From: a virus
Taxonomy: Duplodnaviria; Heunggongvirae; Uroviricota; Caudoviricetes
Virus record (IMG/VR): IMGVR_UViG_2703718862_000013
Length of the DNA: 39,189 nucleotides
Reading direction: 5' to 3' (one strand)
Notes under the pieces: generated by a model
Told to the model about the DNA's origin: nothing
Seen by the model: only the letters and a program-made list of their open reading frames with translations
Database searches by the model: none
Made by a program: the position numbers and the translations under genes
In this document: positions 1-39,189 of the stretch, piece by piece
How the letters are laid out: the number at the start of each line of letters is the position of its first letter
How positions within the stretch are numbered: the stretch's first letter is position 1

Positions 1-100
1 CGCGGCGATTTTTTTGATACCGATTTGCATTTCATTTGATACTGCTGAAAAACGCCGATACGCAACTTATTTGATACTAAATCGGCGCTTTTCTTTTGAG
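1..100. repeat. Terminal repeat array, candidate transposase-binding sites at the prophage right end
   Basis: Four copies of (T)TTGATAC / GCCGATAC at 16-20, 38-42, 57-61, 73-77; window starts CGCGGCG, resembling Mu R1 interior (TGAAGCGGCG...). Confidence 0.4.
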
Positions 101-123
101 TTTTAGAATGAGTTTTTAAGCGC

Positions 124-861
124 TCATTCACTCTCTTTCAAACCAGTTTTAACTGTTTGTGGTTTTGGGTAAGGCTGGACTTTGAATAGCTTTGTGTTGA
201 GGCGTTTTCTGGCCCTCTTGTTCAGAAACCGGATGTAACGAAACTGTCGGAACTTATGCACACTGGCTCTGTCGATATTAGCCCTCAGATGTTCACCTCG
301 TTGTCCGCCTCGTTTAATGGCATTCCTGCAAATCTCGTGATACCACTCGCCATCAAGTTCATAGAATATTGTTTCATGGCTGCCTACATAATCAAAATTG
401 CTTGCCTGATACACGACACCAAGACAGCCACAACGCTCATCTGCAAACGACTGAACCCACTGTACCTGCGGATAAAGCTGCCTGATTAGCTTGAGCGCGT
501 AACTGATTGCCCTTGATTCGGAATTTCTCGGCATACAGTCATGCATCCATAGCCGGTTCAGCTCCATATATTCTCGGTTCTGCGTACCCGTTACGACGCG
601 TGCACCACTGTTTGGGTTAAGGGCGTAACCCCATTGCATTACGCCAACAAGTTCCCGTTCTGAAAATATGCCCAGATGAAGGTAGGAGTTATTTACGAAA
701 CGGTGGCTGTAATGTTTATTGACGATAACCAGTCTGGCCAGCCAGCAACTTATTGTCTCAACCCGCAACTCACGGGAACCATAACCAACGATATTGTCGT
801 TATAGCGAATAAGTTCAGGCGTGCTGATGATACGGGATGTGACTTGCTTTCTGTTCCCCAC
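124..861 (-). CDS. mom: Mom DNA-modification protein (adenine modification, anti-restriction)
   Basis: Recalled Mu Mom signature [11 protein letters not shown]...[26 protein letters not shown]...[11 protein letters not shown]...RGGQRG...LRAN; last gene before phage end. Confidence 0.85.
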
Positions 862-1015
862 GACAGGATTTCCTTGTGTATGTGGGGTGCTCTGTGGCGC
901 TCGGAGATGTGATTTGATTGAGGGTTTTACAGCGCGGACATTTTACTTCCAGATAACTGAAACTGGCCCGTGCCAGTAGCTTATTGCAGTGTCGGCACCG
1001 TATGTTTCGATACAT
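815..1015 (-). CDS. com: Com zinc-finger translational activator of mom (ORF open to 1060; start at MYRNIRC likely)
   Basis: [10 protein letters not shown]...VKCPRCK matches Mu Com C4 zinc finger; overlaps mom 5' end as in Mu. Confidence 0.8.
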
Positions 1016-1039
1016 GGCCGCATAACCTCCTGCTTTGTT

Positions 1040-1210
1040 GTTGATGCCTTTCTCATGCAATCGATCGACAAAAACGATCGATTCGATTTGTTTAATTGAT
1101 ACAACAAATAGATTGAAAAGTCATCAACAATGATTCAGGGCGGTGATTATTTACTTAAAGAAAACGAAGAGTTAGGCGGTGAAAACGATCATAAAATGAT
1201 CATTTTATTG
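1040..1210 (-). promoter_or_regulatory. Candidate mom operon regulatory region with two palindromic GATC pairs
   Basis: CGATCG-acaaaaa-CGATCG (1051-1069) and GATCAT-aaa-ATGATC (1187-1201) upstream of com. Confidence 0.35.
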
Positions 1211-1275
1211 ACTTTTTATCCAGTGAAGGTAGGATCGCGCGTATATGTAGTATGTTTCAAATCAACAGGATACTA

Positions 1276-1314
1276 CATAAAAGGGAAACCCAGCATAGCT
1301 GGAACTATGCTGGG
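1276..1314 (-). terminator. Intrinsic terminator, minus strand, insulating the com-mom unit
   Basis: Perfect 10-bp stem CCCAGCATAG/CTATGCTGGG (1289-1314), 6-nt loop, U-rich tract after it on minus strand. Confidence 0.5.
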
Positions 1315-1501
1315 CCGATTTAGACAAGTTTGCATCAATGCTTTACTTCGGGACTACATAAATGGCGACTCAGATAGCGCGAACTATTCTGGGTCAATCT
1401 GTAAAAAACTGCATCAATGCTTCACTCTGAGCTCGTGGTGTATCCTATGATATTCCCCGGCCTCCTGTAAAGCAGAGATGCATCTGTTCAGGCAGGAGAA
1501 A

Positions 1502-1708
1502 ATGGATAAACTGACCACCGACCAAAAGTTACAGGCTGCGCGAATTGCAGCTGATATCACAATTGCAGCAATGACATCCACCAGTTGTGTCTTTACCTCT
1601 TTTCATACAGCTGGTGATTCATCAGCTATGCAATTATGGAACGCGTGCTTTTCTGATGTAATTCGGGCAATCAGCGAGTCAACTGACCCTCACGAACCGC
1701 AAAAATAG
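1502..1708 (+). CDS. Hypothetical small protein (68 aa from MDKLTT)
   Basis: AGGAGA Shine-Dalgarno before ATG at 1502; converges on 1671..1871. Confidence 0.3.
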   Translation: MDKLTTDQKLQAARIAADITIAAMTSTSCVFTSFHTAGDSSAMQLWNACFSDVIRAISESTDPHEPQK

Positions 1709-1871
1709 CGCATCTTGGGGTACACAGGATCTGCATCGCTATCCACATTGCAGTGGTGAAGTTTCGATCCTGTAATGTATTTTCATCAAGTCCTGAACGT
1801 AGCGCATTGATAATTTCTGCGCTTAATATTTCCAGACCTTTGGTATCGGGCTGCTTTTTGTTCTTGTCCAT
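1671..1871 (-). CDS. Hypothetical small protein (66 aa)
   Basis: GAGGAA Shine-Dalgarno 7 nt upstream of ATG; follows terminator/promoter-like element. Confidence 0.4.
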   Translation of the reverse strand: MDKNKKQPDTKGLEILSAEIINALRSGLDENTLQDRNFTTAMWIAMQILCTPRCAIFAVREGQLTR

Positions 1872-1907
1872 GATTATTTCCTCTGACTGGTATATACATC
1901 GCCCATG

Positions 1908-1945
1908 AAAATCAAACCGACAGGAGAAGCTGTCGGTTTGTATTG
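1908..1945. terminator. Bidirectional terminator-like hairpin
   Basis: Stem AACCGACAG/CTGTCGGTT with T-rich flanks on both strands; sits after stop of 1946..2191. Confidence 0.45.
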
Positions 1946-2191
1946 TTACATCATGGCACTGTCAGTTCCGGGCTGAACCGGCTCTGGTTGCTCTACGGGC
2001 TGAGGCTCATTCTCCGTGCTGTTTTCAGCCGGAGAATGGCCAACCATTCGGGCCAGCACTTCATCAACATATGCGTCGATTTGTGCCTCAAAATCCTTGC
2101 GAACCTGCGCCTTCAGCACGCGGTTCACTTCTTCAGAATAAAGTGCCTGTTTGACAAGCTCTTCAGTAACCGTGCCTTTAATCTCTGGCAT
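1946..2191 (-). CDS. Hypothetical protein, acidic with Pro/Glu-rich C-terminus
   Basis: ORF in operon position after esterase gene. Confidence 0.45.
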   Translation of the reverse strand: MPEIKGTVTEELVKQALYSEEVNRVLKAQVRKDFEAQIDAYVDEVLARMVGHSPAENSTENEPQPVEQPEPVQPGTDSAMM

Positions 2192-2226
2192 GAATATTCT
2201 CCTTTCCTTTTCTGGTTCACAAAAAA

Positions 2227-2412
2227 TTAAATCTGACCGGAGTCTTTCGGCTGCGGCATTACAGCACCGCTTTTTATCTTTTCCTCTGCGGCTGCATCAA
2301 TTTTATTTCGAAAATAATTTCGGATAATTTTGTAACCTCCGCTGAGGAGATAAAGTAGACACACACACGTGCAAAAATAAAGCATAAATGTATGTAGTAT
2401 TGGCATAATCAC
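2227..2412 (-). CDS. Hypothetical small membrane protein
   Basis: Single hydrophobic helix ILHTFMLYFCTCVCLLYLLSGGY; likely ATG at 2406 with GGTGA upstream. Confidence 0.4.
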   Translation of the reverse strand: MIMPILHTFMLYFCTCVCLLYLLSGGYKIIRNYFRNKIDAAAEEKIKSGAVMPQPKDSGQI

Positions 2413-2441
2413 TCACCATTTTAAATAAAATGAATTACCCG

Positions 2442-4523
2442 TCATTTATTCACATTAGACGGAGAGACCGCATCGTTAACCTGCACTTTAATTGTGTCAA
2501 ACAACATCGGGTAAGTGGCTGCATTGCCGGTAATATCGGTCAGTGTCAGTTGATCCACCGTGAACCCGGCATTCACCCACTTCACAAGTTCAAATGGTTC
2601 ACCATCTTTCCCGTCCAGAACTGGGGTAACACTCATGCTATTACCACCTGCAAACCGTAACGAGAGCGTATGCCATTCATGATCAAAGACACCATACGAT
2701 CCTATCTGTTGACTTCCGCTCCCTTTGTGATACATCACATTCAGGTTAGCTGAATCCGTTTGCAGGAAACATGATGCGATGAGGTTATTTTTTCCGTCAC
2801 CGTCAGGCCAGTTACTTACAGCCCAGTAAATACCAACACCATACCGGTTTTCCGCAATGCCCGCATCCGATGGAATTTTGAAACGGAGGGAAATATCACC
2901 ACCTCTGGCGAACAAATCCCTGGCATTATCAGCTGTGATCGGATGATACATTTTCCATGAGGCCATGCTGTTAGGCGCTTTATTCACCCTTAACGCTTTG
3001 TTACCACCTGTTGCAGCAGCATCCGTGACAAAGGTTGCTTTTCCGGAAGCCGCATTCCACCCCTGATCTTTCATTGGTTCTGTCGGGGCGTTTGCAGTAT
3101 ACGAAACGATGATCTTCATCTGATCGCTCACGTCCTTCACATCCCCGGTGGGTTCAGGCTCACTCTTACCGGTATCAGAATGTTCTGTTGCCGTTACACC
3201 GCGGAAGAAAGCAGATTTTTGTCCTGACAATGTCAGAATCGCTGTTGCCAGACGGTCTGAAATAATTCCACGGCGCGCCCATGAACTGAAATGGCTTGCC
3301 CTGTCGTTTGATGTCCAGTTAGTCGAATCGCGACTTATGGCACCATAATAGCCAATACCTGGAATATCCGGGTCTTCATCTGGATTATTTGTCGGTACAT
3401 TTTTTCCATTTTCATCCACAACAAATGGAACAAAGTGAATGTTCTTTGCTTCATTAGCATATTTGCCATAAACAGCTTTGTATTGTTCTGGATATGTATT
3501 TTTCCAGTAATACGTCGTATCACCACAGATCCACGGTACAGAAGCCATATCTCCGGCTGGAGATTGCGCAGAAAAAGCCGAAAGTTCACGCCTGAATGTT
3601 TCGACCATCGTCACAAACAGACCGGAATGTTCAGCATGTTTTCCTGTTTTCAGATCATTCTCGCCCTGCATCCAGACAACGGACAGGAGAATATTTCTGG
3701 GGTTACTGCTGAGAGCCGCTTTTGTTCGGTTAACAAGATCGCTGAACAAAGGTTTATTGACTCCCCAGCGCGATGATGCAGATGTTGCTCCGGAAGCTTC
3801 AGTAAATTCACCATCAGCACCATCGGTAAATGCAGAGCCTCCTCTGGCACAGGGAACCAGAAGGATACCAGCCTCTTCCGGGATAAAGGGCAGGAGTTTT
3901 TTTGCAATATGCAAACCCTGGCCGACACAACCATACTGACCTTTTGAAAGATCTGCTTTTGGATGATTATGGTTACTCATATCCAGCACATCATGAAGAC
4001 AGTGATCTGCCGGAATTATATCGTTGTAGGCGCATTCAACCCCGCCAGGTGTAACCGTGTTACGGCGAGCCAGCTGTTTAATACGTGGATCAGGTCGATC
4101 ATAGGTATCAGGCAAAGGAAGACCTTCACCAAATGACGATGCATTCGACTGACCAGCAATAACAACCACGTAATACCAGGACGGAGTTTGACCTGCAACT
4201 TTATCTCCTGCTGAGGAAGTGTATGTTTCCGCATTGTTCCAGTCTGACGGTTCAGTAGTACCGGCAACATCAGCACTTAACGGAATGACAGCACCAATAC
4301 CCGCTCCGGTAATTTCCACGTTCGGATCACCGGATACTGGCCTTACCCACAGGCAATCCCGTGTATTAAAACTGATGAGACAGTCAGCAAATGTCATACC
4401 TCCTTTCGTTTCAGCCGGAGGAAAGGGAGCCTCAAGAAATGCCGCTGTACCACCGGAAACTTTAACGGTAAAGTTTCCGGGCATTGATGATAGTTGAACC
4501 CATTTGGACGTCATAATATTCAT
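2442..4523 (-). CDS. nanS-p: NanS-p-like sialate 9-O-acetylesterase (SGNH/SASA domain) with N- and C-terminal extra domains
   Basis: VVVIAGQSNA...GEGLPLP, PRIKQLAR, LHIAKKLLPFIP, VPCARGGSAFT, WMQGENDL, CGDTTYYWK, EDPD..GYYG, ARRGIISDR match recalled NanS (YjhS) family; AGGA RBS. Confidence 0.75.
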   Translation of the reverse strand: MNIMTSKWVQLSSMPGNFTVKVSGGTAAFLEAPFPPAETKGGMTFADCLISFNTRDCLWVRPVSGDPNVEITGAGIGAVIPLSADVAGTTEPSDWNNAETYTSSAGDKVAGQTPSWYYVVVIAGQSNASSFGEGLPLPDTYDRPDPRIKQLARRNTVTPGGVECAYNDIIPADHCLHDVLDMSNHNHPKADLSKGQYGCVGQGLHIAKKLLPFIPEEAGILLVPCARGGSAFTDGADGEFTEASGATSASSRWGVNKPLFSDLVNRTKAALSSNPRNILLSVVWMQGENDLKTGKHAEHSGLFVTMVETFRRELSAFSAQSPAGDMASVPWICGDTTYYWKNTYPEQYKAVYGKYANEAKNIHFVPFVVDENGKNVPTNNPDEDPDIPGIGYYGAISRDSTNWTSNDRASHFSSWARRGIISDRLATAILTLSGQKSAFFRGVTATEHSDTGKSEPEPTGDVKDVSDQMKIIVSYTANAPTEPMKDQGWNAASGKATFVTDAAATGGNKALRVNKAPNSMASWKMYHPITADNARDLFARGGDISLRFKIPSDAGIAENRYGVGIYWAVSNWPDGDGKNNLIASCFLQTDSANLNVMYHKGSGSQQIGSYGVFDHEWHTLSLRFAGGNSMSVTPVLDGKDGEPFELVKWVNAGFTVDQLTLTDITGNAATYPMLFDTIKVQVNDAVSPSNVNK

Positions 4524-4613
4524 CCTGTTCCTGAATAAACAGAATTATCATATCCACAGACCGATAAACGCCATTTTGCGTTAATTCAGTAAAGGCCCAA
4601 CAAAGGGAGCGTC

Positions 4614-5174
4614 TTATTTTTCCAAAACGCTCGCAGGATAATAACGATAAAGGGTTGAAAGGCCGATATCAAAAATAAGTGCCACCTGTCTTCGGCTGAC
4701 CCCCCCGGCCAGTAAACGCCCGACCTGCTCGTATTGTTCCTGCGTGAGACGACGGGGTCTGCCGCCGGTTCGTCCCCTTTCACGGGCAGCTGTAAGACCA
4801 GCCCGTGTCCGTTCGACAATCAATTCACGCTCCATTTCTGCCAGCGCACCCATTATGTGAAAAAAGAAGCGCCCCATGGGGGTTGACGTATCAATGCTGT
4901 CAGTAAGACTACGAAAATTTATCCCCTGTTGCTGTAATTCATCTGTCAGCGCAACAAGGTGGCGCATACTGCGCCCCAGCCTGTCCAGTTTCCAGACCAT
5001 CAGCGTGTCACCGGGTTTTAGTTTCTTCAGTGCCCGCTTCAGTCCCGGCCGCTGCGTTGTTTTTCCGCTCATTTTATCTTCAAAAATCTGCTCACATCCT
5101 GCACATTCCAGCGCATTTCTTTGTAAACCTGTGTTCTGGTCATTTGTTGATACGCGTATATAGCCAATCAGCAT
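4614..5174 (-). CDS. gin: Site-specific DNA invertase, serine recombinase of Gin/Hin/Pin/Cin family
   Basis: MLIGYIRVSTNDQNT...GDTLMVWKLDRLGRSM...GRPRRLT is near-identical in pattern to recalled Mu Gin; adjacent to invertible segment. Confidence 0.95.
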   Translation of the reverse strand: MLIGYIRVSTNDQNTGLQRNALECAGCEQIFEDKMSGKTTQRPGLKRALKKLKPGDTLMVWKLDRLGRSMRHLVALTDELQQQGINFRSLTDSIDTSTPMGRFFFHIMGALAEMERELIVERTRAGLTAARERGRTGGRPRRLTQEQYEQVGRLLAGGVSRRQVALIFDIGLSTLYRYYPASVLEK

Positions 5175-5236
5175 GTATTTACCTTCCTTAAAAAGAGGTG
5201 GAAAGGCCTTTTAAAGCAGATATACGGCATCCCTGA

Positions 5237-5386
5237 AACCTCGGTTTACGGGAAACGGTAAATAAGGCGGCGAATGCCCTGCCATCGGACGGCACCGCTG
5301 CGGCAGCAAACAGACTCGCCACCCCAGTAAATATTAATGGTGTTCCTTTCGACGGGACGCGGGATATAAACATTACGTCAGGAATG
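5237..5386. repeat. Inverted repeat, left arm (duplicate of tail-fibre constant region)
   Basis: About 150 bp, ~92% identical to reverse complement of 6521-6671; same reading frame NLGLRETVNKAA..NRLATPVNINGVPFDGT.DINITSGM. Confidence 0.85.
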
Positions 5387-5608
5387 CCGGAATCAACGGC
5401 CAATCAGCGTTATGTTACAGGGGTAAGACTGGGAGCGCAGGCATTAAGCAGCGGACTGGAATATAATTACTCCCTGTCATCAGGAAATGTGATTACCGGT
5501 TTTAAGACTGACGGAGACTGGGAAATGCGTGGTGGTGATGACCGTGTTTATTACAGACAGATACAATATTGTATTAATGGGAATTGGGTATCCGCTGCAA
5601 GTATTTAA
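5237..5608 (+). CDS. Silent alternative tail-fibre C-terminal cassette (Sv'-like), no start or promoter in this orientation
   Basis: Frame continues from IR-encoded constant residues into a 73-aa alternative C-terminus related to, but diverged from, the current S C-terminus. Confidence 0.7.
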   Translation, partial: NLGLRETVNKAANALPSDGTAAAANRLATPVNINGVPFDGTRDINITSGMPESTANQRYVTGVRLGAQALSSGLEYNYSLSSGNVITGFKTDGDWEMRGGDDRVYYRQIQYCINGNWVSAASI

Positions 5609-5725
5609 TTAACGGCTCATGGCGTACGGCAGGCAGCGCCTGATATATGCGTTATCTCAGACAACCCCTGTCCGTATATAGCGATAGTATTATTCCTGTT
5701 TTTATCATTGATTCACATGGTGATG

Positions 5726-6250
5726 TTTATGCAACTGATTAATGTTAAACGATATTACCCGGAAAACACCCTCTATGGTAATGATGTACAGTATTTTCAG
5801 AGTGAAGATGGTAAGGATTTCTACGAGTCCCTGCCATTATTCACCAAAAAATATAAACTTTGTATAACACCTGACAGCGGCATTATCTGCTCAATATCAC
5901 AGGACGCTTCGGCGCTGTATCCTGCGGGGTTCTCTGTGGTTGAAGTCGACGAACTCCCTGAAGGTGCTGATATTTCGGGTAACTGGAAGTTTGATAATGG
6001 CGTGATCTCCCGTATTCCGGTTAACTACGCAAGAAAACTGGAAGCAATGCGCCAGTTATATCTTAATCAGGCATATGAAAAAATTAATGACTGGAGAACA
6101 GAATTACAGCTGGGCACCATCAGTGATGAAGACAGAGCCGCACTTACCCGATGGATGGCATACATCAGTCAGGTGAAAAAAATGGAACCATCCGCCATTA
6201 AAACTGAAGCTGAATTTGATGCCATTAAATGGCCCGAACAGCCTGAATAA
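5726..6250 (+). CDS. Tail-fibre assembly chaperone (Tfa, U'-like), silent in this orientation
   Basis: Typical Tfa C-terminus ...RAALTRWMAYISQVKKM...EFDAIKWPEQPE; GGTGA RBS before ATG 5726 (ORF open from 5708). Confidence 0.8.
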   Translation, partial: FMQLINVKRYYPENTLYGNDVQYFQSEDGKDFYESLPLFTKKYKLCITPDSGIICSISQDASALYPAGFSVVEVDELPEGADISGNWKFDNGVISRIPVNYARKLEAMRQLYLNQAYEKINDWRTELQLGTISDEDRAALTRWMAYISQVKKMEPSAIKTEAEFDAIKWPEQPE

Positions 6251-6251
6251 C

Positions 6252-6280
6252 TTAAAGGGTGCTTATCGCACCCTTTTTCT
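6252..6280. terminator. Terminator hairpin between convergent U' and S
   Basis: GGGTGC-ttat-GCACCC followed by TTTTTC on plus strand. Confidence 0.55.
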
Positions 6281-6284
6281 TTCA

Positions 6285-7196
6285 TCAGACAGATGAAACT
6301 GTACGCCATGCATTACTGATATATATCTGCACAGGACGGAAATAAACCCCGCCAATGTTATCGGCAGAGTTTTTTCCTGTTTCCTGCACGTTAATACCGG
6401 AAAGCATACAACCGGAAGGCGCACTGTAATTCCATGACATTTCATTGCCTCCGGGTGAATGATAGCTCTGTGCTCCAAGCTGAACGTTCTGTACATACCG
6501 GCCATCTGCGGTTGACTGCGTCATTCCTGACGTGATGTTGATATCCTGCGTCCCGTCGAAAGGAACACCATTAATATTTACTGGGGTGGCGAGTCTGTTT
6601 GCTGCCACGGCGGTTCCACCCGATGGCAGGGCATCAGCAGCCTTATTTACCGTTTCCCGTAAACCGAGGTTATTGATAAAGGTTCCTTTGTCCGGGATAT
6701 CCGCGCCATTCTGGTCCCTGCGCAGATAACGCGCATCGCCTTCTCCCTTACTGTAAACATCAAGATTCAGACGAGCCGTCGGTTTATCCAGTACATCGTC
6801 AAAATTCCGGGATTTCTCCAGTGCTCCCACATCAGCAGCAGCCAGACTGTCTTTTCCTGATAATCCTCCCAGCCCCAGATGACGGCGGGCAGCAGCCTGT
6901 GCTTCTGCACCTGCATCCGCAATCTCCTTAAGGTTGTTTTTCCGGCTGTATGCGTTTGCTGCAATGATTGCCTTAATGGCTGTCACCAGCTGGTTCAGTT
7001 TTGCCTTATCCGGCTGAACCTTTCCTTCTGTCAGAATGGCAAGCAGCTCTGCCTGCACGATGTTCAGCCAGTCCTGACCGATATGGCTGATCCCTTTGCG
7101 TCCGTCACCTTCAGTAAACCATTTAACCTGCGTGCCCTGAGAGGGGGCCAGTGGTGGCATATCGGTCACACCTGAATTGTTGTCGACAAAATACAT
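6285..7196 (-). CDS. S: Tail fibre protein (S-like), constant N-terminus plus currently joined variable C-terminus
   Basis: Position after baseplate genes; C-terminal third lies inside invertible segment. Confidence 0.85.
   Translation of the reverse strand: MYFVDNNSGVTDMPPLAPSQGTQVKWFTEGDGRKGISHIGQDWLNIVQAELLAILTEGKVQPDKAKLNQLVTAIKAIIAANAYSRKNNLKEIADAGAEAQAAARRHLGLGGLSGKDSLAAADVGALEKSRNFDDVLDKPTARLNLDVYSKGEGDARYLRRDQNGADIPDKGTFINNLGLRETVNKAADALPSGGTAVAANRLATPVNINGVPFDGTQDINITSGMTQSTADGRYVQNVQLGAQSYHSPGGNEMSWNYSAPSGCMLSGINVQETGKNSADNIGGVYFRPVQIYISNAWRTVSSV
6521..6671. repeat. Inverted repeat, right arm (inside S coding sequence)
   Basis: Reverse complement matches 5237-5386. Confidence 0.85.
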
Positions 7197-7753
7197 TACT
7201 CCGTCTCCTCATGACTGTTTTCGTACAGATATAAAAACGTCTGCCAGGCTGGCTTATAACGGTTTAAAATGCACTCCAGCGCACTTGCATCATAAATTCG
7301 CAGTGGCGTAAGAATATCGTCCAGTACATTCATGTGACGGTATCCCACCGCCGTCTTCACTGTCACAATACTAATCCATTGTGATTCCGGTGATGGCTGG
7401 ATATCTATTTCATAACCAAACTCTGTTGCAAACCGGATATAAAATTCACGGTTAAGAGAGGGTTTCATCCGGTATTTATTCCCGGCATAACGCTGACGCT
7501 CCTGAATGGTTGCGCCGGTCATATCACATTCCGGTAACCCCAGATAACGCTCCCAGTCTTCCAGCAGCAGACGGGATGAATCAGGAAAACGTTCTGCCAG
7601 CATCTGGTTACCGATCCAGGAAACACGCTCCGTGGAATGACTGAGACCCAGGCACAAAGCCGCAAGAACGGATGACGGCCGCTTGTCCCATGCCAGACCG
7701 TCAGGCAGCAACTGCAGCAGGGCGCGCTGATGCGGGGTCAGGGTTACAGCCAT
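7196..7753 (-). CDS. Tail/baseplate protein, Mu gp48-like
   Basis: Synteny between baseplate J-like gene and fibre. Confidence 0.65.
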   Translation of the reverse strand: MAVTLTPHQRALLQLLPDGLAWDKRPSSVLAALCLGLSHSTERVSWIGNQMLAERFPDSSRLLLEDWERYLGLPECDMTGATIQERQRYAGNKYRMKPSLNREFYIRFATEFGYEIDIQPSPESQWISIVTVKTAVGYRHMNVLDDILTPLRIYDASALECILNRYKPAWQTFLYLYENSHEETE

Positions 7754-8829
7754 GTGATTTCCCCCACGGTCAGCAACTCTGTATCTCCGGCCATCACGGA
7801 TTTCAGCGGACTTCGAACGTCAAAATCTTCCAGTCCTTTCACCCCTGCAACAGCCCGCCAGAATGATGAAGGCAGCACCAGTCCACCCGGCCGCGATTCG
7901 TTATAAAGCAGGTCCGTTAATGCCTGTTTTACGGCAGCCTGATTTTCCGGCGTTTTGGGTACAATCCTGATCTCAAACGCCACCGGCTTATTGGTCAGCT
8001 TAAACACGCTGATTGTCGGCCCAAGTGGCTGACCAACGGGCTGGCCCGTCGCCGGATCATCATGACTGCGGATATAATCCGCCACCCGCTTCACATCACC
8101 TTCACCGGGGAAAATGTCAGGGTTGTTGTCCTGAACGAACGTTACACCCACGCTGCCCGCCTGCGGCCATTCCGGGCGGCACCATGCCCGCGTCACGCCC
8201 GGCACCTCACGCGCCCAGCGTTCAAAATCGTACTGCGTGCCACCGGACGGCGGATTCTGTACCCGGAAAACCAGGCGGGAAAGCAGCTCCGGCACGGTTT
8301 CCACATCCGCACCACCGGTGAGTCCCGTGCCGGTCACCGTGGTCGTCTGGTTGATCCCCGCCTGCGGTGTGATAAATGTCAGTTTTGTCCCTGGCGGGGC
8401 ATTTCCGGCGCGCCCCGCACTTTCCGCCTCCACATTAACATTCAGTGTTCCGGCTTTTCCGGTCGCAGAGCCGGTGATGCGGTACACAACACCATCGCTT
8501 CGCTGAAGGAGTACACCTTCTGTGATCCCTGCATCCGTGGTCAGCATCAGTTGTACCGGTCCGTCTGCTCGGGAAGCCGGTTTACGGATGACACCCCAGA
8601 ATGCGCAGTGTTTCAGGAGTTCGGCTTCATCAGCTTCTGTCGGAATTATCTGCCGGGAGATCCAGGCCAGATGTTCATGCTCCTGTGCTGACAGACCCGC
8701 CAGTGCATACGCAATGGCATTCAGGGTGGTTTCATTCACTCCCGGCTGCGAACCGGGCAGGCGCTGGCTGATATCCTGTTGTGTCTGTGTGATCAGTTGC
8801 GCCAGTGGTAAGGGCTGATAAGGCATCAT
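7744..8829 (-). CDS. Baseplate J-like protein (Mu gp47-like)
   Basis: Size and synteny. Confidence 0.75.
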   Translation of the reverse strand: MMPYQPLPLAQLITQTQQDISQRLPGSQPGVNETTLNAIAYALAGLSAQEHEHLAWISRQIIPTEADEAELLKHCAFWGVIRKPASRADGPVQLMLTTDAGITEGVLLQRSDGVVYRITGSATGKAGTLNVNVEAESAGRAGNAPPGTKLTFITPQAGINQTTTVTGTGLTGGADVETVPELLSRLVFRVQNPPSGGTQYDFERWAREVPGVTRAWCRPEWPQAGSVGVTFVQDNNPDIFPGEGDVKRVADYIRSHDDPATGQPVGQPLGPTISVFKLTNKPVAFEIRIVPKTPENQAAVKQALTDLLYNESRPGGLVLPSSFWRAVAGVKGLEDFDVRSPLKSVMAGDTELLTVGEITWL

Positions 8830-9263
8830 TCCCCCTTCATATCAGCATAAAAAATCATCGGATGTCTGCTTCCGTCCGGCAGGGTGATTTTCACGGAAAG
8901 CGAAAGGCGATCATGCCCCACACGCATGGCATGACATACCACGGATGTGGCAGCACCGCTTTTATGCAGCCACGCCAGCGCTTCATCAGCATAGGCCTGT
9001 GCACGGCTGACCACGGAGGACAGCGTCTTTTCACGGCTTAACAGCCAGAGACGGGAGCCAATGGGGCGCTCCCGGAAACTGTCTCCCCACCATCCCCGAC
9101 GGTCACGGGTGCCGTCAGGGATTTCATCGGAATCCAGCGCCCGCCTGTCCGTAAACAGTGAAATAATGACCGCAGTCAGCAGGCTGTTATCCGTCAGAAG
9201 ATCTGCGCCGTTCAGTTGCAGGGAACCACAACCCTGATCCCAGACGACAGCAATATCAGCCAT
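8826..9263 (-). CDS. Baseplate protein, gpW/gp25-like (Mu gp46-like); start at MADIAVV
   Basis: ORF open to 9407 but ATG at 9263 abuts upstream stop; synteny. Confidence 0.6.
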   Translation of the reverse strand: MADIAVVWDQGCGSLQLNGADLLTDNSLLTAVIISLFTDRRALDSDEIPDGTRDRRGWWGDSFRERPIGSRLWLLSREKTLSSVVSRAQAYADEALAWLHKSGAATSVVCHAMRVGHDRLSLSVKITLPDGSRHPMIFYADMKGE

Positions 9264-9870
9264 TCTCTGGTCCTCCCGTTTTGCTGCCTTCACCGTTATC
9301 GTGATGCACATGACCTGAATAGGTGATCCCGGCAATAACCGCTTCGGACATCGTGAACGTCCCCTGTGATCTTCCGGTGCCGTCAATGGACACATTGCCT
9401 TTGACATGCAGGTTTTTATCCACCGTCACATTGCCCGTAAAGGTGGCTTCCGGCGTATCCACCCGCATCCCCTCGTCGGCGTAAATCTCCAGCATTTTGC
9501 ATGTCACAATAATGCGACCATCCTTTGTTAACCGTATCCGGTGCCCCTCATGGTGATACACCCCCGTATCTCCGGCTTTGAGTCCGGTCGGACGGCTGCG
9601 CCGGTCTTCCACCACAAGCACCACAGTCTGATCCCGCTGTCCGCCCAGACAGGCAAAAAAGGTTTCTGCACCCGGCAGGGGAACGCTGATCTGCCCGTAC
9701 TGCTGGGGGCGCTCCACATCATCAAAGGTTTCGCCGTCCATGCCGGTGAGCTGCACATTCTGCATTTTCAGTTCGTCATGTGTGCCGGTCAGAACGCCCC
9801 GGCCAAACAGCAGGCGAATACCGCGCGTTACCGGGGCAATCAGGCGGCTGAACACTTCATCATTCATCAA
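9256..9870 (-). CDS. Baseplate spike/assembly protein V-like (Mu gp45-like)
   Basis: Size and synteny. Confidence 0.7.
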   Translation of the reverse strand: MMNDEVFSRLIAPVTRGIRLLFGRGVLTGTHDELKMQNVQLTGMDGETFDDVERPQQYGQISVPLPGAETFFACLGGQRDQTVVLVVEDRRSRPTGLKAGDTGVYHHEGHRIRLTKDGRIIVTCKMLEIYADEGMRVDTPEATFTGNVTVDKNLHVKGNVSIDGTGRSQGTFTMSEAVIAGITYSGHVHHDNGEGSKTGGPENG

Positions 9871-10984
9871 AGCTGATCCCCTGTTTTTTCATCTGCTGGC
9901 GAATAAAGGCATCAACATCGTCACCGGAACCACCCCGGCCCTTACTGTCCGGCTCTGCCGGAACGATAAAGCCGTCACGCGGTGCCAGTACCAGCCGGGT
10001 GACTTCCCCGTTCTGTTCATCCAGTAAAAACTCCACCTGACAGACCAGCAGTTCAGTCTGTTCTATACCGAAACGCTGGGCCGAAACACCGGTCAGCAGA
10101 TTGACATCCCATAACCGGCCATCATCCCGGAACCAGCCACGCACGGTGGCAGAAAACCGTTCTGAACGGGCAATCGCACGGCGCATTTCACGCAGGGCAC
10201 GCTGCCGTGCACCGGTGGTGTCTGTCTGTTGATCGGCGAGGATGATTTTCGGCCGGTAGCGGCCGATCTGCTCATCACTGATGACGCCCACAGGTGCTGC
10301 CAGCCGGGCGGCGGACTCGCTGTCTCCCCGTTTGCCACCACCGCGCCCGTGTCCCCGGACACGGTATTCACTGTATCGTCCTCGCCAGTCCGTGTTGTAA
10401 TCGGCATCAAGCAGGTTATCTCCCAGCACCAGTCTGTCCGTCTGCTGGCTTCCTGCCTGGGTGAACACCAGATCGCCGTCAGCATTACTGGTCACCAGCA
10501 CCCCGCGATGCCGGGCAGAACGGGTCAGCGCATCCGCCACGGTTTCTGAGTTTTCCAGCGTAAAAGAGCTGAAAGGGCGTGCAGCCGTGTCGTCGTTAAC
10601 CTGCCAGCGCACAGCTATCCCGAAGGGCGCACATAAATCTGCGGCAATCTGTGCCAGCGTCCGGTTGCGCCACTGACTGCCGGGGTGGATGGCGGCACAG
10701 TCCACCAGATCGCCGGTTTTATCCCGGCCGCTGATGCTGATCTGATGACGGGTTGCACTGATCCGCTGACTGACCTGATCCAGCCAGCCACTGATGACCG
10801 TCTGCCCGTTAATTCTGAGCGTCAGGGACTGACCGGTCCGCAGGGCTGAGGGGATGCGCTCACCGGGCAGCATCAGCCCCAGTTCAAACGACCCGGCCAG
10901 ATGCTCCAGCGAGCGACGGACGCTGACCGTCAGCCAGCCGGAAAAAATACTGCCGCCGATATACAGTTCAATCCTGCTGCTCAC
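9860..10984 (-). CDS. Baseplate hub, P2 gpD-like (Mu gp44-like)
   Basis: Size and synteny downstream of tape measure and gp43. Confidence 0.7.
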   Translation of the reverse strand: MSSRIELYIGGSIFSGWLTVSVRRSLEHLAGSFELGLMLPGERIPSALRTGQSLTLRINGQTVISGWLDQVSQRISATRHQISISGRDKTGDLVDCAAIHPGSQWRNRTLAQIAADLCAPFGIAVRWQVNDDTAARPFSSFTLENSETVADALTRSARHRGVLVTSNADGDLVFTQAGSQQTDRLVLGDNLLDADYNTDWRGRYSEYRVRGHGRGGGKRGDSESAARLAAPVGVISDEQIGRYRPKIILADQQTDTTGARQRALREMRRAIARSERFSATVRGWFRDDGRLWDVNLLTGVSAQRFGIEQTELLVCQVEFLLDEQNGEVTRLVLAPRDGFIVPAEPDSKGRGGSGDDVDAFIRQQMKKQGISFDE

Positions 10985-12326
10985 TGATCACCTCCACGCT
11001 GCGGCCACCCGGAACAAAAACCGGATCGGGGATGTTGTTTCTGCGGACAAAATACTGCCAGCGGCGGCTGTTGCCGGTGGCACGGTACAGCGTGACCAGT
11101 GCCGGTTCGGTGGTTCGCACCATGACCTGAAAAGCGCCGGGAAGATGAACACTCCGCGTGGTTAAATCTTCTGTCAGCGCAAGCCCTGCATCACGTAATG
11201 CAAGGGCGGTGCCGGTATGGCCCTGTGCGGACAGATCCAGTACCTGTTGTTCCATGGCATCACTCAAATCCCGGTTGATACGCTGCACATCGGCAGAACT
11301 TTCCAGCCAGGCCAGTCCACCCGCACGGTCAGTATCCTGAACGTGCGTTGTATTCTGCCGGATGACCTGATCCAGCAGTTTCCCGACCGTCTGCGCCTGC
11401 GACACCAGGGTTGCACTCTGCATGACGCTCCGCAGCAGACGGATATTTTTCTGTGCCGCAGGCGTCAGACCAATCAGGCGCTGCGGATCATCCTGTTCGC
11501 TGAGGGTGTAACGCAGGGAAGAAAGTGTGCGGTACAGCTGCGGCATTGCCTGCTCTGTCATGCTGTCACGGTTTGTGGTCAGGCTGCCGGACGGCCTTCC
11601 TGCCTTCCCGGTCAGTGACAGGGAAGGATTGCCGGGCAGCCCGGTCAGCACGGCAAATATTCCGGCCAGCGATTCAGCCATGCGACGGGGCGCATTAATC
11701 AGGGCGGCGGCATTGCCTTTAATGGCGGTAAAACTGGCCGTAAAGGCACTGACATCCTGCACAATCCCCATCCCTGAAACGGCATTCTCCAGCGCATCAA
11801 TCTTATCGCTGATGGTGTCGGTCATGGCCTGAACATCATGCAGACCGTCTGAAATCACCGTCCAGCCGTCTGAAAGCGTGTTAAACAGCTGATTCATTGC
11901 TGAACCGCTTTTCTGCTCCAGCGCAGCTGCCGTATCTTCTACCACCGAAGGGGCGGTATCGTCACTGGCGGGTATCACGTTGATCGTGAACTCAACCGTT
12001 CCCTGCTCGCTGGCGTTATAACGGCTTTCAAAGCTGTTTATCAGCACGTTTAACGTGCCGTAATCCGGGTGCATCAGTTCACCGGCACCGGGTGCACGCA
12101 GCGCATCACGCAGGCGGCTTCGCTGTGTCTGAAGATCGTCTCCGGTCACCAGAACCGTGAATGTGAACTCCGGGAGTTTTGGCCCCAGATCATCCGCACC
12201 GCCGCTTTCACGCAGTGGGTATTCACGGCGCACAATGTTACGTCCGCCCCGTTCCCGCTGCTCCTGATAAACCAGGAACGGTACGCCACGAAAGGAGCCA
12301 CGCCCCGGCGTGTCAGTAGAGGCCAT
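10968..12326 (-). CDS. Tail protein, Mu gp43 (P)-like
   Basis: Size and position immediately after tape measure. Confidence 0.65.
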   Translation of the reverse strand: MASTDTPGRGSFRGVPFLVYQEQRERGGRNIVRREYPLRESGGADDLGPKLPEFTFTVLVTGDDLQTQRSRLRDALRAPGAGELMHPDYGTLNVLINSFESRYNASEQGTVEFTINVIPASDDTAPSVVEDTAAALEQKSGSAMNQLFNTLSDGWTVISDGLHDVQAMTDTISDKIDALENAVSGMGIVQDVSAFTASFTAIKGNAAALINAPRRMAESLAGIFAVLTGLPGNPSLSLTGKAGRPSGSLTTNRDSMTEQAMPQLYRTLSSLRYTLSEQDDPQRLIGLTPAAQKNIRLLRSVMQSATLVSQAQTVGKLLDQVIRQNTTHVQDTDRAGGLAWLESSADVQRINRDLSDAMEQQVLDLSAQGHTGTALALRDAGLALTEDLTTRSVHLPGAFQVMVRTTEPALVTLYRATGNSRRWQYFVRRNNIPDPVFVPGGRSVEVISEQQD

Positions 12327-14370
12327 AGTTCCCTCCGTTCCAGACGTTCACATCCAGGCCATGCTGTGCGGTATCATCCACATCAATACTGCGCGCCCGC
12401 CAGCCTTCAGGGGCCACAAGCTCTACCCGTGCGGCGGTTTTCGCGGTGGCCTGTCCGCCGTTTTCGTCACTGCTGCCACGCAGTTTCTGCCAGGCCTGCG
12501 TCAGCCAGCCCCCCAGATAATCACCGAGATAGCTGCCCACTGTGGAACCAATGGCAACCCCGACCGGACCGGCAGCCGCCCCCAGCGCGCCACCGGCGAT
12601 ACTTCCGGCAAGGGAACCCACGGCACCGGCTTTATCGGCTGCACTGGCGCTGCTGTCCAGCAGTACAGGAGCCGCCATGGCACCGGCCCACAGGGCACCC
12701 CCACCCAGCCGACCGGCACCACGGAACAGCCCGGCAAAACGCCCCAGCCCCATGCGGTTTCCGGCCGCCGAAAGCAGACCACCGGCACGGCTCATCATAC
12801 GACCGAAGAAGCCCTGTTTACCGGCGCTCTCCGCCAGCTGCTCACCGGCGGTCACGACAGTCGTGACACCCCGCCCGCGTCCGGGGCCGCGTTTTTTACG
12901 GTCGCGCACGGTTTTGCCGTCACCGCTGACCACCACATCCCCGCCGCCTGAGGCCAGGCCACCCGCAGGCCAGTTGGTGACCAGCACGGGCTGAACGGCA
13001 GCAGGATTTACCCCGGTAAGGAAATTCAGGAAGCGGCCAGCGCGTCCGGGCTGCGTTCCCGGCACAGTGGTCTGCGGTTTGCGGAAGGGCGACGTCAGCA
13101 CGGAGGTCATCGCCATACCATAGCGTAAGGGGGTTGCGCCGAGACGTAATGCTCCCGCCCCCGCAAACCTGAGCACCTTCAGCGCGCGGGAGGCGAGATA
13201 CATATACATCAGGTATTTTGCGGCGGTCTGCGCCCCCTGACCAATACGATCCAGTGCATCGCCATAACCGGCGTCGCGCAGTGCCTGAAGCGTTTCCCTG
13301 ACTTTCTGAATGGCACGGTAAAAGCCGGTTGCAGCGTCTCTGGCATACTCGAATCCCTGATTCAGGGCCGAGGCCGTCTGTGTGGCCAGCTTATCCTGTA
13401 AGCCGCTTTTCTGTGCCGCATCAGCATAATCCAGGAAGCCTTTCAGGCTCTTTTTCAGACTGTCAAACGGTCCCTTTGCCATCACTTCACGGGCAAACTG
13501 ATCCCAGACGTCGCCCATCATGGACGTCATTCCCGTCCAGGAATTCATGGCGTTTTTCTGGGCACCTTTTGCCTGTTCGGCCATCACCTGAAATAACAGG
13601 CGAATGCTGTCCGGCCCCAGTTTTCCTTTTTCGCCTTTCTCACGGATGAGCTTCTGGTTTACGCCCAGCTTATCGGCCAGTAACTGGTAAACGTTAATCC
13701 CGTATCCGGTCAGAATATTGGCGTCCGCTGCCTGGATACTCTGGCGGGCAAACATCTGTTTGAGTTGCAGGGACGCACCCTGTGCATCTGACAGTGACCA
13801 GCCGTGATAGCCGCCCTGATCCTGAAGCATGGTAATAAAGCGACGGGCTTCCCTGTCACTCATGCCAAACCCGCGACTGGAGGCGTATTCCTGCATAACC
13901 CCCGCCAGCCCCCAGGTGGTGTCTTTGGCGTTCTGTACTGCCCAGGCTTTCACTGCTTCCGTTTTTGCCTTATCGCCATGATTAATGGCGTTGAGACGCA
14001 GAATATAGTTCTCCATCTCTGCGGCCGGGCGGATAAAGGCTTTATTAAAACCGTAGACCGCAGCCCCTCCCGCCAGCATCCCGTAAAGGTTGCTTATCCG
14101 CCCGATGGTGCCGGTAATGCTGCCCTGCAGGCGGTCAAAATCTGACGTTACCGTGCGGATGCTGCCACGAACACCGGCAAGCGTTCGCTGCATACGGGAG
14201 CCGACAAGTTCTGTTTCCTGACCGGCCCGGCGGGCTGCATTTCCAAGACCACCCAGGCCTGTCCTGCCGGAACGGGAGAACGCCCCCAGCTCCTGTGACC
14301 ACTGGCGGGATTTGGCGGAAATATTGCCGAGTAAATCGACAATCAGGGAGGCTTTCAGGTTTTTTGCCAT
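12313..14370 (-). CDS. N: Tail tape measure protein
   Basis: 685 aa, Ala/Gly-rich with predicted long helices; between chaperone and baseplate genes. Confidence 0.85.
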   Translation of the reverse strand: MAKNLKASLIVDLLGNISAKSRQWSQELGAFSRSGRTGLGGLGNAARRAGQETELVGSRMQRTLAGVRGSIRTVTSDFDRLQGSITGTIGRISNLYGMLAGGAAVYGFNKAFIRPAAEMENYILRLNAINHGDKAKTEAVKAWAVQNAKDTTWGLAGVMQEYASSRGFGMSDREARRFITMLQDQGGYHGWSLSDAQGASLQLKQMFARQSIQAADANILTGYGINVYQLLADKLGVNQKLIREKGEKGKLGPDSIRLLFQVMAEQAKGAQKNAMNSWTGMTSMMGDVWDQFAREVMAKGPFDSLKKSLKGFLDYADAAQKSGLQDKLATQTASALNQGFEYARDAATGFYRAIQKVRETLQALRDAGYGDALDRIGQGAQTAAKYLMYMYLASRALKVLRFAGAGALRLGATPLRYGMAMTSVLTSPFRKPQTTVPGTQPGRAGRFLNFLTGVNPAAVQPVLVTNWPAGGLASGGGDVVVSGDGKTVRDRKKRGPGRGRGVTTVVTAGEQLAESAGKQGFFGRMMSRAGGLLSAAGNRMGLGRFAGLFRGAGRLGGGALWAGAMAAPVLLDSSASAADKAGAVGSLAGSIAGGALGAAAGPVGVAIGSTVGSYLGDYLGGWLTQAWQKLRGSSDENGGQATAKTAARVELVAPEGWRARSIDVDDTAQHGLDVNVWNGGNYGLY

Positions 14371-14373
14371 GGG

Positions 14374-14568
14374 TTACTGCTTCGTTCTGAGAATTTTTTC
14401 GGTCTGTCGGCAGTGCCGGTAAAGCTGCGATAAGGGGAGGTTAAGCGCCCACTCCGGGCCGCTTTTTGTCACCATCCCCAGCACAATTGCGGCTTCTTCA
14501 ATCTGATCCCGGCACTGCATCTGGTCGCCCCCGTTCAGCGACCAGCTTTCCTGCCATCGCGGAATCAA
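14374..14568 (-). CDS. Frameshift extension of tail assembly chaperone
   Basis: Overlaps 3' end of chaperone in the -2/+1 frame; ends 4 nt before tape-measure start; G-run in overlap. Confidence 0.5.
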   Translation of the reverse strand: MIPRWQESWSLNGGDQMQCRDQIEEAAIVLGMVTKSGPEWALNLPLSQLYRHCRQTEKILRTKQ

Positions 14569-14974
14569 GCAGGCTTACCGCCGCCATCAGACGGGAGAGA
14601 TCGCGCTCGCTGAGCTGTCCGATCTGACGCGGAGATAATGGCCCCTCAATCTGGCCGACAGCGGCAATCTGACGGCGCAGCAGCGCAATGCCGCGCAGTG
14701 CCGGAGAGGCCACCAGAACCGGACCGTTTCGGGTTTCCATAAGACGCTCGGCCTCACTCTCCGCATCAATGCTGTCTTTCGCCGTCAGTTCGCGGAAGGT
14801 GACGCGGTATTCACGGGATTCACCGAACGGCAGGCCGTCGAGCAGATCCACATAGCCGTTCACCAGCTGTTCAGCCAGCCCGGCGGTGCGGGGATCGCCG
14901 TCCTCAAGTGCATCCCGGATAGCCTCCATCACGGCCTCGTCAGAAACCGCCGTTTTTTTCTTACGTGTGGTCAT
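14498..14974 (-). CDS. Tail assembly chaperone (Mu gp41-like)
   Basis: Acidic protein between tail tube and tape measure. Confidence 0.6.
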   Translation of the reverse strand: MTTRKKKTAVSDEAVMEAIRDALEDGDPRTAGLAEQLVNGYVDLLDGLPFGESREYRVTFRELTAKDSIDAESEAERLMETRNGPVLVASPALRGIALLRRQIAAVGQIEGPLSPRQIGQLSERDLSRLMAAVSLLDSAMAGKLVAERGRPDAVPGSD

Positions 14975-14988
14975 TGCATTTTTCCTGA

Positions 14989-15354
14989 TTACTGGACACG
15001 GGTACTGGTGGCGCTGGCGAACTTCGCGGAGATATCACCGCCACCGTCAATCGAGGCCGGTTCACTGCTCCAGGCCTTCGTCATCATGTGGACTTCACCG
15101 GTATCGGCCACAAACTCAATCGTGACCGCAGTCCAGGTGTTGATTTCATCGGCAGCCGGTGAACCTTCTCCGCCAGCCGGAAATTTACAGTCCAGCGTCG
15201 CCTCACGGGGTTTCTCGCGATAGCCGTAGACTTTCGCGCCTTTCACCACTTCACGCTCAAAGCCGGACGGGGAGAACGTGGCTCCCTCAAGGGTGGCGTA
15301 CTCCTGTCCGTTCACACGGATGGTGGCCGTGCCCTGATACTGTTTTCCGCTCAT
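14989..15354 (-). CDS. M: Tail tube protein
   Basis: 121 aa, immediately downstream of sheath gene. Confidence 0.75.
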   Translation of the reverse strand: MSGKQYQGTATIRVNGQEYATLEGATFSPSGFEREVVKGAKVYGYREKPREATLDCKFPAGGEGSPAADEINTWTAVTIEFVADTGEVHMMTKAWSSEPASIDGGGDISAKFASATSTRVQ

Positions 15355-15362
15355 GCCTTACC

Positions 15363-16865
15363 TCACAAAATGAAACGGATCTGTGCTGCCAGGAAGCGGA
15401 ACTGGTTAACCAGATCCGGCGTGCATAACACGTCAAGGCGGTTTCGATCTGACGTATTACGCTCCACAAGCAGATTCTTTTTAAACGTGTCCAGATTTTC
15501 GACCAGCCCGAGTTCCACCCACTCTTCACCCAGCGAAATTAACTGAAGCTTCATGATCTCCGGCGTCACGATATTCTGACCGGCACGAACGGGCGTCCCG
15601 TCATCAGCCAGTTTATGGCGCGGAAAACGTTGAGTGATGAAAGTGCGCAGGGAATAACGCAGATATGACAGGGTGTAGATGGTTTCCACATCCAGATAGC
15701 TGGGATCACTTTCGCCGTACACGTTCTGGCGATACATCGTCACCTGACGCTCAATCTGAACCATATCCCCGGCCGCCACACTGACCGTGGCAATCCCTCC
15801 CCACAGCAGACTGTTACGCTCTTCACGCGTCAGACGATCGGCCGGGGCCGGGGCCATGCGTGACGGAAGCGCCAGCGTCTGAAGCGGACGCGCAGGATCT
15901 GCTCCCAGAGAGGGTGCACAGGTGGCACAGACCGCCGCTGCCCAGAGGTAATCCGGTTCAGGGGCTTTGGGAATGGATGTGCAGGTCGCCAGAAAATCAT
16001 TGCGTTTTGCCCCGAATGCCTGCACCTCACCAAACGTGCCGGTATGTGCCAGCCACAGCACGCCGTCAGACATTTTGGCCGGTCCCCAGCGTTTCAGAAG
16101 TTCATCACTGATGATTTTCAGGTTTGCATCGTCCTTGTAGGGCATGACAACATAGTTGTACTGGCGATCCCCCATTCCGGCCACACTTCGGGTGATATCG
16201 GGATTGCGGGCTCTTGAGGAGGGAAAGCCTGTCTGGGGCGTCAGCCCTGACGGCAGGGTTTCACCGTCGTGATAATTCAGGCGCAGATCGTGCACAGAGC
16301 ATTCACCAATGAAGCGGGCGCTCACTCCCATACTTCCTTTCAGACCGCCTGCATTACTGCCATCAACAACCGCAGATACAGCTGTGAATGGCGCATCAGT
16401 ATCCTTATTTATCAGGGCAACAAGCGCATCAATGATAGCTTTTCCTTTTTGTCCGGCTTTTACGGGCAGCGCATAGCGTCGTCCACCAATATAGATGCAG
16501 AGCAAACCATCGGTCGCAGCCGTACCGGTAAGGTTAAAGGCGGCGGCATTTGCCCCGCCTGTTCCGGCCCCCTGCGCAATAGCATACAGTTCCGCATCAG
16601 GATTGATGGCAATAAATTCAGCCACCATCAGAGCGATCATGGAGCCACGCCCCCAGAGCTCCACAGCCTGAGAGGCGCGAGTGATCCTGACCGGAACATC
16701 CAGCACACCGGTACCGTCCACAGCATTCTCTTTCATTCTCGCCTGACCAAACAGCAGCACACACTGACGCTGTGCCGGGGTGCCGGTGACCGCCATGGAG
16801 TTATTAAACTCAACCCCAATCAGCGGTATACGGCGGTCATTACCGATCCCGTCAAAATTAATCAT
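15363..16865 (-). CDS. L: Contractile tail sheath protein
   Basis: 500 aa, synteny. Confidence 0.85.
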   Translation of the reverse strand: MINFDGIGNDRRIPLIGVEFNNSMAVTGTPAQRQCVLLFGQARMKENAVDGTGVLDVPVRITRASQAVELWGRGSMIALMVAEFIAINPDAELYAIAQGAGTGGANAAAFNLTGTAATDGLLCIYIGGRRYALPVKAGQKGKAIIDALVALINKDTDAPFTAVSAVVDGSNAGGLKGSMGVSARFIGECSVHDLRLNYHDGETLPSGLTPQTGFPSSRARNPDITRSVAGMGDRQYNYVVMPYKDDANLKIISDELLKRWGPAKMSDGVLWLAHTGTFGEVQAFGAKRNDFLATCTSIPKAPEPDYLWAAAVCATCAPSLGADPARPLQTLALPSRMAPAPADRLTREERNSLLWGGIATVSVAAGDMVQIERQVTMYRQNVYGESDPSYLDVETIYTLSYLRYSLRTFITQRFPRHKLADDGTPVRAGQNIVTPEIMKLQLISLGEEWVELGLVENLDTFKKNLLVERNTSDRNRLDVLCTPDLVNQFRFLAAQIRFIL

Positions 16866-17107
16866 TGCGGTTTCTCCTTATCGGATGCCGGTTGGGCGAC
16901 CGGTTTTTCTGTCGCAGTCGTTGCATCCGCAGATACAGCCGGAGCCTCTTCAGCGGCTTTTTCAGCCTGAATGACATCGCCGTCATCAAGACGCCGACAC
17001 CAGAACGGCGTGAAGGTTTTTTCCTCCCCCTCCTGTGCCAGCGGGCGCATTGTGTCGGGATCACGAATCAGGCGTCCCGGCGCGGGTTTGATAAAGATGG
17101 TTTTCAT
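16862..17107 (-). CDS. Hypothetical virion protein (Mu gp38-like position)
   Basis: Translationally coupled small ORF. Confidence 0.5.
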   Translation of the reverse strand: MKTIFIKPAPGRLIRDPDTMRPLAQEGEEKTFTPFWCRRLDDGDVIQAEKAAEEAPAVSADATTATEKPVAQPASDKEKPQ

Positions 17108-17668
17108 TTACAGTTCCTCCGGCGGTTCGACCGCCGTTGTCGTGTTCCCCGGCAAATCAATATGTGCCTCAAACGGCGGCGTACCGGGCGGCTCCACAAA
17201 GGTTTCGTAATGACGCAGGAAGTCGTCCAGCGAGCTGATATCCGTCAGTGGCGCGATCATTTCCTCGCAGGAGAAATAAAGCGCATACATCACGGCCCCA
17301 CTGTTCGCCTGGGTTTCGGTGTAACCGTTGACCGCCTTTTCAAAGTAAAGCGGTGAGGTTTTTTCTGTTCTGAAGCCGTTAAGCACGGCAATCAGCCGGG
17401 CCACAATCTGATACAGTCCGGGACGGCTGGCCTCACGCCCGTTGAGCATGTCGCCGATGACGTAGAACACCCAGTGACTGACCAGGCGACCACGGGTACG
17501 GCCTTCACCGGCACCCAGCCAGGCAACGTAGATCGCCGGAGCGTTAATCAGCATGGTGCGCAGTACGCTGTCGCTCCAGTCGCCGGGATGCGTGTCAACA
17601 GACACAAGTTCATTCCCGAAATACTCACGGATACGGGCGATGTATGCCTGTTCGGTTTCCGTAATCAT
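17108..17668 (-). CDS. Tail-completion/neck protein (Mu gp37-like position)
   Basis: Synteny; start ATG overlaps TGA of extended gp36 frame. Confidence 0.6.
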   Translation of the reverse strand: MITETEQAYIARIREYFGNELVSVDTHPGDWSDSVLRTMLINAPAIYVAWLGAGEGRTRGRLVSHWVFYVIGDMLNGREASRPGLYQIVARLIAVLNGFRTEKTSPLYFEKAVNGYTETQANSGAVMYALYFSCEEMIAPLTDISSLDDFLRHYETFVEPPGTPPFEAHIDLPGNTTTAVEPPEEL

Positions 17669-27363: not shown

Positions 27364-27735
27364 TTACTTCGTCTTTCCTGCCGGAACAGCAGGCGTTCCG
27401 GCCATATCAGTAAATTCATGTTGTCGCCGCGCCTCCAGACGACGAATACTGGCCTTGTCCACGTTGCAGTTCTTGATCACCGCCAGCAGTTGCAGGTTGT
27501 AAGTGACCGATGCCCCAAACGTGAACGGCTCCGGCGCAGGAGGCACCAGGCAGTCAGCCAGCCATTCAGCGGGGATCGGCACCGGCTTCACAGGCACGTA
27601 TTTCACAGACGGCCCGGCGCACCCGATCAGCCACATCATCAGGAACAGGGGCAGAGGCCGCAGGCACTGCTGCCAGCGACCGGCGGACAACGCTCTGCTG
27701 CCCCTCGCTGTGCTGAATGTTCTGTTGTTTTTCAT
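27364..27735 (-). CDS. Outer-membrane spanin lipoprotein (o-spanin), start uncertain
   Basis: Lipobox-like L-I-G-C preceded by hydrophobic stretch, Pro-rich; overlaps i-spanin in another frame. Confidence 0.5.
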   Translation of the reverse strand: MKNNRTFSTARGSRALSAGRWQQCLRPLPLFLMMWLIGCAGPSVKYVPVKPVPIPAEWLADCLVPPAPEPFTFGASVTYNLQLLAVIKNCNVDKASIRRLEARRQHEFTDMAGTPAVPAGKTK

Positions 27736-28066
27736 TCGTGGCCGCCTCACTGATTTGTGAAATGAGTTGCAGGGTGCGTTGCTGGTTTGCCAGCACCAGA
27801 CGGGCTTCGTCCCGTTCGCGCACAAGCACATGATTATTGTCCTCAAGGCGCTGCGTCTTCTGGTGCATTCCCCATACCACGGCAGCCAGCACGCTCATCA
27901 CCCCCAGCGCCGCCATACAGCCTCCGGCAATCAGGGCCGGTAAGGGATTATTCACCGCAGCCACAGCACACCCCGCAGCAGCACAACGGCACACAGCAGC
28001 GCAATCATGAGCGGTCGCCAGAAGCGGTTCAGACTTTCGGCAAATCGTAGCGACATAACCATTCAT
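27566..28066 (-). CDS. Inner-membrane spanin (i-spanin), start uncertain
   Basis: N-terminal TM segment followed by coiled-coil; directly after endolysin. Confidence 0.55.
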   Translation of the reverse strand: MNGYVATICRKSEPLLATAHDCAAVCRCAAAGCAVAAVNNPLPALIAGGCMAALGVMSVLAAVVWGMHQKTQRLEDNNHVLVRERDEARLVLANQQRTLQLISQISEAATNEKQQNIQHSEGQQSVVRRSLAAVPAASAPVPDDVADRVRRAVCEIRACEAGADPR

Positions 28067-28529
28067 CCGCCGAACGGCGGGCCTCAAGACCGGGGAGTTT
28101 CACCCCCTTCGAATAAATCCAGCGGATGTACTGCTTACAGGACGCGGGCATCTGCCCGGCATTGATCAGGCGCAGAAGCGTGGAGTTGCGGAAGTTCGTT
28201 TCACCAGCCCAGAAGATCCACGAAGCCAGCGCCACCGTCTGACCACGGGTAAGCGGCACCTGAACACGCCGATCAATGGCCGCAAAGGCCCATTTCATGT
28301 CCTTTTCCAGTAGTTCCAGGCATTCTTCATCCGTCAGGGTCATACCCGGTTTCACATCCGGGCCGGTATGGCCGTAACAGATGGTTGGTGTACCGGTGGG
28401 ATCGATATACGTGGAGTTTTCTTTCCCTTCCCAGTAACCGGTGTAATGCGTGGCAATCGTGAACGTCCCGGCACCGGCCAGAACAAGGGCAATCAGCTTT
28501 TTACGCAGTGGTGCGGGGAGTTTTGGCAT
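28029..28529 (-). CDS. lys: SAR endolysin (phage lysozyme)
   Basis: Hydrophobic N-terminus LIALVLAGAGTFTIA; YIDPTG..TICYGHTG and NFRNSTLLRLIN match recalled P21-type lysozyme. Confidence 0.85.
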   Translation of the reverse strand: MPKLPAPLRKKLIALVLAGAGTFTIATHYTGYWEGKENSTYIDPTGTPTICYGHTGPDVKPGMTLTDEECLELLEKDMKWAFAAIDRRVQVPLTRGQTVALASWIFWAGETNFRNSTLLRLINAGQMPASCKQYIRWIYSKGVKLPGLEARRSADEWLCRYDLPKV

Positions 28530-28600
28530 TGTTACGCTGTCTCATGATGTTCTCTGAGTCAGCGTAACGGTGAAGGAAAGGCGGCAGGCTTTGCGGAATA

Positions 28601-29023
28601 TCAGAAAAGTGGCGGTTGCGTTCTTGCCAGATGCAGACGGCGCTGTTCGCGTATGACGGTATAAATCTGGGTTTCTGACATCCTGTAATGGCGGCGCAGG
28701 GTTTCAATTTTTTCGCCCTGGCTCCAGCGGGAAAAAATCTCATTATTGCGCAGTTCGGTGAAAAGGGATTCACCGACCGGGAGATAATAACCACGCCCGC
28801 CCATGTACCCGGCCTGTGCGGCCGCAACTTTACGGGCAAGCATTCCTGCCTGAGCAGGTTCAATCCCCTGACGGTGCAGTTCAGCACTGATCACATCAAC
28901 CAGGTCCCGCAGCGTGCCGGGCCAGTTCTTTTTCAGCTCATCATCAGGAATGTCATCCAGACGGTCAATCAGCGCGTGCAGCTGTTCGCTGTCACCAAAC
29001 ATGCTCATCTGTGTTTCAGCCAT
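28601..29023 (-). CDS. Mor/C-family transcriptional activator
   Basis: C-terminal HTH region ...YYLP.G.SL...LRN.EIF..W.....I..L...Y..S...IY.VIR..RR...QPPLF resembles recalled Mu Mor; Mor versus C not distinguishable here. Confidence 0.75.
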   Translation of the reverse strand: MAETQMSMFGDSEQLHALIDRLDDIPDDELKKNWPGTLRDLVDVISAELHRQGIEPAQAGMLARKVAAAQAGYMGGRGYYLPVGESLFTELRNNEIFSRWSQGEKIETLRRHYRMSETQIYTVIREQRRLHLARTQPPLF

Positions 29024-29055
29024 ACCCGCCTCCGGTCATCATTACACAGGGCAAG

Positions 29056-29088
29056 TTTAAAATAAAAATCCCGCGCTGTGGCGGGATT
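29056..29088 (-). terminator. Intrinsic terminator hairpin, copy 1
   Basis: AAATCCCGC-GCTGTG-GCGGGATTT with U-tract on minus strand. Confidence 0.6.
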
Positions 29089-29363
29089 TAGAGGCGCTGT
29101 AAATCATAACCCGAAATGAGCTGTGTATTTATTGATCATTTTCCGGTGTAACTATATGATAAAGATCGTTTTTATTTTTAAAAATACAAACCCTGAAGGA
29201 GTTTTTCTTATCAAAAAGCTTGTGCATATTGCGGGTTATTGTTGTTTCATCAACATGAAAACCAATTATCCCAACTCTTAAAGCACACCAGGCTTGCTCC
29301 AGTGCAAAAACAAATAATTTCAGTCTGCCTGACAGCGTTCCACCGGAATAAAGGAAGATATCC

Positions 29364-29786
29364 ATGAAACAACCTCCATCTTTGCTTTTATCGTGCCCAC
29401 CAGAACTGGCCCATGAACTCAATGATCTGGCGAAAGAGTATAAACTTACAAATCATAATATAGAAGCAGCAACACTTAGTGCTGCCGGAAGCGATATTGT
29501 ATTGATCGTTCTGGCCGCAGCTTCATGCGATGGGTTCTGGCAGGCATTAGCCAGTATGTTTCAGACGTGGTTACATCGTAAACCAACAAAACAAACACCC
29601 CCGGAAAAGAAAGTTATTCGTAGCGTCATTGTTCGTAGCTGGGAACACTATCAGGAGACAACTAAACAAACTGAATTTTATAACTTTGATGCTGATGAGC
29701 TGGCTAAATTGATAGCGTTATATGAAAAACCAGATGAAACAATTGGTTGCATAATCCCGTCAGAAACGGAAATTCAGGAAAAATAA
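29364..29786 (+). CDS. Moron-encoded hypothetical protein (140 aa), opposite strand to surrounding operon
   Basis: Strong AAGGAAG Shine-Dalgarno; AT-rich island; stop abuts terminator hairpin. Confidence 0.5.
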   Translation: MKQPPSLLLSCPPELAHELNDLAKEYKLTNHNIEAATLSAAGSDIVLIVLAAASCDGFWQALASMFQTWLHRKPTKQTPPEKKVIRSVIVRSWEHYQETTKQTEFYNFDADELAKLIALYEKPDETIGCIIPSETEIQEK

Positions 29787-29809
29787 AATCCCGCACTGTG
29801 GCGGGATTT
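29776..29809 (-). terminator. Intrinsic terminator hairpin, copy 2 (immediately after gemA stop)
   Basis: AAATCCCGC-ACTGTG-GCGGGATTT with UUUUAUUUUU on minus strand. Confidence 0.6.
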
Positions 29810-29812
29810 GGG

Positions 29813-30322
29813 TTAACAGGGGAATGATTTTTCATACAGCCTGCAAACGCGCTCATAACTCATCACTGCACGCTCCGACATATCCAGGGCTGCCAGCATT
29901 TTGCGGCGGTGCCAGCGTTTGAGACGCTCCAGCACATCAGAGGCCAGCTCGGGGTGTTGCTCCAGCCACTGCCAGTTAGCCACACCTTCGCCGCCGTTCT
30001 GCGCGGCCGTCTGCGATTGCACCCAGCGGTTAAGGGCCGTTTCCGCACCATCAGAAATAAAGCCCTGCCGGTGCATCACTTTCCAGATGGCGCGAATTTT
30101 GGCGGTCACCGTACCCGGCTTTAAGGCCCGGTTAACCGGTTTCTGACGCACTTTAAAACCGCGTTTTTTGAAAACATCCAGTACGCGGGATAACTCATCC
30201 GGTGACATATCCCGGCAACTGGCTTTACCGGTGGCTGCCAGCAGTGCGGATGTATAGGTTTCATCATCCAGAGCAAGCTCGCGTTTTGCCACATGAATGG
30301 CAGATATCAGTTTTCCTCTCAT
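29813..30322 (-). CDS. gemA: GemA-like protein (Mu gp16 family)
   Basis: LISAIHVAKRELALDDETY..LL...TGK.SCRDMS..EL..VLD..KKRGFK matches recalled GemA family N-terminus. Confidence 0.7.
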   Translation of the reverse strand: MRGKLISAIHVAKRELALDDETYTSALLAATGKASCRDMSPDELSRVLDVFKKRGFKVRQKPVNRALKPGTVTAKIRAIWKVMHRQGFISDGAETALNRWVQSQTAAQNGGEGVANWQWLEQHPELASDVLERLKRWHRRKMLAALDMSERAVMSYERVCRLYEKSFPC

Positions 30323-30630
30323 ACCGTATTTACCTTTTTACGGACATGGAAAGCCTTTTCTGGCTCATTCCACCGGATATGATGCGTTGGCGGAATAATC
30401 ATTATGTGCCAGCCATCTCTGGTTGTTATTCGGCAGAAAAACTCACCGCTGTATAACACAATGGCCTGCTGAATAAGCGCATCCGCAGCCAGCTCAAGCA
30501 GATATCTTTTATCAAAAAGGCTGATAATTTTCCGGCATAACCACCGGGTGATAACAAATGCGCCGAAAAACGATGTGATATATAAACACCAGAACAGCAG
30601 AGAAATATTGTCCGTTATTTGCTCATCCAT
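30319..30630 (-). CDS. Hypothetical protein with N-terminal TM helix
   Basis: ORF in early operon. Confidence 0.4.
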   Translation of the reverse strand: MDEQITDNISLLFWCLYITSFFGAFVITRWLCRKIISLFDKRYLLELAADALIQQAIVLYSGEFFCRITTRDGWHIMIIPPTHHIRWNEPEKAFHVRKKVNTV

Positions 30631-30955
30631 TGTGTATCTCCCGTAATTCCGGTAAAGCCGAAATATGGCACCAGTGCGTCACCTGTCCATCCTCATCTTC
30701 AAGGCAGGCTCCGGTTTCTTCATCAACAAAAAAACCTTCATACCCGATATGGCCGATGCGCAGCTCCTGTCGGTGACCGTACTGAACAATCAGTACAACA
30801 GCCTCCATATCAGGCGGGAAAGCATCATTCAGTGAATGCCAGGGATAACCGCGCAAATCCCCGAAATAAACCCCGGTCAGGGTTCCGCCACAGACCGGCA
30901 TCCCGGCGGCACATACCAGAGGTTCGTCTGATTCAACAAATAAGGTCGTTATCAT
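30623..30955 (-). CDS. Hypothetical early protein
   Basis: ORF in operon. Confidence 0.4.
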   Translation of the reverse strand: MITTLFVESDEPLVCAAGMPVCGGTLTGVYFGDLRGYPWHSLNDAFPPDMEAVVLIVQYGHRQELRIGHIGYEGFFVDEETGACLEDEDGQVTHWCHISALPELREIHNG

Positions 30956-31503
30956 GGCGTTAACTCCCGTAATACAGCGTCCCCGGCAGTCCGGCGATGG
31001 TGATAAATAAAATTCACCGTACTCTCGGATAATTCAAATTTCTCGCCTATTTCCCGGAAGGTAAGACGTCGTGGTGATTCAGCATCCCGTAATTCACGAA
31101 TAAGATGAACATCATCGTCAGGTATACGGGTGAAGGGCAGCAATTCTCCGTATTTTTTCATGCTTACGCCAATATATCGCGCCCGATTGTGGACAGAATC
31201 CCGGTCTCGCCCCAGATATTCTCCTATTTGCTTACCGGTCATCGTTCTGGCATTTTTTCGGATAAATTTATCTTCATCATGTTTAAATCTTGGACGTTTG
31301 CATTTGAGCAACTCCGGGTAAGTACCGCGTAATAAAACAATCCGGTTATGTACACCCCAGAAACTTCTTTTTACCCTGACAGCAATATCCTTAACCGGGG
31401 TGGATGAATAAAGCGCAATCAGCAGCGCATCTTCTTCAGGTGTCCACGGACGGACATGAGCGGGGGCGCGACCTTTTCGCCCCATGGGTTGTAAAATCAT
31501 CAT
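30952..31503 (-). CDS. Putative DNA-binding protein with repeated HTH-like segments
   Basis: C-terminus ...LTFREIGEKFELSESTVNFIYHHRR loosely resembles Mor/C HTH. Confidence 0.45.
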   Translation of the reverse strand: MMILQPMGRKGRAPAHVRPWTPEEDALLIALYSSTPVKDIAVRVKRSFWGVHNRIVLLRGTYPELLKCKRPRFKHDEDKFIRKNARTMTGKQIGEYLGRDRDSVHNRARYIGVSMKKYGELLPFTRIPDDDVHLIRELRDAESPRRLTFREIGEKFELSESTVNFIYHHRRTAGDAVLRELTP

Positions 31504-31506
31504 ACA

Positions 31507-32022
31507 TCACCCCCTGACTCGCTTTTCAGCAGCATAAAACTCATCAGACAGAATTTCGGTCATTTTCTGATTTGCGGGTTTTACGCCGCACTCAAGGTAA
31601 ATCACATCGTCAACGCAGAACCACTTCACAGGGCCAAACATGATTGCCGAGAAATCAATACCCAGCCAGAACAACAGTGCATCGGTTCTGGCATACGTGA
31701 CGGGCGAATATTCACGCCACAGACTGTTAAGTTCGTCAGAGGCAACGCGCAGGGCTTTGGGAATACGTGATGTGCGCGGTGTGCAGCTCCAGCCATTCGA
31801 CGCAGTCGGTTTTCGCCATAAGTCGCGATGAAAAGGATATTTGTCATCCATAAAGCGCAGCCCCTTAAAACAAAAGCCACTGATACTGAATTCAAATACC
31901 GACCGGCACGCAACATTCAGCACGGCCTCAAGGCGTTTCGCCTCATCTTTTACCGTCTGGCAGTCCTGCTGGTATTTTTGCCACGCAGCCAGCGCGGCAG
32001 GGTTTGATGTTTTAAAGAACAT
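31507..32022 (-). CDS. Hypothetical early protein
   Basis: ORF in operon. Confidence 0.45.
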   Translation of the reverse strand: MFFKTSNPAALAAWQKYQQDCQTVKDEAKRLEAVLNVACRSVFEFSISGFCFKGLRFMDDKYPFHRDLWRKPTASNGWSCTPRTSRIPKALRVASDELNSLWREYSPVTYARTDALLFWLGIDFSAIMFGPVKWFCVDDVIYLECGVKPANQKMTEILSDEFYAAEKRVRG

Positions 32023-32555
32023 TACTCTACCTCCGCAGAAATCGCGGCAGGCGCAGCCGTCCGGTCAACAATCAGGTAACGCAGAACATGTTCGGTGATA
32101 TTCCAGCCGCTTAAACCGCAGATAATGACGCCCAGGCGAATGTCGATATACGCCATCACAAACTGGGGCACGCCTTCTTTCATGGCCTGCTCATCAACTT
32201 CAGCCACCACATAAACGGTTTCACAGGTCAGAACGCCCTGAGCAAATTCCCACGCCATCGACGGAATATCATGCCCCTCAATCCACGGCAGGGATTTTCT
32301 GAAGCTGCACCACTGAACATCATCAGCCGCACCTTCCTGGCTGCATTTGCGACGAACCGGCTGCACCGGGCGGGGACGCGGAATATCATAAAAACCGTTA
32401 CATTCCGTCAGCACCCCGGCATCGACCGCATCACGCAGAAAATAAACCATCGAGGATGGCGGCATATTCATTTTTTCAGCCAGAATGCCGCAGGTCAGAC
32501 GCCCGTAAATACTCAGCCAGTTTTTAACCCCTTCAAGCACTTTTGCATCAATCAT
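32022..32555 (-). CDS. Hypothetical early protein
   Basis: ORF in operon. Confidence 0.45.
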   Translation of the reverse strand: MIDAKVLEGVKNWLSIYGRLTCGILAEKMNMPPSSMVYFLRDAVDAGVLTECNGFYDIPRPRPVQPVRRKCSQEGAADDVQWCSFRKSLPWIEGHDIPSMAWEFAQGVLTCETVYVVAEVDEQAMKEGVPQFVMAYIDIRLGVIICGLSGWNITEHVLRYLIVDRTAAPAAISAEVE

Positions 32556-32558
32556 GAA

Positions 32559-33101
32559 TTATTCCTCCGTCAGCGCCACATATTCAGAATGTTTAATCTC
32601 CTGGCATTCTTCAGGAATACCCCCTTTTATTTCCCTGCCATAAGCGCCTACTTTAAACACCACGCACAGGGCATCACGGGAGAGCGACGGGGTCCACCAG
32701 GAGTCCATGTTAAACATGGAGGGGATTCTCATTACCCCCAGCTTTTCACAGAGCCAGACAAGGAAATCAGGACGCTTTCTTAACTCGCGTTCAGCGGCTT
32801 CAATCATTGCGGCAATCGCCGGTCCTTCAGGGCATGACTCATCAGGTCTGGCAATAAAGCACGGTCCGTCCCCGATAAAAGCCACATCATCGCGCTTACG
32901 CCAGCCCGCAGGCAGAGTACCAGAAAAATAAAACTCACTGATTACGTCCATGGCAAACGGCTTTAAGCGCAATCCGGCAGCGCCTGTATTTTTCAGTAAC
33001 GCCCGAAGAATACTGTTGCGTAGCGGTAAAACAGTCTGTTGATATTTGGTGAAATATTTATTTGTCTGCACACGGTCTAATTTGAAATAAAAATATGCCA
33101 T
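32559..33101 (-). CDS. Hypothetical early protein
   Basis: ORF in operon. Confidence 0.45.
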   Translation of the reverse strand: MAYFYFKLDRVQTNKYFTKYQQTVLPLRNSILRALLKNTGAAGLRLKPFAMDVISEFYFSGTLPAGWRKRDDVAFIGDGPCFIARPDESCPEGPAIAAMIEAAERELRKRPDFLVWLCEKLGVMRIPSMFNMDSWWTPSLSRDALCVVFKVGAYGREIKGGIPEECQEIKHSEYVALTEE

Positions 33102-33198
33102 ATATCCTGTTCCTTATTTTCAGTTTACAGGCGCAGGCAGTCCCCTGACGCGAGCGCCATACTTAAAACGATGTGATATTTAAAGATTTAATGCGGTG

Positions 33199-33729
33199 TT
33201 ATTTATTCAGTCCGGCGTCCTGTTCAAAAGGCTCGACATAAAAACTTTCAGCGCCTTTATTCACCTTAATACCGGCAATGCCTTTCACTGCATCCGGCTC
33301 CGCCAGGACCGCTTCCTTGTTCACTTCCTCTTTCGTGCGGATGAATCGCTCAAGCCCCATACGGCGCAGCATTTCAATCACACCTTCCACATCACGACTG
33401 ACGCTGCATGATGGATTCCCCAGTCGCCATGACACCGTTCCGGTGGTCAGATTGGCAGTTTTGGTTTTGCCGCCGTTCGTCAGCTCATCACGGTTGGTTT
33501 TGCACCAGTCCTGAATCCCCTTAAAAAGCACTTTGATTTCTTTTTTAAGGTTTTCAATCTGCGGCGTATAACGGGCGGTGATTTCTGCCACTTCATCATT
33601 CATCGCTGTTTCCAGGCGCAGCGCCTCTCGCTGAATATCGCCCAGGGTGCGGATATCGCGGCTGACCTCTTCACGGGTCTGCGGTGCCGCCTCTGCTGCG
33701 GCCTTTAATTTTGTAACGCGTTTTGCCAT
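33199..33729 (-). CDS. gam: Gam host-nuclease inhibitor (Ku-like DNA-end-binding protein)
   Basis: RDIRTLGDIQREALRLETAMNDEVAEIT...WCKTNRDELTNGGKTKTANLTTGTVSWR...ERFIRTKEEVNKEA...PFEQDAG closely matches recalled Mu Gam. Confidence 0.85.
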   Translation of the reverse strand: MAKRVTKLKAAAEAAPQTREEVSRDIRTLGDIQREALRLETAMNDEVAEITARYTPQIENLKKEIKVLFKGIQDWCKTNRDELTNGGKTKTANLTTGTVSWRLGNPSCSVSRDVEGVIEMLRRMGLERFIRTKEEVNKEAVLAEPDAVKGIAGIKVNKGAESFYVEPFEQDAGLNK

Positions 33730-33740
33730 TTTGTTTTTCC

Positions 33741-34034
33741 TTATTGCAATGTATCTGGTCCGTTCTGAACAGAACGGCGTTCAACGGAGCTGCTTACCCC
33801 CATGGCCTGCATGGAACCCTGTAGTTCATCTGTCAGAAACTGAATGATTGTGGGGCTGTGATATTTAAGAATTTGTGCATAAACATCACAGGGTCCTGCC
33901 GGTCTGTTCTCTGTATCACGTTCGATTTTTACCGTGGCAGTAACCCCCTCCGTGATTTCCTCACTATCATTACCGGCTGGCTTTACTTCATGCATTACGT
34001 GGTCAAATTCAAAAATAACGCGTACTTTGCTCAT
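33741..34034 (-). CDS. Hypothetical small protein, paralog B (start at MSKVRVIFEF)
   Basis: N-terminus paralogous to adjacent upstream ORF. Confidence 0.4.
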   Translation of the reverse strand: MSKVRVIFEFDHVMHEVKPAGNDSEEITEGVTATVKIERDTENRPAGPCDVYAQILKYHSPTIIQFLTDELQGSMQAMGVSSSVERRSVQNGPDTLQ

Positions 34035-34038
34035 GGAA

Positions 34039-34311
34039 TTACCCCTGTTGATTAAATTCATTACCTTTAATAACCCCGGAACGCATGCTCATATCTTTCA
34101 TGAGCGCACTGGCTTTCATTGCCACAAGTTCAGCAAAGTCTCTGCTTTCCGCGAGCATAACCACCCCAAAAATCATGGCAGGTCCATCACCTTTCTGCTT
34201 TATCCCGGTTGAACGTATGTCCAGACTTATCCCCATGCGCACTGTTCCATCCGCGTTTTTATGGATAACGTGCTCCTTGTATTCGAAAATAATGCGTACG
34301 ACTTTACTCAT
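34039..34311 (-). CDS. Hypothetical small protein, paralog A (MSKVVRIIFEY...)
   Basis: ORF in operon; N-terminus shared with 33741..34034. Confidence 0.4.
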   Translation of the reverse strand: MSKVVRIIFEYKEHVIHKNADGTVRMGISLDIRSTGIKQKGDGPAMIFGVVMLAESRDFAELVAMKASALMKDMSMRSGVIKGNEFNQQG

Positions 34312-34589
34312 CCTCTGGTCCTCGTTCTGTTTGGATAACTGACCCGGCGTCTGACCTCACGGCAGAACCGAATCATGGCATTAAAGGCTTCTTCCTCCGT
34401 CACCGCTTCCGGTATCCCCGGAACCAGTAACTGCTCCTGTTCATCACGTCCATGACGCGCCATAACCTCAATCACATGCCGTACTGTGGCAGGCTTTCCG
34501 GCAACTATCGGCAATGCACCTTCCGGCAGGACGTAACCCAGTTCAATGAGACCGCTCGACCACGCCCACGCAATTAGATTTCGTTTCAC
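34308..34589 (-). CDS. Hypothetical early protein
   Basis: ORF in operon. Confidence 0.4.
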   Translation of the reverse strand: MKRNLIAWAWSSGLIELGYVLPEGALPIVAGKPATVRHVIEVMARHGRDEQEQLLVPGIPEAVTEEEAFNAMIRFCREVRRRVSYPNRTRTRG

Positions 34590-34590
34590 C

Positions 34591-34845
34591 TCACTCCTCC
34601 CAGTAAACCGTGCAGCCGCTGATGCGGGTAGCCTTCACACGGCGGCGCAGGCCGTTGGTCTGTATGGTGATTTCAATTTCACCGGTTCCCTTAACTTCGC
34701 TTACCGGCGGCGTGGTTTTCAGGGCATAACGTTGTGGGTAGCGTTTGCTGCGTTCCAGTACCGCACCGGCAAGTTCAGTCAGACGGCGTGCACTGTTCAG
34801 GGAGTCGAATAAATTCATTTTTTTACCGCAGGATTGCATATTCAT
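34591..34845 (-). CDS. Hypothetical early protein
   Basis: ORF in operon. Confidence 0.4.
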   Translation of the reverse strand: MNMQSCGKKMNLFDSLNSARRLTELAGAVLERSKRYPQRYALKTTPPVSEVKGTGEIEITIQTNGLRRRVKATRISGCTVYWEE

Positions 34846-34857
34846 ATAACACCTCGT

Positions 34858-35085
34858 TTATCTGACTTGTTTTGCACCAACAGAACGGCATATTCCCCTG
34901 TAAACTTCTGTCGCACCTTCGCGATCAAGTCCGGCAGATATCACCATTCGTGTGCGGTCATTAAATTCAAAAAGTAAATCACCACATTCTTTATTTTCGG
35001 CCAGTGAAATCACCTTCACGTTATCGAAATTCACCAGGTAAAAGCGTCCGTAAATATCCGGAATATTAAATACCGCCATAATCAC
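34858..35085 (-). CDS. Hypothetical small protein at the position of Mu kil
   Basis: 75 aa, immediately after B; positional analogy only. Confidence 0.35.
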   Translation of the reverse strand: MIMAVFNIPDIYGRFYLVNFDNVKVISLAENKECGDLLFEFNDRTRMVISAGLDREGATEVYRGICRSVGAKQVR

Positions 35086-36023
35086 ACCTGTGAGAGTAAT
35101 TCAGGGTTGGTATAAACCTCTTTAAAGGCCGCATTAATATGTTTTTCTGTCAGCACAGCGCCTTCACCACTGGCGGTGATCCACGCCTGGTTAAGCGTAT
35201 GCGTCAGAACACGTAATGCTCCCGGTTTTTCAGCGATAGCCTGCATGACGGCCAGCTCGGCCTCACCACTGATCCCCCATGCCCTGGCAATGGCCAGCAC
35301 ATCCGCCTTTTTGGCCTTGCGAAGTTGTTTTGTACGGGCAAGACGGCTGAACAGGCGCGATAAATCATCAACGGCGCGGCGTCCACCTTTAAACAGTCCG
35401 CGCGGGTTACCAATAAGCACCATCCCGATCCCCGTGGCGTCCTGGATTGCCCTGAGTTGCTCCAGACCGTCAATACCAAGATGATCCGCCTCATCAACAA
35501 TCACCAGTCCACGCGTTCCCATCAGGCGACGGCGGATTGCGCGGGATAATGCCCCTTTGTTCGCGCGGGTGTAATCAATCCCCAGTTCCTCTGCCAGCTC
35601 CAGCAGACACTCCGTGACGCTGGAATGCGCAGGCGACAGGGTGATCATCCAGGTGTTCGGTTGCTCCTGACAGTAATTACGGGCTGTGGCCGTTTTACCC
35701 ACACCCGGTACGCCCACAATGACGTTAATACAGCCCATCAGGCGAACCGCCTGAAACAGTGCGCGCAGCTCCTGGACTGTCTGCGTTTCAACAAACTGCG
35801 GCGGCTCGGGCAGTGCGCTTTGTTTATTCCAGTTCTCATACCAGGAACGCAGGGAAGCAGCCACAGCAGCGTTATCGCCTTTATATTTCCCCTTACGGAA
35901 AGCCGATAATGTGCCGTCGGAAATTCCCGCCTCTCTGGCGATGGCATACTGCGTCAGTACGCCGCCATCAATAAGTTCATCAATGGTCTTGATTACATCG
36001 TTAATATCGGTCATATTATTCAC
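35082..36023 (-). CDS. B: MuB-like AAA+ ATPase (target DNA activator of transposition)
   Basis: Walker A GVPGVGKT; LPEPPQFVETQTV, LVIVDEADHLG, KKADV.AIA.AW match recalled MuB. Confidence 0.9.
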   Translation of the reverse strand: MNNMTDINDVIKTIDELIDGGVLTQYAIAREAGISDGTLSAFRKGKYKGDNAAVAASLRSWYENWNKQSALPEPPQFVETQTVQELRALFQAVRLMGCINVIVGVPGVGKTATARNYCQEQPNTWMITLSPAHSSVTECLLELAEELGIDYTRANKGALSRAIRRRLMGTRGLVIVDEADHLGIDGLEQLRAIQDATGIGMVLIGNPRGLFKGGRRAVDDLSRLFSRLARTKQLRKAKKADVLAIARAWGISGEAELAVMQAIAEKPGALRVLTHTLNQAWITASGEGAVLTEKHINAAFKEVYTNPELLSQV

Positions 36024-36063
36024 CTCGCTTGAGACAGCATTCTCCGAGACAGAAACCTCAAAT

Positions 36064-36098
36064 AACCTGAGTCACCCCTCGGGTTATTTTTTTTATTT
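36064..36098 (+). terminator. Terminator-like hairpin plus T-run on plus strand at the A/B junction
   Basis: AACCTGAG-tcacccc-CTCGGGTT followed by ATTTTTTTTATTT. Confidence 0.35.
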
Positions 36099-38188
36099 CA
36101 GGCCAGCGGATCATTTTCTTTTAATTTCGCTTCGAGCAGTTGCAAACCCCGCTGGAAATTACGCTCGTATTCTTCGTCAGGTTCATCGTCAGCGACTGGT
36201 TGCTGAACGGTCACCGTATTACCCACAGGGCGGTATATGTTTTCCAGCCATGGCTCCTGCGGCTTGTGCTCCAGCACGTTGACAACCTCATCCTCGGCAT
36301 CACGGATTTTTTCCTCTGCGCGTTTACGCATACCTTTAAGGCGCTGCTGCTGTTTGTAGTATTCCGCGCTGACAGGGAAGGCTTCGCGTTTATTGCCGTC
36401 CCATACCGCCTCGCAAATCACGCTGCCATCCGGGCGGCGTACGGTAATTCGTTCGGCATCATGAATGTCATAGCTGATAAGCACTTTGCGGCCATGTTCA
36501 TCACGCAGCTCGGGCGCGTAGTAAATATTATTCAGCCAGCGTATTTCACAGCGTCTTACAGGGCGTTCCACCATCGGCCGGAACATGTCCCGCAATTCCA
36601 CATCGGACAGCCATTCAATTTCCGTGTCCTCTTCCGCCAGGCGTTTTTTTCTGAACTCCGCCGGGCTGTAATGTTTACCGTTCGGCTTTATGGGTAATTC
36701 ATCGTGCGGCCGGTTGTTGTACCACTCAACGCCGTCACGAATGGCATCAATCAGTTCAGACCAGGACGGTAAATCACGCATCGCTGACTGCTGCCGGGCG
36801 TTCAGCCGCTTGCCCTGTTGCAGGGCACTGAATGCCGAGCGTAAATCGCGGTTGGTTTTACGTAACGTCTCGCGATCTGCACCTTTCCCGAAATAGGTGC
36901 GGTATTTACGGGCTATGCGCATCGGTAATGTGCGGTTAAGCCGTTCGATAATGCCCCGTCCCTGCGGATTACCGGCAATCCCGGTCGGGTGATTAATCCC
37001 CAGTCGCGGTAGTATCCCCACAACCTCCTTATCCAGGATGTCGGCCGTTTCCCCCGAGCCATTATCCGAGTAATACAGAAACGGTTTGCCGTGATGGCGA
37101 ATGCCGTGCTGTATGGCACCGGCTACGGCGAAAACATTTTCAGCCAGGTCAAGGCTCCAGCCCACCACAAAGCGCGTGCCACCGTCGATAACAAAGGTCA
37201 CTTCCGGTGCAAATGGTCGCCCGTGAACCGGGTGCGCACATTTCAGCTTCATGCCGTGACCGTCACCAATCCAGACATAATTCACCGGCATTCTGGACCA
37301 GTCGCGGCGCGTGAATCCCTCAAGCTGGCGGTATTCACTGCCGGTCACCCGGCCTTTTTGTTTCACCACTTCCGGCAGTTTCTTCATCGCGCGGCGAATG
37401 GTGTCATAAGAGGGCATGATATCGAGCATATAAGGCTCATCAGCGTGCCGGTGCTGCCATTCGGCGACAAAATCCTCGTAAGCCTCGGTCATTGGTCGGC
37501 CGTTTGACTGGCGATACTGCGCCAGAAACTCGGGCAACCAGCTAATATCTTCGGCTTTTATTTCCTGACGTTTACCCGGTGCCAGTAAAAGTAGGCGTTC
37601 AGCGGCGTTCTGCGCCTTGTTAAAGGCCGCAATCCAGCGTTTCAGCGTGATTTCACTCAACGCGCGGCTGTTTCCCTTTTTGGCGTTCGCCGTTTCAACC
37701 ATTGCCACAATGCGTTCGTCCAGTTGCGAGCGTGACAGACGGTCAACAATAAACCGGATAGCTTTAGCGCAGCTGAAACCGGGTTGTTGCGCGAATTTAA
37801 GCACCTCGCTGACAATCGCAATTCGTGCATCGGCCACCTGGCGCTGTTTTTCAGTCAGTGCATTGATACGTTCGACCATCAGTTGGGGTGATCCGCGATA
37901 TGCCTCCACCGCATCAACCACGGCAGGTGAGCGTCTGGCCTTTGTCACCACCGGAACCGGTGACTCATCGGCTTTTTGCGCCATCAGTTGCAGGGCGTAG
38001 CGTTCACGTAATGCCTGCTGCGTCACTTCAGGTAAACAGTCGATGCTGTATTCAGTTGCTTTAGATCCTGAGCGACGACGGGAACAACAGCTTTTCCCTT
38101 GTGCGTAACGTTGTAATGCCTGGCGAATACCTTTTGTAGTTGCAGGCATTCCGGGCGCACCAATCAGTTCTTTTGCAATGAAATACAT
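36098..38188 (-). CDS. A: MuA-like DDE transposase
   Basis: 696 aa; WIGDGHG and SDNGSGE catalytic-core-like motifs; N-terminal DNA-binding domain; between ner and B. Confidence 0.9.
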   Translation of the reverse strand: MYFIAKELIGAPGMPATTKGIRQALQRYAQGKSCCSRRRSGSKATEYSIDCLPEVTQQALRERYALQLMAQKADESPVPVVTKARRSPAVVDAVEAYRGSPQLMVERINALTEKQRQVADARIAIVSEVLKFAQQPGFSCAKAIRFIVDRLSRSQLDERIVAMVETANAKKGNSRALSEITLKRWIAAFNKAQNAAERLLLLAPGKRQEIKAEDISWLPEFLAQYRQSNGRPMTEAYEDFVAEWQHRHADEPYMLDIMPSYDTIRRAMKKLPEVVKQKGRVTGSEYRQLEGFTRRDWSRMPVNYVWIGDGHGMKLKCAHPVHGRPFAPEVTFVIDGGTRFVVGWSLDLAENVFAVAGAIQHGIRHHGKPFLYYSDNGSGETADILDKEVVGILPRLGINHPTGIAGNPQGRGIIERLNRTLPMRIARKYRTYFGKGADRETLRKTNRDLRSAFSALQQGKRLNARQQSAMRDLPSWSELIDAIRDGVEWYNNRPHDELPIKPNGKHYSPAEFRKKRLAEEDTEIEWLSDVELRDMFRPMVERPVRRCEIRWLNNIYYAPELRDEHGRKVLISYDIHDAERITVRRPDGSVICEAVWDGNKREAFPVSAEYYKQQQRLKGMRKRAEEKIRDAEDEVVNVLEHKPQEPWLENIYRPVGNTVTVQQPVADDEPDEEYERNFQRGLQLLEAKLKENDPLA

Positions 38189-38189
38189 A

Positions 38190-38438
38190 TCATGACGCCT
38201 TTCTCATATAGCTCTTAACCTGGTATCTGCTGGGCCAGATTTCTTCAGGTGACACACCAAGAGCATCAGCAATTATTTGTTGATATGGGCGGCAAGGGGT
38301 GCGTAATACGCTTTTCAGCGAATCCCTGCTGTAACCAGCCTTTAAAGATAAAGAGCGCAGTGATAAGCCAGCCATGTGCAGGCGCGCCTTGATGATTTCT
38401 GGCGGCCAATCGTGATCTGAAACTTCTCTTCTACTCAT
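38190..38438 (-). CDS. ner: Ner-like DNA-binding regulator
   Basis: ...IIADALGVSPEEIWPSRYQ matches recalled Mu Ner C-terminus; GAGGAA RBS. Confidence 0.8.
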   Translation of the reverse strand: MSRREVSDHDWPPEIIKARLHMAGLSLRSLSLKAGYSRDSLKSVLRTPCRPYQQIIADALGVSPEEIWPSRYQVKSYMRKAS

Positions 38439-38604
38439 ACTTCCTCTATTCTAAAAAGTTACCCGCACGGATATTCGGACGGATATCTGTACGGGTAAAC
38501 GATAGAACAAGAAAAGAACCAAATCAAGGTATTTTATTCTTTTTGTTCTTTATATTGTTTTCATCAATAAAATCAATTAGATAAGCGCGAAGGAACCTAA
38601 AGGC
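38439..38604. promoter_or_regulatory. Divergent early/repressor promoter-operator region
   Basis: Imperfect ~17-bp inverted repeat GTTACCCGCACGGATAT / ATATCTGTACGGGTAAA (38458-38499) containing direct repeats CGGATAT; AT-rich. Confidence 0.55.
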
Positions 38605-39189
38605 ATGAACATGAAAAAAAGTTCTTTTCTTGACGAAGGAAAAGAACCAGTAATCGAGCGAATATTTCGCCTTGCAGAGCGTTACAAATCGAGAAGTGAG
38701 GCGGCTAGGGCCTGGGGAATCAATATTCAGACATTGCAGAACTATTACAAAAGGAGAAACAATCAGCCACCACCACAGCCAAGAAAGCACCATCTCCAGA
38801 ACATTGCTGAAAAAGAACATGTATCAATGGAGTGGCTAATCTATGGTTATAATAATGAGTCAATCACAAAAAAAGAACTATTAGAACAAATAGAAAGAAC
38901 AAAAAAACAAGATGTAAATGATGGTGACTCCATCATCATGAGGGCGTGGGACTCGCTAACTTCATCTGAACAAGAGATTTTGTCCAATTTATTGATCAGA
39001 AAAGGGGCCGAGTTACTAACCATTTTACTTGATACTGATATTCAAAAGCTGCACTCATTGAGTGGGGTCAAAAGAGCATTGGCATTGAGTCTGCAAGAGT
39101 TACCCGATGATACTGTAAGAGAGATTTATGAAGAATGTGAGGCTAAGGTTAATCATTTAAATGTAACCCAGAAAAAGGCCGGTGCGTAA
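38605..39189 (+). CDS. Prophage repressor (c-position), HTH DNA-binding protein
   Basis: Divergent from ner; HTH-like SRSEAARAWGINIQTLQNYYKRR; AAGGAAC RBS; stop is last codon of window. Confidence 0.65.
   Translation: MNMKKSSFLDEGKEPVIERIFRLAERYKSRSEAARAWGINIQTLQNYYKRRNNQPPPQPRKHHLQNIAEKEHVSMEWLIYGYNNESITKKELLEQIERTKKQDVNDGDSIIMRAWDSLTSSEQEILSNLLIRKGAELLTILLDTDIQKLHSLSGVKRALALSLQELPDDTVREIYEECEAKVNHLNVTQKKAGA

Follow-up and report, generated by a model that had tools for sequence, protein, structure and literature searches.

The com-mom region of an Sp18-type prophage

The stretch of DNA analyzed here (39,189 nucleotides; hereafter, the window) represents over its whole length a complete Mu-like prophage of the Sp18 type from E. 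coli STEC. Over the first 2.5 kb it agrees at 100% of positions with E. coli STEC2018-607, whose copy of the prophage sits in bcsA, and the window departs from that record from position 5269 on. The plus strand reads inward from the Mu "right end," with the genes of interest located on the minus strand. The genes and the principal elements at this end, together with one regulatory gene located elsewhere in the window, are the following:

124-861, minus strand: mom, a DNA-modification gene (245 aa, GTG start; from the open reading frame list, RefSeq "protein mom")
815-1015, minus strand: com, encoding a zinc-ribbon translational activator of 66 aa and overlapping mom by 47 nt
1016-1125, minus strand: conserved com-mom control block; homology between prophage types stops at about 1110-1125
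1026-1030, minus strand: Shine-Dalgarno sequence of com, GGAGG, invariant in all alleles
1059-1083: pair 1 palindrome, AATCGATCG-N7-CGATCGATT, a perfect inverted repeat of 25 bp with 9-bp arms
28601-29023: C-like late activator (identity to Mu C, 40%; to Mor, 28%)

The mom product is 79% identical to Mu Mom, the Pfam domain PF25680 (Mom) is present in relatives, and Com, with its CxxC...CxxC pattern, can be aligned with Mu Com (MKSIRCKNCNKLL...). Mom is toxic and helps the phage to evade restriction, and its layered control in Mu is a textbook case. As in Mu-type systems, the overlapping com and mom genes are accompanied in the same phage by an activator of the Mor/C family. Some prophages carry a C5 cytosine methyltransferase in place of mom, behind the same com and control region.

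Of 5426 complete E. coli genomes, 233 contain the control block and the surrounding right-end region; most of these are STEC/O157 (including O157:H7), and the window allele is the dominant one, with 207 of 235 records at least 99% identical to it. Between window-type and M3-type prophages, the homology ends at about 1110-1125, the matches H29-H31 covering only positions 1-1110. When the phage collection was searched for distant DNA matches to the control region, only 2 Stx phages carrying an inserted Mu-like phage were recovered, and a blastn-short comparison with the window revealed no second copy. Searches for known RNA families across positions 800-2600 yielded only chance-level matches (E-values >1), and the flanking small open reading frames (ORFs) had no match in Pfam, save for a sub-threshold zinc-ribbon hint.

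The 2 Dam sites of pair 1 occupy positions 1063-1066 and 1076-1079, 13 bp apart from start to start. A GATC-containing inverted repeat of this size is expected 0.035 times per shuffled window, and the 23-bp sequence ATCGATCG-N7-CGATCGAT occurs a single time in the window even when 3 mismatches are allowed. The last GATC of the pair lies 48 nt from the com ATG, and the putative operator discussed below spans 48-94 nt 5' of that codon. The density of GATC sites as such was discarded as evidence: the whole window contains 142 of them against 157 expected, and 5 GATCs within 178 bp appear somewhere in about 40% of Markov shuffles. The individual structures, namely the pair 1 repeat, an 18-bp palindrome, and a hairpin located farther from com, each exceed chance.

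The original prediction had spoken of a com-mom operon, and this gene assignment is correct, the 2 minus-strand genes overlapping as in Mu. It had further placed upstream of com 2 pairs of GATC sites and a minus-strand terminator, in an arrangement unlike the 3 GATC sites of Mu. The first pair, CGATCG-N7-CGATCG, does exist, but at 1062-1080 and not at 1051-1069, a displacement of 11 nt; the second pair, GATCAT-aaa-ATGATC, and the hairpin with a 10-bp stem and a minus-strand tail are present where they had been described, and the departure from Mu is borne out by the 2 GATCs of pair 1.

A GATC pair in the form of an OxyR half-site

Pair 1 has the form G[ATCG-N7-CGAT]C, in which the 2 GATC sites flank and overlap one OxyR half-site. 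Methylation-sensitive OxyR operators carry at least 2 GATCs within the OxyR sequence, typically as a 13-bp pair inside one half-site, and pair 1 has this structure. A second sequence resembling a half-site lies farther from com, so that 2 half-sites can be proposed:

1064-1078: proposed promoter-proximal OxyR half-site, ATCGTTTTTGTCGAT, agreeing with ATAGnTnnnAnCTAT at 7 of 10 positions
1095-1109: proposed distal OxyR half-site, ATTTGTTGTATCAAT, also agreeing at 7 of 10 positions, 16 nt from the proximal one and containing no GATC

For scoring, 2 half-sites were compared with the OxyR consensus ATAGnTnnnAnCTAT at 10 positions each, with spacings of N7 or N16-17. The window arrangement ATTTGTTGTATCAAT-N16-ATCGTTTTTGTCGAT (1109-1064) scored 7+7, or 14/20, equal in both spacing and score to that of Mu mom (ATAGAAAACGACGAT-N16-ATCGGTAATACAGAT, 14/20); agn43 scored 8+8 at N17, and gtr scored 8+10 and 10+8, likewise at N17. 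A scan of the entire 39 kb identified 13 sites with at least 13/20, 7 of which, including both sites with at least 14/20, are located within 1064-1131, and 1064-1109 is the sole match of at least 14/20 at the N16 spacing. Paired half-sites resembling the consensus are thus present at the spacing of an OxyR tetramer, with the position of the distal one uncertain, because several registers score alike in this AT-rich stretch. The distal half-site overlaps an inverted repeat, ATTTGTT-N10-AACAAAT (1086-1109), and the core ATCAATTAAA, which is common with Mu.

To assess how widely the pair is distributed, the DNA 5' of com was read in Mom loci from viral contigs (80 loci) and from a set with one genome per species (49 loci). 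The 13-bp GATC pair was found in window-type and Mu-type loci and in at least 8 further diverged lineages; it stands by itself or, as in Mu, is preceded by another GATC at a distance of 18-19 bp. Among host-labeled genomes, the pair precedes com in 8 of the 15 Enterobacterales Mom loci (7 recognized by script and 1, L117, by eye), although such locus counts overstate independent events because relatives share ancestry. The 7 Enterobacterales loci without the pair comprise 5 (Yersinia, Serratia) in which the scan found no com, 1 truncated match in Sodalis, and L102, which has only an 18-bp pair. All 29 loci of other hosts (Pseudomonas, Oceanospirillales, Desulfovibrio, alphaproteobacteria, and others) were without the 13-bp pair; most of these hosts can be presumed to lack Dam.

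Pair 1 and the adjoining block up to about position 1110 are invariant in 33 of 33 window-type loci, and the 16 nt separating pair 1 from the Shine-Dalgarno sequence vary among these loci. Across 32 distinct 13-bp-pair sequences, including those of agn43 and both gtr pairs, the OxyR-diagnostic T6 is present in 28, and A10 is present in 21, with G at that position in 10; the other bases between the GATCs vary. The flanks of the 32 pairs yield the consensus AT(C/T)GATCG-N7-CGATC(G/A)AT.

The same unit is found in operators for which control by OxyR and Dam has been demonstrated. In half-sites A and C of P22 gtr, the distance from one GATC start to the next within a pair is 13 bp; Dam methylation abolishes OxyR binding, and OxyR in turn shields the sites from Dam (PMC2909390). 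Pair 1 is identical to these half-sites in the G[ATCG-N7-CGAT]C unit, with the 13-bp pair contained in one half-site and a second, GATC-free half-site located 16-17 nt upstream. With the candidate -10 described below, the pair would also lie at nearly the same position relative to the start, at about -45/-32 as compared with -46/-33 for GATC3/GATC4 of gtr. The 2 systems differ in that gtr has half-sites A, B, and C and 4 GATCs in 2 pairs, whereas here an OxyR tetramer could reach a single pair. Because there is no third GATC half-site that would provide an alternative ON configuration, the window sequence does not lead one to predict a heritable ON/OFF switch.

The closest sequence match is agn43 (flu), in which OxyR is a repressor displaced by methylation (PMC2909390): the window ATCGATCGTTTTTGTCGATCGATTGC and the agn43 ATCGATCGTTTATATCGATCGATAAG, comprising ATCGATCG-N7-CGATCGAT with its flanks, are identical at 22 of 26 positions. 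By contrast with the window, agn43 has 3 GATCs with spacings of 19 and 13, its operator begins at the transcription start and continues 3' of it, and it is a host gene with neither a phage activator nor translational control. Salmonella opvAB, likened here by its description, is a further case of GATC-containing OxyR half-sites controlling a surface or DNA-related function; it differs in having 4 OxyR sites and 4 GATCs with alternative methylation patterns.

Relation to Mu mom and the candidate promoter

Control of Mu mom by Dam and OxyR has long been known, and Bölker and Kahmann reportedly found in 1989 that OxyR protects all 3 Mu GATCs. Where Mu reads ATCAATTAAAtCGATCGgtaatacaGATCGATTAT (pair part, cGATCGgtaatacaGATCGATTAT), the window reads ATCAATTAAAcaaatcgaatCGATCGtttttgtCGATCGATTgc, and pair 1 is the counterpart of Mu GATC sites II-III, since the sequences align and the Mu sites are also 13 bp apart. 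The 2 regions share the flanks of the pair (the ATCAATTAAA core and GATCGATT), and the com-mom operons themselves are homologous, lie at the same end of a Mu-like genome, and consist of overlapping genes. They differ in the number of GATCs, which is 3 in Mu (spacings 18 and 13) and 2 here, with Mu site I changed to GTATCA. The three-GATC arrangement of a Mu-type Pmom is accordingly absent from the window, which has the 13-bp pair only.

The layout downstream of the pair also departs from that of Mu. The Mu C box is centered at -43.5 (PMC2582627), which puts the Mu start at L001:1247 and the Mu GATCs at -87, -69, and -56, that is, 5' of the C box. The last GATC lies 74 nt before the com ATG in Mu and 48 nt before it in the window, leaving no room for the Mu layout, and, judging from this geometry, pair 1 would have to overlap or adjoin the core promoter, unlike the upstream GATCs of Mu. 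No Mu-type C box (TTAT-N6-ATAACC) was found on the minus strand between 1016 and 1130, and the stretch between pair 1 and com contains neither a T6 run nor a TAAGAT -10 of the kind present in Mu. The region hence does not reproduce the Mu Pmom architecture: 2 of the features that define the latter, the 3 GATCs and the C box, were looked for and are absent.

A site for the C-like protein was also sought in the remainder of the prophage. The 4 Mu late promoters have in common ATAAyCmC followed by a -10 20 nt farther on. In the window, no binding site of the C-like protein was identifiable from the other late regions, and the upstream regions of the lysis and protease genes share no motif with the com region. 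Mu-like ATAACCCC words, considered as a possible C box, are scattered and uninformative. The C homologue differs from Mu C at 3 of 7 predicted recognition residues (SETQIYT versus SQPQIYQ).

The best candidate for the com-mom promoter probably lies over and 3' of pair 1 and consists of the following hexamers:

1067-1072, minus strand: candidate -35, TTGTCG, within the palindrome
1041-1046, minus strand: candidate -10, CATCAA in the window allele, TATCAT in the FORC069-type allele, and TATCAA in the M3-type allele

In the FORC069 allele, TTGTCG-19-TATCAT scores 9.2, a value reached by at most 35 positions on the 2 strands of the window. The candidate -10 of the window allele is without the key T at -7, and sigma-70 scoring, which cannot settle the promoter and does not pick out the known Mu Pmom either, detected no promoter above background in the window allele (best score, 4.7). 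The 19-bp spacer of the candidate is matched by the suboptimal 19-bp spacer of Mu Pmom (PMC3378877). Close relatives that have only the pair carry -10 hexamers 3' of it, TATACT (L034, L035) and TATAGT (L036), and an Edwardsiella locus (L097) has TAGATT in a corresponding position, the distance from the pair being 7-9 nt in all 4 cases. A start at about 1034 would place the GATCs at about -45 and -32, compared with -46 and -33 in gtr. The background-level promoter of the window allele fits either a promoter dependent on an activator or one kept deliberately feeble for a toxic operon.

Taken together, the sequence, geometry, and homology of pair 1 are best filed under methylation-sensitive OxyR operators. 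With a probability of about 0.62, we consider pair 1 to be the promoter-proximal half of a Dam-methylation-sensitive OxyR operator controlling the com-mom promoter. According to this model, when the GATCs are unmethylated, an OxyR tetramer would occupy the half-sites 1064-1078 and 1095-1109 and cover the -35 of a weak promoter (TTGTCG at 1067-1072, 19-bp spacer, -10 at 1041-1046, start at about 1034), so that the toxic mom operon stays silent. Once Dam has fully methylated both GATCs, OxyR could no longer bind and RNA polymerase would gain access, probably helped by the C-like late activator of the phage, after which Com would allow translation of mom.

The adjacent cassette and competing explanations

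Beyond the control block lie the second GATC pair and the hairpin, along with several further elements:

1187-1201: pair 2, GATCATaaaATGATC, with GATCs at 1187 and 1198, 11 bp apart
1191-1208: perfect 18-bp palindrome, ATAAAATGATCATTTTAT, overlapping pair 2
1208-1235, plus strand: promoter-like TTGACT-16-TAGGAT; the palindrome abuts its -35, and a GATC at 1233 overlaps its -10
1277-1314, minus strand: terminator-like hairpin, CCCAGCATAG-ttccag-CTATGCTGGG with the tail TTTCCCTTTTAT (stem, 1289-1298/1305-1314)
1442-1471, minus strand: possible promoter-like TTTACA-18-TAGGAT

The 6-bp-arm inverted repeat of pair 2 is at chance level (1.25 expected per window), and its form, ATCA-N5-TGAT with 11-bp spacing, is wrong for an OxyR half-site, which has 13 bp. 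The overlapping 18-bp palindrome, missed in the original prediction, as was the fifth GATC at 1233, is the sole one of that size in the window (0.17 expected); no further copies of the pair 2 palindrome above chance were found, for instance in the immunity region. The plus-strand promoter-like site is invariant in 5 aligned cassette alleles that have very few substitutions between them. Pair 2 may be read most economically as a sequence adjoining the -35 of this promoter-like site.

The hairpin of the window has a stem of 10-13 bp followed by UUUCCCUUUUAU, and together with a neighboring hairpin it folds at a minimum free energy near -31 kcal/mol. Perfect 10-bp-arm hairpins occur at 3 places in the window (0.17 expected). 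A second hairpin allele, GTCCAGATAG-ctgtaa-CTATCTGGAC, has substitutions in both arms that leave the stem intact, and its tail, CUCCCUUUAU, has no U tract. The structure is under selection, because both alleles keep the 10-bp stem despite the two-sided changes; given the second allele lacking a U tract, a terminator role is no more than plausible for the window allele. The hairpin may end minus-strand transcripts before com-mom, and the site at 1442-1471 could start a short RNA ending at the hairpin, with a length of about 159 nt here and about 80 nt in the O157 allele.

A RefSeq ORF covering pair 2 and the hairpin (plus strand, 1130-1450) is a frameshifted pseudogene in the window and encodes 154 aa in O157. 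Its homologues are confined to E. coli prophages, and their C-terminal halves change frame between alleles. We therefore regard it as probably spurious, which leaves pair 2 and the hairpin unexplained by coding constraint. Small ORFs that have strong ribosome-binding sites appear to be the true plus-strand genes, namely 1502-1708 in the window and, in the O157-type cassette, a zinc-ribbon ORF of about 56 aa.

Of the 33 relatives, all with pair 1, 13 are without the segment containing pair 2 and the hairpin while retaining com and mom as well, and in M3-type prophages its position is taken by unrelated sequence. To judge from these comparisons, it is an adjacent variable and dispensable cassette outside the com-mom switch. 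The proposal that the whole region exerts Mu mom-like control is supported in part: it finds support for pair 1, with its homology to Mu II-III, its agn43/gtr form, and its invariance in 33 of 33 loci, and none for pair 2 and the hairpin, given their absence from 13 of 33 relatives and the 11-bp spacing.

The layout could alternatively be that of agn43, with OxyR and Dam acting at pair 1 and the promoter located 5' of it (ATGACT at 1119-1124, 17-bp spacer, TATCAA at 1096-1101, start at about 1089); OxyR would then block from downstream of the start, and the palindrome would also form a hairpin in the mRNA leader. The element ATGAC(T/A)-17-TATCAA is kept in window-type and M3-type flanks though the homology decays just beyond it (scores, 3.7-5.0), all 3 GATCs of agn43 lie at or after the annotated IsrC/agn43 start, and variation is greatest in the stretch from pair 1 to the Shine-Dalgarno sequence, which would suit a leader. 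The upstream TATCAA is, however, without a T at -7 and scores at background (678 window positions score at least 4), the good -10 hexamers of L034-L036 and of Edwardsiella L097 are 3' and not 5' of the pair, and the FORC069-type allele likewise has its TATCAT on the 3' side. We rate a promoter 5' of pair 1 as less likely than the 3' candidate and this layout as a whole as rather doubtful; in both layouts OxyR would be expected to repress and methylation to lift the repression. An unlikely explanation of another kind is that pair 1 serves chiefly as the target of a phage protein, be it the C-like activator or another dimeric regulator, with the GATCs incidental or modulating. A perfect palindrome with 9-bp arms over the presumed -35 would suit such a protein, considering that the dyad bound by Mu C also overlaps a -35 (PMC2582627), that no other C box was found, and that the different recognition residues of the C homologue make a different site conceivable. 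Yet the palindrome is unique in the prophage, with nothing similar 5' of the lysis, head, or tail operons, the same unit is found in genes without a C protein (agn43 and gtr), and restriction of the pair to Enterobacterales fits recognition by a host factor.

We consider it very improbable that both GATC pairs and the upstream terminator constitute one extended mom control region, for example with OxyR bridging as in gtr A/B/C. Two GATC pairs do recall the four-GATC layout of gtr and opvAB; the 3 elements are individually non-random, and a terminator 5' of a toxic operon would be sensible insulation. Against this, the centers of the 2 pairs are about 123 bp apart, compared with 64 bp in gtr (PMC2909390), pair 2 does not have the half-site form, the alternative hairpin allele is devoid of a U tract, and the cassette is dispensable in relatives, with no related sequence in the M3 type. 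Least credible of all is a palindrome with no regulatory role, whether inherited sequence, a cluster of words resembling restriction sites (PvuI CGATCG, ClaI ATCGAT), or a site for SeqA alone. The regional GATC density is indeed not significant, and a dominant allele with no recognizable promoter could signify a decaying operon; but a repeat of this kind is hardly expected by chance, lineages with diverged flanks strictly keep both the GATCs and the 13 bp between their starts, T6 and A10 are conserved between the GATCs, and the pair is absent outside Enterobacterales among the loci surveyed.

The methylation-sensitive OxyR operator thus remains our preferred reading of pair 1. Our literature search found no paper on mom control in prophages of the Sp18 type. 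This prophage type would keep the Dam/OxyR element known from Mu, but on the core promoter and not 5' of an activator site, which is closer to the gtr design. At long odds, com control of the Sp18 type may even be a gtr-like epigenetic device with no need for a late activator, in which OxyR and Dam would compete on a single pair over the -35 and generate heritable or stochastic OFF and ON lysogens expressing Mom or, in some prophages, the C5 methyltransferase; if true, hypermodification of the host chromosome and of phage DNA would be phase-variable in about 4% of sequenced E. coli. More generally, one 25-bp unit, AT(C/T)GATCG-N7-CGATC(G/A)AT, is common to mom, agn43, and gtr and offers a simple sequence signature for finding genes controlled by OxyR and Dam.

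Alleles of the candidate com promoter and the phage end

The phage end of the window, including mom and com, is free of GATC, with 0 sites at 1-1062 where ~3.8 would be expected at the mean density of the window. The candidate -10 region of com (1041-1048) is polymorphic among relatives of this end: the dominant allele, shared by the window and O157, reads aaaGGCATCAA, M3-type alleles carry aaaGATATCAA, and FORC069-type alleles carry aaaGATATCAT, which contains a good -10 hexamer (TATCAT). Judged from these sequences, the operon, whose product is toxic, may carry a promoter-down variant in the window/O157 allele. The entire com control block is enclosed by an inverted repeat, the downstream arm of which overlaps the candidate -10:

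1038-1051 and 1117-1130, inverted repeat of 14 bp, 13/14 matching, TTGTTGATGACTTT / AAAGGCATCAACAA

Identity between the window and the E. coli record NZ_CP075697 ends at 5269, in the tail-fibre and invertase region adjoining the recombinase gene, and coordinates downstream of this point are offset by 36 bp between the two. The divergence would fit an invertible G-like segment that is present in another state or as another allele.

Hairpins and small ORFs upstream of com

The region upstream of the control block contains hairpins, promoter-like elements, and small ORFs, as follows.

Features of the upstream region (window coordinates unless stated)
1208-1235 (+), promoter-like element, convergent with the next
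1442-1471 (-), promoter-like element
1245-1278, conserved hairpin between the promoter-like elements
1289-1314, conserved hairpin between the promoter-like elements
1502-1708, small ORF, 68 aa, strong ribosome-binding site
1913-1940, strong hairpin directly after the DUF826 gene, 11-bp arms CAAACCGACAG...CTGTCGGTTTG
O157-type cassette, CPAC...CPAC zinc-ribbon ORF, ~56 aa, strong ribosome-binding site

With two conserved hairpins enclosed by promoter-like elements that point towards each other, the layout suggests an antisense RNA arrangement, in which the predicted minus-strand RNA (~159 nt in the window and ~80 nt in O157) would cover the 5' leader of the small plus-strand gene; no Rfam match was found for the putative antisense RNA region. 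An insertion of ~79 bp at 1311-1389 distinguishes the window from the O157 and FORC069 alleles; it increases the spacing of the minus-strand promoter-like site from the hairpin and resembles an imperfect repeat of the stretch with GAAGT(A/G)AAGCATTGATGCA. The hairpin at 1913-1940 was flagged as terminator-like on both strands; read along the minus strand, it and the hairpin at 1289-1314 follow one another ahead of com-mom.

The small ORFs with strong ribosome-binding sites are likely the real genes. An annotated hypothetical ORF (window 1130-1508 (+); L005:2630-3094 in another Mom-encoding locus) is probably spurious: its alleles of 135, 137, 153, and 154 aa are read in different frames across their C-terminal halves. 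It is a pseudogene in the window and 154 aa long in O157.

Control regions of other mom and com loci

The scan found no com upstream of the mom homologues L106-L110 and L129 (Yersinia, Serratia, and one locus labelled Sphingomonas), which have in its place a common, conserved GC-rich element, gatgggcgccccggaaagttgccgctctccggggc...gtcaacagtcacgagcacacc, that could represent a different, RNA-based control. The 13-bp GATC pair is absent from the non-enteric com loci L103, L105, L079, and L082 (Neptunomonas, Endobugula, and viral contigs); L103 and L079 have an 18-bp GATC pair further upstream. Common to all four, ~80 nt ahead of com, is the palindromic motif ccacagtga..cactgtgaacca, possibly an operator of another type or an RNA structure.

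At L095:1150-1500, as in E. coli DETEC-S792, the control region with the two-GATC palindrome (pair 1) is identical and com is present, with no mom behind it. The gene replacing mom encodes a 350-aa C5 DNA cytosine methyltransferase (PF00145) and has the same GTG start and the same Com-target region as mom. Given this shared arrangement ahead of the methyltransferase, com plus its operator looks like a portable cassette driving different DNA-modification genes.

Follow-up and report, generated by a model that had tools for sequence, protein, structure and literature searches.

Convergent transcription and accessory genes in temperate phages

Several switches of temperate phages and plasmids are built on convergent or antisense transcription, with pR-pL interference in coliphage 186, sar-ant in P22 and oop-cII in lambda as examples. 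In these systems the overlap is located at the 5' regions or involves a dedicated small RNA, and the control has been shown experimentally. The locus described here resembles them in that its opposed units would have to read through each other, with an either/or logic built into the arrangement; it differs in that two protein genes overlap here by their 3' ends and in that the control would be a prediction from sequence.

A second comparison is offered by phage 'morons', a concept of Juhala et al. 2000 (cited in PMC4104026) for accessory genes that are autonomous and have been inserted among the conserved genes of a phage. Like morons, the genes in question are small and without recognisable phage function, their slot holds the pair, a Zn-ribbon ORF or nothing in collinear Mu-like prophages, and predicted hairpin terminators bound it. 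Unlike morons, the pair converges and overlaps instead of forming a single promoter-gene-terminator unit, a private sigma-70 promoter is not demonstrable for the minus-strand gene, and the G+C content of the cassette does not stand out from that of its surroundings. In lambdoid prophages of EHEC, convergent small-RNA genes occur at moron insertion sites (Tree et al. 2014, PMC4104026), and their products are non-coding, Hfq-bound and 51-60 nt long (PMC4104026). Convergent short units beside prophage cargo are common to both settings, but here the pair consists of two protein-coding genes under purifying selection. With type I and type II toxin-antitoxin systems the cassette shares a compact two-gene layout with small products on a mobile element and, possibly, an antisense RNA, whereas it is convergent, has no known domain or hydrophobic peptide and can lose either gene alone.

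The control region of mom in phage Mu has a divergent overlapping promoter, momP2, and leftward transcription has been documented there (PMC3378877). The cassette adjoins com-mom, and the clusters of GATC found upstream of com resemble the Dam-dependent control region of Mu; as a parallel for transcription of the plus-strand gene, however, the divergent Mu promoter may serve by analogy only. Mu itself is without genes between gin and com, unlike the cassette-bearing prophage.

The prophage and its variable slot

The window, i.e. the whole stretch of 39,189 bases that was analysed, is a Mu-like prophage in reverse orientation with nearly all long ORFs on the minus strand. Its segment 1061-2441 is identical (100%) to the prophage of E. 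coli STEC2018-607, which is inserted in bcsA and whose left end adjoins the truncated bcsA. A serine invertase, the Com zinc ribbon and Mom follow one another in the Mu order, all on the minus strand, as in a Mu-like right-end module, and a lambdoid block made up of a SASA esterase with DUF6645, then DUF1378 and DUF826, sits between invertase and com on the same strand (Table 1). The pair of small genes, hereafter the plus gene and the minus gene after their strands, is placed between DUF826 and the com control region. The pair is not part of the DUF826/DUF1378 block, because many E. coli genomes match the block without it: the esterase/DUF1378/DUF826 block was matched in many genomes beyond the 17 carriers of the pair, O157:H7 strains included.

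Table 1. Coordinates of the pair, its putative signals and the neighbouring genes in the window
Feature	Position	Strand	Basis and remarks
mom	124-861	-	Pfam Mom; PGAP Mom
com (Zn-ribbon Com)	815-1015	-	Pfam Zn_ribbon_Com; PGAP Com
Promoter-like TTGACT-16-TAGGAT, possible source of plus transcript	1208-1235	+	Consensus match only
Hairpin copy 1, terminator-like	1287-1316	-	13 pairs, then TCCCTTTTAT; scan
Hairpin copy 2, conserved, weak T-tail	1368-1394	-	Copy of the ~80-nt tandem unit
Promoter-like TTTACA-18 nt-TAGGAT	1442-1471	-	Both hexamers and 18-nt spacing kept, spacer varies (E. coli, Salmonella)
Shine-Dalgarno-like AGGAGA of plus gene	1494-1499	+	2 nt to ATG, a short spacing
Plus gene, 68 aa	1502-1708	+	ATG 1502-1504, TAG 1706-1708
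Tail-to-tail coding overlap, 38 nt	1671-1708		ORF coordinates
Minus gene, 66 aa	1671-1871	-	ATG 1871-1869, stop 1673-1671; PGAP WP_001536755.1, hypothetical protein
Shine-Dalgarno GAGGAA of minus gene	1878-1883	-	6 nt to ATG, a good spacing; from sequence
Hairpin right of the pair	1913-1940	-	11-bp stem, 6-nt loop; terminator-like on both strands by scan
DUF826 gene, flanks the pair	1946-2191	-	Pfam
DUF1378 gene (small membrane protein), flanking	2227-2412	-	Pfam; Kyte-Doolittle
SASA + DUF6645 esterase (NanS-p-like), flanking	2442-4523	-	Pfam
Gin-type invertase	4614-5174	-	PGAP: recombinase family protein

The cassette occupies a variable accessory slot between the rightward cargo genes behind the Gin-type invertase on one side and com-mom or com-dcm on the other. 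Among collinear relatives it is present or absent: the pair was found in 17 of 5426 E. coli genomes, while the wider region was matched in ~217, and AST198/CI5 are without the plus gene. Both Sp18 of O157 Sakai and the Mu-like insert of LC727881 have, in place of positions 1484-1908 of the window, ~190 bp with a plus-strand Zn-ribbon ORF behind the same leader. Furthermore, in a Salmonella variant a Zn-ribbon ORF with a terminator is inserted over the 5' part of the plus gene. DNA similarity to the region was detected in the phage collection in two Mu-like inserts only.

The leader common to these arrangements is conserved upstream of the plus gene over ~105 nt (window ~1368-1480) and was matched in ~214 E. 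coli genomes; its most invariant features are on the minus strand. It is non-coding, because indels of the variants break every frame and the minus-strand ORF 1414-1581 changes mostly by replacement outside the plus gene. This ORF (55 aa), which recurs in the other clade, was rejected as coding: outside the plus gene the changes are mostly replacements with no third-position bias as read from the sequences, and inside it the third positions are shared with the plus frame. The ORF 1130-1450 is likewise a remnant and not a gene, since its match to phrog_26524 is limited to the first 75 positions, and it is marked as frameshifted by PGAP and loses its frame through indels in the variants.

Two small genes conserved tail to tail

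The first 6 kb contain 61 ORFs of >=30 aa, and because ORFs of such size are common, the two small ORFs alone are not beyond chance; the case for them rests on conservation and substitution pattern. The first-pass annotation had proposed a plus ORF from ATG 1502 with AGGAGA and a minus ORF with GAGGAA, converging with an overlap of 38 nt in the cargo region, and these features were confirmed from the sequence and the ORF coordinates; the start of the plus ORF is supported by homologues that start alike, and both ORFs have homologues and a synonymous excess. On these grounds both ORFs are genuine protein-coding genes. Together they make up a single conserved cassette, joined tail to tail, which is confined to the Mu-like prophages of E. 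coli and Salmonella enterica.

The word-indexed search returned only near-identical relatives of each protein, and exhaustive HMMER was needed for the distant ones. Over 1.84 billion representatives it identified same-length relatives of the plus protein, P0010 (66 aa) and P0011 (65 aa), with 38-47% identity to it and with the hydrophobic pattern over the full length and the start position in common. Both are encoded in Mu-like prophages of Salmonella enterica, where a 63-aa partner converges on the plus homologue. This partner is a homologue of the minus protein (38% identical), the motif F-x-x-A-M-W-x-A/S-M-Q being common to the minus proteins of both clades; thus both proteins are ~38% identical between the E. 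coli and Salmonella clades. An alternative in-frame ATG at 1478 would extend the plus ORF to 76 aa, and the M-D/E-K-L-T beginning shared by the homologues confirms 1502 as its start. The Shine-Dalgarno sequence of the plus gene is poorly kept among E. coli variants (AGGAAA, AGAGCA), and in Salmonella the translation signal is GAGGA-N6-GTG/TTG. PGAP/RefSeq does not annotate the plus gene in the identical genome of STEC2018-607; some GenBank drafts do, in every case as a 'hypothetical protein'.

Within clades, dN/dS amounted to 0.10-0.5 for the plus gene and 0.05-0.28 for the minus gene, and the synonymous excess (pS > pN) was supported by one-sided Fisher p values from 7e-5 to 0.047 and from 1.6e-7 to 1.4e-3, respectively. 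In one Salmonella comparison of the plus gene the excess persists across alignment columns 27-58 (p 0.0018), a stretch without an open antisense frame, and over the first 27 codons of this gene pS was 0.62-0.72 vs pN 0.23-0.24 between the clades. Within the overlapping stretch, the changes that separate the window from the variant L004 are synonymous in the minus frame and replacements in the plus frame, as read from the alignment.

The overlap measures 38 nt in E. coli and always 26 nt in the Salmonella clade, and the partner ORF, called or not, is present in all fetched Salmonella loci with an intact minus gene, bar the deletion variant L024. The surroundings differ by clade, with DUF826 vs DUF1353/ILEI at one flank and com-mom vs com-dcm vs a pair made up of a 257-aa protein and HEPN at the other. 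A third clade was not found in species-representative genomes, metagenome contigs or IMG/VR, and no mention of ECs4995-4997 was found in the literature. As the pair spans only ~370 bp, its co-inheritance could reflect physical linkage alone. Moreover, the plus protein diverged strongly between two Salmonella subtypes and the minus protein hardly (dN 0.43 vs 0.04), so that the co-variation of a tight protein-protein pair is not seen; this uneven divergence argues against a tightly co-evolving complex of the two proteins.

At least three separate events have inactivated the plus gene beside an intact minus gene: the plus gene was lost by the nonsense change W46* in CP55 (L003), a near-identical strain; by deletion between GGTGATT repeats in AST198/CI5 and L020; and by deletion in the Salmonella variant L024. 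In the other direction, 11 contigs carry an E. coli allele in which the minus gene stops at codon 50 and the plus gene is intact. Coupling is therefore not obligatory, as each gene occurs in a broken or deleted state beside an intact partner. It should be added that the minus gene is often degenerate where the plus gene has been replaced or deleted (L034-L037), and both genes are degenerate in two Salmonella types.

Searches against Pfam, NCBIfam, PADLOC and PDB sequences gave no match for either protein, and tblastn of 50,697 phage records gave no true match for the window proteins or their Salmonella versions. In PHROGs, the plus protein weakly matches phrog_25148 and the Salmonella minus protein weakly matches phrog_21398, both of unknown function. 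Matches of the plus protein to proteins of 2,092 and 2,113 aa were rejected as repeat-inflated chance matches, since the P0008 match is to HCBP_related repeats and the matched region is not conserved in Salmonella. The AF2 models (pTM ~0.36 for both) have pLDDT 67 for the plus protein, with helices at residues 6-26, 28-37 and 40-59 and an unstructured C-terminal stretch at 65-68 (pLDDT <50), and pLDDT 66 for the minus protein, with helices at 10-27, 30-33, 36-49 and 52-64. Foldseek found no match to either model, the comparison of folds being uninformative at this low confidence. The maximal Kyte-Doolittle 19-residue means, 1.23 for the plus and 1.53 for the minus protein, are below the 2.07 of the neighbouring DUF1378 membrane protein, and neither protein has a membrane-spanning segment by this measure. 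Both are thus predicted, with low confidence, to be small, soluble and all-helical.

Putative terminators and promoters around the pair

The scan found no terminator-like structure between the two genes; such hairpins occur only outside the pair. To the right, 3' of DUF826 on the minus strand and upstream of the minus ORF, is the hairpin at 1913-1940. The first-pass annotation had described it at 1908-1935; the hairpin is real and very stable, its position being 5 nt further to the right. On the minus strand it has a folding energy of -17 kcal/mol and a z of -4.4, with none of 200 shuffles as stable. In an L004-type variant a G.U pair on the minus strand corresponds to an A.C mismatch on the plus strand, and in Sp18 the same position carries a compensated G-C pair. 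The stem thus probably works at least in minus-strand RNA, because pairing is kept there as G.U and restored as G-C in Sp18. Its earlier interpretation as a terminator of the esterase transcript is therefore credible on the minus strand, where the hairpin may stand behind the whole esterase/DUF1378/DUF826 block; it may also close the plus transcription unit. The further suggestion that it doubles as a possible -35 region was not supported: the scan found no sigma-70-like site between the hairpin and the minus ATG, and the best -35-like hexamer there (TTGATT, by eye) is only 13 nt from a TATATA box.

On the left, a tandem duplication (1272-1347 / 1353-1426, unit ~80 nt) carries two hairpin copies. 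The one read from 1316 to 1287 is the strongest minus-strand terminator-like site of the region, with the pair on one side of it and the regulatory region of mom on the other. The stems of the left hairpins are kept across variants despite differing sequences, and each is followed by a T-rich tail on the minus strand.

The promoter scan gave no sigma-70-like site immediately upstream of either ORF. The minus-strand TTTACA-18-TAGGAT (1471-1442) is the sole promoter-like site common to the window, L008 and L014, and a conserved hairpin lies ~40 nt beyond it on the same strand; together they could specify a short minus-strand RNA. Over 900-2600 there was no Rfam match at E <= 1, and the published Sakai Hfq-CRAC list contains nothing at the position of this promoter-like site and hairpin, the sole sRNA listed in Sp18 (EcOnc37) being elsewhere. 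On the plus strand, the L014 counterpart of the candidate site at 1208-1235 is TTGACG-16-TATAAT at 3901-3928, with 11/12 consensus matches. The weak and variable ribosome-binding site of the plus gene in E. coli and the want of a convincing adjacent sigma-70 promoter for it count against the mutually antisense reading favoured below.

In Salmonella, the minus gene lies 63 nt behind DUF1353 or overlaps it by 4 nt. This tight succession indicates that the minus gene is probably the distal member of a rightward cargo operon, without a private promoter.

A proposed mutually antisense cassette and its alternatives

The reading that we favour, with a probability of roughly 55%, is that of two real genes in a conserved convergent cassette which would be mutually antisense and expressed in an either/or manner. 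On the main rightward strand of the phage the minus gene closes the cargo block, and the plus gene runs in the opposite direction behind the conserved non-coding leader. As there is no terminator between the genes and hairpins are placed only outside, each mRNA would run antisense through the other gene: the transcript with the 66-aa gene across the whole plus gene, and the plus transcript across the whole minus gene before reaching 1913-1940. Transcriptional interference together with formation of RNA duplexes would then make expression either/or, so that with low rightward phage transcription the leftward plus gene would be made, whereas rightward transcription would give the minus protein and silence the plus gene. 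We infer such mutual interference from the architecture, which makes it plausible.

It is possible, if doubtful, that the two are independent accessory genes of the moron type, placed tail to tail with no regulatory or functional link, the overlap being a matter of genome compaction in which the plus ORF simply extends to the first stop inside the minus gene. The silent changes in the minus frame and replacements in the plus frame within the overlap are in keeping with this, as are the unstructured C-terminal tail of the plus protein, the loss of either gene with the other kept and the absence of co-variation between the proteins. Against independence, the same convergent overlap persists at ~38% identity in another host genus and between different flanks, the minus gene often decays where the plus gene has been replaced or deleted, and antisense transcription would be hard to avoid without a terminator between the genes.

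An extension of the antisense reading to a three-part switch seems unlikely. There, the plus gene would be an effector made in the lysogen, a short minus-strand RNA started at the promoter-like site 1471-1442 and ended by the covarying hairpin or hairpins would control its leader, and transcription of the minus gene and/or its product would turn the effector off in lytic growth. If true, this would be a hitherto undescribed kind of switch, with which the prophage would serve exclusion, defence or addiction, and the leader with its RNA would be a portable control unit for other cargo, e.g. the Zn-ribbon ORF of Sp18.

More improbable still is a toxin-antitoxin or abortive-infection-like module, with a growth-inhibiting plus protein and with the minus protein and/or an antisense RNA as the antidote. 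Such a module would suit a two-gene cassette of small proteins in a slot otherwise holding mom, dcm or a HEPN pair; the weak or non-ATG starts of the plus gene (GTG/TTG in Salmonella, short Shine-Dalgarno spacing in E. coli) and its repeated inactivation beside an intact minus gene would agree with it, and the conserved promoter-like site and hairpin upstream could encode a regulatory RNA. However, the genes are convergent with a 3' overlap and do not form the co-directional operon of type II systems, and no toxin fold or DNA-binding antitoxin domain was found in Pfam, NCBIfam, PADLOC or PDB. Neither protein spans the membrane, and a small hydrophobic membrane-inserting peptide of the type I kind is absent by Kyte-Doolittle analysis. 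The minus protein as the toxin is contradicted by the losses of the plus gene with the minus gene intact. An antitoxin should not be losable beside an intact toxin, yet the codon-50 nonsense allele of the minus gene accompanies an intact plus gene in the 11 contigs; the truncated protein could retain function, and the plus protein as the toxin survives only if it does. The classical toxin-antitoxin reading is thus poorly supported.

That the minus ORF alone is a gene and the plus ORF a chance frame in its 3' untranslated region would fit the omission by PGAP, the premature stop in a near-identical strain and the poor Shine-Dalgarno spacing, but this far-fetched reading is largely refuted by the same-length homologues with a shared start and hydrophobic pattern and by the synonymous excess, which extends to columns without an antisense frame and to the first 27 codons between clades.

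The pair is best classed as a new accessory cassette carried by Mu-like prophages, ordinary and uncharacterised, whose function is probably accessory. A host-interaction or defence-related role is our best guess, because the neighbours of the slot are mom, dcm or a HEPN pair. The analysis adds a conserved and selected small protein gene which RefSeq omits from a complete identical genome, and it shows that E. coli and Salmonella prophages carry this gene and a second orphan together in a fixed convergent arrangement. Since anti-restriction genes (mom, dcm) or a HEPN pair adjoin the slot, the cassette may reasonably be taken as a candidate for a function in phage-host conflict, and its fully antisense wiring, as deduced from the layout, would make it a compact natural case for studying control by convergent transcription.

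The leader element and its loss

Upstream of the 68-aa plus-strand gene (1502-1708) lies a conserved non-coding leader element of ~105 nt, which is matched in ~214 E. coli genomes and was also found in Salmonella Mu-like prophages. Read on the minus strand, it consists, in this order, of an invariant TTTACA-18-TAGGAT, a stretch of ~40 nt with the near-palindromes GCATCAATGC and GAGCTC, a hairpin maintained by compensatory changes and a T-rich tail. The element could encode a minus-strand RNA of about 75-150 nt. The Rfam search of window 900-2600 at E <= 1 gave no match for it, and no published RNA was found at this position. Alternatively, it could be a promoter/terminator/operator module serving any plus-strand cargo placed behind it.

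In prophages of the type seen in AST198 and CI5 (L006, L007 and L020), the plus-strand gene has lost two thirds of its length, and the leader element is missing along with both hairpins. Each end of the deleted segment carries a GGTGATT repeat, and the junction lies within this repeat; this points to a microhomology-mediated deletion.

Coordinates of the features discussed
Feature	Position	Strand	Details
Repeated motifs	window 1-110		ATTTGATAC
GATC sites 1 and 2	window 1059-1083		inside palindrome AATCGATCGACAAAAACGATCGATT
GATC sites 3 and 4	window about 1187 and 1198
106-aa ORF	window 1130-1450	+	Sakai counterpart ECs_4996, L025 3342-3806
AST198/CI5-type deletion	window ~1149-1612		repeats at 1141-1148 and 1611-1618
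Duplicated unit of leader element	window 1272-1347 / 1353-1426
Leader element	window 1368-1480
NanS-p-like sialate O-acetylesterase (SASA + DUF6645), DUF1378, DUF826	window 1946-4523	-	between gin and com
Terminator-like hairpin	window 4607-4632	-	10 pairs then CCTTTGTTGG; spans invertase stop codon
Zn-ribbon ORF	L001 4365-4535; L025 about 3636-3806; also L036/L037	+	53-56 aa
Salmonella right-end genes	within L008 3526-4839	+	257 aa; 123-aa HEPN-domain protein; 43 aa

Alternative cargo and the Sakai reading frame

The slot, a variable accessory site between the cargo genes and com-mom, holds other cargo in related loci, namely a four-cysteine Zn-ribbon ORF (MDKEPVCPACK...) situated behind the conserved leader with a good AAGGAG site; in Salmonella this ORF has a terminator of its own. 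Its matches, Trm112p-like and phrog_9584 (unknown function), were weak throughout.

The 106-aa ORF was rejected as an intact gene and is regarded as a remnant, labelled 'frameshifted' by PGAP; its phrog_26524 match is confined to the first 77 residues. In the Sakai prophage Sp18 (L025), a 1-nt difference joins this frame to the downstream Zn-ribbon ORF, and the annotation of the fused frame as the 154-aa protein ECs_4996 is probably an artefact. The upstream part of the frame overlaps the GATC-rich mom control region, where four GATC sites upstream of com (1063-1201) are reminiscent of the way Dam and OxyR control mom in Mu. The palindrome enclosing two of them doubles, by score, as a plus-strand terminator-like site.

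Esterase block and prophage right end

This Mu-like phage carries in its gin-com interval a NanS-p-like esterase/DUF1378/DUF826 block, a combination typical of lambdoid Stx prophages; in some Salmonella relatives it is replaced by a 777-784-aa esterase followed by DUF1353. Since a terminator-like hairpin lies across the invertase stop codon, the block may require a separate promoter; none was evident.

The repeated motifs at the extreme start of the window adjoin the bcsA junction in the identical genome and resemble the repeats that a transposase would bind at the right end of the prophage. In some Salmonella prophages, such as L008, three genes, including one for a HEPN protein (Pfam HEPN, PADLOC HEPN_IX), take the place of com-mom, and other variants carry com-dcm there. 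Given these replacements, the right end appears to be a hotspot where genes for defence and anti-restriction collect.

Follow-up and report, generated by a model that had tools for sequence, protein, structure and literature searches.

The DNA analysed here, referred to in the following as the window, is a 39,189-nucleotide stretch of a Mu-like prophage. In it, a gene for a NanS-p-type esterase lies in an interval of ≈3.55 kb between a gin-type DNA invertase gene and the com and mom genes; the corresponding gap in phage Mu is 94 bp, so that the extra DNA noticed by an earlier, sequence-only reading is indeed present. The genes and elements of the interval and its boundaries are the following:

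4614–5174, minus strand: gin-type DNA invertase, bounding the inserted interval upstream
4607–4632, minus strand: hairpin between gin and the esterase gene, overlapping the stop codon of gin and resembling a weak terminator
4547–4592, minus strand: late-promoter-like element, TTTACTGAATTAACGCAAAA (≈−53 to −34) plus a −10-like TATGAT (4552–4547)
2442–4523, minus strand: esterase ORF as listed, 693 aa (Pfam and PDB sequence search)
4514–4512, minus strand: ATG (M4), probably the true esterase start, giving 690 aa
2227–2406, minus strand: DUF1378 small hydrophobic protein, 59–61 aa, second gene of the cassette
1946–2191, minus strand: DUF826 protein, 81 aa, third gene of the cassette
1913–1940, minus strand: terminator-like hairpin with an 11-bp stem and T-rich tail, just past the DUF826 stop codon
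1671–1871, minus strand: conserved 66-aa ORF after DUF826, without family match
124–1060, minus strand: com (815–1015/1060) and mom (124–861), the downstream boundary

GATC sites are found just upstream of com (1079–1063). A neighbouring plus-strand gene at 1130–1708 is frameshifted in the window. An Rfam search over positions 1–5400 returned nothing credible (best E = 0.55), and NCBIfam and PADLOC gave no match for the esterase or the small ORFs, leaving a defence-system reading of these genes unsupported.

The ATG at 4514 is the conserved start of the esterase and is preceded by AACAGG with a 9-nt spacer. The ATG at 4523 arises from substitutions peculiar to the window's allele. The sequence-only reading had proposed a NanS-p-like sialate O-acetylesterase from seven NanS/YjhS-family motifs, and all seven were located in the 693-aa protein: GQSNA at residue 124, PRIKQLAR at 146, LHIAKKLLPFIP at 204, VPCARGGSAFT at 223, WMQGEND at 284, CGDTTYYWK at 333 and ARRGIISDR at 416. 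The database comparison that it had suggested gave significant matches that bear out the assignment. Pfam detected SASA at residues 119–316 (E = 3.9e-12) and DUF6645 at residues 540–647 (E = 1.5e-32), and a PDB sequence search matched residues 113–431 to E. coli NanS (3pt5, E = 7.8e-114) and residues 472–683 to the C-terminal domain of NanS-p (6yp6, E = 2.6e-51). A protein 99% identical to that of the window is listed at NCBI as "sialate O-acetylesterase". Judged by its sequence, the gene is a real NanS-p-type sialate O-acetylesterase gene of a Mu-like E. coli prophage.

A full-length AF2 model of the protein was of moderate confidence (mean pLDDT 68). Combined with the searches, it divides the protein as follows:

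4275–4514, minus strand: Mu-lineage-specific N-terminal module, residues ≈4–83 (AF2 model; no Pfam family)
4185–4274, minus strand: predicted disordered linker 1, residues 84–113, pLDDT 23–39 (AF2 model)
3228–4184, minus strand: SGNH/SASA catalytic domain, residues 114–432 (Pfam, PDB search, alignment, AF2 model)
3120–3227, minus strand: predicted disordered linker 2, residues 433–468 (AF2 model)
2469–3119, minus strand: C-terminal lectin-like jelly roll (DUF6645), residues 469–685 (Pfam, PDB search, Foldseek, alignment)

Homology of the central domain to NanS was found at the level of sequence (Pfam, 3pt5) and of the predicted fold, for which Foldseek gave 3pt5 at E = 1.7e-30 and a TM score of 0.83. 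The key residues are Ser126 and Gln125 in GQSN, Gly229, Gln286-Gly287-Glu288 and His411 in RASH. In an alignment of six Mu-type alleles and one lambdoid protein, Ser126, Gln125, Gly229, Gln286-Gly287-Glu288, Arg408 and His411 were all invariant. The sequence-only reading had named a non-conserved catalytic triad as grounds for rejection. That test was mis-specified: NanS is described as having no block V Asp (PMC9487903), and the residues that matter are therefore the Ser/His pair and the GQSN/QGE oxyanion hole; these are invariant. Defined in this way, as GQSN, the block II Gly, (M/H)QGE and the His of RxSH, with the block V Asp unnecessary (PMC9487903, PMC10462455), the NanS-type active site is complete in the window protein, based on the seven aligned proteins. 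Chromosomal E. coli NanS (YjhS, 3pt5), ≈55% identical to the catalytic domain over 320 residues, has the same Ser–His chemistry without the block V Asp and the same oxyanion hole (PMC9487903), whereas the window protein is phage-borne and has two further parts, the N-terminal module and the lectin domain at the C-terminus. As for the substrate, we infer activity on Neu5,9Ac2 or mucin sialoglycans by extrapolation from lambdoid NanS-p and NanS. NanS itself, a member of the nan regulon, has ≈326 aa and only one domain.

The frameshift in the neighbouring plus-strand gene would fit a passenger in decay, the remains of a lambdoid late region that have lost their function and are carried along in a Mu-like prophage. 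However, the 2-kb esterase ORF is intact, its catalytic residues are all invariant across alleles only 37–70% identical, and hundreds of genomes, as well as the Salmonella relatives, retain full-length ORFs. Decay is contradicted already by this conservation, and we regard it as very improbable.

The C-terminal part had been described as a ≈280-aa domain that may bind carbohydrate. It measures ≈260 aa, made up of a 35-aa linker and a ≈215-aa jelly roll. Structure prediction, also proposed at that stage, yielded a model that Foldseek matched to 6yp6 (E = 7.8e-26, TM 0.89); after 3pt5 and 6yp6, the matches were to the sialic-acid-binding lectin domain of V. cholerae sialidase. This lectin-like predicted fold and the 6yp6 match agree with a carbohydrate-binding role. 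As in NanS-p, the DUF6645 jelly roll carries a putative aromatic sugar site: Tyr561, Tyr566, Phe586 and Phe654 align with Tyr510, Tyr515, Tyr540 and Phe611 of the site proposed for phi24B NanS-p, and all four positions remain aromatic in the aligned six Mu-type and one lambdoid alleles (PMC10462455, PMC9487903). The lectin domain of the window is at most 49% identical to any other compared and is the second most divergent among them, after that of N8B7-2. With such divergence, it could favour a different glycan from that of lambdoid NanS-p, making the window allele a candidate for altered glycan specificity.

At the N-terminus, the ≈130-aa extension of the sequence-only reading exists, but its size is ≈113 aa and it contains a distinct domain rather than being a mere extension. 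The module is modelled as an all-beta, cupin-like sandwich (pLDDT 81–88). It had no Pfam match even at E ≤ 10, its fold did not match known tail adaptor or anchor domains, and a scan of one genome per species found no copy of it. Used alone as a query, it retrieved only three fragments in an indexed protein search and only five matches in an exhaustive search of 1.84 billion representatives, of which four were fragments of such esterases. The fifth, a 979-aa repetitive protein, was judged spurious.

Lambdoid NanS-p proteins align with the window protein only from residue ≈110–114 onwards. Their own N-terminal domain, DUF1737, consists of one helix and three strands (bioRxiv 10.64898/2026.04.10.717836); the window protein has no such domain, and hhalign gave a 0.2% probability for its relationship to the Mu-type module, that is, no homology. 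According to the same study, lambdoid NanS-p is processed and decorates the capsid, not the tail, with DUF1737 as its anchor (bioRxiv 10.64898/2026.04.10.717836). Taking phi24B gp84-type decoration to mean a DUF1737 anchor bound to capsid hexons together with presence in the virion, the anchor is absent from the window protein. From sequence and model, its N-terminal part is a distinct domain that replaces DUF1737. No signal peptide was found either (maximum Kyte–Doolittle average over 15 residues of 0.85 within the first 75 residues).

Comparison of alleles showed that the N-terminal module is 97–98% conserved, while the bodies behind it are 37–70% identical. Between the window and the O157 N8B7-2 allele, protein identity falls from 97.7% in the N-terminal module to 68% in the catalytic and 37% in the C-terminal domain. 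At the DNA level, identity is 96–100% down to position 4240, 38–78% over 2350–4239 and 91–100% over 1990–2349, placing a recombination breakpoint at ≈4240, inside linker 1. The allele in prophage Sp18 of O157:H7 Sakai, ECs_4993, has an N-terminal module 97% identical to that of the window, with 70% identity in the catalytic and 48% in the lectin domain. The nearest match to its body is a lambdoid NanS-p (81%/79% at the protein level), with 81% DNA identity from codon ≈116 to near the stop codon. Since the Sakai body is nearest to lambdoid NanS-p, these sequences indicate that esterase-plus-lectin bodies have been exchanged several times on a fixed Mu-chassis module, at least once with a lambdoid-type lineage. 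The body of the window allele is rare, occurring in 4 of 5426 complete E. coli genomes, and no donor for it was found among them. The strict conservation of the module in front of swapped bodies, on an unrelated phage chassis, suggests that it serves as a chassis adaptor.

Modular receptor-binding and decoration proteins show the same mosaic, with a chassis-specific N-terminus, sharp breakpoints and swapped bodies; for the window module, whose place in the virion is hypothetical, no fold match to a known anchor was found. Such a mosaic, classic for receptor-binding proteins, raises the alternative that the product is a tail or baseplate enzyme, docked on the Mu-type tail by its N-terminal module and deacetylating O-antigen or capsule for adsorption. 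Some tailspike esterases aid adsorption by deacetylating surface polysaccharide. The gene immediately follows the block of tail-fibre, tail-fibre-assembly and gin genes, which would agree with such a function, as would its apparent late expression (see below), and O-acetyl groups of LPS have been raised as a possible NanS-p target (PMC8065619). Against this, the homologous lambdoid protein sits on the capsid and not the tail (bioRxiv 10.64898/2026.04.10.717836), lambdoid NanS-p reportedly acts on Neu5,9Ac2 and on glycans of mucin (PMC8065619), NanS and NanS-p share 55–70% identity with the catalytic domain, the lectin domain is similar to modules that bind sialic acid, and the N-terminal fold lacks a match to tail adaptor domains. 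We consider a tail enzyme quite unlikely.

The order esterase, DUF1378, DUF826, then com and mom was found in L001, L002, L006–L010 and L013, and a Salmonella relative (L011) has an esterase fusion at the same post-invertase position. The cassette is present in 6/6 related Mu-like prophage contexts examined, Sakai Sp18 among them. Its fourth gene, the 66-aa ORF, follows DUF826 in L001 and L006–L010 but is missing from the copies in Sakai and N8B7-2. The Mu-like arrangement was found in at least 205 of 5426 complete E. coli genomes (≈4%). The esterase in a transposable phage, which the sequence-only reading had pointed out, is thus real, but the arrangement is conserved across a Mu-like prophage lineage and is not rare. 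It has been public since the Sakai genome, where ECs_4993 shares locus, cassette and N-terminal module with the window; ECs_4993 and its relatives are annotated as "DUF6645 domain-containing protein" or "sialate O-acetylesterase". Our literature search found no work joining "nanS-p" with "Mu-like" or naming ECs4993–4995. When the cassette was compared with sequenced phages by megablast, the only matches were two Stx-phage records, each containing an inserted Mu-like phage.

Lambdoid NanS-p (933W z1466/L0105; phi24B vb_24B_21 = gp84) has the same SASA domain (≈70% identity, with identical SGNH block residues), the same DUF6645 lectin-like domain (46% identity) and the same downstream partners, DUF1378 and DUF826, and both proteins lack a signal peptide and are found among late genes. 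They differ in the N-terminus, which is DUF1737 in one and an unrelated all-beta ≈80 aa plus a 30-aa linker in the other; in the host element, lambdoid phage versus transposable Mu-like myovirus; in location, Q/stx–holin versus gin–com; and in presumed control, Q antitermination versus a C-type activator promoter. The lambdoid gene order is stx, nanS-p, DUF1378, DUF826, holin. In the window, only the esterase–DUF1378–DUF826 synteny is kept, without the lambdoid late-region location and the lysis genes that follow. The different acquisition route envisaged by the sequence-only reading needs modification: the three genes are syntenic with the lambdoid late region, and the body has changed hands repeatedly. 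Overall, this is a familiar enzyme family in a variant architecture and context.

Upstream of the esterase gene, a sigma-70 scan detected no promoter, and there is no −35 hexamer at 16–18 nt from the TATGAT at 4552–4547. A −10 without a −35 is what is expected of a Mu C-dependent late promoter. A first scan with the motif TGAATNNNCGCAAAA, allowing up to two mismatches, gave nine matches against 4.8 expected, which is not significant alone. The motif is conserved upstream of the esterase gene in five diverged alleles, and its best other match is just upstream of gene I. The pattern CTGAWWTNNCGCAAA occurs in the window only upstream of the esterase gene, I and lys (three matches against 0.28 expected), although it was refined on these same three sites and then recovered them, making the test partly circular. 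After each match comes TAYGMT, beginning 38–39 nt beyond the first motif position, so that the element lies at ≈−53 to −34. Mu C binds an imperfect-dyad element of P_lys at that position, ≈−52 to −34 (PMC2582627), and the shared element has this property of Mu C late promoters, with the same partial circularity of a pattern refined on three sites. The P_lys and P_I promoters of Mu itself carry a related core. The motif was not clearly seen upstream of com/mom and P. The C homologue of the window (28601–29023) is 40% identical to Mu C, and its operator may differ from that of Mu. The element, which recurs upstream of lys and I and sits where a C-activator site would be expected, suggests that the esterase cassette is expressed late, from a putative C-activator-type promoter.

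This bears on the possibility that the gene is purely one of lysogenic conversion, a moron expressed from the prophage outside the lytic cycle for growth on O-acetylated sialic acids, with no phage role for the N-terminal module. Lambdoid NanS-p alleles reportedly enable lysogens to grow on Neu5,9Ac2 (PMC8065619), and the cassette occupies the accessory right end, bounded by hairpins, as is often the case for morons. Yet the upstream region has no sigma-70 −35, only a −10 and the activator-type element in common with lys and I; lacking a signal peptide, a cytoplasmic enzyme could not reach mucin-bound substrate without lysis; and the strict conservation of the module across swapped bodies is hard to square with the absence of a phage-linked role. 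A pure moron appears unlikely.

The explanation that we favour, and consider fairly probable, is a three-module NanS-p esterase in a late-expressed cassette, with its body swapped on a Mu-lineage N-terminal module. It builds on the observed family, active-site residues, domain architecture, conserved context, mosaicism and shared promoter-like element. The modules are the ≈80-aa Mu-lineage beta-sandwich with its flexible linker, an SGNH/SASA esterase with a NanS-type active site (Ser126/His411 pair, Gln125/QGE oxyanion hole), and a lectin-like jelly roll that would target sialoglycans. The cassette, with the 66-aa ORF in most copies, appears to be a standing trait of the Sp18-like Mu-like prophage lineage of Enterobacterales, always placed between the tail-fibre/gin region and com. 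Its transcription would start late in the lytic cycle, at a C-activator-type promoter of its own, and the esterase, having no signal peptide, would exit at lysis, either free or attached to the virion via its N-terminal module. Outside the cell, the enzyme may strip 9-O-acetyl groups from mucin sialic acids, which would allow sialidases to act on these and surviving lysogens to catabolise them, help particles in mucus, or both. In evolution, the N-terminal module would remain tied to the Mu chassis, and recombination, in part with lambdoid NanS-p lineages, would bring in new esterase-plus-lectin bodies.

More tentatively, NanS-p enzymes in general might modify mucin while displayed on virions, held there by interchangeable anchors that are specific to each chassis. 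The Mu-type beta-sandwich would then be a functional analogue of DUF1737 that tethers the esterase to the capsid or tail, and lambdoid and transposable phages would trade bodies by recombining at the linker, tuning glycan specificity under diversifying selection.

Enterohaemorrhagic E. coli is believed to make use of the O-acetylated sialic acids of mucin by means of NanS-p esterases. An unrelated Mu-like chassis, including that in O157:H7 Sakai, carries NanS-p behind a different, strictly conserved N-terminal module, and counts of nanS-p in STEC genomes that rely on DUF1737 or lambdoid context would overlook the Mu-type alleles. The combination of a conserved module and a swapped body suggests an enzyme that works for the phage particle or in connection with lysis, and not simple metabolic cargo.

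The sequence-only reading described a 693-aa NanS-like esterase as cargo between gin and com–mom, and this ORF was present at 2442–4523 on the minus strand with all of the quoted motifs. Direct succession of gin and com–mom in Mu was also borne out: the gap there is 94 bp, against ≈3.55 kb in the window. The genes on either side are:

124–861: mom, on the same flank of the esterase as com
815–1015/1060: com
4614–5174: gin-type invertase, on the other flank

Outside this interval, the window is a complete Mu-like prophage, with ORFs of transposase size, a C homologue, endolysin, head protease, major head protein and baseplate genes, and the GATC-rich mom control region is kept just 5′ of com. 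Beside gin, inverted repeats of ≈184 bp (5237–5420 and 6489–6671) surround a tail-fibre and tail-fibre-assembly segment, which is expected to be the prophage's invertible host-range segment.

The esterase start conserved in five diverged alleles is the ATG at 4514, which follows AACAGG at a spacing of 9 nt. The window allele has an additional in-frame ATG three codons 5′ of it (4512–4523), and this ATG at 4523 arises from substitutions specific to that allele. PGAP placed three different starts on near-identical N-termini: M1 in the window (693 aa), M4 in the O157:H7 strain Sakai (679 aa) and M14 in the O157:H7 strain N8B7-2 (672 aa).

The proposed NanS/SASA similarity was confirmed, with residues 113–431 matching E. 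coli NanS (3pt5, E = 7.8e-114) and Pfam assigning SASA to residues 119–316. The suspected carbohydrate-binding C-terminal domain matched the phi24B NanS-p C-terminal domain (6yp6, E = 2.6e-51) over residues 472–683, with the Pfam family DUF6645 at 540–647. In PHROGs, the protein belongs to phrog_143 (E = 1.6e-260), which has no annotated function. An AlphaFold2 model (mean pLDDT 68) divided the protein as follows:

Residues 9–81: all-beta N-terminal domain
Residues 84–112: disordered linker
Residues 114–432: SGNH domain
Residues 435–467: second disordered linker
Residues 469–683: jelly roll

An N-terminal extension therefore exists, although its length is ≈113 aa rather than the ≈130 first estimated. 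Foldseek matched the model to 3pt5 (E = 1.7e-30, TM 0.83) and, for the C-terminal domain, to 6yp6 (E = 7.8e-26, TM 0.89); next came lectins, including the sialic-acid-binding lectin domain of V. cholerae sialidase. Y561, Y566, F586 and F654 align with four aromatics of the proposed sugar site in the phi24B domain.

A conserved catalytic triad had been suggested as a test of the assignment. This needs rephrasing, because NanS is described as devoid of the block V Asp and as having a SASA-type inverted oxyanion hole formed from GQSN and (H)QGE (PMC9487903); NanS-p has the same blocks, the fourth being RSSH or RASH (PMC10462455). The NanS-type residues S126, Q125, G229, Q286-G287-E288, R408 and H411 were all present and invariant in six Mu-type alleles and one lambdoid one. 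A 99%-identical protein is named "sialate O-acetylesterase" at NCBI, so that the gene identity as such is already annotated; the NanS-p-type family, the C-terminal domain and the annotation of the window protein itself are likewise known.

The cassette, consisting of the esterase, DUF1378, DUF826 and, in most copies, a 66-aa ORF, is a conserved module and not a private insertion. Every related locus examined had the same layout: tail-fibre genes, gin (where present), esterase, DUF1378, DUF826, the 66-aa ORF (most loci), com and mom; the Salmonella locus stops inside the esterase, leaving only its upstream side visible. The layout was found in a near-identical JNEC-KY203 prophage, in N8B7-2, in three more allele groups from E. 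coli assemblies, in a Mu-like phage lodged inside Stx phages, and in the reference Sakai genome, where the esterase is ECs_4993 ("prophage Sp18, Mu-like phage"), labelled hypothetical. Conservation of the active-site residues and of full-length ORFs contradicts the view that the gene is a decaying remnant. DNA coding for the window-type N-terminus occurred in 205 of 5426 complete E. coli genomes. A Salmonella enterica relative has an N-terminal module 27% identical to that of the window, also fused to a SASA esterase and also 3′ of a Mu-like prophage invertase; its protein cluster includes one Serratia marcescens fragment. Nearly all database copies of these Salmonella and Serratia relatives end at contig edges, which suggests that short-read assemblies fragment at this point when a genome has multiple esterase paralogues; genes of this class are thus probably more prevalent than counts show.

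Several other features of the locus were observed. The 66-aa ORF (1671–1871, minus strand) lies directly 3′ of DUF826, had no family match, is conserved in six of the compared loci (L001 and L006–L010) and is missing from N8B7-2 and Sakai. Since it lies past a terminator-like hairpin found directly 3′ of DUF826, it may be transcribed separately, as a small unit of its own. Between this ORF and com, on the strand opposite to the cassette, ORFs of 106 aa (PHROG 26524, E = 2.5e-34) and 76 aa (1130–1708, plus strand) together represent one gene, split by a frameshift in the window but intact in Sakai Sp18 (ECs_4996, 154 aa). An imperfect direct repeat of ≈75 bp and ≈75% identity (1272–1347 and 1353–1426) falls within this pseudogene region; one copy forms a strong hairpin with a 13-bp stem (1316–1287), and Rfam gave no match over 1272–1426. 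The interval between the 66-aa ORF and com is much shorter in three Mu-like prophages with another esterase variant (L006–L008), where a 350-aa PF00145 (C5 cytosine) DNA methylase lies 3′ of com instead of Mom (L006, 11117–12323). This looks like a swap of DNA-modification genes under com control.

A hairpin spans the gin stop codon, between gin and the esterase. On its 3′ side is an element, (C/T)TGAAT..CGCAAAA, kept across diverged alleles and followed by a −10-like hexamer (TATGAT in the window and close relatives), with no −35. When the esterase-derived motif was scanned over the window, the best other match, with one mismatch, lay just 5′ of the head-protease gene I, and ungapped comparison placed the same core upstream of lys. 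The refined pattern, CTGAWWTNNCGCAAA, matched only upstream of the esterase, I and lys (0.28 expected by chance), a partly circular test because the pattern was refined on those three sites. At all three, TAYGMT begins 38–39 nt after the motif start, so that the element spans roughly −53 to −34. Mu late promoters lack −35 hexamers, and activation of Mu P_lys by C requires 19 bp (−52 to −34) that include an imperfect dyad centred at −43.5 (PMC2582627). Mu P_lys and P_I have a related core, ATCCCGCACC and TTCCCGCACC, and the C protein of the window phage is 40% identical to Mu C. The cassette thus rather likely has its own C-type late promoter; lambdoid nanS-p is similarly transcribed late (PMC8065619). 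This promoter architecture argues against a moron expressed by the lysogen, as do the conservation of the N-terminal module and the absence of a signal peptide, the protein having no hydrophobic N-terminal segment.

A lambdoid Stx2a phage has the order stx, nanS-p, DUF1378, DUF826, holin, lysozyme, so the three-gene block is syntenic with that of the window; the DUF1378 and DUF826 proteins share 55% and 47% identity with the lambdoid ones. In contrast, lambdoid NanS-p aligns with the window protein only from residue ≈110–114 onward (≈56% identity), and its N-terminus is DUF1737 (PF08410), which in phi24B has been identified as the hexamer that anchors a decoration protein, itself processed by proteolysis, to the capsid (bioRxiv 10.64898/2026.04.10.717836). 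The N-terminal module of the window protein matched nothing in Pfam, even with the cut-off relaxed to E ≤ 10, and had no profile similarity to DUF1737 by hhalign (probability 0.2%). It is modeled as an all-beta, cupin-like sandwich (pLDDT 81–88 at residues 11–70). Against 1.84 billion representative proteins, it had five matches, four of them fragments of such esterases; the fifth, a repetitive protein, was judged spurious.

Comparison of the window and N8B7-2 alleles gave 97.7% identity over residues 14–100, 68% in the catalytic domain and 37% in the lectin domain, with sharp breakpoints in the DNA:

4240–5229: gin and the first ≈94 codons, mostly 96–100% identical, one bin 93%
2350–4239: esterase body, 38–78%
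1990–2349: most of DUF1378, and DUF826, 91–100%

Identity matrices for the individual domains were discordant. The N-terminal module is 97–98% identical among the window, Sakai and N8B7-2, whereas the Sakai catalytic and lectin domains are nearest to the lambdoid protein (81% and 79%), the N8B7-2 catalytic domain pairs with that of locus L010 (83%), and the window lectin domain is ≤49% identical to any other compared. Starting at codon ≈116 and continuing almost to its stop codon, the Sakai gene matches lambdoid nanS-p at 81% DNA identity. Together, these patterns indicate that the Mu-type N-terminal module stayed fixed while the enzymatic body attached to it was exchanged several times, at least once with a lambdoid-type lineage. 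The window body allele is rare, with 4 carriers among 5426 E. coli genomes, and a search of the same genomes yielded no donor.

The mosaic pattern also agrees with a tail enzyme directed at bacterial polysaccharide, and the gene adjoins the tail-fibre genes; against this, the lambdoid homologue sits on the capsid and the protein carries sialic-acid signatures. In the searchable literature, which excludes key NanS-p work of Saile, Feuerbaum and Rangel, no paper combined "nanS-p" with "Mu-like" and none cited ECs4993–4995. Those papers aside, the late-promoter-like element, the Mu-lineage N-terminal module in place of DUF1737, and the fixed-anchor, exchangeable-body mosaicism joining lambdoid and transposable phages appear to be undescribed. 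The best-supported reading is of a NanS-p-type esterase, lacking a secretion signal, that would be made late, leave the cell at lysis or travel on the particle by means of its chassis-specific N-terminal module, and de-O-acetylate mucin sialic acids.

Follow-up and report, generated by a model that had tools for sequence, protein, structure and literature searches.

The window analysed here, the whole 39,189-nucleotide stretch of the Caudoviricetes record IMGVR_UViG_2703718862_000013, comes from a Mu-like E. coli prophage and contains a Gin-type invertible tail-fibre segment that is a real, recently flipped switch, and in which two alternative fibre tips are accompanied by a single tail-fibre assembly chaperone gene (tfa). 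Invertible fibre segments are textbook examples of programmed host-range switching, and Gin/gix fibre switching itself is already known; what is new in this system is the one chaperone for two tips. Our preference, held tentatively, is for a working host-range switch with both tips functional and the single tfa supplying the chaperone for both. Such a widespread, still-flipping natural segment, whose one chaperone is wired behind the tip that is not its ancestral match, represents a simple genetic system in which to ask how specific Tfa proteins are and whether a Mu-type tip assembles without Tfa, and the answer bears on fibre-swap engineering in phages and tailocins. The family resides in many STEC genomes, O157:H7 included.

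The switch machinery closely follows that of Mu. The gin gene (4614-5174, minus strand) encodes a serine DNA invertase of 186 aa, recognized by the Pfam models Resolvase (7.4e-51) and HTH_7 (1.6e-14), which is 76% identical to Mu Gin across 181 aa, retains the RVSTNDQ motif with the catalytic serine, and adjoins the invertible segment, as the invertase of Gin/Cin/Pin-type segments does; from the gix site to the 5' region of gin, where a Fis-dependent recombinational enhancer would be expected in segments of this type, nucleotide identity to Mu is 81% overall. The gin-proximal crossover site (5229-5254; ATCCCTGAAACC TC GGTTTACGGGAA) and the S-proximal one (6654-6679; TTCCCGTAAACC GA GGTTATTGATAA), each of 26 bp, are in inverted orientation, share the Mu-type core AACC-TC-GGTT, and match the Mu gix sites, taken for comparison from NC_000929, at 20/26 and 23/26 positions, respectively. 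The 18-nt inner half, TTCCCGTAAACCGAGGTT, has exactly two copies in the window (5237-5254, minus strand; 6654-6671, plus strand), with an expectation of zero from 100 shuffles of the window, all of which bears out the inverted gix-like sites proposed in the initial annotation. The segment of 1,435 bp (5237-6671) bounded by these sites begins and ends with inverted repeats (left arm, 5237-5415; right arm, 6493-6671) encoding fibre residues shared by both variants, as had been proposed; their length, given as 150 bp, has to be corrected to 179 nt, at which the arms are 88% complementary. These repeats are far longer than the inverted repeat of Mu, which measures 34 bp.

The fibre gene S (6285-7196, minus strand, 303 aa) lies directly after a homologue of Mu gp48 (7196-7753) and encodes a fibre of the Mu S type. 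Its constant N-terminal part, Sc, with the baseplate-attachment domain, is encoded at 6680-7196 (minus strand), residues 1-198 of the protein matching residues 1-191 of Mu S (PDB 5yvq_A) at 4.6e-47, and a second match to Mu S (5yvq_A, 2e-9) covers the tip, residues 228-302. The currently expressed variable tip, Sv (6285-6518, minus strand; 77 aa plus the stop), is 55-64% identical to the tips of SfMu_52, the P2-like P24E6b, Rac-SA53, the Yersinia phage vB_YpM_41 and E. coli L101; its C-terminal end resembles the Mu S tip, and it has no extra C-terminal domain able to act as an intramolecular chaperone. The silent alternative, S'v (5243-5608, plus strand; 73 variable aa, stop at 5606-5608), has a tip 56-58% identical to those of Mu S (G+) and PSP3. 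When the segment is flipped in silico, an intact S' of 298 aa results, in which the sequence following ...INITSGM is 73 aa long, as opposed to 77 aa in S, and the predicted in-frame exchange of C-termini is thereby confirmed.

The inversion has been captured in nature. In E. coli STEC2018-607, which carries the same prophage, the segment 5237-6671 is the exact reverse complement of that in the window, with flanks identical across 12.8 kb and with further differences over the 39 kb amounting to only 2 SNPs and 6 hexamer-repeat units. The crossover between both copies can be placed in the 32 nt at 5237-5268, which include the TC core (5241-5242). The orientation of the window, with Sv ON, is seen in 204 complete E. 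coli genomes and the opposite one in 33 (184 and 17, respectively, with a longer query); clonal sampling of O157 and other STEC has swollen these counts. This exact flip at gix, together with the presence of both orientations among genomes, disposes of the possibility, raised in the initial annotation, that the segment never inverts. A Mu-like inversion that long reads had confirmed (Milman et al. 2023, CP066032) was considered as a member of this family and set aside, being a canonical two-tfa segment of the SfMu type.

The sole chaperone gene of the window, tfa (5729-6250, plus strand, 173 aa), encodes a protein recognized by the Pfam model Caudo_TAP (PF02413; 3.6e-19, 69.6 bits, cutoff 22.1) and matching Mu U (PDB 5yvq_B) at 6e-17. 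The assignment to the Tfa family made from the sequence at first sight therefore holds, whereas the start is likely the ATG at 5729, not 5726, as in the identical RefSeq protein of 173 aa. A tblastn search of the whole window with 16 diverse Tfa proteins returned no second or remnant tfa, the single match being 5729-6247 and everything else having E>0.05. A chaperone hidden in a small reading frame below S was also discarded, since the minus-strand ORFs of at least 30 aa at 5609-6309 are fragments of 30-46 aa antisense to tfa. Both results agree with the original claim that no tfa follows S in the present orientation, and the canonical arrangement of the Mu and P1 G/C segments, where each tip has its own tfa, is not found here.

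A non-coding spacer of 120 nt (5609-5728, plus strand) separates tfa from the S'v stop, compared with a usual gap of 2-14 nt between fibre and tfa genes in canonical systems; it may be the site of a tfa promoter. This spacer is restricted to the prophage family of Sp18, from E. coli O157:H7 Sakai, where its proximal half is conserved: some 55 nt are almost invariant among relatives whose tfa genes are synonymously saturated. A search for its origin in the phage collection was empty, with no homologue of the spacer, and a structured or known RNA was rejected, as there was no Rfam match above noise and no stable fold (z-score +0.77). On the other side of tfa, a G+C-rich hairpin (6254-6276, plus strand) lies within the 34 bp that separate the convergent tfa and S stops. 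It had been described as a terminator following the S stop; the hairpin is indeed there, but because its T-run is on the plus strand it is primarily the terminator of tfa.

Comparison with Mu shows how far the parallel goes. Both share the late gene order, with the baseplate genes gp44-48, S, the invertible segment, gin, and then com and mom, as well as a homologous S N-terminus and tip (PDB 5yvq) and the in-frame swap of C-termini. However, the G segment is 3.07 kb in Mu and 1.43 kb here, Mu S has 504 aa whereas the fibre of the window, with 303 aa, lacks the middle shaft, and an esterase cassette stands between gin and com in the window. Above all, Mu has two tfa genes, with a gap of 2 nt before tfa, in contrast to the one gene and the 120 nt found here. 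Two tfa genes each are also present in SfMu, in the Yersinia Mu-like phage, and in 8 Gin-type segments from Morganella, Pantoea and Limnobaculum. This supports the statement in the initial annotation that the Mu G segment, unlike that of the window, carries a chaperone for each orientation, and judging from these sequences the one-tfa asymmetry appears unusual among Gin-type segments. A scan of species-representative genomes with the S N-terminus gave no close relatives, merely the widely conserved peptide region encoded by gix, and its matches were reused as the control set of two-tfa segments. SfMu, the P1 C segment, vB_YpM_41 and the Morganella and Pantoea segments are likewise serine-invertase segments with gix-type sites within the fibre gene, the tips SfMu_52 and YpM41_27 being homologous to Sv; unlike in the window, each of their tips has a tfa of its own directly behind it.

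The same one-tfa layout is found in Sp18, a member of the prophage family of the window, even though the Tfa allele of the window is distinct (63% identity overall) and the S'v tip of the Sakai-like type L008 is unlike that of the window. Sp18 produces packaged virions of Mu-like morphology, and its invertible region was called atypical in 2009 (Asadulghani et al., PMC2669165); the searched text of that paper does not mention a single chaperone or a test of the two orientations of Sp18. Related prophages of O157 and other STEC, 81-84% identical across the segment region, also have the layout, which is present in more than 230 E. coli genomes and in backgrounds as diverse as O157, O91, O111, and pig and deer isolates. 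In six relatives with shuffled modules (2 Tfa types, 2 S'v tips and 3 Sv tips, the Tfa types being 76% identical in the N half and 49% in the C half), exactly one tfa is present each time, behind the tip in the S'v position, and in one of them, L002, a new, delta-type tip has been recruited to the chaperone-less position. Sv is free of stops and frameshifts, and its dN/dS is 0.095 at a dS of 0.6 and 0.086 at a dS of 1.0, with a range of 0.09-0.2 against relatives, so that this chaperone-less tip is under strong purifying selection. Because the layout is kept in diverged, mosaic relatives while Sv is selectively maintained, the asymmetry does not represent recent decay. Rearranged and degenerate versions of the segment, such as TOE17, do occur.

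Tfa proteins, which as a family bind the cognate tip and are needed for it to trimerise, are regarded as tip-specific partners that remain on the fibre in Mu and P2-type phages. Sv-type tips in six elements outside the family are followed by tfa at 2-14 nt in 6/6 cases, including SfMu, P24E6b, Rac-SA53, vB_YpM_41 and L101. The nearest Tfa proteins outside the family are Rac-SA53 tail2 (N-domain 53/93, score 300) and L101 P0045 (58/91, score 327), and the tips preceding them are 63-64% identical to Sv and weakly similar to S'v, whereas the Tfa proteins of S'v-like tips (Mu U and PSP3) reach scores of 143-148. In Mu, contact with the fibre tip is made by the N-domain of Tfa (North 2019, as cited in PMC9608196), and Tfa, which stays in the virion, has a share in recognizing the receptor (PMC9608196). 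These scores show that the Tfa of the window descends from chaperones of Sv-type tips, not from those of S'v-like ones. Another E. coli Mu-like prophage (L101/L102) and Rac-SA53 have a non-invertible short fibre plus Tfa, with a 331-aa fibre after gp48, a tip 63% identical to Sv and a Tfa 57% identical to that of the window (64% in the N-domain), but neither invertase nor alternative tip, and their tfa lies 14 nt behind the Sv-like tip. A natural case of Tfa promiscuity seems to be provided by Mu U and SfMu_51, between which identity is 87% in one half and 96% in the other, yet whose partner tips, one S'v-like and the other Sv-like, are only 50% identical.

How a single tfa could serve both tips would then be as follows. 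Gin recombines the two gix sites and flips 5237-6671, joining the constant Sc in frame either to Sv, as in the present state, or to S'v. In the S'v-ON state, read-through of the late operon would transcribe tfa. In the Sv-ON state, the gene is antisense to that operon and would need its own transcription, most plausibly from the conserved 120-nt spacer, the transcript ending at the hairpin shared with S. We infer that Tfa acts on both tips, and expression in both orientations is the candidate route, since one Tfa for both tips requires orientation-independent expression of its gene; it would also demand that transcription running head-on into the strong late transcription of S be tolerated. 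Counting against this reading, a sigma-70 scan demonstrated no tfa promoter in the spacer: there is no consensus match, and the number of matches in the region equals the shuffle expectation. A C-dependent late promoter like those of Mu was considered as well. The four late promoters of Mu share ATAACCCC-N20-TAnnnT, and the spacer carries a C-box-like ACAACCCC-N19-TATTAT; however, this box is not conserved in the relatives L002 and L003, and the candidate late promoters of the phage itself follow a different motif, CCGCAAA[AG]CC-N19-TAYGCT, with which the spacer agrees at about 10 of 21 conserved positions by hand comparison, so that it is a weak lead at most. The phage has an activator of the C/Mor family at 28601-29023. 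The conservation of the proximal spacer could alternatively stem from a recently exchanged recombination block.

The initial annotation had offered two alternatives, a chaperone-free Sv or a lost U gene; a single Tfa for both tips was missing from them. That the Sv fibre folds without Tfa, with the switch toggling between a chaperone-free fibre and a chaperone-dependent one (S'v plus Tfa), is the main rival, albeit a rather doubtful one. When Sv is ON, no tfa can be provided in cis, the search for a tfa promoter was negative, purifying selection means that Sv works somehow, and the Sv-ON orientation dominates in lysogens; moreover, the presence or absence of Tfa could itself be the switched property, as Mu Tfa stays in the virion (PMC9608196). 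Nevertheless, every Sv-like tip examined outside the family is tightly coupled to tfa, Sv has no additional domain to chaperone it intramolecularly, and the resident Tfa comes from a lineage that partners Sv-like tips. The version of this explanation in which the chaperone itself is switched, the S'v fibre being made with Tfa and probably capped by it, because Mu-type Tfa stays on the fibre, and the commoner Sv fibre being Tfa-free, strikes us as somewhat unlikely too. If true, a single inversion would exchange a receptor-binding tip capped by its chaperone for a naked one, and Sv would be a natural example of a tip that does without Tfa although its family depends on it.

The other branch, in which Sv has lost the U gene that once followed it and Sv-ON virions are fibre-less or poorly infective, making the switch effectively an ON/OFF one, would agree with the two tfa genes of canonical segments, with a clean deletion leaving 34 bp between the S and tfa stops, and with degenerate versions such as TOE17. 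We consider it improbable and the claim of a defective state poorly supported, given the conserved layout of diverged mosaic lineages, the low dN/dS of an uninterrupted Sv, the recruitment of the delta-type tip into the chaperone-less position, the lack of any tfa remnant in the window, and the predominance of the chaperone-less orientation among lysogens. Supply of the Tfa for Sv in trans, by other prophages of a polylysogenic STEC host, is very unlikely. STEC genomes hold many tfa-bearing prophages, proteins homologous to this Tfa occur widely in E. coli and Salmonella, and complementation between prophages is documented in O157 Sakai (PMC2669165); yet reliance on a helper would leave a transposable phage, which passes from strain to strain, in a fragile position, the backgrounds of the family are diverse, and no specific helper tfa was identified. 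The option of one Tfa shared by both tips fits best because the closest relatives of this Tfa partner Sv-like tips.

Two minor observations concern the annotation of the flipped form. RefSeq misses the intact fibre gene in the two flipped assemblies for which this was noted, and automated annotation of this form can err. The 'tRNA-OTHER' feature assigned by PGAP in the STEC2018-607 copy was not reproduced, ARAGORN finding zero tRNA genes in the window.

An entire Mu-like prophage makes up the window; at the end of interest, its minus strand carries, in this order, the baseplate genes (homologues of Mu gp44-gp48, that of gp48 at 7196-7753), the fibre gene S (6285-7196, 303 aa), the invertible segment, gin (4614-5174), an esterase gene, two small DUF genes, com, and mom. 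Gin shares 76% identity with its Mu counterpart. S is a genuine Mu S in shortened form: residues 1-198 match Mu S 1-191 (PDB 5yvq_A, 4.6e-47), the C-terminal 75 correspond to the tip of Mu S, and the middle shaft, of about 240 aa, is missing. The interval between gin and com/mom, which is empty in Mu, is occupied here by a minus-strand cassette (1946-4523) encoding a protein of 693 aa that combines DUF6645 with a SASA sialate-O-acetylesterase domain (2442-4523), a DUF1378 protein (about 2227-2406), and a DUF826 protein (1946-2191), a set that accompanies NanS-p esterases in Stx phages. Upstream of this cassette, a late-promoter-like minus-strand sequence, ACGCAAAAT...TATGAT, starts at 4579.

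The initial annotation proposed that gix-like sites (Gin crossover sites) at 5229-5254 and 6654-6679 bound a segment where inverted repeats allow an in-frame exchange of fibre C-termini. Both 26-bp sites are borne out: they match Mu gix (NC_000929) at 20/26 and 23/26 positions, respectively, the core AACC-TC-GGTT is the same, and the inner half, TTCCCGTAAACCGAGGTT, occurs in exactly two copies in 39 kb, inverted, when none would be expected by chance. The inverted repeats are also present, even though they are somewhat longer than the 150 bp first assigned, with arms at 5237-5415 and 6493-6671 spanning 179 nt at 88% identity. The flipped segment, either obtained in silico or taken from a natural copy, encodes an intact 298-aa S', which parts from S after ...INITSGM, so that the 77 variable residues of the currently expressed tip (Sv) are exchanged, as anticipated, for the 73 of the silent one (S'v).

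Both orientations clearly exist in nature. The synthetic flipped region matches E. coli STEC2018-607 at 100.0% in a single piece, and positions 1-12843 of the window are base for base those of this strain, save for 5237-6671, which are the exact reverse complement; in the remaining 26 kb, the two differ by two substitutions and six hexamer-repeat units. Of the 21 mismatches between the repeat arms, the first is at 5269, and the exchange therefore lies within 5237-5268, 32 nt holding the gix core. It did not take place elsewhere in the long repeat, where general recombination could act. A query that reveals how gin and tfa are oriented relative to each other identified 204 window-like and 33 flipped genomes among the 5,426 complete genomes of E. 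coli, and a 2.8-kb query 184 and 17, counts that are inflated by clonal STEC sampling. The flipped copy in STEC2018-607 disposes of the possibility that the segment never inverts. In the commoner state, tfa lies on the strand opposite to the late operon.

Some relatives have AACCGACGTT or AACCGATGTT in place of AACCGAGGTT in the S-proximal gix core (L003, about 5169-5178; L005, about 5485-5494), a substitution adjoining the central dinucleotide that might make inversion less frequent and add to the orientation bias. Dozens of Photorhabdus, Xenorhabdus, Morganella, and Pantoea genomes (L018-L097) keep the gix-spanning peptide (..DQNGADIP.K..F..NLGL.ET..) in their fibre genes; only 10 of the 80 loci gave a Gin-like tblastn match in the 5-kb flanks retrieved, and most have no invertase there. 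In the flipped RefSeq assemblies of STEC2018-607 (L004, NZ_CP075697.1, 7118-8014) and L017 (NZ_CP066759.1, 4260-5147), the annotation misses the intact 298-aa S', gives short spurious ORFs in its place, and marks the silent tip as an incomplete pseudogene.

The ORF at 5729-6250 encodes a tail-fibre assembly chaperone (Tfa) of the Caudo_TAP type (Pfam 3.6e-19; Mu U in PDB 5yvq, 6e-17), which keeps the identity originally given to 5726-6250, with its start moved to the ATG at 5729. As had been noticed, no other chaperone was found by ORF and Tfa searches, either 3' of S in the present orientation or elsewhere in the window. The contrast drawn with Mu also holds, since Mu, SfMu, and Yersinia vB_YpM_41 pair each tip with a tfa of its own, whose start lies 2-3 nt past the fibre stop. 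Eight Gin-type segments from Morganella, Pantoea, and Limnobaculum have two tfa genes each, unlike the window, and so does the segment of Milman et al. 2023, who confirmed Mu-like inversion by long reads. The one-tfa asymmetry is thus unusual.

Sv-like tips (55-64% identity) are found in SfMu ORF52, the P2-like P24E6b, Rac-SA53, vB_YpM_41, and the non-invertible E. coli Mu-like prophage L101, all five with a tfa 2-14 nt 3' of the tip, while S'v is 56-58% identical to the tips of Mu S (G+) and PSP3. The nearest out-of-family relatives of the window Tfa, namely Rac-SA53 tail2, L101 P0045, and the Salmonella proteins P0036 and P0103, have N-domains 57-69% identical to its own (scores 283-360) and partner tips closer to Sv than to S'v, those of Rac-SA53 and L101 being 63-64% identical to Sv. 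By contrast, Mu U and the PSP3 Tfa, which partner S'v-like tips, are distant (N-domain scores 143-148). In Mu, Tfa holds the fibre tip by its N-domain and remains part of the virion (North et al. 2019, summarised in PMC9608196). The lone Tfa is thus an Sv-type chaperone by descent, and yet wired for co-transcription with S'v. Natural Tfa-tip pairings are also not strict: Mu U and its SfMu counterpart ORF51, with 87% and 96% identity in their two halves, partner tips that are only 50% identical, one S'v-like and the other Sv-like.

The prophage is a member of the Sp18 family. For Sp18, packaged DNA and Mu-like virions were shown, and its invertible host-specificity region, with genes unlike those of Mu, was scored as 'atypical' (Asadulghani et al. 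2009, PMC2669165). The segment is real, active, and already noticed in outline, with an apparent mismatch between the ancestry and the position of Tfa; we found no description of this mismatch or of one-chaperone wiring. Among the six family members compared, the segment modules are shuffled, with two Tfa alleles (76% identity in the N half, 49% in the C half), two types of S'v-position tips (43%), and three of Sv-position tips (42-94%), but exactly one tfa in 6/6, always behind the S'v-position tip. The asymmetry is not a recent decay: besides this shared layout, the chaperone-less Sv has a low dN/dS (0.095 at dS 0.6; 0.086 at dS about 1), whereas a never-assembled tip should drift.

A spacer of 120 nt (5609-5728) separates the S'v stop from tfa; no canonical fibre-tfa pair has a gap of this kind. 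The proximal 55 nt or so of the spacer are nearly invariant between lineages whose tfa is saturated at synonymous sites, a conservation that could simply represent a recombination block. The Sakai-like L008, which has a different S'v tip, carries its own spacer of about 80 nt with unrelated sequence, where a TATGAT lies approximately as far from the tfa ATG as the TATTAT of the window (alignment read by eye). No promoter was demonstrated in the window spacer, which contains no sigma-70 consensus, RNA family, or stable fold, has no homologue elsewhere, and gives only a weak match to the putative late-promoter motif of the phage; its Mu C-box look-alike is not conserved. That late motif, CCGCAAA[AG]CC-N19-TA[CT]GCT, is found upstream of the lysozyme and protease genes (28560-28596 and 20636-20672, minus strand), and is probably the late-activator-dependent promoter motif of the phage, differing from the ATAACCCC-N20-TAnnnT common to the four annotated C-dependent promoters of Mu.

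We tentatively propose, as the likeliest of the readings considered but one that falls short of being probable, that one Tfa serves both tips and that tfa is transcribed on its own when Sv is ON. With S'v ON, tfa would be part of the late transcript, whereas with Sv ON it would need its own transcription, for which the spacer at 5609-5728 would be the sole candidate element. It is rather unlikely that Sv became Tfa-independent: this would account for a tip that works somehow with no visible cis chaperone or promoter, but all Sv homologues are Tfa-coupled and Sv has no extra domain. The loss of a U gene leaving the Sv state defective, as offered by the initial annotation, is improbable and contradicted by the family-wide one-tfa layout, the purifying selection on Sv, the recruitment of new tips to its position, and the lack of a tfa remnant. 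Supply of Tfa in trans by a co-resident prophage, conceivable in polylysogenic STEC, would be a fragile solution for a transposable phage, and we consider it very improbable.

In a degenerate family member, L016 (E. coli TOE17, 3100-4120), truncation leaves a tfa of 104 aa, and the 3' end of tfa recurs as an inverted copy (46 aa) adjoining the fibre stop, evidence that the segment has undergone a secondary rearrangement. In the head-tail region, a perfect tandem repeat of the hexamer CGGCTT (13.8 copies, 18146-18228), read on the minus strand as encoding an Ala-Glu run within the ORF at 18081-18506, is length-variable, being six units shorter in the otherwise near-identical STEC2018-607 prophage. 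In that strain, the prophage interrupts bcsA (cellulose synthase; L004 1-812, L098 27001-28104), with truncated bcsA fragments flanking both of its ends and bcsB following.

Follow-up and report, generated by a model that had tools for sequence, protein, structure and literature searches.

The analysed window is a stretch of 39,189 nucleotides from a virus of the Caudoviricetes (IMG/VR record IMGVR_UViG_2703718862_000013). It is a Mu-like prophage that carries MuA (Mu transposase C-terminal domain), MuB, Portal_Mu, Gp37 and DUF2635, together with the N-terminal domain of a DNA-circularisation protein and a GpP-like baseplate protein. A contractile-tail module is located on the minus strand, where the sheath gene (16865–15363, assigned by Pfam) is followed by the tail tube gene (15354–14989; Pfam Tail_tube PF10618, E = 5.2e-30), the tail assembly chaperone gene (14974–14498) and the tape measure gene (14370–12313). 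The latter encodes 685 residues and is assigned both by Pfam (TMP_3 PF20155, E = 6.8e-18) and by the RefSeq annotation of an identical E. coli sequence. The chaperone gene, the analogue of Mu gp41 and lambda gpG, lies directly downstream of the tube gene and is an ORF of 158 aa (~17.0 kDa) that ends at the TGA at 14500–14498. This region is 100% identical to the chromosome of E. coli STEC2018-607.

The chaperone aligns with the complete Pfam profile Gp41_Mu PF23746 (profile positions 1–107 of 107) at 111.2 bits, against a cut-off of 27, and with an E-value of 3.3e-32. It also matches PHROG 508 'tail assembly chaperone' (E = 1e-41) and, under that family's cut-off in Pfam, Phage_TAC_7 (E = 5.5e-5). 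Its identity to Mu gp41 is 47–50%. The placement of the gene between the tube and tape measure genes is that of a frameshift pair of the lambda G/GT type. Elsewhere in the window, in the head/tail-joining region, the minus-strand ORF 18506–18081 contains a perfect hexanucleotide tandem repeat, (CGGCTT) × 13.8 with 100% matches (18146–18228), which translates into an (Ala-Glu)n tract of a 141-aa protein; the tract is likely to be length-variable.

The ORF 14568–14374 overlaps the 3' end of the chaperone gene in its −2 frame, which is equivalent to +1 (14974 − 14568 = 406 = 3 × 135 + 1), as the original prediction had claimed. The prediction had also placed the end of this ORF 4 nt before the tape-measure start, and this distance is correct: the TAA at 14376–14374 is separated by three nucleotides (CCC) from the tape-measure ATG at 14370–14368. 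The frame is open not just from the TTG at 14568 but from position 14574, the preceding stop in that frame being located at 14577–14575. This TTG was rejected as a start codon, as it is merely the first one met mechanically and is not conserved, relatives having TTG at other codons or none at all. Both frames are open only within 14574–14501, a segment bounded by the stops at 14577–14575 and 14500–14498, and a shift between them must therefore fall inside this overlap. The second frame thus shows the layout of the second member of a lambda G/GT-type pair, with a 3' overlap, no conserved start of its own, and an end at the tape-measure start.

The sequence ACGGGGGCGA is found at 14534–14525 on the minus strand, within the overlap. 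It holds the candidate slip site CGG GGG CGA (14533–14525), in which the zero-frame codons are CGG (14533–14531), GGG (14530–14528) and CGA (14527–14525). The run of five Gs occupies 14532–14528, with GGG 14530–14528 as the predicted P-site codon and CGA 14527–14525 as the next zero-frame codon. This is the in-phase arrangement of a Mu-type site, and it allows GGG-to-GGG re-pairing two bases in the 5' direction. The predicted −2-frame extension, or 'T' segment (14529–14374), comprises GGC 14529–14527, 50 more sense codons and the TAA at 14376–14374. The predicted fusion, complement(join(14374..14529,14528..14974)), has 200 aa and a mass of ~22.0 kDa, and its junction would read ...LVAERG-GDQMQCRDQIEE...RTKQ.

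The G run also permits a perfect −1 re-pairing, which would lead to a dead-end product of 168 aa (...AERGATRCSAGIRLKKPQLCWGW). The length of the −1 frame is not conserved among relatives, in which it reaches from 1 to 32 codons beyond the zero-frame stop. Because of this possible re-pairing, −2 is not the sole slip to be expected on five Gs.

The corresponding site of phage Mu

An identical GAACGGGGGCGA is present in Mu, with the same phase and at a distance of 26 nt from the gp41 stop. Xu, Hendrix and Duda reportedly described a programmed −2 frameshift in Mu gp41 / FS-gp41 in 2004. In GenBank AF083977, a second, two-piece CDS (Mu_56) bears the note 'verified -2 translational frameshift' (PMID 15469818). 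The Mu −2 product that we reconstructed (...TQERGGEWLRC..., 188 aa) is identical to UIW09302.1 and to Swiss-Prot P0DJY4, 'Probable tail assembly protein FS-gp41'; the reconstructed Mu +1 product has no match in a collection of 15 billion proteins. Decoding in Mu is described as using −2 frameshifting (PMC5009743), with an efficiency estimated at ~2.2% (PMC3498833), and the Mu 10-mer alone gives a shift of 14% in a purified cell-free system (bioRxiv 10.1101/2025.10.02.679949). The details of the Mu site presented here are taken from the GenBank note, the Swiss-Prot sequence and secondary citations. A full-text literature search with the slip sequence returned nothing relevant.

The prophage and Mu loci are alike in most respects. 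The chaperones belong to the same Pfam family, the order of the sheath, tube, chaperone and tape measure genes is the same, and the identical slip sequence lies in the same phase 26–32 nt before the zero-frame stop. The extension continues for 51 residues past the slip in both phages and stops just before the tape-measure start; the two extensions share 53% identity (E = 2e-22). The loci differ in that the prophage chaperone has ~30 extra N-terminal residues and merely ~47–50% identity to gp41, and in that the overlap upstream of the slip is 45 nt long in the prophage and 12 nt in Mu. Mu also lacks two features of the prophage, an AUG three codons past the slip and a local hairpin that covers the site. 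The Mu shift has been verified experimentally; that of the prophage copy is predicted from the sequence.

The original prediction of a Mu-like programmed shift in a tail-chaperone gene is thus supported by the Gp41_Mu family assignment, the slip sequence of Mu, the AF083977 annotation and the match to P0DJY4. The −2/+1 geometry is not unusual, the site being an orthologous copy of the one already known in Mu.

Conservation of the slip site and the extension

Relatives were collected from annotated phages, IMG/VR and one-per-species genomes, and yielded 144 analysable loci with 88 distinct sequences in the relevant region. The genome scan for homologues was based on a 5-sequence alignment, an 8-sequence alignment being too divergent. 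An in-phase NGG/AAG-GGG-CGN motif followed by the extension is kept in 84 of the 88 distinct sequences, in the forms CGGGGGCGA (72), AAGGGGCGA (8), CGGGGGCGC (3) and AGGGGGCGA (1). The four exceptions comprise sequences with only four Gs (L041, at two loci, and L042), one broken at the end of its contig (L059) and one truncated (L064). Hosts of the relatives include Escherichia, Salmonella, Citrobacter, Klebsiella, Kluyvera, Brenneria and Serratia as well as Pasteurellaceae, Vibrio, Shewanella, Alteromonadaceae and Desulfobacterota. Chaperone (gp41) identity falls to ~34%. The extension reaches 37–47 codons past the zero-frame stop in every motif lineage, except for two from Pasteurellaceae that have a longer zero frame and reach 31–33 codons, and in all of them its end falls in a range from 14 nt upstream of the tape-measure start to 11 nt within the tape measure gene.

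Dozens of alternative-frame ORFs of similar size are found across all frames of this G+C-rich region, so that the ORF 14568–14374 taken alone is not beyond chance; it is conservation that puts the frame beyond it. Over the 36 codons that lie outside the chaperone gene, read in the −2 frame, the variable sites are distributed over codon positions 1, 2 and 3 as 17, 10 and 30, and third-position variation is dominant in this frame only. Synonymous changes account for 54% of the changed codons in the −2 frame vs 17% and 6% in the other two. With respect to a 91%-identical relative (L013), the extension of the window has 8 synonymous and 2 non-synonymous changes. By this substitution pattern, the extension is genuinely protein-coding and subject to purifying selection in the shifted frame, and in that frame only.

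The codons of the slip site are conserved to an unusual degree for this gene. Across 22 lineages, the first codon is CGG in 20, AGG in 1 and AAG in 1, the second is GGG in all 22, and the third is CGA in 19 and CGC in 3. Other invariant Gly or Arg columns of the chaperone use four or five codons each, e.g., GGC 13, GGT 6, GGA 2 and GGG 1. According to a rough count over long ORFs, GGG makes up 6–28% of Gly codons in the background, and CGA and CGG/AGG make up 2–24% and 5–47% of Arg codons, respectively. Part of this conservation is confounded, because the third G of GGG and the A of CGA also code in the −2 frame (for Gly, then Asp or Glu). Since the CGA conservation is confounded in this way and CGC is found in three lineages from Desulfobacterota, a role for a 'slow CGA' is not independently supported.

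The overlaps of the 22 lineages intersect on only ~17–20 nt around the G run, with 9 nt remaining 5' and 11 nt remaining 3' of the GGC codon. The shortest overlaps reach 9 nt on the 5' side (L036, L060, L062) and 11 nt on the 3' side (L036, L038, L052), and the segment common to all is essentially NNN-CGGGGGCGA-NNN. On this comparative evidence, the shift is localised to the G run. The run at about 14525–14534 had been proposed as a candidate slip site; the convergence of the overlaps and the identical nonamer in Mu bear this out, and the junction is refined to GGG 14530–14528.

Several lineages depart from the common motif. A sister lineage (L026–L032 and L040, from Citrobacter braakii and IMG/VR prophages; also the Salmonella proteins P0065–P0091) has AAG GGG CGA, where four Gs permit only an imperfect −2 re-pairing to AGG; the overlap and the conserved extension are kept. 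In three metagenome-assembled genomes of Desulfobacterota (L044, L054, L062), CGG GGG is followed by CGC and the −2 frame reads Gly-Ala. A Smithella genome of the same kind (L064) has seven Gs directly before TGA, at a locus that is cut off. In L041 (Kluyvera CP022114), L042 (Erwinia tracheiphila), L146 (GCA_900449035, P0002), P0098 and P0101, the chaperone and the extension stand in one frame with a run of four Gs. These 'hard-wired' zero-frame fusions were rejected as natural variants and are most likely homopolymer miscalls, given the second indels in two of them: in L041, another run of five Gs, located in the extension, is likewise reduced to four, and the chaperone gene of L146 carries a further indel. 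A phage with a real hard-wired fusion would be expected to be defective.

Mechanism and direction of the proposed shift

We consider it very probable that the locus undergoes a Mu-type programmed ribosomal frameshift that produces a 200-aa fusion beside the 158-aa protein. This reading is favored because of the geometry of the two frames, the homologues of both parts in Mu (gp41 and FS-gp41), the conservation of the site and of the extension, and the localisation to the G run. In the proposed mechanism, most ribosomes would read the chaperone gene as far as the TGA at 14500–14498 and yield the 158-aa protein. In a minority, tRNA-Gly would occupy GGG 14530–14528 in the P site, with CGA not yet decoded, and would slip two bases in the 5' direction, where perfect re-pairing with the overlapping GGG 14532–14530 can occur. 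Decoding would then restart at GGC 14529–14527 and yield the 200-aa fusion, which would end 3 nt before the tape-measure start. A slip of a single tRNA in the P site is the simplest reading. That the shift would be ribosomal, of the −2 type and of an efficiency of a few per cent is carried over from Mu.

The same frame would be entered by a +1 slip, in which tRNA-Gly in the P site leaves GGG to re-pair with GGC and one base, the C, is passed over; the product would have 199 aa and a single Gly at the junction (...AERG-DQMQ...). The sequence by itself does not separate −2 from +1, and the reporter assays of a 2025 preprint could not tell them apart either (10.1101/2025.10.02.679949). In the large Salmonella/Citrobacter lineage with AAG GGG CGA, moreover, the −2 slip (to AGG) re-pairs no better than the +1 slip (to GGC). 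Against +1, the identical Mu site is annotated as a verified −2 shift, the deposited Mu product contains the extra Gly (ERGGEW), and its +1 form is absent from the databases. A further argument comes from the two Gs at the 5' end of the run, within the Arg codon CGG. They are not read in the −2 frame, yet the codon is CGG or AGG in 21 of the 22 lineages, well above its share in the background, and such a constraint would serve no purpose in a +1 slip. That these unread Gs are conserved points to leftward re-pairing and argues for −2 over +1. We regard +1 as unlikely.

Conserved stimulatory RNA structure of the dnaX or coronavirus type was rejected, both the folds and the covariation being against it. 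The single-sequence fold of the window was not significant (z = −1.19), and an 8-sequence consensus fold had a covariation term of −0.73 with merely three pairs showing compensatory changes. When the 60 nt that follow the site were folded lineage by lineage, no common hairpin position was found among the 22 lineages; strong hairpins are present in this segment solely in L036, L037 and L050, at differing positions. The lack of a conserved stimulatory structure fits with the activity reported for the Mu 10-mer on its own. The prophage has a 9-bp hairpin, CUGGUCGCU-GAACGGG-GGCGACCAG (14545–14521, minus strand; −16.2 kcal/mol), that encloses the slip site. As it is lineage-specific and absent in Mu and most other lineages, it was rejected as a part of the conserved mechanism.

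Translation of the extension as a free protein, instead of or besides the fusion, would begin at an AUG in the −2 frame (14520–14518, minus strand) that is located 7 nt 3' of the G run and opens a 48-aa product, MQCRDQIEE.... The run would then serve as a Shine-Dalgarno element: its predicted duplex with the anti-Shine-Dalgarno sequence has −8.6 kcal/mol and is well spaced, the 48-aa protein is called on numerous contigs, and PHROG 12783 collects such ORFs. ATG or GTG is present at this position or at the preceding codon in 9 of the 22 lineages, and in 13 of the 22, Mu included, no ATG, GTG or TTG with a Shine-Dalgarno-like element was found near the junction. The codon is CTG in Mu, for which the fusion is verified, GCG in the 91%-identical L003/L013, GAG in L026 and AAG in vibrio and Shewanella phages, and the position varies as M/L/I/V/A/E/K across the family. 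In the prophage itself, the 9-bp hairpin (−16.2 kcal/mol) pairs the last two Gs of the run together with CGACCAG and leaves the other three Gs in its loop. The in-phase run, the −2-frame Gly-Gly-Asp/Glu and the overlap are all conserved, and a separate gene needs none of them. Independent initiation is highly improbable as the main route and may make a minor contribution. Translation of the downstream ORF in this manner, which the original prediction had named as refuting the shift, is thus argued against by the comparative data.

The change of frame could also arise in the transcript, where RNA polymerase on the five Gs would add two Gs or lose one and ribosomes would read straight through. 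Homopolymer runs can cause slippage of this class, which is reviewed in PMC5009743, and the transcriptional and ribosomal levels were not told apart in the cell-free experiment with the Mu 10-mer (10.1101/2025.10.02.679949). Nevertheless, the site is described as one of ribosomal −2 frameshifting (PMC5009743, PMC3498833). The run keeps a strict codon phase in 84 of the 88 sequences, which matters to a slipping tRNA and not to the polymerase. Productive transcriptional slippage in bacteria occurs on longer runs, typically of eight or more A or T residues, and five Gs are short. The likelihood of this route is very slight. Lastly, we give almost no credence to a chance open frame in G+C-rich DNA, with the 127 nt between the chaperone and tape measure genes as an untranslated spacer: spurious ORFs of like size are numerous on all frames and RefSeq/PGAP annotates nothing in this stretch, but the coding-type substitution pattern lies in exactly the −2 frame, the extension is homologous to that of Mu and to a PHROG family, and its length is constant from Enterobacterales to Vibrio and Desulfobacterota.

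Annotation and proposed roles of the two products

RefSeq annotates this gene pair on the identical E. coli chromosome with only the 158-aa 'phage tail assembly protein', after which a gap of 127 nt is left without annotation. In other records, the extension is deposited as a separate hypothetical protein of 48, 60 or 64 aa; the 48-aa version is found on 116 contigs and the 64-aa version, starting at TTG, on 6. The extension also matches PHROG 12783, of 'unknown function' (E = 4e-38). The free-standing 48- and 64-aa proteins and PHROG 12783 are probably the frameshift extension under a mistaken annotation. The 200-aa and 199-aa fusions of the prophage are both absent from the collection of 15 billion proteins. 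Members of 159 aa in the cluster of the 48-aa protein were suspected fusions and turned out to be ordinary short chaperones. Gene 41.5 of phage D108, like PHROG 12783, corresponds to this extension, there treated as a small gene in its own right. These annotations assume independent initiation, whereas the comparative evidence speaks for frameshifting; the start of D108 41.5 would be CTG, because position 1871 of the locus is CTG in Mu and D108 is identical there.

Xu et al. are said to have described, in 2004, a conserved tail-chaperone frameshift pair of the lambda G/GT type. The lambda slip site is G GGA AAG. The prophage pair resembles lambda gpG/gpGT and its analogues, P2 E/E' and TP901-1 gpG/gpGT, in its position between the major tail or tube gene and the tape measure gene, in its two products with a common N-terminus, and in a low-efficiency shift near the 3' end; the same division of labour between the G and T parts is expected. 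The systems differ in the shift itself, which is a −1 tandem slip in lambda and, as proposed here, a single-tRNA −2 slip on five Gs in the prophage. They also have no detectable sequence similarity, and the prophage tail is contractile, whereas that of lambda is non-contractile.

In these systems, the tape measure is bound by the G part and tube protein is brought in by the T part (PMC4493119, PMC5009743), and a permanently fused chaperone gene in TP901-1 results in non-infectious particles (PMC4493119). By analogy, the short and long forms of the prophage would be paired non-structural chaperones that maintain the tape measure in soluble form and bring in tube subunits. Following the lambda/TP901-1 paradigm, the short chaperone would be the form that binds the tape measure, and tube protein would be recruited through the T part of the fusion, with the ratio of short to long forms set by the efficiency of the slip, as for gpG/gpGT. 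The AlphaFold model has a mean pLDDT of 70, with values of 78–87 for residues 31–130 and of 51–59 for residues 141–200, which include the helical extension. In a search for resemblance of the G part to the spiral fold of solved tail assembly chaperones, Foldseek with this model against the PDB gave no match with E ≤ 0.001, and phmmer against PDB sequences returned nothing relevant, the best hit being a de novo designed protein (E = 0.24).

Zero-frame ribosomes terminate 127 nt upstream of the tape-measure start, and the extension stop is located 3 nt upstream of it. No Shine-Dalgarno sequence is evident for the tape-measure AUG (GAACGAAGCAGTAACCCATG; 14400–14368, minus strand), and translation from this AUG might be coupled to ribosomes that have shifted frame. 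A combined reading, to which we assign a low probability, holds that in the E. coli lineage the G run acts both as a −2 slip site and as a Shine-Dalgarno element for AUG 14520–14518. Both a fused T segment and a free 48-aa peptide would result, and tape-measure synthesis could be coupled to a minor stream of shifted or internally initiated ribosomes.

The site of this E. coli Mu-like prophage is genuine but an ordinary case, being an orthologous copy, with identical slip sequence, of a recoding site that was already known and experimentally verified. What is new is just the predicted fusion of a widespread E. coli/Shigella prophage lineage, which is unannotated in the records examined. The main value of the finding lies in annotation, and knowledge of the mechanism is unchanged. 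The comparative set lends sequence-level support to the −2 direction. It also provides a rule for recognising Mu-type sites, namely an in-phase NGG GGG CGN within ~35 nt of the chaperone stop (55 nt in two Pasteurellaceae lineages) together with a −2-frame extension of ~40–50 codons, which is valid from Enterobacterales to Vibrio and Desulfobacterota.

Follow-up and report, generated by a model that had tools for sequence, protein, structure and literature searches.

How does a prophage burst its host cell when its lysis cassette offers a SAR-type endolysin and two spanins, with no recognisable holin beside them? The question is raised by a locus within the window, the whole stretch of 39,189 nucleotides that was analysed, which is a complete Mu-like E. 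coli prophage with ~99.9% identity to a prophage in STEC2018-607. We think that the locus serves this Mu-like transposable prophage as its late lysis module and that it most likely functions as in Mu, without a holin (probability about 0.8). Its genes could be identified one by one, together with the features relevant to topology and their synteny and homology with Mu, and the cassette is the ordinary cell-bursting gene set of such a prophage. All of the lysis cassette genes lie on the minus strand, and the features are as follows:

28601 to 29023, minus strand: Mor/C activator (140 aa), from PF08765, PHROG 532 and identity to Mu C.
28530 to 28600, minus strand: spacer of 71 nt between the C and endolysin genes, putative late promoter site, from synteny with Mu.
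28029 to 28529, minus strand: SAR-type endolysin, a T4-lysozyme-like muramidase (166 aa), Mu gp22 homologue, from PF00959 and PHROG 7.
27952 to 28056 or 28062, minus strand: small single-TMD ORF (34-36 aa), conserved and hydrophobic.
27566 to 27964, minus strand: i-spanin (132 aa, GTG start) at the position of Mu gp23, from PHROG 214.
27364 to 27735, minus strand: o-spanin lipoprotein precursor (123 aa), Mu gp23.1 homologue, from PF23793 and PHROG 3001.
27127 to 27354, minus strand: TraR/DksA-type C4 zinc-finger protein (75 aa) at the position of Mu gp24, from PF01258 and TIGR02419.
26838 to 27146, minus strand: DUF2730 protein (102 aa), homologue of the Mu gp25 'releasin', from PF10805.

The cassette is syntenic, gene for gene, with C-22-23-23.1-24-25-26 of Mu. 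The order is the same, below a C-type activator and above gp26/gp27; the lysis proteins share 24-40% identity with those of Mu, and gp26 shares 63%. Going by how RefSeq annotates its near-identical counterpart, the prophage also encodes the Mu transposase, GemA, Mor/C and gp27; unlike Mu, it lacks the middle genes 18-20, including those for the membrane proteins gp19 and gp20. Every component of the cassette has Pfam and PHROG matches, apart from the small ORF discussed below. At the gp24 position, the window differs from Mu in having a clear TraR/DksA zinc finger (PF01258, E 2e-12; TIGR02419, E 8e-21), whose similarity to Mu gp24 is weak (E 0.025). This protein has no known part in lysis.

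The prophage family is found in ~4% of complete E. coli genomes, and the cassette itself, at 90% identity or more, in 231 of 5426, which points to a maintained module. In the phage collection, it was found only as an 'inserted Mu-like phage' within two Stx phages, and the scan of genome contigs gave a single locus, in Citrobacter braakii. RefSeq mis-annotates the cassette: the o-spanin is truncated, the i-spanin is called 'hypothetical' or 'endopeptidase', and the small TMD ORF is missing.

A preliminary description of this DNA had recognised three genes in 27364-28529, for an endolysin, an i-spanin and an o-spanin. All three are present there on the minus strand, and their reading as a SAR endolysin followed by an overlapped spanin pair is borne out by family matches, by sequence features and by homology with Mu gp22, gp23 and gp23.1. 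The same description found no holin, and this part of its reading also stands; it missed the releasin assignment and the 34-36-aa single-TMD ORF.

The endolysin matches PF00959 Phage_lysozyme above the gathering score (E 6e-37), PHROG 7 endolysin (E 8e-51) and Mu gp22 (39% identity, E 9e-35), and tblastn gives ~39% identity over the catalytic domain to the SAR endolysins of phages 21 and 434. Like Mu gp22, it is an E-X8-D-X5-T muramidase with an N-terminal SAR-like helix after adjacent basic residues. Its catalytic triad, read from the translation, is E34-GKENSTYI-D43-PTGTP-T49, and its N-terminus is MPKLPAPLRKK followed by LIALVLAGAGTFTIATHY. As the preliminary description had proposed, there is a signal-anchor-like segment at the N-terminus (L12-Y29). 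It is weakly hydrophobic, with a best 19-residue Kyte-Doolittle mean (KD19) of 1.39 versus 2.2-2.3 for the adjacent true TMDs of the cassette; nine of its 18 residues are Ala, Gly or Thr, and K3, R9, K10 and K11 precede it. The LRKK motif and the segment are conserved in ~37 related loci (from IMG/VR, E. coli and Citrobacter), with LRKR in the deeper lineage L072. The SAR domain differs from that of Mu in having two Gly where Mu has a run of six. The T4-lysozyme fold and the weakly hydrophobic N-terminal signal-anchor, which is predicted to stay uncleaved, resemble those of the phage 21 endolysin and P1 Lyz.

Alternatively, the endolysin could be secreted conventionally by a cleavable Sec signal peptide, with lysis timed by expression level only. 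The N-terminus does have an n-h-c look, with a basic n-region, a short core (LIALVL) and A18-G19-A20, which resembles an AXA site. We nevertheless consider this explanation very improbable. With its 18 residues and abundant Gly, Ala and Thr, the long hydrophobic segment resembles SAR domains, and an active lysozyme secreted constitutively would be toxic as soon as it was made. Moreover, experiments on Mu gp22, the closest characterised relative (39% identity, N-terminus laid out alike), showed that it is tethered to the membrane and is released only with the help of a pinholin or of gp25 (PMC9239132).

The two spanin genes are arranged in the 'overlapped' architecture. The start of the o-spanin gene lies inside 27566-27964, out of frame with the i-spanin, and its end, at 27364, is 202 nt downstream of the i-spanin stop. 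Spanin genes are likewise overlapped in P2 LysB/LysC, whereas lambda Rz/Rz1 are fully embedded. The out-of-frame lipoprotein-like ORF noticed earlier is thus confirmed as the o-spanin by its start at ATG 27735 inside the i-spanin gene, its lipobox LIGC and its match to PF23793, 'Rz1-like lysis system protein LysC' (E 4e-16), by which it also resembles P2 LysC. PHROG 3001 (E 8e-42) and Mu gp23.1 (40% identity, E 1e-14) agree with this assignment. ATG 27735, which gives 123 aa and has a GAGG 9 nt upstream, is conserved in all relatives, whereas the alternative start TTG 27690 is not conserved and was ruled out. The lipid-bearing residue of the lipobox would be Cys39, followed by Ala and not Asp at +2; the form L[ITS][GA]C is kept in all relatives, and the mature part has 85 aa, 11 of them Pro. 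The n-region of the signal peptide is basic and, owing to the location of its coding sequence inside the i-spanin gene, unusually long (~25 aa). The RefSeq CDS, 27364-27606, is truncated and lacks both the signal peptide and the lipobox.

The i-spanin matches PHROG 214 'Rz-like spanin' (E 3e-31) and Mu gp23 (24% identity, E 4e-6); its similarity to lambda Rz is remote or none, apart from that PHROG 214 match. The longer ORF proposed in the preliminary description, 27566-28087, overshoots: the real start is GTG 27964 (132 aa), which is also the RefSeq start and aligns with the ATG start of Citrobacter-type relatives and with the PHROG profile. We also considered a long form from ATG 28066, which would overlap the endolysin gene as Mu gene 23 does, and rejected it. 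In its upstream extension, pN/pS is 2.36 and variability is lowest at the third codon position, and both the PHROG profile and the Citrobacter-type ATG align to GTG 27964. The protein had been described as a TM-plus-coiled-coil protein. The first half of this holds, with an N-terminal TMD at residues 7-34 (KD 2.22). AlphaFold, run on the single sequence, predicts long helices (8-98 and, after a Pro/Ala linker, 109-126; mean pLDDT 83), but the coiled coil itself is not demonstrated, since a simple heptad count is not clear-cut.

With these genes in place, the missing holin becomes the central point. The preliminary description had found no holin of at least 60 aa, and our hydropathy scan of all CDS agrees, with no multi-TMD protein in the late region. 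The late region of Mu also has no holin-like multi-TMD gene. It has been reported that Mu has no holin and that gp25, the DUF2730 'releasin', frees the SAR endolysin gp22, with gp23/23.1 as spanins; the roles of gp22, of gp25 and of the spanins, which are required there for disruption of the outer membrane, were shown experimentally (Chamblee et al. 2022, mBio 13:e00813-22, PMC9239132). Therefore the missing holin is explained, and not anomalous, in a cassette of the Mu type. One of the places suggested for a small holin ORF, 26838-27146, holds no small ORF; it holds the 102-aa DUF2730 protein. This protein matches PF10805 over its full length (E 7e-20; residues 6-97 on profile positions 3-101 of 102) and Mu gp25 with 34% identity (E 5e-18), and Mu_25 is annotated 'releasin' in AF083977. 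Its gene is the fourth annotated one after the endolysin gene, or the fifth if the small ORF is counted.

The DUF2730 protein has an N-terminal TMD, V10-M28 (KD19 1.80), followed by an R29-K30 junction and further basic residues; the TMD and the RK/RR junction are invariant among ~37 closer relatives. By the positive-inside rule only, it is predicted to lie N-out/C-in. AlphaFold gives helices 2-28, 35-52 and 58-101 with low confidence (pLDDT 63). The cytoplasmic residues 29-102 contain 14 Lys and Arg against 11 Asp and Glu, and no His, so that this domain is net basic and differs in this from that of Mu gp25, for which the same count gives 11 against 12. Mu gp25 was described as anionic with two His, which is a property of gp25 and not a criterion for the family (PMC9239132). 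A basic, His-free cytoplasmic domain argues against a conserved Ser/His protease mechanism for releasins.

A DUF2730 gene does not by itself amount to a releasin, because DUF2730 proteins also accompany non-SAR endolysins (Chamblee et al. 2022, PMC9239132). Klebsiella phage Kp4866-3 was discarded as a comparison: it has DUF2730, with a different endolysin and multi-TMD ORFs. In Mu, the requirement of gp25 for gp22 release depends on the basic residues K6/K7 beside the SAR domain (PMC9239132). The window differs from phage 21, with its R21 endolysin and S21-68, in having no two-TMD pinholin gene, and release is expected to proceed via DUF2730.

Upstream, the lysis module follows directly on a Mor/C gene, as had been noted, the latter ending 71 nt before the endolysin gene. 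Its product (PF08765, E 1e-30; PHROG 532 'late transcriptional activator', E 7e-45) has 40% identity to Mu C (E 1.5e-35) versus 28% to Mu Mor, and by sequence it is closer to C. This single Mor/C-family activator sets the prophage apart from Mu; RefSeq, too, annotates just one Mor-family gene in the near-identical counterpart. We infer that a C-dependent late promoter, equivalent to Mu Plys, sits in 28530-28600, since the C-activated late promoter of Mu occupies the equivalent spacer (AF083977 annotation). The alignment of the spacer to Mu Plys is weak and does not pick out a C-dependent promoter by sequence. No sigma-70 consensus promoter was found in the spacer, as expected if the promoter depends on an activator. 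Nor does 28530-28600, another place where a small holin ORF had been suspected, contain a membrane ORF.

Taken in order, lysis would proceed as follows. The single Mor/C-type activator would switch on the late promoter in the 71-nt spacer, and the transcript would carry the SAR endolysin, the 34-36-aa membrane peptide, the i-spanin, the overlapping o-spanin, the TraR-type zinc finger and DUF2730, running on into the packaging genes. The endolysin would be exported by Sec and stay inactive while tethered to the inner membrane via its weakly hydrophobic N-terminal helix, retained there by the R9-K10-K11 cluster on the cytoplasmic side. The DUF2730 protein, as a putative releasin with one N-out/C-in TMD and a cytoplasmic helical domain, would promote the escape of the SAR helix to the periplasm, where the freed endolysin would refold and degrade murein. 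The complex of i-spanin and o-spanin would then disrupt the outer membrane. The extra TMD peptide could have a holin-like or regulatory function, and this could change the mechanism.

This peptide is the sole mildly novel element of the cassette. Its ORF, 27952-28062, encodes 36 aa if translation starts at ATG 28062, or 34 aa if it starts at ATG 28056, the better conserved of the two, with the sequence M(VM)SLRFAESLNRFWRPLMIALLCAVVLLRGVLWLR, a single TMD (KD19 2.33) and the end ...GVLWLR. It shares 28-34 nt with the 3' end of the endolysin gene and 13 nt with the i-spanin start. Mu lacks it: there, gene 23 starts inside the end of gene 22 and leaves no spacer, whereas the window has a spacer of 64 nt. 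No Pfam, PHROG or NCBIfam family matches the ORF, the best score being a sub-threshold GTA_holin_3TM for one variant (E 0.03). It bears no similarity to Mu gp20 (z 0.4-0.5). Its origin as a duplicate of the i-spanin TMD was considered and set aside, the similarity being marginal (z 2.6 to Mu gp23, at most 3.8 for one variant). Programmed frameshifting from the small ORF into the i-spanin is unlikely: in the three sequences examined, the junction has no slippery heptamer. A few pipelines call the ORF 'Uncharacterised protein [Shigella sonnei]'.

Is it a gene at all? The 64-nt stretch between endolysin and i-spanin might owe its conservation to something else, for instance mRNA structure or a ribosome-binding site serving the i-spanin and its GTG start; in that case, the open frame is a by-product. 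An invariant ...CGGGGTGTG... does occupy the expected Shine-Dalgarno position for GTG 27964, the i-spanin frame is likewise free of stops across the stretch, and RefSeq does not annotate the ORF. A phmmer search of 1.8 billion representatives returned one true relative, that is, one other 50%-identity cluster only, and one spurious repeat protein. pN/pS comes to ~1 among the three deepest lineages, with no significant difference from column shuffles. The case for the ORF therefore rests on hydrophobicity, codon periodicity and retention of the start codon, each of which speaks against a mere by-product. In 21 distinct nucleotide versions from three prophage lineages, the ORF is kept, with the same length at 73% nucleotide identity. 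All 18 of the replacement states in its TMD are apolar or small, for which a crude codon model gives a chance of ~2e-5. The variable columns number 11, 7 and 15 (of 20 each) at codon positions 1, 2 and 3, so that variability is 3-periodic with its minimum at position 2 of the small-ORF frame (p 0.04), and over the same stretch pN/pS is 0.44 in this frame versus 2.36 in that of the i-spanin. Finally, the Leu codon in ...W-L-C... of the endolysin is almost always TTA or CTA across related loci, which preserves the internal ATG; one variant has TTG and is left with GTG. We regard the explanation without a gene as doubtful, and the cassette probably does encode this peptide, as a lineage-specific accessory membrane protein.

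If so, the peptide might give the cassette the holin-like trigger that it seems to lack. [quoted passage not shown] Its ORF is a conserved small membrane ORF at the usual holin/antiholin site within a late lysis cassette, its hydrophobic character is maintained (P ~2e-5) and the overlap between its stop and the i-spanin start suggests that it is expressed together with the lysis genes; moreover, its absence from Mu means that Mu genetics are silent on it. Against this, the product has 34-36 aa and one TMD, with no charged hydrophilic C-terminal tail, and characterised holins are well above 34 aa in size. Also, no holin family matches it significantly, and codon-level purifying selection is weak in the three deepest lineages. 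Above all, the prophage keeps both the releasin homologue and the basic SAR flank, which are sufficient in Mu. We thus find this role unlikely. A tentative proposal, which we put forward as possible and no further, is that the peptide is a new lineage-specific component of Mu-type, holin-less lysis and tunes the retention or release of the SAR endolysin. As a membrane partner, it could act as an anti-releasin, a co-releasin or a minimal pinholin-like timer.

In summary, the cassette as found is of minor importance, being one more copy of the lysis module worked out in phage Mu in 2022. 'No holin' is the expected state in Mu-like prophages and is to be read together with the DUF2730 gene. The natural variation of these prophages lends itself directly to comparisons on the question of how releasins free SAR endolysins: close relatives show strong conservation of the SAR flank and of the DUF2730 TMD, and the extra TMD peptide is an additional variable. 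Should the tuning role of the small peptide prove true, inner-membrane control in these prophages would have four parts, versus two in Mu, and the peptide would provide an experimental handle on how releasins work.

The window is a complete Mu-like prophage of E. coli. Block by block, it is 99.7-100% identical to the prophage in bcsA of strain STEC2018-607, which carries a Mu-type transposase, an AAA ATPase, Gam, a gp16/GemA-family gene, Mu-type head and tail genes and com/mom. Its 2.6-kb lysis region was found at ≥90% identity in 231 of 5426 complete E. coli genomes. In the phage collection, the region is present only as an "inserted Mu-like phage" inside two Stx phages. The genes of this region all lie on the minus strand:

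Lysis region of the prophage, with family matches
28601-29023, minus strand: Mor/C-family activator (PF08765, E 1e-30)
28530-28600, minus strand: 71-nt spacer, inferred promoter (no direct basis)
28029-28529, minus strand: lysozyme, the endolysin (PF00959, E 6e-37)
27952-28062, minus strand: 36-aa small ORF (absent from RefSeq)
27566-27964, minus strand: i-spanin, the inner-membrane subunit (PHROG 214, E 3e-31)
27364-27735, minus strand: o-spanin, the outer-membrane lipoprotein subunit (PF23793 LysC, E 4e-16)
27127-27354, minus strand: TraR/DksA zinc finger (PF01258, E 2e-12)
26838-27146, minus strand: DUF2730 protein (PF10805, E 7e-20)

Homologues of Mu gp26 and gp27 follow the DUF2730 gene, and then the large terminase. 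The preliminary description had read 27364-28529, exactly the interval from the o-spanin stop to the endolysin start, as a lysis cassette with a SAR endolysin and overlapping spanins. Family matches, sequence features and homology to Mu support this reading, and the order of activator, 71-nt spacer and endolysin agrees with its placement of the module directly downstream of the Mor/C activator.

In gene order, the cassette matches Mu C-22-23-23.1-24-25-26 one to one. Identity to the Mu counterpart is 40% for the activator (C, E 1.5e-35), 39% for the endolysin (gp22, E 9e-35 to 8e-33), 24% for the i-spanin (gp23, E 4e-6), 40% for the o-spanin (gp23.1, E 1e-14), 35% for the DUF2730 protein (gp25, E 3e-17) and 63% for the gp26-like protein (gp26, E 7e-40). 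At the position of Mu gp24 the window has a clear TraR-type zinc finger. The activator is the only one of the Mor/C family in the prophage and resembles C (40%) more than Mor (28%); since the Mu middle genes 18-20 are also absent, the two-step Mor-to-C cascade of Mu seems to have collapsed to one step. Upstream of the activator, a low-GC (~0.44) insertion at 29066-29800 separates it from the gp16/GemA-family gene. The insertion contains two opposed ORFs, 29364-29786 (plus strand, 140 aa) and 29129-29365 (minus strand, 78 aa), neither with a Pfam match, and a terminator-like hairpin at 29089-29066. Resembling a moron or accessory cargo, the insertion is absent in the related prophages of DETEC-S792 and 90-3040, where gp16 is followed by ~70 nt and Mor/C.

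The endolysin translation contains the catalytic triad E34-X8-D43-X5-T49 and begins with MPKLPAPLRKK-LIALVLAGAGTFTIATHY. The best 19-residue hydropathy of this N-terminal segment is 1.39, against 2.2-2.3 for the true transmembrane domains (TMDs) next door, and Ala, Gly and Thr make up half of it, a composition which, judged from the sequence, is that of a signal-anchor-release (SAR) domain. Together with the homology to gp22, these values support the signal-anchor-like segment proposed earlier. R9-K10-K11 immediately precede the predicted SAR helix; LRKK and the SAR stretch are kept in ~37 related loci (IMG/VR, E. coli, Citrobacter), with LRKR replacing LRKK in L072, the one deeper lineage found.

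The spanin ORFs had been drawn from stop to first start and overshoot the real genes. The i-spanin starts at GTG 27964, the RefSeq start, which aligns with the ATG of Citrobacter-type relatives and at which the PHROG profile begins. It has an N-terminal TMD, and its AlphaFold model (single-sequence, pLDDT 83) consists of a helix at 8-98, a Pro/Ala linker and a helix at 109-126. The TMD of the earlier TM-plus-coiled-coil reading stands; for the coiled coil itself, a simple count of heptads gave no clear answer. The o-spanin starts at ATG 27735, which every relative keeps and which a GAGG precedes by 9 nt. This start lies within the i-spanin gene but in a different frame, and the o-spanin ORF reaches 202 nt past the end of that gene, an overlapped architecture like that of Mu 23/23.1. 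With a lipobox LIGC (Cys39), Ala at +2 and a Pro-rich mature part of 85 aa, it is the out-of-frame lipoprotein that had been suspected. The RefSeq "LysC" CDS (27364-27606, minus strand) is truncated, starting at an internal GTG and thereby lacking the signal peptide and lipobox Cys. RefSeq annotates the i-spanin as "hypothetical protein" or, in other strains, as "endopeptidase" with a different start.

As noted before, no obvious holin or pinholin is present: a hydropathy scan of all CDS found no multi-TMD protein in the late region, whose membrane proteins are confined to the lysis cassette. In Mu, gp22 was shown experimentally to be a SAR endolysin and gp23/23.1 to be the spanins, none of the membrane proteins behaved as a holin, and the DUF2730 protein gp25, with an N-out/C-in TMD, was needed for timely gp22 release, a requirement due to the basic residues K6/K7, which immediately precede the SAR helix (Chamblee et al., mBio 2022, PMC9239132). 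The window DUF2730 protein is full length, with an RK junction motif and a TMD (V10-M28, ILSATATAGGIF) rich in Ser, Ala, Thr and Gly that is invariant across close relatives, among which the SAR region is likewise invariant or nearly so. The window retains both sides of the Mu releasin/SAR pair, the basic flank and the DUF2730 protein. Given this retention, the synteny and the Mu experiments, a Mu-type, holin-less, releasin-assisted pathway would be the best explanation for lysis. Unlike that of gp25, the cytoplasmic domain of the window protein carries a net basic charge and lacks His; if function is conserved, this speaks against the model, discussed for gp25, of a Ser/His protease.

Whereas gene 23 of Mu begins within the end of gene 22, the window has the extra small ORF between endolysin and i-spanin, absent from Mu and unannotated in RefSeq. 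It encodes M(VM)SLRFAESLNRFWRPLMIALLCAVVLLRGVLWLR, 34 aa if read from ATG 28056, the better-conserved start, with a single strongly hydrophobic segment (Kyte-Doolittle 2.33), and its stop overlaps the i-spanin start region by 13 nt. Several observations favour a real gene. The ORF recurs at unchanged length in three lineages, namely the E. coli/Shigella type, the Citrobacter type and an IMG/VR contig of higher GC (73% nucleotide identity), which together give 21 different nucleotide sequences. Its TMD codons show 18 kinds of amino-acid replacement, every one apolar or small (chance ~2e-5 under a crude uniform-codon model). Site variability is 3-periodic (11/7/15 of 20 columns each), with its minimum at codon position 2 (p 0.04). 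Across 20 variants, this frame has a pN/pS of 0.44, the endolysin frame 0.96 and the i-spanin frame 2.36. Nearly all versions also retain TTA or CTA as the endolysin Leu codon from which the internal ATG arises. Against a gene, pN/pS for the three deepest lineages alone is ~1, no better than column shuffles, and the conserved 3' end could in part be the i-spanin ribosome-binding site. No family in Pfam, PHROG or NCBIfam matched the peptide; a search of 1.8 billion representatives returned one other 50%-identity cluster only, and its sole database name is "Uncharacterised protein [Shigella sonnei]". We consider the small ORF probably a real gene; being so short and having no hydrophilic tail, its product is unlikely to be a holin. 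In the related locus L028 (IMGVR_UViG_2526164665_000023), the endolysin C-terminus runs in frame into the small-ORF TMD (...DLPKSLNRFWRPLMIALLCAVLLLRGVLWLR) through an apparent single-base change close to a short A run, right before the endolysin stop; the fusion is either natural or a product of misassembly.

Elsewhere, the prophage interrupts bcsA, the cellulose synthase gene (window 1-30). RefSeq flags the gp436-family gene (~17700-18120, minus strand) of the near-identical prophage as a pseudogene carrying an internal stop; the prophage may therefore be defective. The prophage in NZ_CP075697.1, elsewhere ~99.9% identical, has the 1.4-kb segment 5237-6671 in the opposite orientation. Because the segment adjoins a recombinase-family gene together with genes for tail fibres and fibre assembly, the two orientations are probably those of a Gin-type invertible G segment. 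RefSeq gives a "tRNA-OTHER" at ~21318-21405 (plus strand) among the head-morphogenesis genes of the near-identical prophage, and ARAGORN found no tRNA or tmRNA in the whole window. Small DUF826 and DUF1378 genes, the latter hydrophobic and ~60 aa, lie at ~1950-2410 (minus strand) in the accessory region near com/mom; such families usually neighbour the lysis genes of lambdoid phages.

In summary, the missing holin is already accounted for by published work on Mu, and the leads worth experiment are the small conserved membrane peptide and the natural variation in the releasin/SAR pair.

Follow-up and report, generated by a model that had tools for sequence, protein, structure and literature searches.

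Mu reaches its late genes by a two-step cascade (Mor, then the promoter Pm, then C), in which the paralog that acts first is encoded at the end of the early operon. In the prophage described here, a first-pass annotation had noticed a single gene of the Mor/C family lying between gemA and the endolysin gene lys, that is, apparently in the position of Mor and in that of C at the same time. This locus raises the question of which of the two activators has been retained and, in a sharper form, of how a lethal late activator gene is activated, and kept silent in the lysogen, without Mor.

The whole stretch of DNA that was analysed (the window, 39,189 nucleotides) is a complete Mu-like prophage of E. 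coli with minus-strand transcription. Across the test region it matches a prophage of E. coli STEC2018-607 at 100% identity, and among 5,426 complete E. coli genomes 231, many of them of O157:H7 strains, have a relative at about 91% identity. The gene order is as follows.

38605-39189, plus strand: c repressor gene, at one limit of the prophage, followed by ner
36098-38188: gene A, followed by B
33199-33729: gam, followed by gp11-like and gp12-like genes
30952-31503: gene for a 183-aa helix-turn-helix (HTH) protein
29813-30322, minus strand: gemA, last gene of the early operon (Pfam GemA, 1.3e-29; phmmer against Mu GemA, 1.4e-35), followed by a spacer
28601-29023, minus strand: sole Mor/C-family transcription activator, C-type, 140 aa (Pfam Mor, 1e-30)
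28029-28529, minus strand: lys, SAR-type endolysin (Pfam Phage_lysozyme, 6e-37), followed by spanin, packaging, head and tail genes
4614-5174: gin
815-1060 and 124-861: com and mom, respectively, at the other limit of the prophage

The activator matches PF08765 over practically the whole profile, from position 2 to the last one (107), scoring 106 bits where 24.9 is the cut-off (E=1e-30), and also PHROG 532, 'late transcriptional activator' (7e-45). No other member of the family was found. Pfam gave no second copy among 30 ORFs (including all annotated genes from B to lys and the com/mom end), and with Mu Mor and Mu C as phmmer queries the activator was the only match among the 897 stop-to-stop segments of the six frames. 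A custom HMM, built from 150 diverse Mor/C family members and run over the six frames with --max (filters off), recovered the activator at 1.4e-52 and, as next best, a segment at E=0.23. Comparison of the family profile with four small early and cargo proteins by hhalign identified no Mor/C homologue (probability at most 2.2%). The profile search with PF08765-like models that had been proposed in the first-pass annotation thus returns a single member, and its count of one clear Mor/C gene is borne out by all these methods; the second paralog that would have contradicted it, and that a Mu-type two-step cascade has at the end of the early operon, is absent.

Judged by its sequence, this only Mor/C-family protein of the prophage is almost certainly the orthologue of the Mu late activator C. 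In phmmer searches it is nearer to Mu C than to Mu Mor (1.9e-31 vs 2.2e-13), and the same holds for its matches in PDB (Mu C, 9l0x/9vw8, 7e-29, vs Mor, 1rr7, 4e-11, with residues 5-140 aligned) and in the trimmed family alignment (identity of 42% to Mu C and 31% to Mor, which rank 16th and 142nd among 149). The homology to the solved Mor and C structures includes the C-terminal HTH and the GGR..Y.P linker, invariant in the family alignment and represented here by G75, G76, R77, Y80 and P82. Mu C requires the beta sliding clamp and has the motifs QHDLF and QPDLF (Ho and Harshey, PMC12867686); in the family, an N-terminal Qx[D/E][L/M]F and a C-terminal QPDLF were described, both needed for Mu C function, and Mor has only a partial N-terminal clamp-binding motif (PMC12867686). 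The window activator contains similar motifs in both places, QMSMF at residues 5-9, where S is compatible with the general consensus QL[SD]LF, and QPPLF at residues 136-140, the C-terminal end. Since the protein is C-like and has both motifs, it is C that was retained and Mor that is missing. If Mu C is a guide, the two clamp-binding-like motifs probably couple the activator to replication. Mu C, its closest solved homologue, is likewise a 140-aa protein encoded directly before a SAR endolysin gene; the two proteins differ in that they are only 40-42% identical, and in the window neither Mor nor the gp18-20 genes precede the activator.

A single activator is the usual state of Mu relatives, and is so already in the literature. 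A tblastn search of 50,697 phage records (E<=1e-3, at which a very divergent second copy might escape detection) found 48 with a Mor/C homologue, 34 with one copy and 14 with two. The latter are only Mu, D108, SfMu, Mu_3F6, PhiR68_1 and the Yersinia vB_YpM phages; the one-copy records include the Vibrio Martha and BcepMu groups and phages of Shewanella, Pseudoalteromonas, Pasteurella, Ralstonia and Klebsiella, and Mu-like inserts in Stx phages are also one-copy. The order gemA-activator-lys is found in all 44 loci of relatives drawn from IMG/VR and in four other fetched loci, with activators 43-100% identical to the one in the window (a family-alignment profile search of genome contigs gave no matches, and IMG/VR was used instead). 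In SuMu, 3927AP2 and phiMhaMu2, lys directly follows a single mor-like gene, and C was inferred to be lacking (PMC4553209); KS10 was annotated in the same manner, with a single 'mor' (PMC2628397). These phages, as well as BcepMu and the Vibrio Martha 12B12 group, resemble the window in having one homologue between gemA and the lysis or structural genes, yet the name mor and the presumed absence of C are the opposite of what the window sequence says. In this clade the lone activator is a C orthologue, and annotations and papers that speak of 'mor' and of a missing C have it reversed. The suggestion that the cascade is organised differently from that of Mu stands as regards the absence of Mor and of a gp18-20 middle-operon leader; it does not stand as a peculiarity of this prophage, the condition being common. 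Contrary to the view of it as typical, the two-activator cascade is the exception, found in Mu, D108, SfMu and their close kin.

The activator gene lies directly before lys, which begins 71 nt past the activator stop codon. It does not, as the first-pass annotation had it, immediately follow gemA: a 789-nt spacer separates the gemA stop codon (29813-29815) from the activator ATG (29023). Cargo-free relatives have the compact order gemA, about 70 bp, activator, 71 bp, lys (in O157:H7 PA20, 69 bp separate gemA and the activator). In the functional sense this is not the Mor position, because the activator lies downstream of the early terminator. The interval contains the following elements.

29786-29809, minus strand: early-operon terminator hairpin, directly after gemA (terminator scan)
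29090-29785, no strand assigned: cargo ('moron') cassette, GC 39% against 53% for the window
29364-29786, plus strand: 140-aa ORF of the cassette
29129-29365, minus strand: 78-aa ORF of the cassette
29132-29160, plus strand: promoter-like site of the cassette
29054-29089, minus strand: promoter-proximal copy of the terminator hairpin (29089-29066) with its T-run (terminator scan)
29082-29077 and 29059-29054, minus strand: putative activator promoter (GCCACA, 17 nt, TAAACT), overlapping the terminator hairpin and T-run
about 29029-29033, minus strand: activator Shine-Dalgarno (SD) sequence GGAGG

The two hairpins are near-identical copies of AAATCCCGC-N6-GCGGGATTT with a T-run, and belong to a 31-nt direct repeat (90% identity, the 29786-29809 region vs 29059-29089) whose copies are 720 nt apart. 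Both have the make-up of intrinsic terminators, with 9-bp stems, five GC pairs, 6-nt loops and the tails TTATTTTAAA and TATTTTTCCT. The one at 29786-29809 may also terminate the plus-strand cargo ORF, i.e. be bidirectional. The cassette between them has the sequence attributes of a moron, namely a promoter-like site, terminators at its flanks, atypical composition and variable presence; it occurs in 4 of the 231 related E. coli prophages, i.e. in 4 of 5,426 genomes, the listed relatives at 91% identity being without it, and its proteins have no match in Pfam, PHROG or PADLOC. Other relatives carry other insertions at the same place. In L020 (an IS4 element), L043, L047 and L008 the insertion boundary falls in the left arm or loop of the hairpin, and only DNA from the loop or right arm, approximately GCCACAGCGCGGGATTTTT onward, is kept beside the activator gene. 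For uncharacterised cargo genes, the terminator between gemA and the activator seems to be a hotspot.

What is conserved next to the activator looks like a promoter merged with the terminator. The order of hairpin, T-run and TAnAnT is kept in about ten lineages, even where the hairpin sequence differs: it is divergent in L013, L011, L049 and L057, with the arrangement unchanged. In every lineage a hairpin with a T-run comes after gemA, and directly behind it stands a -10-like hexamer, which reads TAAACT for the E. coli group but TATAGT, TATATT, TATACT or TATAAT elsewhere; about 25-30 nt past the hexamer there is a good SD sequence and then the ATG. We propose that the early operon would end at the intrinsic terminator just past gemA, and that the activator gene, behind the duplicated terminator, would be driven by a weak sigma-70-type promoter of its own, situated within the hairpin and T-run. 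Such an activator-independent promoter is a tentative prediction from sequence, to which we give somewhat less than even chances; terminator read-through possibly supplements it. A Mor-like site at about -44 would not be a requirement of the promoter, since in several relatives the DNA there has given way to cargo insertions; only DNA from about -36 is kept in the cargo variants, so nothing further upstream would be needed, which fits the absence of Mor. In Mu, the Pm/t9.2 region is similar, with the early terminator hairpin and T-run closely before the -10 of the C-gene promoter. The Mu terminator follows mor, whereas the one in the window follows gemA and has the -10 about 6 bp nearer to the hairpin; and Pm needs Mor at about -44, whereas the window DNA upstream of about -36 is dispensable, being replaced by cargo. 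What counts against a promoter of this kind is that, if constitutive and in front of a lethal activator gene, it would have to stay silent in lysogens. That C-type activators depend on the clamp and on replication (PMC12867686) makes this dependence, by analogy, a candidate timing control.

Two other accounts of activator expression have to be weighed against this. One treats the activator as no more than the final gene of the early set, 'Mor-like' in function, which has no promoter of its own, is transcribed from the early promoter by read-through of a leaky terminator, and activates the late genes directly. Such a reading is natural in that mor is the last gene of the Mu early transcript, that single-activator phages were interpreted in this way in PMC4553209, and that in cargo-free relatives the activator is only some 70 bp past gemA. 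It has, however, to accommodate a canonical terminator (9-bp stem, T5AT4) between the two genes, present in two copies here, as well as 700 nt of antisense-transcribed cargo, a TAnAnT hexamer conserved right past the T-run in about ten lineages, and a protein that is C-like and not Mor-like; we regard it as rather unlikely. The other account gives the role of Mor to a non-homologous early protein, the candidate being the 183-aa HTH regulator encoded at 30952-31503. A C-terminal HTH and a match to PHROG 323 'transcriptional regulator' (5e-58) speak for it, as does the poor -35 of the activator promoter. The protein is not a Mor/C homologue (hhalign probability 2.2%) and has no solved homologue, and its expected binding region, upstream of about -36, is DNA that cargo replaces. 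Moreover, tblastn did not detect it in the Salmonella relatives L007 and L008, in which the whole early region is covered and the layout of terminator, promoter and activator is the same. As a general Mor analogue it was rejected, and the account as a whole seems improbable. Autoregulation through the terminator dyad was also considered, for AAATCCCGC resembles the PI box AAATCCCGCAAAA, and was dismissed: the resemblance is lost in relatives and the spacing is different, so that it is likely a coincidence. The preferred reading remains the one with a weak promoter within the terminator.

The targets of the activator can be looked for in the 71-bp gap before lys and in front of other late genes. 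The relevant elements are listed below.

28590-28596, minus strand: late-promoter box CCGCAAA, within CTGA-N4-CCGCAAA, 23 nt upstream of the -10
28561-28566, minus strand: predicted -10 (TACGCT) of a Plys-like promoter, inside the 5' arm of the leader hairpin; predicted start at about 28554
28531-28568, minus strand: lys leader hairpin, with 5' arm 28568-28555 (GTTACGCTGACTCA), loop 28554-28545 and 3' arm 28544-28531 (TGAGACAGCGTAAC)
20637-20672, minus strand: second late-promoter copy, CCGCAAA-N23-TATGCT, before the protease/scaffold gene I, in the position of Mu PI

Read along the transcribed strand, the sequence consists of TGA (the activator stop), TATT, CCGCAAA, 23 nt ending in GT, TACGCT, GACTCA, GAGAACATCA, TGAGACAGCGTAAC, A and ATG. 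All relatives, and also Mu (with TAGACT), have a TAYNNT hexamer 33-39 nt ahead of the lys start codon. The box, too, is present at lys in all relatives, as CCGCAAA (CCGCAGA in L007) followed after 22-23 nt by TAYNNT, and their activators are 53-100% identical to that of the window; L049 and L050 have an intermediate box, CGTAATCCCC. An alignment anchored at the -10 puts the box in register with one half of the Mu C site, ATAAYCCC. The C-dependent Plys and PI of Mu are built in the same way, with a -10, no -35, the box in register and a leader of about 25 nt. The window contains four matches to the CCGCAAA/TAYNNT pattern against 0.56 expected, of which the two intergenic ones are those at lys and I. 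The I box is found in the E. coli group, the Salmonella relatives having a different G-I spacer, and its -10 is only 6 nt from the I ATG (20630), which is odd for a promoter. CCGCAAA-N23-TAYNNT was not found at com/mom (Pmom-like) or before P (PP-like). The activator would switch on the late promoters with this architecture at lys and I; that lysis and morphogenesis promoters are activated in this way is predicted from the conserved box and -10 before the two genes.

The same gap harbours the inverted repeat that the first-pass annotation described as a possible activator site or RNA hairpin. The 9-bp perfect repeat is as reported, GTTACGCTG (28531-28539) and CAGCGTAAC (28560-28568) with a 20-nt spacer; shuffling the gap produces a perfect 9-bp repeat in about 0.3% of cases. 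It is the outer part of a longer structure, 14 nt with 93% complementarity (28531-28544 and 28555-28568), which has a 10-nt loop and one A.A mismatch, and whose 3' arm stops 1 nt short of the lys ATG. The leader RNA folds at -20.1 kcal/mol (z -5.7 to -6.4), and this stable hairpin (z=-5.7) includes the translation initiation region. The SD sequence of lys is a poor one, GAGA at a distance of 10 nt from the AUG, and for this reason translation may be controlled in another way here. No Rfam family reaches its gathering score in the window, and the sub-threshold matches in 28300-30000 are chance ones only; a PGAP feature labelled 'tRNA-OTHER' was not confirmed by ARAGORN.

As for the two roles offered for the repeat, the evidence supports the hairpin and not the activator site, because the repeat is placed past the -10 and right against the start codon, its half-site is unique, and in relatives the pairing is kept and the sequence is changed. 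A wider form of the DNA-level reading, in which the repeat is an operator for a dimeric protein, either a lys repressor or the activator itself, draws on the fact that a perfect 9-bp dyad over the -10 and +1 is in a typical position of a repressor operator. Yet the half-site occurs nowhere else in the prophage, nor at any other promoter (one-mismatch matches number nine against seven expected, none of them at a promoter), which led us to reject a recurrent operator or activator site. The spacing of the arms is 10-20 nt, their sequences change completely between relatives with complementarity kept, and Mor/C sites lie upstream of the -35 (PMC12867686, 10.1101/2025.05.02.651988). We give this reading very little credence.

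Conservation of the hairpin is positional. Seven of the eight diverged sequence classes keep an analogous hairpin with different arm sequences, such as GATACCTTTTGCTCA/TGAGTGAGTGGTGTT in L007 (z -5.8), GTTACTC/GAGTAAC in L043, GTTATTC/GAGTGAC in L008, CTCTCGGCA/TGCCGGAGAG in L011, TTTATCCTGAGTCGA/TCGACTGAGCGATAAA in L053 (z -4.6), ATCCTT/AAGGAG in L050 and CGTACCCTGT/ACAGCGGTATG in L049 (z -3.0). In every lineage, the 5' arm spans the -10 and ends at most about 7 nt past it, at the predicted +1. RNAalifold gave no column-wise consensus structure for six lineages, and the outer stem that they share shows a single clean compensatory change, G-C to U-A; what the hairpins have in common is their position, rather than strict covariation. 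Since they cannot be aligned by column, a position-based pairing statistic with control genes was used. The expected number of pairs between -44..-23 and -21..+3 is 10.9-16.8 in seven of the eight classes, 6.2 in L013, where the hairpin is weak, and 4.3 in Mu, which has no significant hairpin; the average for 31 other gene starts of the window, imperfect controls in that most of them are within operons, is 4.8, and four of the 31 reach 10.9. Within the E. coli group, the hairpin has substitutions solely at the A.A mismatch, where A becomes G, and in the loop, where T becomes C, while the promoter spacer varies freely.

These features suggest a model in which the hairpin distinguishes two kinds of lys RNA. 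The terminator scan found no terminator-like site between the activator stop codon (28601) and lys, and upstream transcription may therefore, as far as the sequence goes, enter the endolysin gene; activator transcripts would run into lys, because no terminator separates the two genes. In such read-through RNA, the ribosome-binding region would be hidden, since the 14 nt that precede the lys AUG would be paired with the -10 region in the 14-bp hairpin. Transcripts from the late promoter would begin just past the 5' arm; they could not form the hairpin, because that arm would be missing, and hence would be translated. In all lineages, the predicted +1 is directly past the 5' arm and the conserved -10 is inside it. 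The predicted probability that the ribosome-binding region (-18..+5) is unpaired, in read-through and late RNA respectively, is 0.30 and 0.55 in the window, 0.20 and 0.50 in L007, 0.18 and 0.43 in L008, 0.41 and 0.50 in L011, 0.46 and 0.55 in L013, and 0.47 for both RNAs in Mu. The rationale for a gate would lie in the type of the endolysin. The lys product is 39% identical to the Mu gp22 SAR endolysin and has a G/A-rich N-terminal hydrophobic segment. SAR endolysins are exported without a holin, so that their untimely translation would be costly.

A precedent for such a gate is known. In T4, the initiation region of gene e is masked by a hairpin of the early read-through RNA (PMC3014915, citing McPheeters et al. 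1986), and, according to the account given there, the late promoters are in the DNA of the 5' strand of the hairpin, so that late RNAs are translated (PMC3014915). Gene e (as well as soc, 49 and I-TevI) is similar to lys of the window in having a hairpin over the initiation region and a late promoter, predicted in the case of the window, in or before its 5' arm, and gene e is, in addition, a lysozyme gene into which upstream transcripts read. The differences are that late promoters of T4 use gp55 and gp33, whereas the window would use sigma-70 and a C-type activator, that the two phages are unrelated and the arrangements have no sequence similarity, and that gating is demonstrated in T4 and predicted in the window. 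By this analogy, we see about an even chance that the hairpin gates translation of lys from read-through RNA. If it does, one lysis-timing device would have evolved convergently in unrelated phages.

A competing reading is a hairpin that is also present in the late lys mRNA, the true start being further upstream, and that forms a standing inhibitory or stabilising structure opened by a phage factor. Mu Com, which opens the mom hairpin, would be the model, and the prophage does encode Com-type and TraR/DksA-type zinc-finger proteins; in addition, the AUG is directly adjoined by the 3' arm, and the lys transcription start is a prediction. Against this, the sole conserved -10-like hexamer is inside the 5' arm, which ends at the predicted +1, and no conserved single-stranded binding motif is evident. 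A standing structure is, in our view, decidedly unlikely, and we continue to prefer the gate on read-through RNA.

Taken as a whole, the explanation in which a Mor-less cascade, a separate activator promoter, the late box and the hairpin gate act together is, we think, slightly better placed to be right than to be wrong; gene content, homology, the repeat, the conserved motifs and the computed folds are observed, whereas the promoters, transcription starts, termination, translational block and clamp dependence in it are all predicted from sequence. Its extension to the enterobacterial Mu-like clade, with a C-type activator past the early terminator under an activator-independent promoter, a promoter-inside-hairpin gate on lys like that of T4 gene e, and the early terminator as a recurrent point of cargo insertion, is put forward more tentatively, as a generalisation that falls a little short of an even prospect. 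Added here are the identification of the lone gene as C and not Mor, the putative activator promoter overlapping the early terminator, and a testable T4-based model of the repeat; the overlap of early terminator and promoter and the lys hairpin are undescribed in the papers on single-activator phages (PMC4553209, PMC2628397).

The comparison with Mu bears on how premature lysis may be avoided. Mu has a hairpin or terminator right after C, a 94-nt gap before lys and a lys leader without significant hairpin, whereas the window has no such element after the activator gene, a 71-nt gap and a strong leader hairpin. The leader hairpin presents an easily tested hypothesis for avoiding premature lysis when no terminator stands between activator and endolysin genes. 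Among the lineages compared, the E. coli clade combines the shortest gap between C and lys and the lack of a post-C hairpin with the strongest leader hairpin.

The early terminator hairpin in the spacer between gemA, the last gene of the early operon, and the activator gene is a recurrent insertion point for cargo. Spacers with cargo are found both in the window and in a number of comparison loci (L-numbers):

29090-29785: cargo cassette of the window, with two divergent ORFs, of 140 aa (plus strand) and 78 aa (minus strand); GC content 39%
L005 4125-4838; L008 9204-10000; L020 1484-3000: cargo-bearing spacers at other loci
L043, L047, L053 and L057: further loci with cargo-bearing spacers

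The two cassette ORFs of the window have no matches in Pfam, PHROG or PADLOC. A Salmonella relative has a cassette at the same spacer position, the proteins of which share 60-62% identity with those of the window; in other lineages, the spacer encodes a protein of 113 or 309 aa or signal-peptide proteins (106 to 143 aa), or contains an IS4 element.

The early region also encodes a putative regulator that does not belong to the Mor/C family:

30952-31503, minus strand: early protein of 183 aa with an HTH at its C terminus; PHROG 323, "transcriptional regulator" (5e-58)

The E. coli lineage has this protein, as do loci L010 and L043, but it is undetected by tblastn in L007 and L008, which are Salmonella relatives.

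Among the late genes, the second copy of the late-promoter pattern (PI-like) is placed unusually close to the coding region that follows it:

20642-20637, minus strand: -10 element TATGCT of the PI-like site, 6 nt before the annotated ATG (20630) of gene I (protease/scaffold)

This ATG has no visible Shine-Dalgarno sequence before it (window 20625-20675, minus strand) and, with the -10 element so near, late transcripts of I would have little or no leader. A 5-bp inverted repeat, CCGGC/GCCGG, adjoins the ATG, and TATGCT lies within its loop. At the endolysin gene lys of phage Mu (L001 10450-10484), a 7-bp pairing, GCCAUCA/UGAUGGC, joins the bases just past the -10 element of the late promoter Plys to the lys start codon. 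The lys hairpin of the window has the same geometry, but the pairing in Mu is weak (z=-1.2), and may therefore be a vestige or a product of chance.

In Mu, gin and com/mom are adjacent, whereas in the window gin (4614-5174) is separated from com/mom by about 3.5 kb of additional DNA (1100-4600), which includes two genes:

2442-4523, minus strand: 693-aa protein with SASA carbohydrate-esterase and DUF6645 domains
1946-2191, minus strand: DUF826 protein

At its 5' end, the com ORF contains a perfect 9-bp inverted repeat, AATCGATCG-N7-CGATCGATT (window 1059-1083), which recalls the translational-control hairpins of com/mom in Mu.

RefSeq (PGAP) annotation of the identical prophage in NZ_CP075697 includes a "tRNA-OTHER" between F and G, corresponding to window positions ~21318-21405 (plus strand), where neither ARAGORN nor Rfam gives any match in the window. 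The gene for the gp36-like head-tail connector (window ~17700-18120, minus strand) carries an internal stop in that annotation and is classed as a pseudogene, and this copy of the prophage may therefore be defective.

The bcsA (cellulose synthase) gene that adjoins the c-repressor end of the prophage is truncated in STEC2018-607 as well as in O157:H7 PA20:

L003 31559-32662; L004 21178-21782: regions of the c-repressor end and truncated bcsA

Thus, the prophage interrupts cellulose biosynthesis in strains that are distant from each other, and does so at the same locus.

Follow-up and report, generated by a model that had tools for sequence, protein, structure and literature searches.

The window, by which we mean the whole stretch of 39,189 nucleotides that was analysed, corresponds to a complete E. 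coli prophage of the Mu-like type, encoded on the minus strand. Between two of its regulatory genes, gemA and the gene of a Mor/C-family transcription activator, there is an AT-rich insert of approximately 720 bases. The features to which the text refers are, in order of position:

28029-28529: lysozyme gene
28601-29023, minus strand: gene of a 140-aa Mor/C-family transcription activator (Pfam PF08765, E 1e-30)
29059-29089: left, mor-proximal repeat copy, an A-tract followed by the hairpin AAATCCCGC-GCTGTG-GCGGGATTT at 29066-29089
29129-29365, minus strand: second cassette gene, encoding a basic protein of 78 aa (pI 8.7, hydrophobic core), WP_024192020.1 (PGAP)
29130-29170, plus strand: conserved promoter-like block of 41 nt, with -35 TTGATC at 29132-29137 and -10 TATGAT at 29155-29160
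29364-29786, plus strand: gene of a 140-aa acidic orphan protein (ATG start, pI 5.2)
29779-29809: right, gemA-proximal repeat copy, with the hairpin AAATCCCGC-ACTGTG-GCGGGATTT at 29786-29809
29813-30322, minus strand: gemA (gp16 family; Pfam PF06252, E 1.3e-29)
35082-36023: MuB gene of the Mu-like prophage
36098-38188: MuA gene of the Mu-like prophage

The GemA protein of the window shares 46% identity with Mu GemA, and its gene is the final one ahead of the hairpin on the phage early strand. The activator gene is nearer to Mu C (40% identity by tblastn, E 1e-32) than to Mu Mor (28%, E 1e-13). Searching the window by tblastn with Mu C and Mu Mor gave no other credible match that could represent a second Mor-family gene; a weak match at 34771-34977 was rejected, as it spans different ORFs. 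The activator gene lies directly downstream of the cassette and is followed after 71 nt, a gap without a terminator, by the lysozyme gene.

The GC content of the island (29090-29785) is 39.2%, with 36.5% in the leader and 40.9% in the 140-aa ORF, as compared to 54.7% in gemA, 54.1% in the Mor-family gene and 53.2% in the entire window. Equally AT-rich windows of 696 nt make up 0.5% of the total, and the remaining ones all lie at the repressor end (38250-39150). The AT-rich island that the preliminary description had placed between gemA and the activator therefore stands out clearly against flanks of ~54-55% GC.

The same description had reported a duplicated hairpin-terminator on both sides of the island, and two copies of a 31-nt repeat, 90% identical to each other, are indeed found there. 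Exactly two matches to the 24-nt hairpin pattern exist in the window, versus zero expected from shuffled sequence. Both copies score positively as minus-strand terminators, having 9-pair stems of -13.4 and -13.2 kcal/mol followed by the U-tracts UUUUUAUUUU and UUUUAUUUUU. On that strand the left copy reads as a terminator placed 42 nt before the ATG of the activator gene, and the right copy ends gemA. The right copy also adjoins the 3' end of the plus-strand 140-aa gene, whose TAA stop falls in the A-tract of the hairpin; read on the plus strand, it has a weak U-tract (UUUGGGUU), and the scan called no terminator there.

We surveyed 5426 complete E. coli genomes, 231 of which carry this gemA-mor backbone. 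The window's cassette was present in 4 of the 231 (99.9-100% identity), and two others, related mouse isolates, had a different insert at the same site; the remaining records listed all lack ~717-720 nt of the island. Strains that carry this prophage include STEC2018-607, CP55_Sichuan, STEC1587 and JNEC-KY203. In nearly all relatives the gemA-mor spacer measures 68-70 nt and contains a single hairpin, versus 789 nt in the window; one empty relative examined closely has 69 nt between the two genes and one hairpin copy. Empty sites with a single hairpin were also found in several dozen IMG/VR contigs, some of which combine the window's own mor allele with the loop variant seen in its mor-proximal copy. 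The loop type of the left copy is that of empty-site relatives with the same mor allele. Aligning the gemA-mor interval with Mu-like relatives, the check proposed in the preliminary description, thus returned one hairpin and no insert, which agrees with its view of the island as an opposite-strand AT-rich moron inserted within a duplicated terminator.

The hairpin itself belongs to the phage backbone. Its stem, AAATCCCGC/GCGGGATTT, remains constant even where GemA identity between phages is only 51-65%, in contrast to a variable loop and flanking spacer. As judged from these alignments, the terminator of the cassette is not foreign but a duplicate of the phage's own early-operon hairpin. A terminator ahead of the activator gene is not specific to the island but forms part of the conserved backbone in every relative examined.

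In the Mu GenBank record AF083977, a predicted early terminator is likewise embedded in the Mor-dependent middle promoter Pm, and in both phages the early operon terminates at a hairpin that immediately precedes the next regulatory gene. Mu differs in having both Mor and C, with gemA and mor adjacent, whereas the phage of the window has one C-like activator and a different hairpin sequence. Promoters of the Pm type have a dyad element about 43.5 nt ahead of the start site, a weak -35 and a dependence on a Mor/C-family activator; Mor binds a dyad centred at -43.5 (PMC4287176). The centre of the dyad lies 27.5 nt upstream of a CCTGTG motif in the window and 28 nt upstream of it in Mu Pm, and this similar spacing suggests that the mor-proximal copy may double as a putative activator site. 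Against this idea, CCTGTG is absent from the other mor allele (the L003 type), the copy is decayed at some loci, and the lone Mor-family protein is C-like.

The junction between gemA and mor is occupied repeatedly. Mu-like prophages of E. coli and Salmonella hold at least four unrelated cargo types at the same place, listed here with the loci that carry them:

Cargo A: 140-aa protein and a small ORF; the window, L001, L034/L039, L037
Cargo B and B': 111-113-aa protein and a small ORF; L002, L004/L065, L035, L036, L079
Cargo C: 143-aa protein with a signal peptide; L017, L022, L024
Cargo D: 106-aa protein with a signal peptide; L008, L076, L080

Each of the types A-D has ~41% GC, is oriented against the phage operon, and is bounded by a complete hairpin beside gemA and a complete or decayed copy beside mor. 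The gemA-proximal copy is intact at every occupied locus; the mor-proximal one is decayed in L035, L036, L017 and L022. In the Salmonella-type lineage the slot is filled in 6 of 8 IMG/VR loci.

A wider scan of the slot, taking one genome per species, extended this picture. Citrobacter braakii has an empty slot with an identical hairpin. In an Enterobacteriaceae MAG (L118), the slot holds a cargo C homologue (43% identity) that runs with the operon and has a hairpin of identical stem behind it. A prophage of Photobacterium contains an unassigned gene of 109 aa, and a Mu-like prophage of Grimontia marina (L122) carries RnlA-RnlB, rnlAB being an established anti-phage toxin-antitoxin system (PMC8266594, PMC5308261). 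These comparisons identify the terminator hairpin between gemA and the lone Mor/C-type activator gene as a recurrent cargo slot of enterobacterial Mu-like prophages. The island of the window is, on the same evidence, an accessory cassette in that slot, a moron in the sense of a promoter-gene-terminator unit located between genes that are adjacent in related phages (definition quoted in PMC4378225). The slot does not imply a single function, because cargo C and D are secreted single proteins.

One rival reading places the selected effect of the cassette in cis, on the phage itself. The opposing promoter and the doubled terminator would then form an insulator that limits early read-through into the C-type activator and the lysis genes, tightening lysogeny or delaying late expression, with the encoded proteins being secondary. 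The orientation of cargo A-D against the operon in E. coli and Salmonella phages, the constant integrity of the gemA-proximal hairpin, and the position of the activator, directly downstream and only 71 terminator-free nt from the lysozyme gene, are all consistent with such a role. However, a single hairpin without a cassette suffices in ~97% of E. coli relatives, several lineages show decay of the mor-proximal copy, L118, L122 and L124 carry cargo that runs with the operon, and both ORFs of the cassette are under purifying selection as proteins (see below). We consider the insulator very unlikely as the main role of the cassette.

The preliminary description had counted a single ORF in the island, on the plus strand; we found a second conserved ORF at 29129-29365, on the minus strand and thus in the direction of the phage operon, located within the leader of the 140-aa gene. 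PGAP calls this small gene in one genome and omits it in another. Its frame is open from the same start position in five of five cassette versions (A, B and B') and across three deeply diverged lineages, while it stays open in only 0.2% of shuffles. Between L035 and L036, the two Salmonella-type cassettes compared, the small gene shows 29 differences, distributed 7/3/19 over the codon positions (p = 4e-4), with dN 0.06, dS 0.81 and a dN/dS of 0.07. The small proteins comprise 63-78 aa with a pI of 8.7-10.7 and a maximum Kyte-Doolittle value (19 residues) of 1.5-1.9; Arg, Lys or Glu residues occur inside their hydrophobic segment, which scores at the borderline of a membrane helix. The protein occurs on 352 E. 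coli/Shigella contigs under the name 'hypothetical'.

The starts of the two genes are interlocked. In the window, their ATGs overlap in the palindrome CATG, and among the cassette versions the starts either overlap (CATG) or abut (CATATG). The Shine-Dalgarno sequence of the small gene, GGAGG (29377-29373, minus strand), lies within codons 4-5 of the 140-aa gene, and that of the 140-aa gene, AGGAAG (29352-29357, 6 nt before the ATG), lies within codons 4-5 of the small gene. The G-rich motif for the small gene is provided by the codon of Pro5, an invariant residue of the large protein.

A leaner account of this arrangement is a single-gene lysogenic-conversion moron, in which the 140-aa protein alone matters and the conservation of the small ORF is a by-product of constraint on the leader. 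It fits the classical promoter-gene-terminator layout, the one-gene composition of cargo C and of cargo D, the small ORF for which no promoter was found, and the coincidence of the small protein's conserved N-terminus, M-[D/N]-I-x-L-Y, with the ribosome-binding region of the large gene. Constraint on an RNA leader would not, however, place 19 of 29 differences at third positions or give the dN/dS of 0.07 over the full length, both of which indicate selection at the level of the protein; nor does it account for a frame kept open in three deeply diverged lineages, with its own GGAGG at the correct spacing. We regard the single-gene account as decidedly unlikely, and on these substitution patterns the small ORF is the second real protein-coding gene of the cassette.

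The plus-strand ORF at 29364-29786 and its ribosome-binding site are both present as the preliminary description had placed them. The large proteins of the A, B and B' cassettes are all acidic (pI 4.8-5.7), and the comparison of L035 with L036 gave a dN/dS of 0.155 for the large ORF, with a third-position bias of p = 1e-4. The transmembrane segment that had been proposed for the 140-aa protein did not hold up: the maximum Kyte-Doolittle value (19 residues) is 1.85 in the window versus 1.09-1.39 in the homologous cassette, and, the hydrophobic stretch not being conserved in the B family, a membrane protein is improbable. Sequence comparison did not relate the 140-aa protein to the 113-aa protein of cargo B (hhalign probability 1.8%, with only a W..W..R helix aligned); we infer their common origin from context. 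A pairing of the leader (29241-29250) with the start region (29364-29373) was also considered and set aside, a 10-nt complement being about what chance is estimated to give in 1 kb.

The exact 140-aa sequence was found on 524 E. coli and Shigella contigs, all annotated 'hypothetical'. Some natural variants lack 25 aa in frame, and on 27 contigs the protein is frameshifted to a form of 86 aa, the latter indicating that the full-length protein is dispensable for host viability. Such variants, together with the rarity of the cassette (4 of 5426 complete E. coli genomes), would suit a neutral hitchhiker, a decaying remnant with no current function. This is highly improbable given the purifying selection that acts on the two ORFs as well as on the promoter block described below, the 524 and 352 contigs that carry the two proteins, and the persistence of the module across backbones whose GemA proteins share only 65-88% identity. 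Throughout E. coli genomes, GenBank phages, plasmids and protein searches, the module was seen at the gemA-mor site only, and no source of the cassette outside Mu-like prophages was found in the E. coli genomes, GenBank phages or plasmids.

Among the non-coding parts of the cassette, the promoter-like block at 29130-29170 is the most conserved. The otherwise divergent cassettes A, B and B' share TATTGATC-N18-ATGATAA, which spans the -35 and -10 hexamers, while the leader around the block diverges among them. Between L035 and L036 the 41 nt of the block show no difference, and the non-coding left arm shows 5 differences in 88 nt, as opposed to 40-49% of synonymous sites (p = 2e-13 for the arm). 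Coding does not explain this conservation, because the small gene of B and B' stops short of the block. The block is nearly palindromic, matching its own reverse complement with 3 mismatches, it contains GATC sites at 29134-29137 and 29164-29167, and it does not recur elsewhere in the prophage.

A sigma70-like TTGATC-17-TATGAT had been noticed here before, and the motif is present, although its coordinates were one base off (29132-29160). It matches the consensus at 9 of 12 positions, and the region has 3 promoter-like sites versus 2.7 ± 1.5 in shuffles, so that the consensus match alone is no more than chance would give; what supports a putative promoter is the conservation of the block across cassettes. 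A transcript from the predicted promoter would have a leader of ~200 nt, antisense to the whole small gene, continue into the 140-aa ORF and extend to the gemA-proximal hairpin.

These features lead us to favour, with a probability of roughly 55%, a reading of the cassette as an autonomously transcribed, lysogen-expressed two-protein moron module, possibly under mutual antisense control and probably engaged in phage-host conflict. In the lysogen, host RNA polymerase would read the plus strand and produce the 140-aa protein, and this transcription would silence the small gene through antisense pairing or transcriptional interference. The small gene would most likely be read only when early transcription after induction passes the gemA terminator, a route suggested by the finding that no conserved minus-strand promoter precedes it in the cassettes compared. 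The charges of the two products are complementary, the small protein being basic and the large one acidic, and the two would form a protein pair and act together. The function probably lies in phage-host or phage-phage conflict, toxin-antitoxin-like or by exclusion, a proposal that derives from the other occupants of the slot and not from features of these proteins. For the putative exclusion, defence or anti-defence role raised in the preliminary description, indirect support comes only from RnlA-RnlB, which fills this slot in another Mu-like prophage.

A more elaborate scheme, which we hold to be quite unlikely, makes the cassette a prophage-state switch of two mutually antisense genes, with the palindromic terminator as a handle for cassette exchange. 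Host polymerase would supply the acidic protein in the lysogen; once early phage transcription passed the gemA terminator, the small basic protein would be produced in its place, with a role in conflict or addiction that is linked to induction or to the arrival of a related superinfecting phage. The two palindrome copies are direct and inverted repeats at once, so recombination between them could delete, invert or exchange the cargo; the empty sites, the variety of cargo types and the occurrence of one cargo in either orientation would thereby be explained. Inversion at the palindrome is one idea that would be compatible with the reversed cargo C homologue of L118.

The favoured two-protein module has no counterpart in the databases searched. 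A word-indexed search of 5.8 billion proteins returned the cassette's own variants only, and an exhaustive search of 1.84 billion representatives gave the same result apart from one spurious match, a eukaryotic mucin with SEA-domain repeats (phmmer, E 1.2e-6), in which seven near-identical repeats sum up small scores. The cassette proteins had no matches in Pfam, PHROG, NCBIfam and the PDB or among GenBank phages and plasmids, neither protein of cassette A, B or B' matched PADLOC-DB 2.0 at E <= 1, and no Rfam family exceeded its threshold in the cassette. Profile searches of the PDB with both protein families found nothing. Two AlphaFold runs were poor (pLDDT 51.5 and 45.1), and Foldseek against the PDB with the better model (pLDDT 51.5) gave no significant match, the best E-value being 1.3; the weak top matches, ACT/RAM-like beta-alpha-beta-beta-alpha-beta domains, were disregarded. 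In the low-confidence model, the hydrophobic stretch of the 140-aa protein forms a strand and a helix of a soluble alpha/beta domain. The 140-aa protein, which the preliminary description did not recognise, is equally without a significant match by Foldseek and PDB profiles, and across these searches both cassette proteins are orphans.

The properties of the pair also invite a reading as a toxin-antitoxin or abortive infection system, which we consider possible but unlikely. The small basic hydrophobic protein would be the toxin, freed on infection or induction and otherwise held by the antisense leader (type I-like), by the acidic 140-aa protein (type II-like), or by both. The small protein's size of 63-78 aa, its pI of 8.7-10.7 and its hydrophobic core (Kyte-Doolittle 1.5-1.9) agree with this, as do the strong purifying selection on its gene, the complete overlap of that gene by the leader of the opposite gene, the acidic nature of the partner and the presence of a bona fide pair, RnlA-RnlB, in the same slot elsewhere. 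On the other hand, no toxin, antitoxin or PADLOC model was matched, and the divergent layout is atypical of type II, which is recognised by a co-directional operon with a toxin or antitoxin domain; the cassette genes are divergent and free of Pfam, NCBIfam and PADLOC domains. The charged residues (Arg, Lys or Glu) in the hydrophobic segment and its borderline membrane-helix score also speak against a toxin of this kind, and an essential protein antitoxin is hard to square with the truncation on 27 contigs, except with a silent small gene or an N-terminal half that is enough by itself.

The ways in which phages gain and swap accessory genes remain poorly understood. At the present site the junctions can be read directly: a terminator hairpin of invariant sequence is duplicated at a defined regulatory boundary, and empty, occupied, decayed and inverted states of the slot can all be observed in public genomes. 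As the slot holds a proven anti-phage system in one phage, the orphan module becomes a candidate for a new small conflict module. It is carried on several hundred E. coli/Shigella contigs, STEC isolates included, and its interlocked translation starts represent a directly testable regulatory design. Its interest would rise considerably if either-or expression or a defence phenotype proved true.

Several known systems resemble the cassette in part. In an excludon, one of two divergent genes has an mRNA whose long 5' leader runs antisense across its neighbour, leading to either-or expression; the arrangement was reportedly first described in Listeria. The interlocked starts and the predicted promoter, which is placed past the 3' end of the small gene and would give an antisense leader, would produce a similar geometry, whereas the present pair is tiny, forms part of a prophage cassette, and has an overlap deduced from the predicted promoter only. 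Type I toxin-antitoxin systems of prophages consist of a small hydrophobic toxin and an antisense RNA. The cassette likewise has, within a prophage, a small basic protein with a hydrophobic core under a predicted antisense transcript; unlike in type I systems, the putative antisense RNA is the leader of a coding mRNA, and the small protein is longer (63-78 aa) and borderline in its hydrophobicity. RnlA-RnlB of the Grimontia marina prophage is a low-GC two-gene insert in the same gemA-mor slot, but has no homology to the cassette, and its genes are co-directional, lie on the strand of the phage operon and encode much larger proteins.

Also comparable are the Mu-like phages of Pseudomonas, in which regions of genomic plasticity have no recognisable junction sequences (PMC4378225), and phage Fc02, in which olg1 and gene 10 are overlapping exclusion genes: opposite-strand overlapping genes are expressed there in different states of the phage, and two of them exclude superinfecting phages (PMC9936078). 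Common to all of these are a transposable phage and small low-GC accessory ORFs at fixed positions. The Pseudomonas regions lack recognisable flanks, whereas the cassette of the window has duplicated hairpin junctions. Fc02 infects another genus, carries its genes in the repressor-ner region and shares no sequence similarity with the cassette; exclusion was measured in Fc02, while the cassette is known from its sequence.

The nearest class is that of the morons. Like these, the cassette is an insert between genes that neighbour each other in relatives with empty sites, has a deviant base composition (among the lowest 0.5% of windows), carries a promoter-like site, has a terminator of its own, a hairpin directly after the stop codon of the 140-aa gene, and runs against the operon. 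Unlike usual morons, which have a single coding region, it contains two conserved ORFs on opposite strands, arranged head-to-head with overlapping starts, and its terminator duplicates the phage's own early-operon hairpin. The cassette is a genuine and well-delimited moron, with a content richer than first described.

The slot between gemA and mor, the gene of the C-like Mor-family activator, carries further cargo in related Mu-like prophages, as two loci show:
L122 (Mu-like prophage of Grimontia marina) 4203-5622, operon strand: complete RnlA-RnlB toxin-antitoxin pair, between gemA and mor
L118 (Enterobacteriaceae MAG) 4070-4462, operon orientation: homologue of the secreted protein of cargo type C, 43% identical to the Salmonella version

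The RnlA-RnlB insert has a GC content of 38-40%, as against 46-52% for its flanks. The L118 homologue lies in operon orientation, so that cargo C occurs in either orientation, depending on the phage. It is followed by a AAATCCCGC-TGATTT-GCGGGATTTTTTTT hairpin at about 4480-4510, directly ahead of mor.

Comparison of the cassette left ends revealed a short motif common to cargo types A (the type of the window), C and D, located just inside the mor-proximal hairpin copy:
Window 29108-29128: left end with the motif CCGAAATG
Left junctions of loci L022 and L008: the same motif

In types A and C the motif is followed by CTGTGTA, and type C additionally carries a collapsed form, TTATTAATCAGGATGATAAATCA, of the promoter-like block of types A and B. 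Since the motif recurs in A, C and D and the collapsed block in C, the left ends hint at an ancestral left arm shared by the cassettes, within which the cargo would have been swapped. Two Dam sites (GATC) frame the promoter-like block of the window: the first (29134-29137), inside the -35 hexamer, is common to all cassettes of types A, B and B', and the second (29164-29167), starting 3 nt past the -10 hexamer, is limited to A and B'. Within the gene of the 140-aa cassette protein, two TKQT-coding direct repeats (window 29586-29672) bracket 25 codons, and a natural variant, P0002 (115 aa), lacks exactly this segment; in another variant, P0013 (86 aa; n = 27 contigs), the original sequence stops after residue 80 owing to a frameshift.

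The hairpin stem AAATCCCGC/GCGGGATTT was invariant in both window copies (29066-29089 and 29786-29809) and in the related loci L003, L011, L117 and L118, although GemA identity among these phages ranges from 51 to 100%. Compensatory substitutions in the stem were not seen among these copies. The loop and the adjoining spacer varied among the same phages. This is a sequence constraint exceeding the needs of a mere terminator, and the stem may be a protein-binding dyad.

Outside the slot, a second opposite-strand, low-GC gene lies immediately upstream of gemA in two prophages:
L036 (Salmonella-type prophage) 4945-5355, plus strand
L117 (Citrobacter braakii) 3013-3468, minus strand

Both genes gave weak DUF2513 matches (E = 2e-4 and 8e-4), and their presence suggests a further accessory slot on the opposite side of gemA. 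Just ahead of gemA, the window (30319-30955, where GC drops to 41-47%) and the common E. coli relative L003 (2603-3411) carry sets of small early genes that are unlike in both number and sequence; this stretch is another variable part of the early region.

The AT-richness of the island is matched by only one other region of the window, 38250-39189 (38-40% GC), which contains:
Within 38250-39189: early-operon control region
Within 38250-39189, plus strand: ORF of 194 aa, located where Mu has its repressor

A Pfam search gave no match for this ORF.

At the other side of mor, the spacer between the single C-like activator gene and the lysozyme gene is only 71 nt long (28530-28600), and no terminator-like hairpin was found in it. 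In Mu, the C-lys interval contains a terminator as well as the late promoter Plys. In the phage of the window, co-transcription of the activator gene with the lysis genes is possible.

Follow-up and report, generated by a model that had tools for sequence, protein, structure and literature searches.

Two adjacent small early genes upstream of gam in a Mu-like prophage of E. coli: a paralogous pair with exchangeable alleles at the downstream member

The gene pair and its early operon

The stretch of DNA analysed here, hereafter the window (39,189 nucleotides), consists almost wholly of a single Mu-like prophage, which runs along the minus strand. The two adjacent ORFs at 33741-34311 pointed out in a first-pass annotation were confirmed as neighbouring genes on the same strand (minus), and are designated P1 and P2 (Table 1). 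The ORF called mechanically for P2 spans 33741-34061; the conserved start, which is also the one annotated in RefSeq, is the ATG at 34034 (MSKV...). The 571-bp region of the pair was 100% identical to that in a prophage of Escherichia coli STEC2018-607, in which RefSeq annotates both genes as CDSs labelled hypothetical proteins. Related copies of the locus were found in 229-232 of 5426 complete E. coli genomes (about 4%), many of them STEC.

Table 1. Features of the early region of the window, listed along the minus strand
Feature	Position	Strand	Remarks
MuA-type transposase gene	36098-38188	-	
MuB-type ATPase gene	35082-36023	-	
75-aa ORF	between the MuB-type ATPase gene and the kil-like gene	-	
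kil-like gene	34591-34845	-	phrog_2679; bounds the conserved kil - X - gam order on its upstream side
93-aa gene (orf93)	34308-34589	-	upstream of P1; phrog_1518, label 'host nuclease inhibitor'
P1, basic paralog	34039-34311	-	90 aa, pI 9.45; in the ORF list; RefSeq CDS WP_000049430.1 in the identical prophage
First 54 coding bases of P1	34258-34311	-	MSKVVRIIFEYKEHVIHK; segment resembling the P2 start
Possible RNA hairpin, P1 end/P2 start	34001-34075	-	MFE -28.2 kcal/mol, z = -2.3
P2, acidic paralog	33741-34034	-	97 aa, pI 4.88; RefSeq WP_023982865.1, 294 nt, in the identical prophage
First 48 coding bases of P2	33987-34034	-	MSKVRVIFEFDHVMHE; left edge of the exchangeable P2 cassette
gam, host-nuclease inhibitor	33199-33729	-	Mu Gam family; PF07352, E 1.5e-41; phrog_491
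180-aa gene (orf180)	32559-33101	-	just downstream of gam; phrog_2260, unannotated

The placement of the pair beside a host-nuclease-inhibitor gene in a Mu-like early region, also proposed in the first pass, was borne out by the Pfam match of Gam and by the kil-like, MuB and MuA genes upstream. Genes resembling gp11 and gp12 were found downstream of gam, and Kil_protein (PF26843) occurs in related loci at the position equivalent to that of the kil-like gene. The operon is tightly packed: the P1 start overlaps the upstream stop codon (ATGA), and gaps of 4 and 11 bases separate P1 from P2 and P2 from gam, respectively.

Two other slots of this region vary among related prophages. The 93-aa gene, for which neither a Pfam nor an NCBIfam match was obtained, is missing from several of them (L003, L008, L016 and L017), and some prophages without it have a 139-aa ORF upstream of kil in its stead. 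L014 and L015 either lack the 180-aa gene or have another in its position, and in L003 it is only 23% identical, while its neighbours are more than 94% identical. Its slot behaves as a second replaceable cassette flanking gam.

P1 is a full-length member of phrog_4107 (E 2.1e-61, residues 1-90 on profile positions 1-90 of 90), and P2 of phrog_2230 (E 3.6e-35, residues 3-97 on positions 1-88 of 89); neither PHROG is annotated for function. Both genes are under purifying selection, with dN/dS values of 0.17-0.29 for P1 and of 0.17-0.34 across the two genes. The idea that they are chance ORFs or decaying remnants devoid of function has next to no probability. It could appeal to the fact that no function is annotated for them anywhere, and to copies that are truncated or frameshifted (P0040, P0051 and P0074). 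Intact ORFs of fixed length nevertheless occur in distant prophages and in clearly more than 200 E. coli genomes. The dN/dS remains at 0.17-0.34 when alleles with dS near 1 are compared, the genes keep their position, and P2 yields a confident AF2 model. It is because of this conservation pattern that the idea is refuted. Frameshifted or truncated P1 and P2 were observed in some E. coli assemblies (P0040, P0041, P0051, P0074 and P0075), one of them on 24 contigs, and the existence of such copies indicates that the genes can decay in resident prophages.

Homology along the two proteins

P1 and P2 share the N-terminus MSKV(V)R[IV]IFE[YF], with 11 identical and 3 conservative positions among the first 18 residues. 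This likeness, from which the first-pass annotation had set out, proved significant. BLASTP aligned the two proteins over 86 residues with 23% identity (E 1e-5), and the local alignment score of 60 was reached by none of 5000 shuffles, which had a mean of 24 and a standard deviation of 4.2. A similarity of the DNA around the two starts had been reported as well, and it was upheld on one side of the start codon. The first ~50 coding bases matched in 39 of the 54 columns of a local alignment, as good a result being obtained in 1 of 3000 shuffles, whereas the 30 bases upstream of the starts agreed at 8 of 30 positions, corresponding to the chance level. The likeness stops at the ATG.

Past the N-terminus the two proteins had been described as diverging completely, a description that family profiles contradicted. 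Relatives were gathered by two word-indexed searches and by profile searches of sets of 1.84 billion and 5.8 billion proteins. Alignment of the P1 family with the P2 family by hhalign gave an E-value of 4.6e-8 over 76 columns. When the first 20 residues were cut from every sequence, the remaining C-terminal parts aligned with E 3.8e-4 over 53 columns and the register was unchanged. P1-type proteins also scored ~20 bits on an HMM built from P2-type sequences alone. The joint alignment of the two types is in register, and its common landmarks are the first strand (VxVIFxFE), the second strand (G[VI]s.x[VI]), a G-P before helix 1, an S/A-P turn and a glycine after helix 2.

The AF2 model of P2 was confident (pLDDT 83.9, pTM 0.67) and consisted of a long beta-hairpin (strands 4-21 and 24-39), two helices (48-58 and 60-77) and a disordered tail. 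The model of P1 was poor (pLDDT 63.5) and had a strand where P2 has helix 1. It is the sequence profiles, and not two confident structures, that argue for a fold common to P1 and P2.

The duplication with module swapping suggested in the first-pass annotation would mean a recent duplication of the 5' end alone, or the fusion of one N-terminal module to two unrelated C-terminal modules. Such a history would account for 18 N-terminal residues that are far more alike than the remainder, and for C-terminal parts that, compared pairwise on their own, were marginal (237 of 5000 shuffles as good). The family profiles without the N-terminus align in register with the E-value given above, however, the lengths of P1 and P2 and the order of their elements agree, and distant single-copy members bridge the two proteins. 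The N-terminal strand is the most conserved part throughout the family, so that its likeness between P1 and P2 needs no separate history. The DNA 5' of the starts is also unrelated. A duplicated 5' end or a module fusion thus appears largely refuted, and is regarded here as highly improbable.

P1 and P2 are therefore paralogs over their full length, belonging to a single small gene family, and their common N-terminus represents the best-conserved strand of that family rather than a separately acquired module. By the same profile comparisons, PHROG 2230 and PHROG 4107, which are kept apart in PHROGs, make up one superfamily, a relationship that is new here.

Distribution, ancestry and allelic exchange

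The family was found to be narrow, with 18 representatives at E <= 0.001 in an exhaustive profile search of 1.84 billion proteins. One of these, P0053, was dismissed as spurious, being a repetitive protein of 710 aa with 13 matches to a stretch of 20 profile positions. A tblastn search of 50,697 phage records with P1 and P2 as queries matched two Stx phages only, phage Mu being absent from the matches. These two Stx-converting phages (L002, LC727881.1, and L003, LC727895.1) carry a complete inserted Mu-like phage, and were so annotated by their depositors. A locus search with the subfamily alignment led to one genome, that of Citrobacter braakii, the host of a single-copy member. The distant single-copy members are 26-31% identical to P2, begin with MSNKxQVIFTFE and fall in phrog_2230. 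Judged from these searches, the family occurs nowhere but in the early ('semi-essential') operon of Mu-like prophages of enterobacteria.

Gene order was read from a scan with subfamily HMMs of 70 sequences, namely 69 fetched loci and the window. Wherever the pair was intact in a locus, the gene immediately after a P1-type gene was a P2-type gene; this order was not seen in L066, which ends just past P1, and in L069, in which both genes are truncated. A P2-type gene without a P1-type gene was detected in 13 more distant loci and in L018. The latter locus, from E. coli 23CRST049, has ISEc22 (IS66 family) directly upstream of P2 (3415-5750), where P1 and the early genes preceding it would be expected, and the early operon of that prophage is therefore inactivated.

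In the single-copy loci whose gene tables were read (L005-L007 and L019-L021), the family gene lies between a Kil_protein gene and a gene for either Gam or DUF3164. The DUF3164 (PF11363) gene occupies the position of gam, directly after the P2-type gene, in L006, L007, L020 and L021 (about 5303-5941 or 6303-6941), which suggests that DUF3164 and gam are positional, perhaps functional, alternatives. On the simplest reading of these arrangements, the ancestor had one P2-type gene, with kil on one side and gam or DUF3164 on the other, and a tandem duplication in the E. coli lineage gave rise to P1, the upstream copy, which would have diverged strongly since (now 23% identity).

The comparison with twelve related prophages set P2 apart from its neighbours. 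The P2 proteins were 55-59% identical in most of these prophages, whereas the products of B, kil, orf93, P1 and gam were mostly 94-100% identical. At the nucleotide level, identity was complete over the first ~40 bases of P2, then collapsed, and recovered at the stop codon. Two classes of P2 allele were distinguished, with 59% identity between them, and the window carries the rarer class, P2.1 (5 of 27 distinct sequences). In loci with the other class, P2 showed dS of 0.9-1.2 against 0.03-0.24 for the flanking genes, at dN/dS of 0.27-0.34. Chimeric P2 alleles were also found, such as P0046, and P1 class 1 occurred with both P2 classes, so that alleles of P1 and P2 reassort. Across 35 distinct prophage sequences, the first 30 bases of P2 were nearly invariant and had the lowest diversity (pi 0.006).

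Positive selection was considered as the cause of the divergence of P2 and was rejected, the dN/dS being about 0.3. A dS exceeding that of the flanks several-fold to about twenty-fold points to imported old alleles held under purifying selection, not to rapid local adaptation. Whole P2 genes, belonging to two old allele classes, are thus swapped by homologous recombination among prophages that are almost identical elsewhere. This exchange is anchored on one side in the invariant segment formed by the P1 end and the P2 start, and on the other at the P2/gam junction. Of the duplication with module swapping envisaged in the first pass, the duplication stands, as an old event that left paralogs with 23% identity, and the exchange of modules between P1 and P2 does not; the swapping takes place, by these comparisons, between prophages at P2. 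Variability is not peculiar to P2, since the other slots of the operon (orf93 and orf180) vary too, and the combination of old lineages with recombination that makes up the P2 dimorphism is also seen at neutral mosaic joints in phages. In the joint claim of paralogy, single-copy ancestry followed by duplication, purifying selection and recombining P2 allele classes, all read from sequence, we place high confidence.

Relation to phage Mu and possible roles of the pair

Neither P1 nor P2 had a Pfam match at E <= 0.1 or an NCBIfam match, and PADLOC gave no match at E <= 1 for these two proteins or for the products of the three upstream genes. A search of PDB sequence profiles returned a sole match, to eL31 (E 0.03), which was treated as noise. 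Foldseek searches with the P2 model found nothing below E 0.04 in PDB and BFVD (TM-scores <= 0.37), and the best match among 350,542 PDB chains had E 0.73 (TM <= 0.34); RHH and AbrB entries were absent from the PDB Foldseek matches listed for P2. In the family alignment, no conserved residues pointing to catalysis were seen. The isoelectric points divide the family: P1-type proteins are all basic (8.7-9.7), P2-type proteins of tandem loci acidic (4.6-6.3), and single-copy relatives near neutral (5.4-7.9).

The predicted strand-strand-helix-helix order of the P2 model, with its short turn between the helices, would suit a small dimeric nucleic-acid-binding regulator, loosely like the ribbon-helix-helix or swapped-hairpin proteins, that tunes early/middle transcription or translation. 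The basic character of P1 would agree with this role, and the weak top Foldseek matches include sheet-plus-helix dimers such as levivirus coat proteins, none of them significant. Against it, neither the structure searches nor the sequence searches linked the proteins significantly to a DNA- or RNA-binding family, the P2-type and single-copy members are acidic to neutral, and dimorphic alleles would need matching changes in their binding sites, none of which were seen. We consider such a regulator very unlikely.

A protein of phage Mu itself, gp7 (E6, 87 aa; phrog_10252), is similar in size to P1 and P2 and lies between kil and gam in the semi-essential (SE) region. The order of genes in Mu is kil, gp6, gp7, gp8, gp9 and gam, and that in the window is kil-like, orf93, P1, P2 and gam. 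The Mu gene differs in being single-copy and in having gp8 and gp9 between it and gam, whereas P2 directly adjoins gam. Mu gp7 starts with MAKVIIEIK, and its LAGMVALLVLNKSQKIIN stretch aligns with the family motif GPxxxYAxILKxxSPxII. The match of gp7 to phrog_2230 was weak (E 0.009), as was the hhalign comparison of its family profile with that of P1/P2 (E 0.0098, 68 columns, HH probability 4%), which ran end-to-end and in register; with single sequences, hhalign gave E 0.05-0.44. The family HMM had no match at E <= 1e-3 in the Mu early region, and tblastn of P1 and P2 had none in Mu. A link of the P1/P2 family to Mu gp7 is therefore no more than tentative.

The SE region of Mu comprises 14 ORFs, mostly unassigned, and its deletion restores host viability (PMC3325207). 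The segment is dispensable, and the functions encoded there are directed at the host and in part lethal (PMC3325207). Mu Kil and Mu Gam have small size, operon and timing in common with P1 and P2 and are dispensable for Mu growth (PMC3325207), and their roles provide a precedent for host-directed functions in this segment of the operon. P1 and P2 are unlike Kil and Gam in sequence, with no match to PF07352, PF26843 or the kil and gam PHROGs, and no nuclease-inhibitor or division-inhibitor activity is implied for them. Small early-operon proteins that bind host proteins are also found in transposable phages of Pseudomonas, namely Tip of D3112 and Aqs1 of DMS3. The pair may be likened to these two by position and size, although the hosts and protein families differ.

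With the long beta-hairpin packed on two helices in the model, and with no conserved catalytic residues, P1 and P2 would be non-enzymatic proteins of ~10 kDa that expose a two-stranded sheet and probably oligomerise. They would be translated from the early transcript, as are Kil and Gam, when lytic growth begins, and would most likely bind a host protein or a defence component. This host-binding mechanism, suggested by position, size and evolutionary pattern, is put forward tentatively; host takeover or anti-defence, named as candidate roles in the first-pass annotation, would be plausible. The host-binding reading is weakened by the fact that alleles of P1 and P2 reassort and that the operon is mosaic in general. 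The explanation as a whole, in which the history of a paralog family is combined with non-enzymatic early host-binding proteins, possibly forming a charge-complementary pair, falls in our judgement a little short of an even chance.

The immediate neighbourhood of the family gene would also fit a role internal to the phage, in which P1 and P2 serve as accessories of the Gam/DUF3164 step or of transposition or replication, acting on Mu DNA ends or on the transpososome. The old, unassigned 'arm' (amplified replication of Mu) function would be one candidate for such a role. In every related locus with a gene table read, the next gene after the family gene is gam or the DUF3164 gene, at a gap of 8-13 bases that suggests coupled translation, and P1 is basic with a hairpin face that is predicted to be polar and positively charged. 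Co-transcription of the SE region with A and B in the early operon is established for Mu (PMC3325207), and by analogy the family gene would be co-transcribed with A and B as well. However, the downstream partner switches between Gam and DUF3164 while the family stays, leaving no fixed partner, and phage Mu has at best a remote homolog (gp7/E6), which does not adjoin gam. The absence of the family from most Mu-like phages (18 representatives among 1.84 billion proteins) is hard to fit to a core role in replication, and frameshifted and IS-disrupted copies are tolerated in prophages. A phage-internal function is accordingly held to be unlikely.

Within the host-binding reading, the split into basic and acidic members after the duplication suggests that a homodimer turned into a P1:P2 heterodimer. 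The heterodimer would form via the conserved N-terminal strand, and the variable parts of P2 (strand 2, the helix surface and the C-terminal tail), as read from the two allele sequences, would set target specificity. This detail is doubtful. The reassorting alleles argue against a tightly co-evolving heterodimer, unless the interface is the conserved N-terminal strand. A stronger version, which we rate as quite unlikely, takes P1 and P2 as an obligate charge-complementary heterodimer of unseen fold, derived from a homodimeric early protein, in which the P2 allele picks the host defence or host factor to be neutralised. If true, it would define a new phage family for counter-defence or takeover, in which specificity is set by exchangeable alleles and to which Mu gp7 (E6) may belong.

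For decades the Mu-type semi-essential early region has stood as an inventory of small ORFs, most of them unassigned. A full-text literature search found nothing on the P1 and P2 genes or on Mu E6, and the papers retrieved deal with the SE region in general terms only. What is gained here is the merging of two PHROGs, the single-copy ancestry with a later duplication, the recognition that divergence within the early operon peaks at P2, and a tentative bridge to Mu gp7, which would be useful as Mu genetics is easy. If the pair neutralises a host system, the two natural P2 alleles in otherwise isogenic prophages would amount to a ready-made specificity experiment; if it neutralises none, the pair would be one more ordinary duplication of an accessory gene.

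The junction of the two genes may also fold as RNA. The possible hairpin at the P1 end and P2 start was equalled in folding energy by 5 of 200 shuffles, and an Rfam search of the P2-start RNA gave no match. In its 17-bp A/U- and G.U-rich stem, the last P1 codons (GVIKGN) would pair with P2 codons 5-11 (RVIFEFD), and the loop contains the P1 stop codon, the P2 Shine-Dalgarno sequence and the P2 AUG. The core stem was invariant in 14 distinct sequences, with essentially no covariation. The hairpin is a candidate translational-coupling element on the basis of its predicted fold, and it may account for the near-invariance of the first 30 bases of P2, or be incidental to it.
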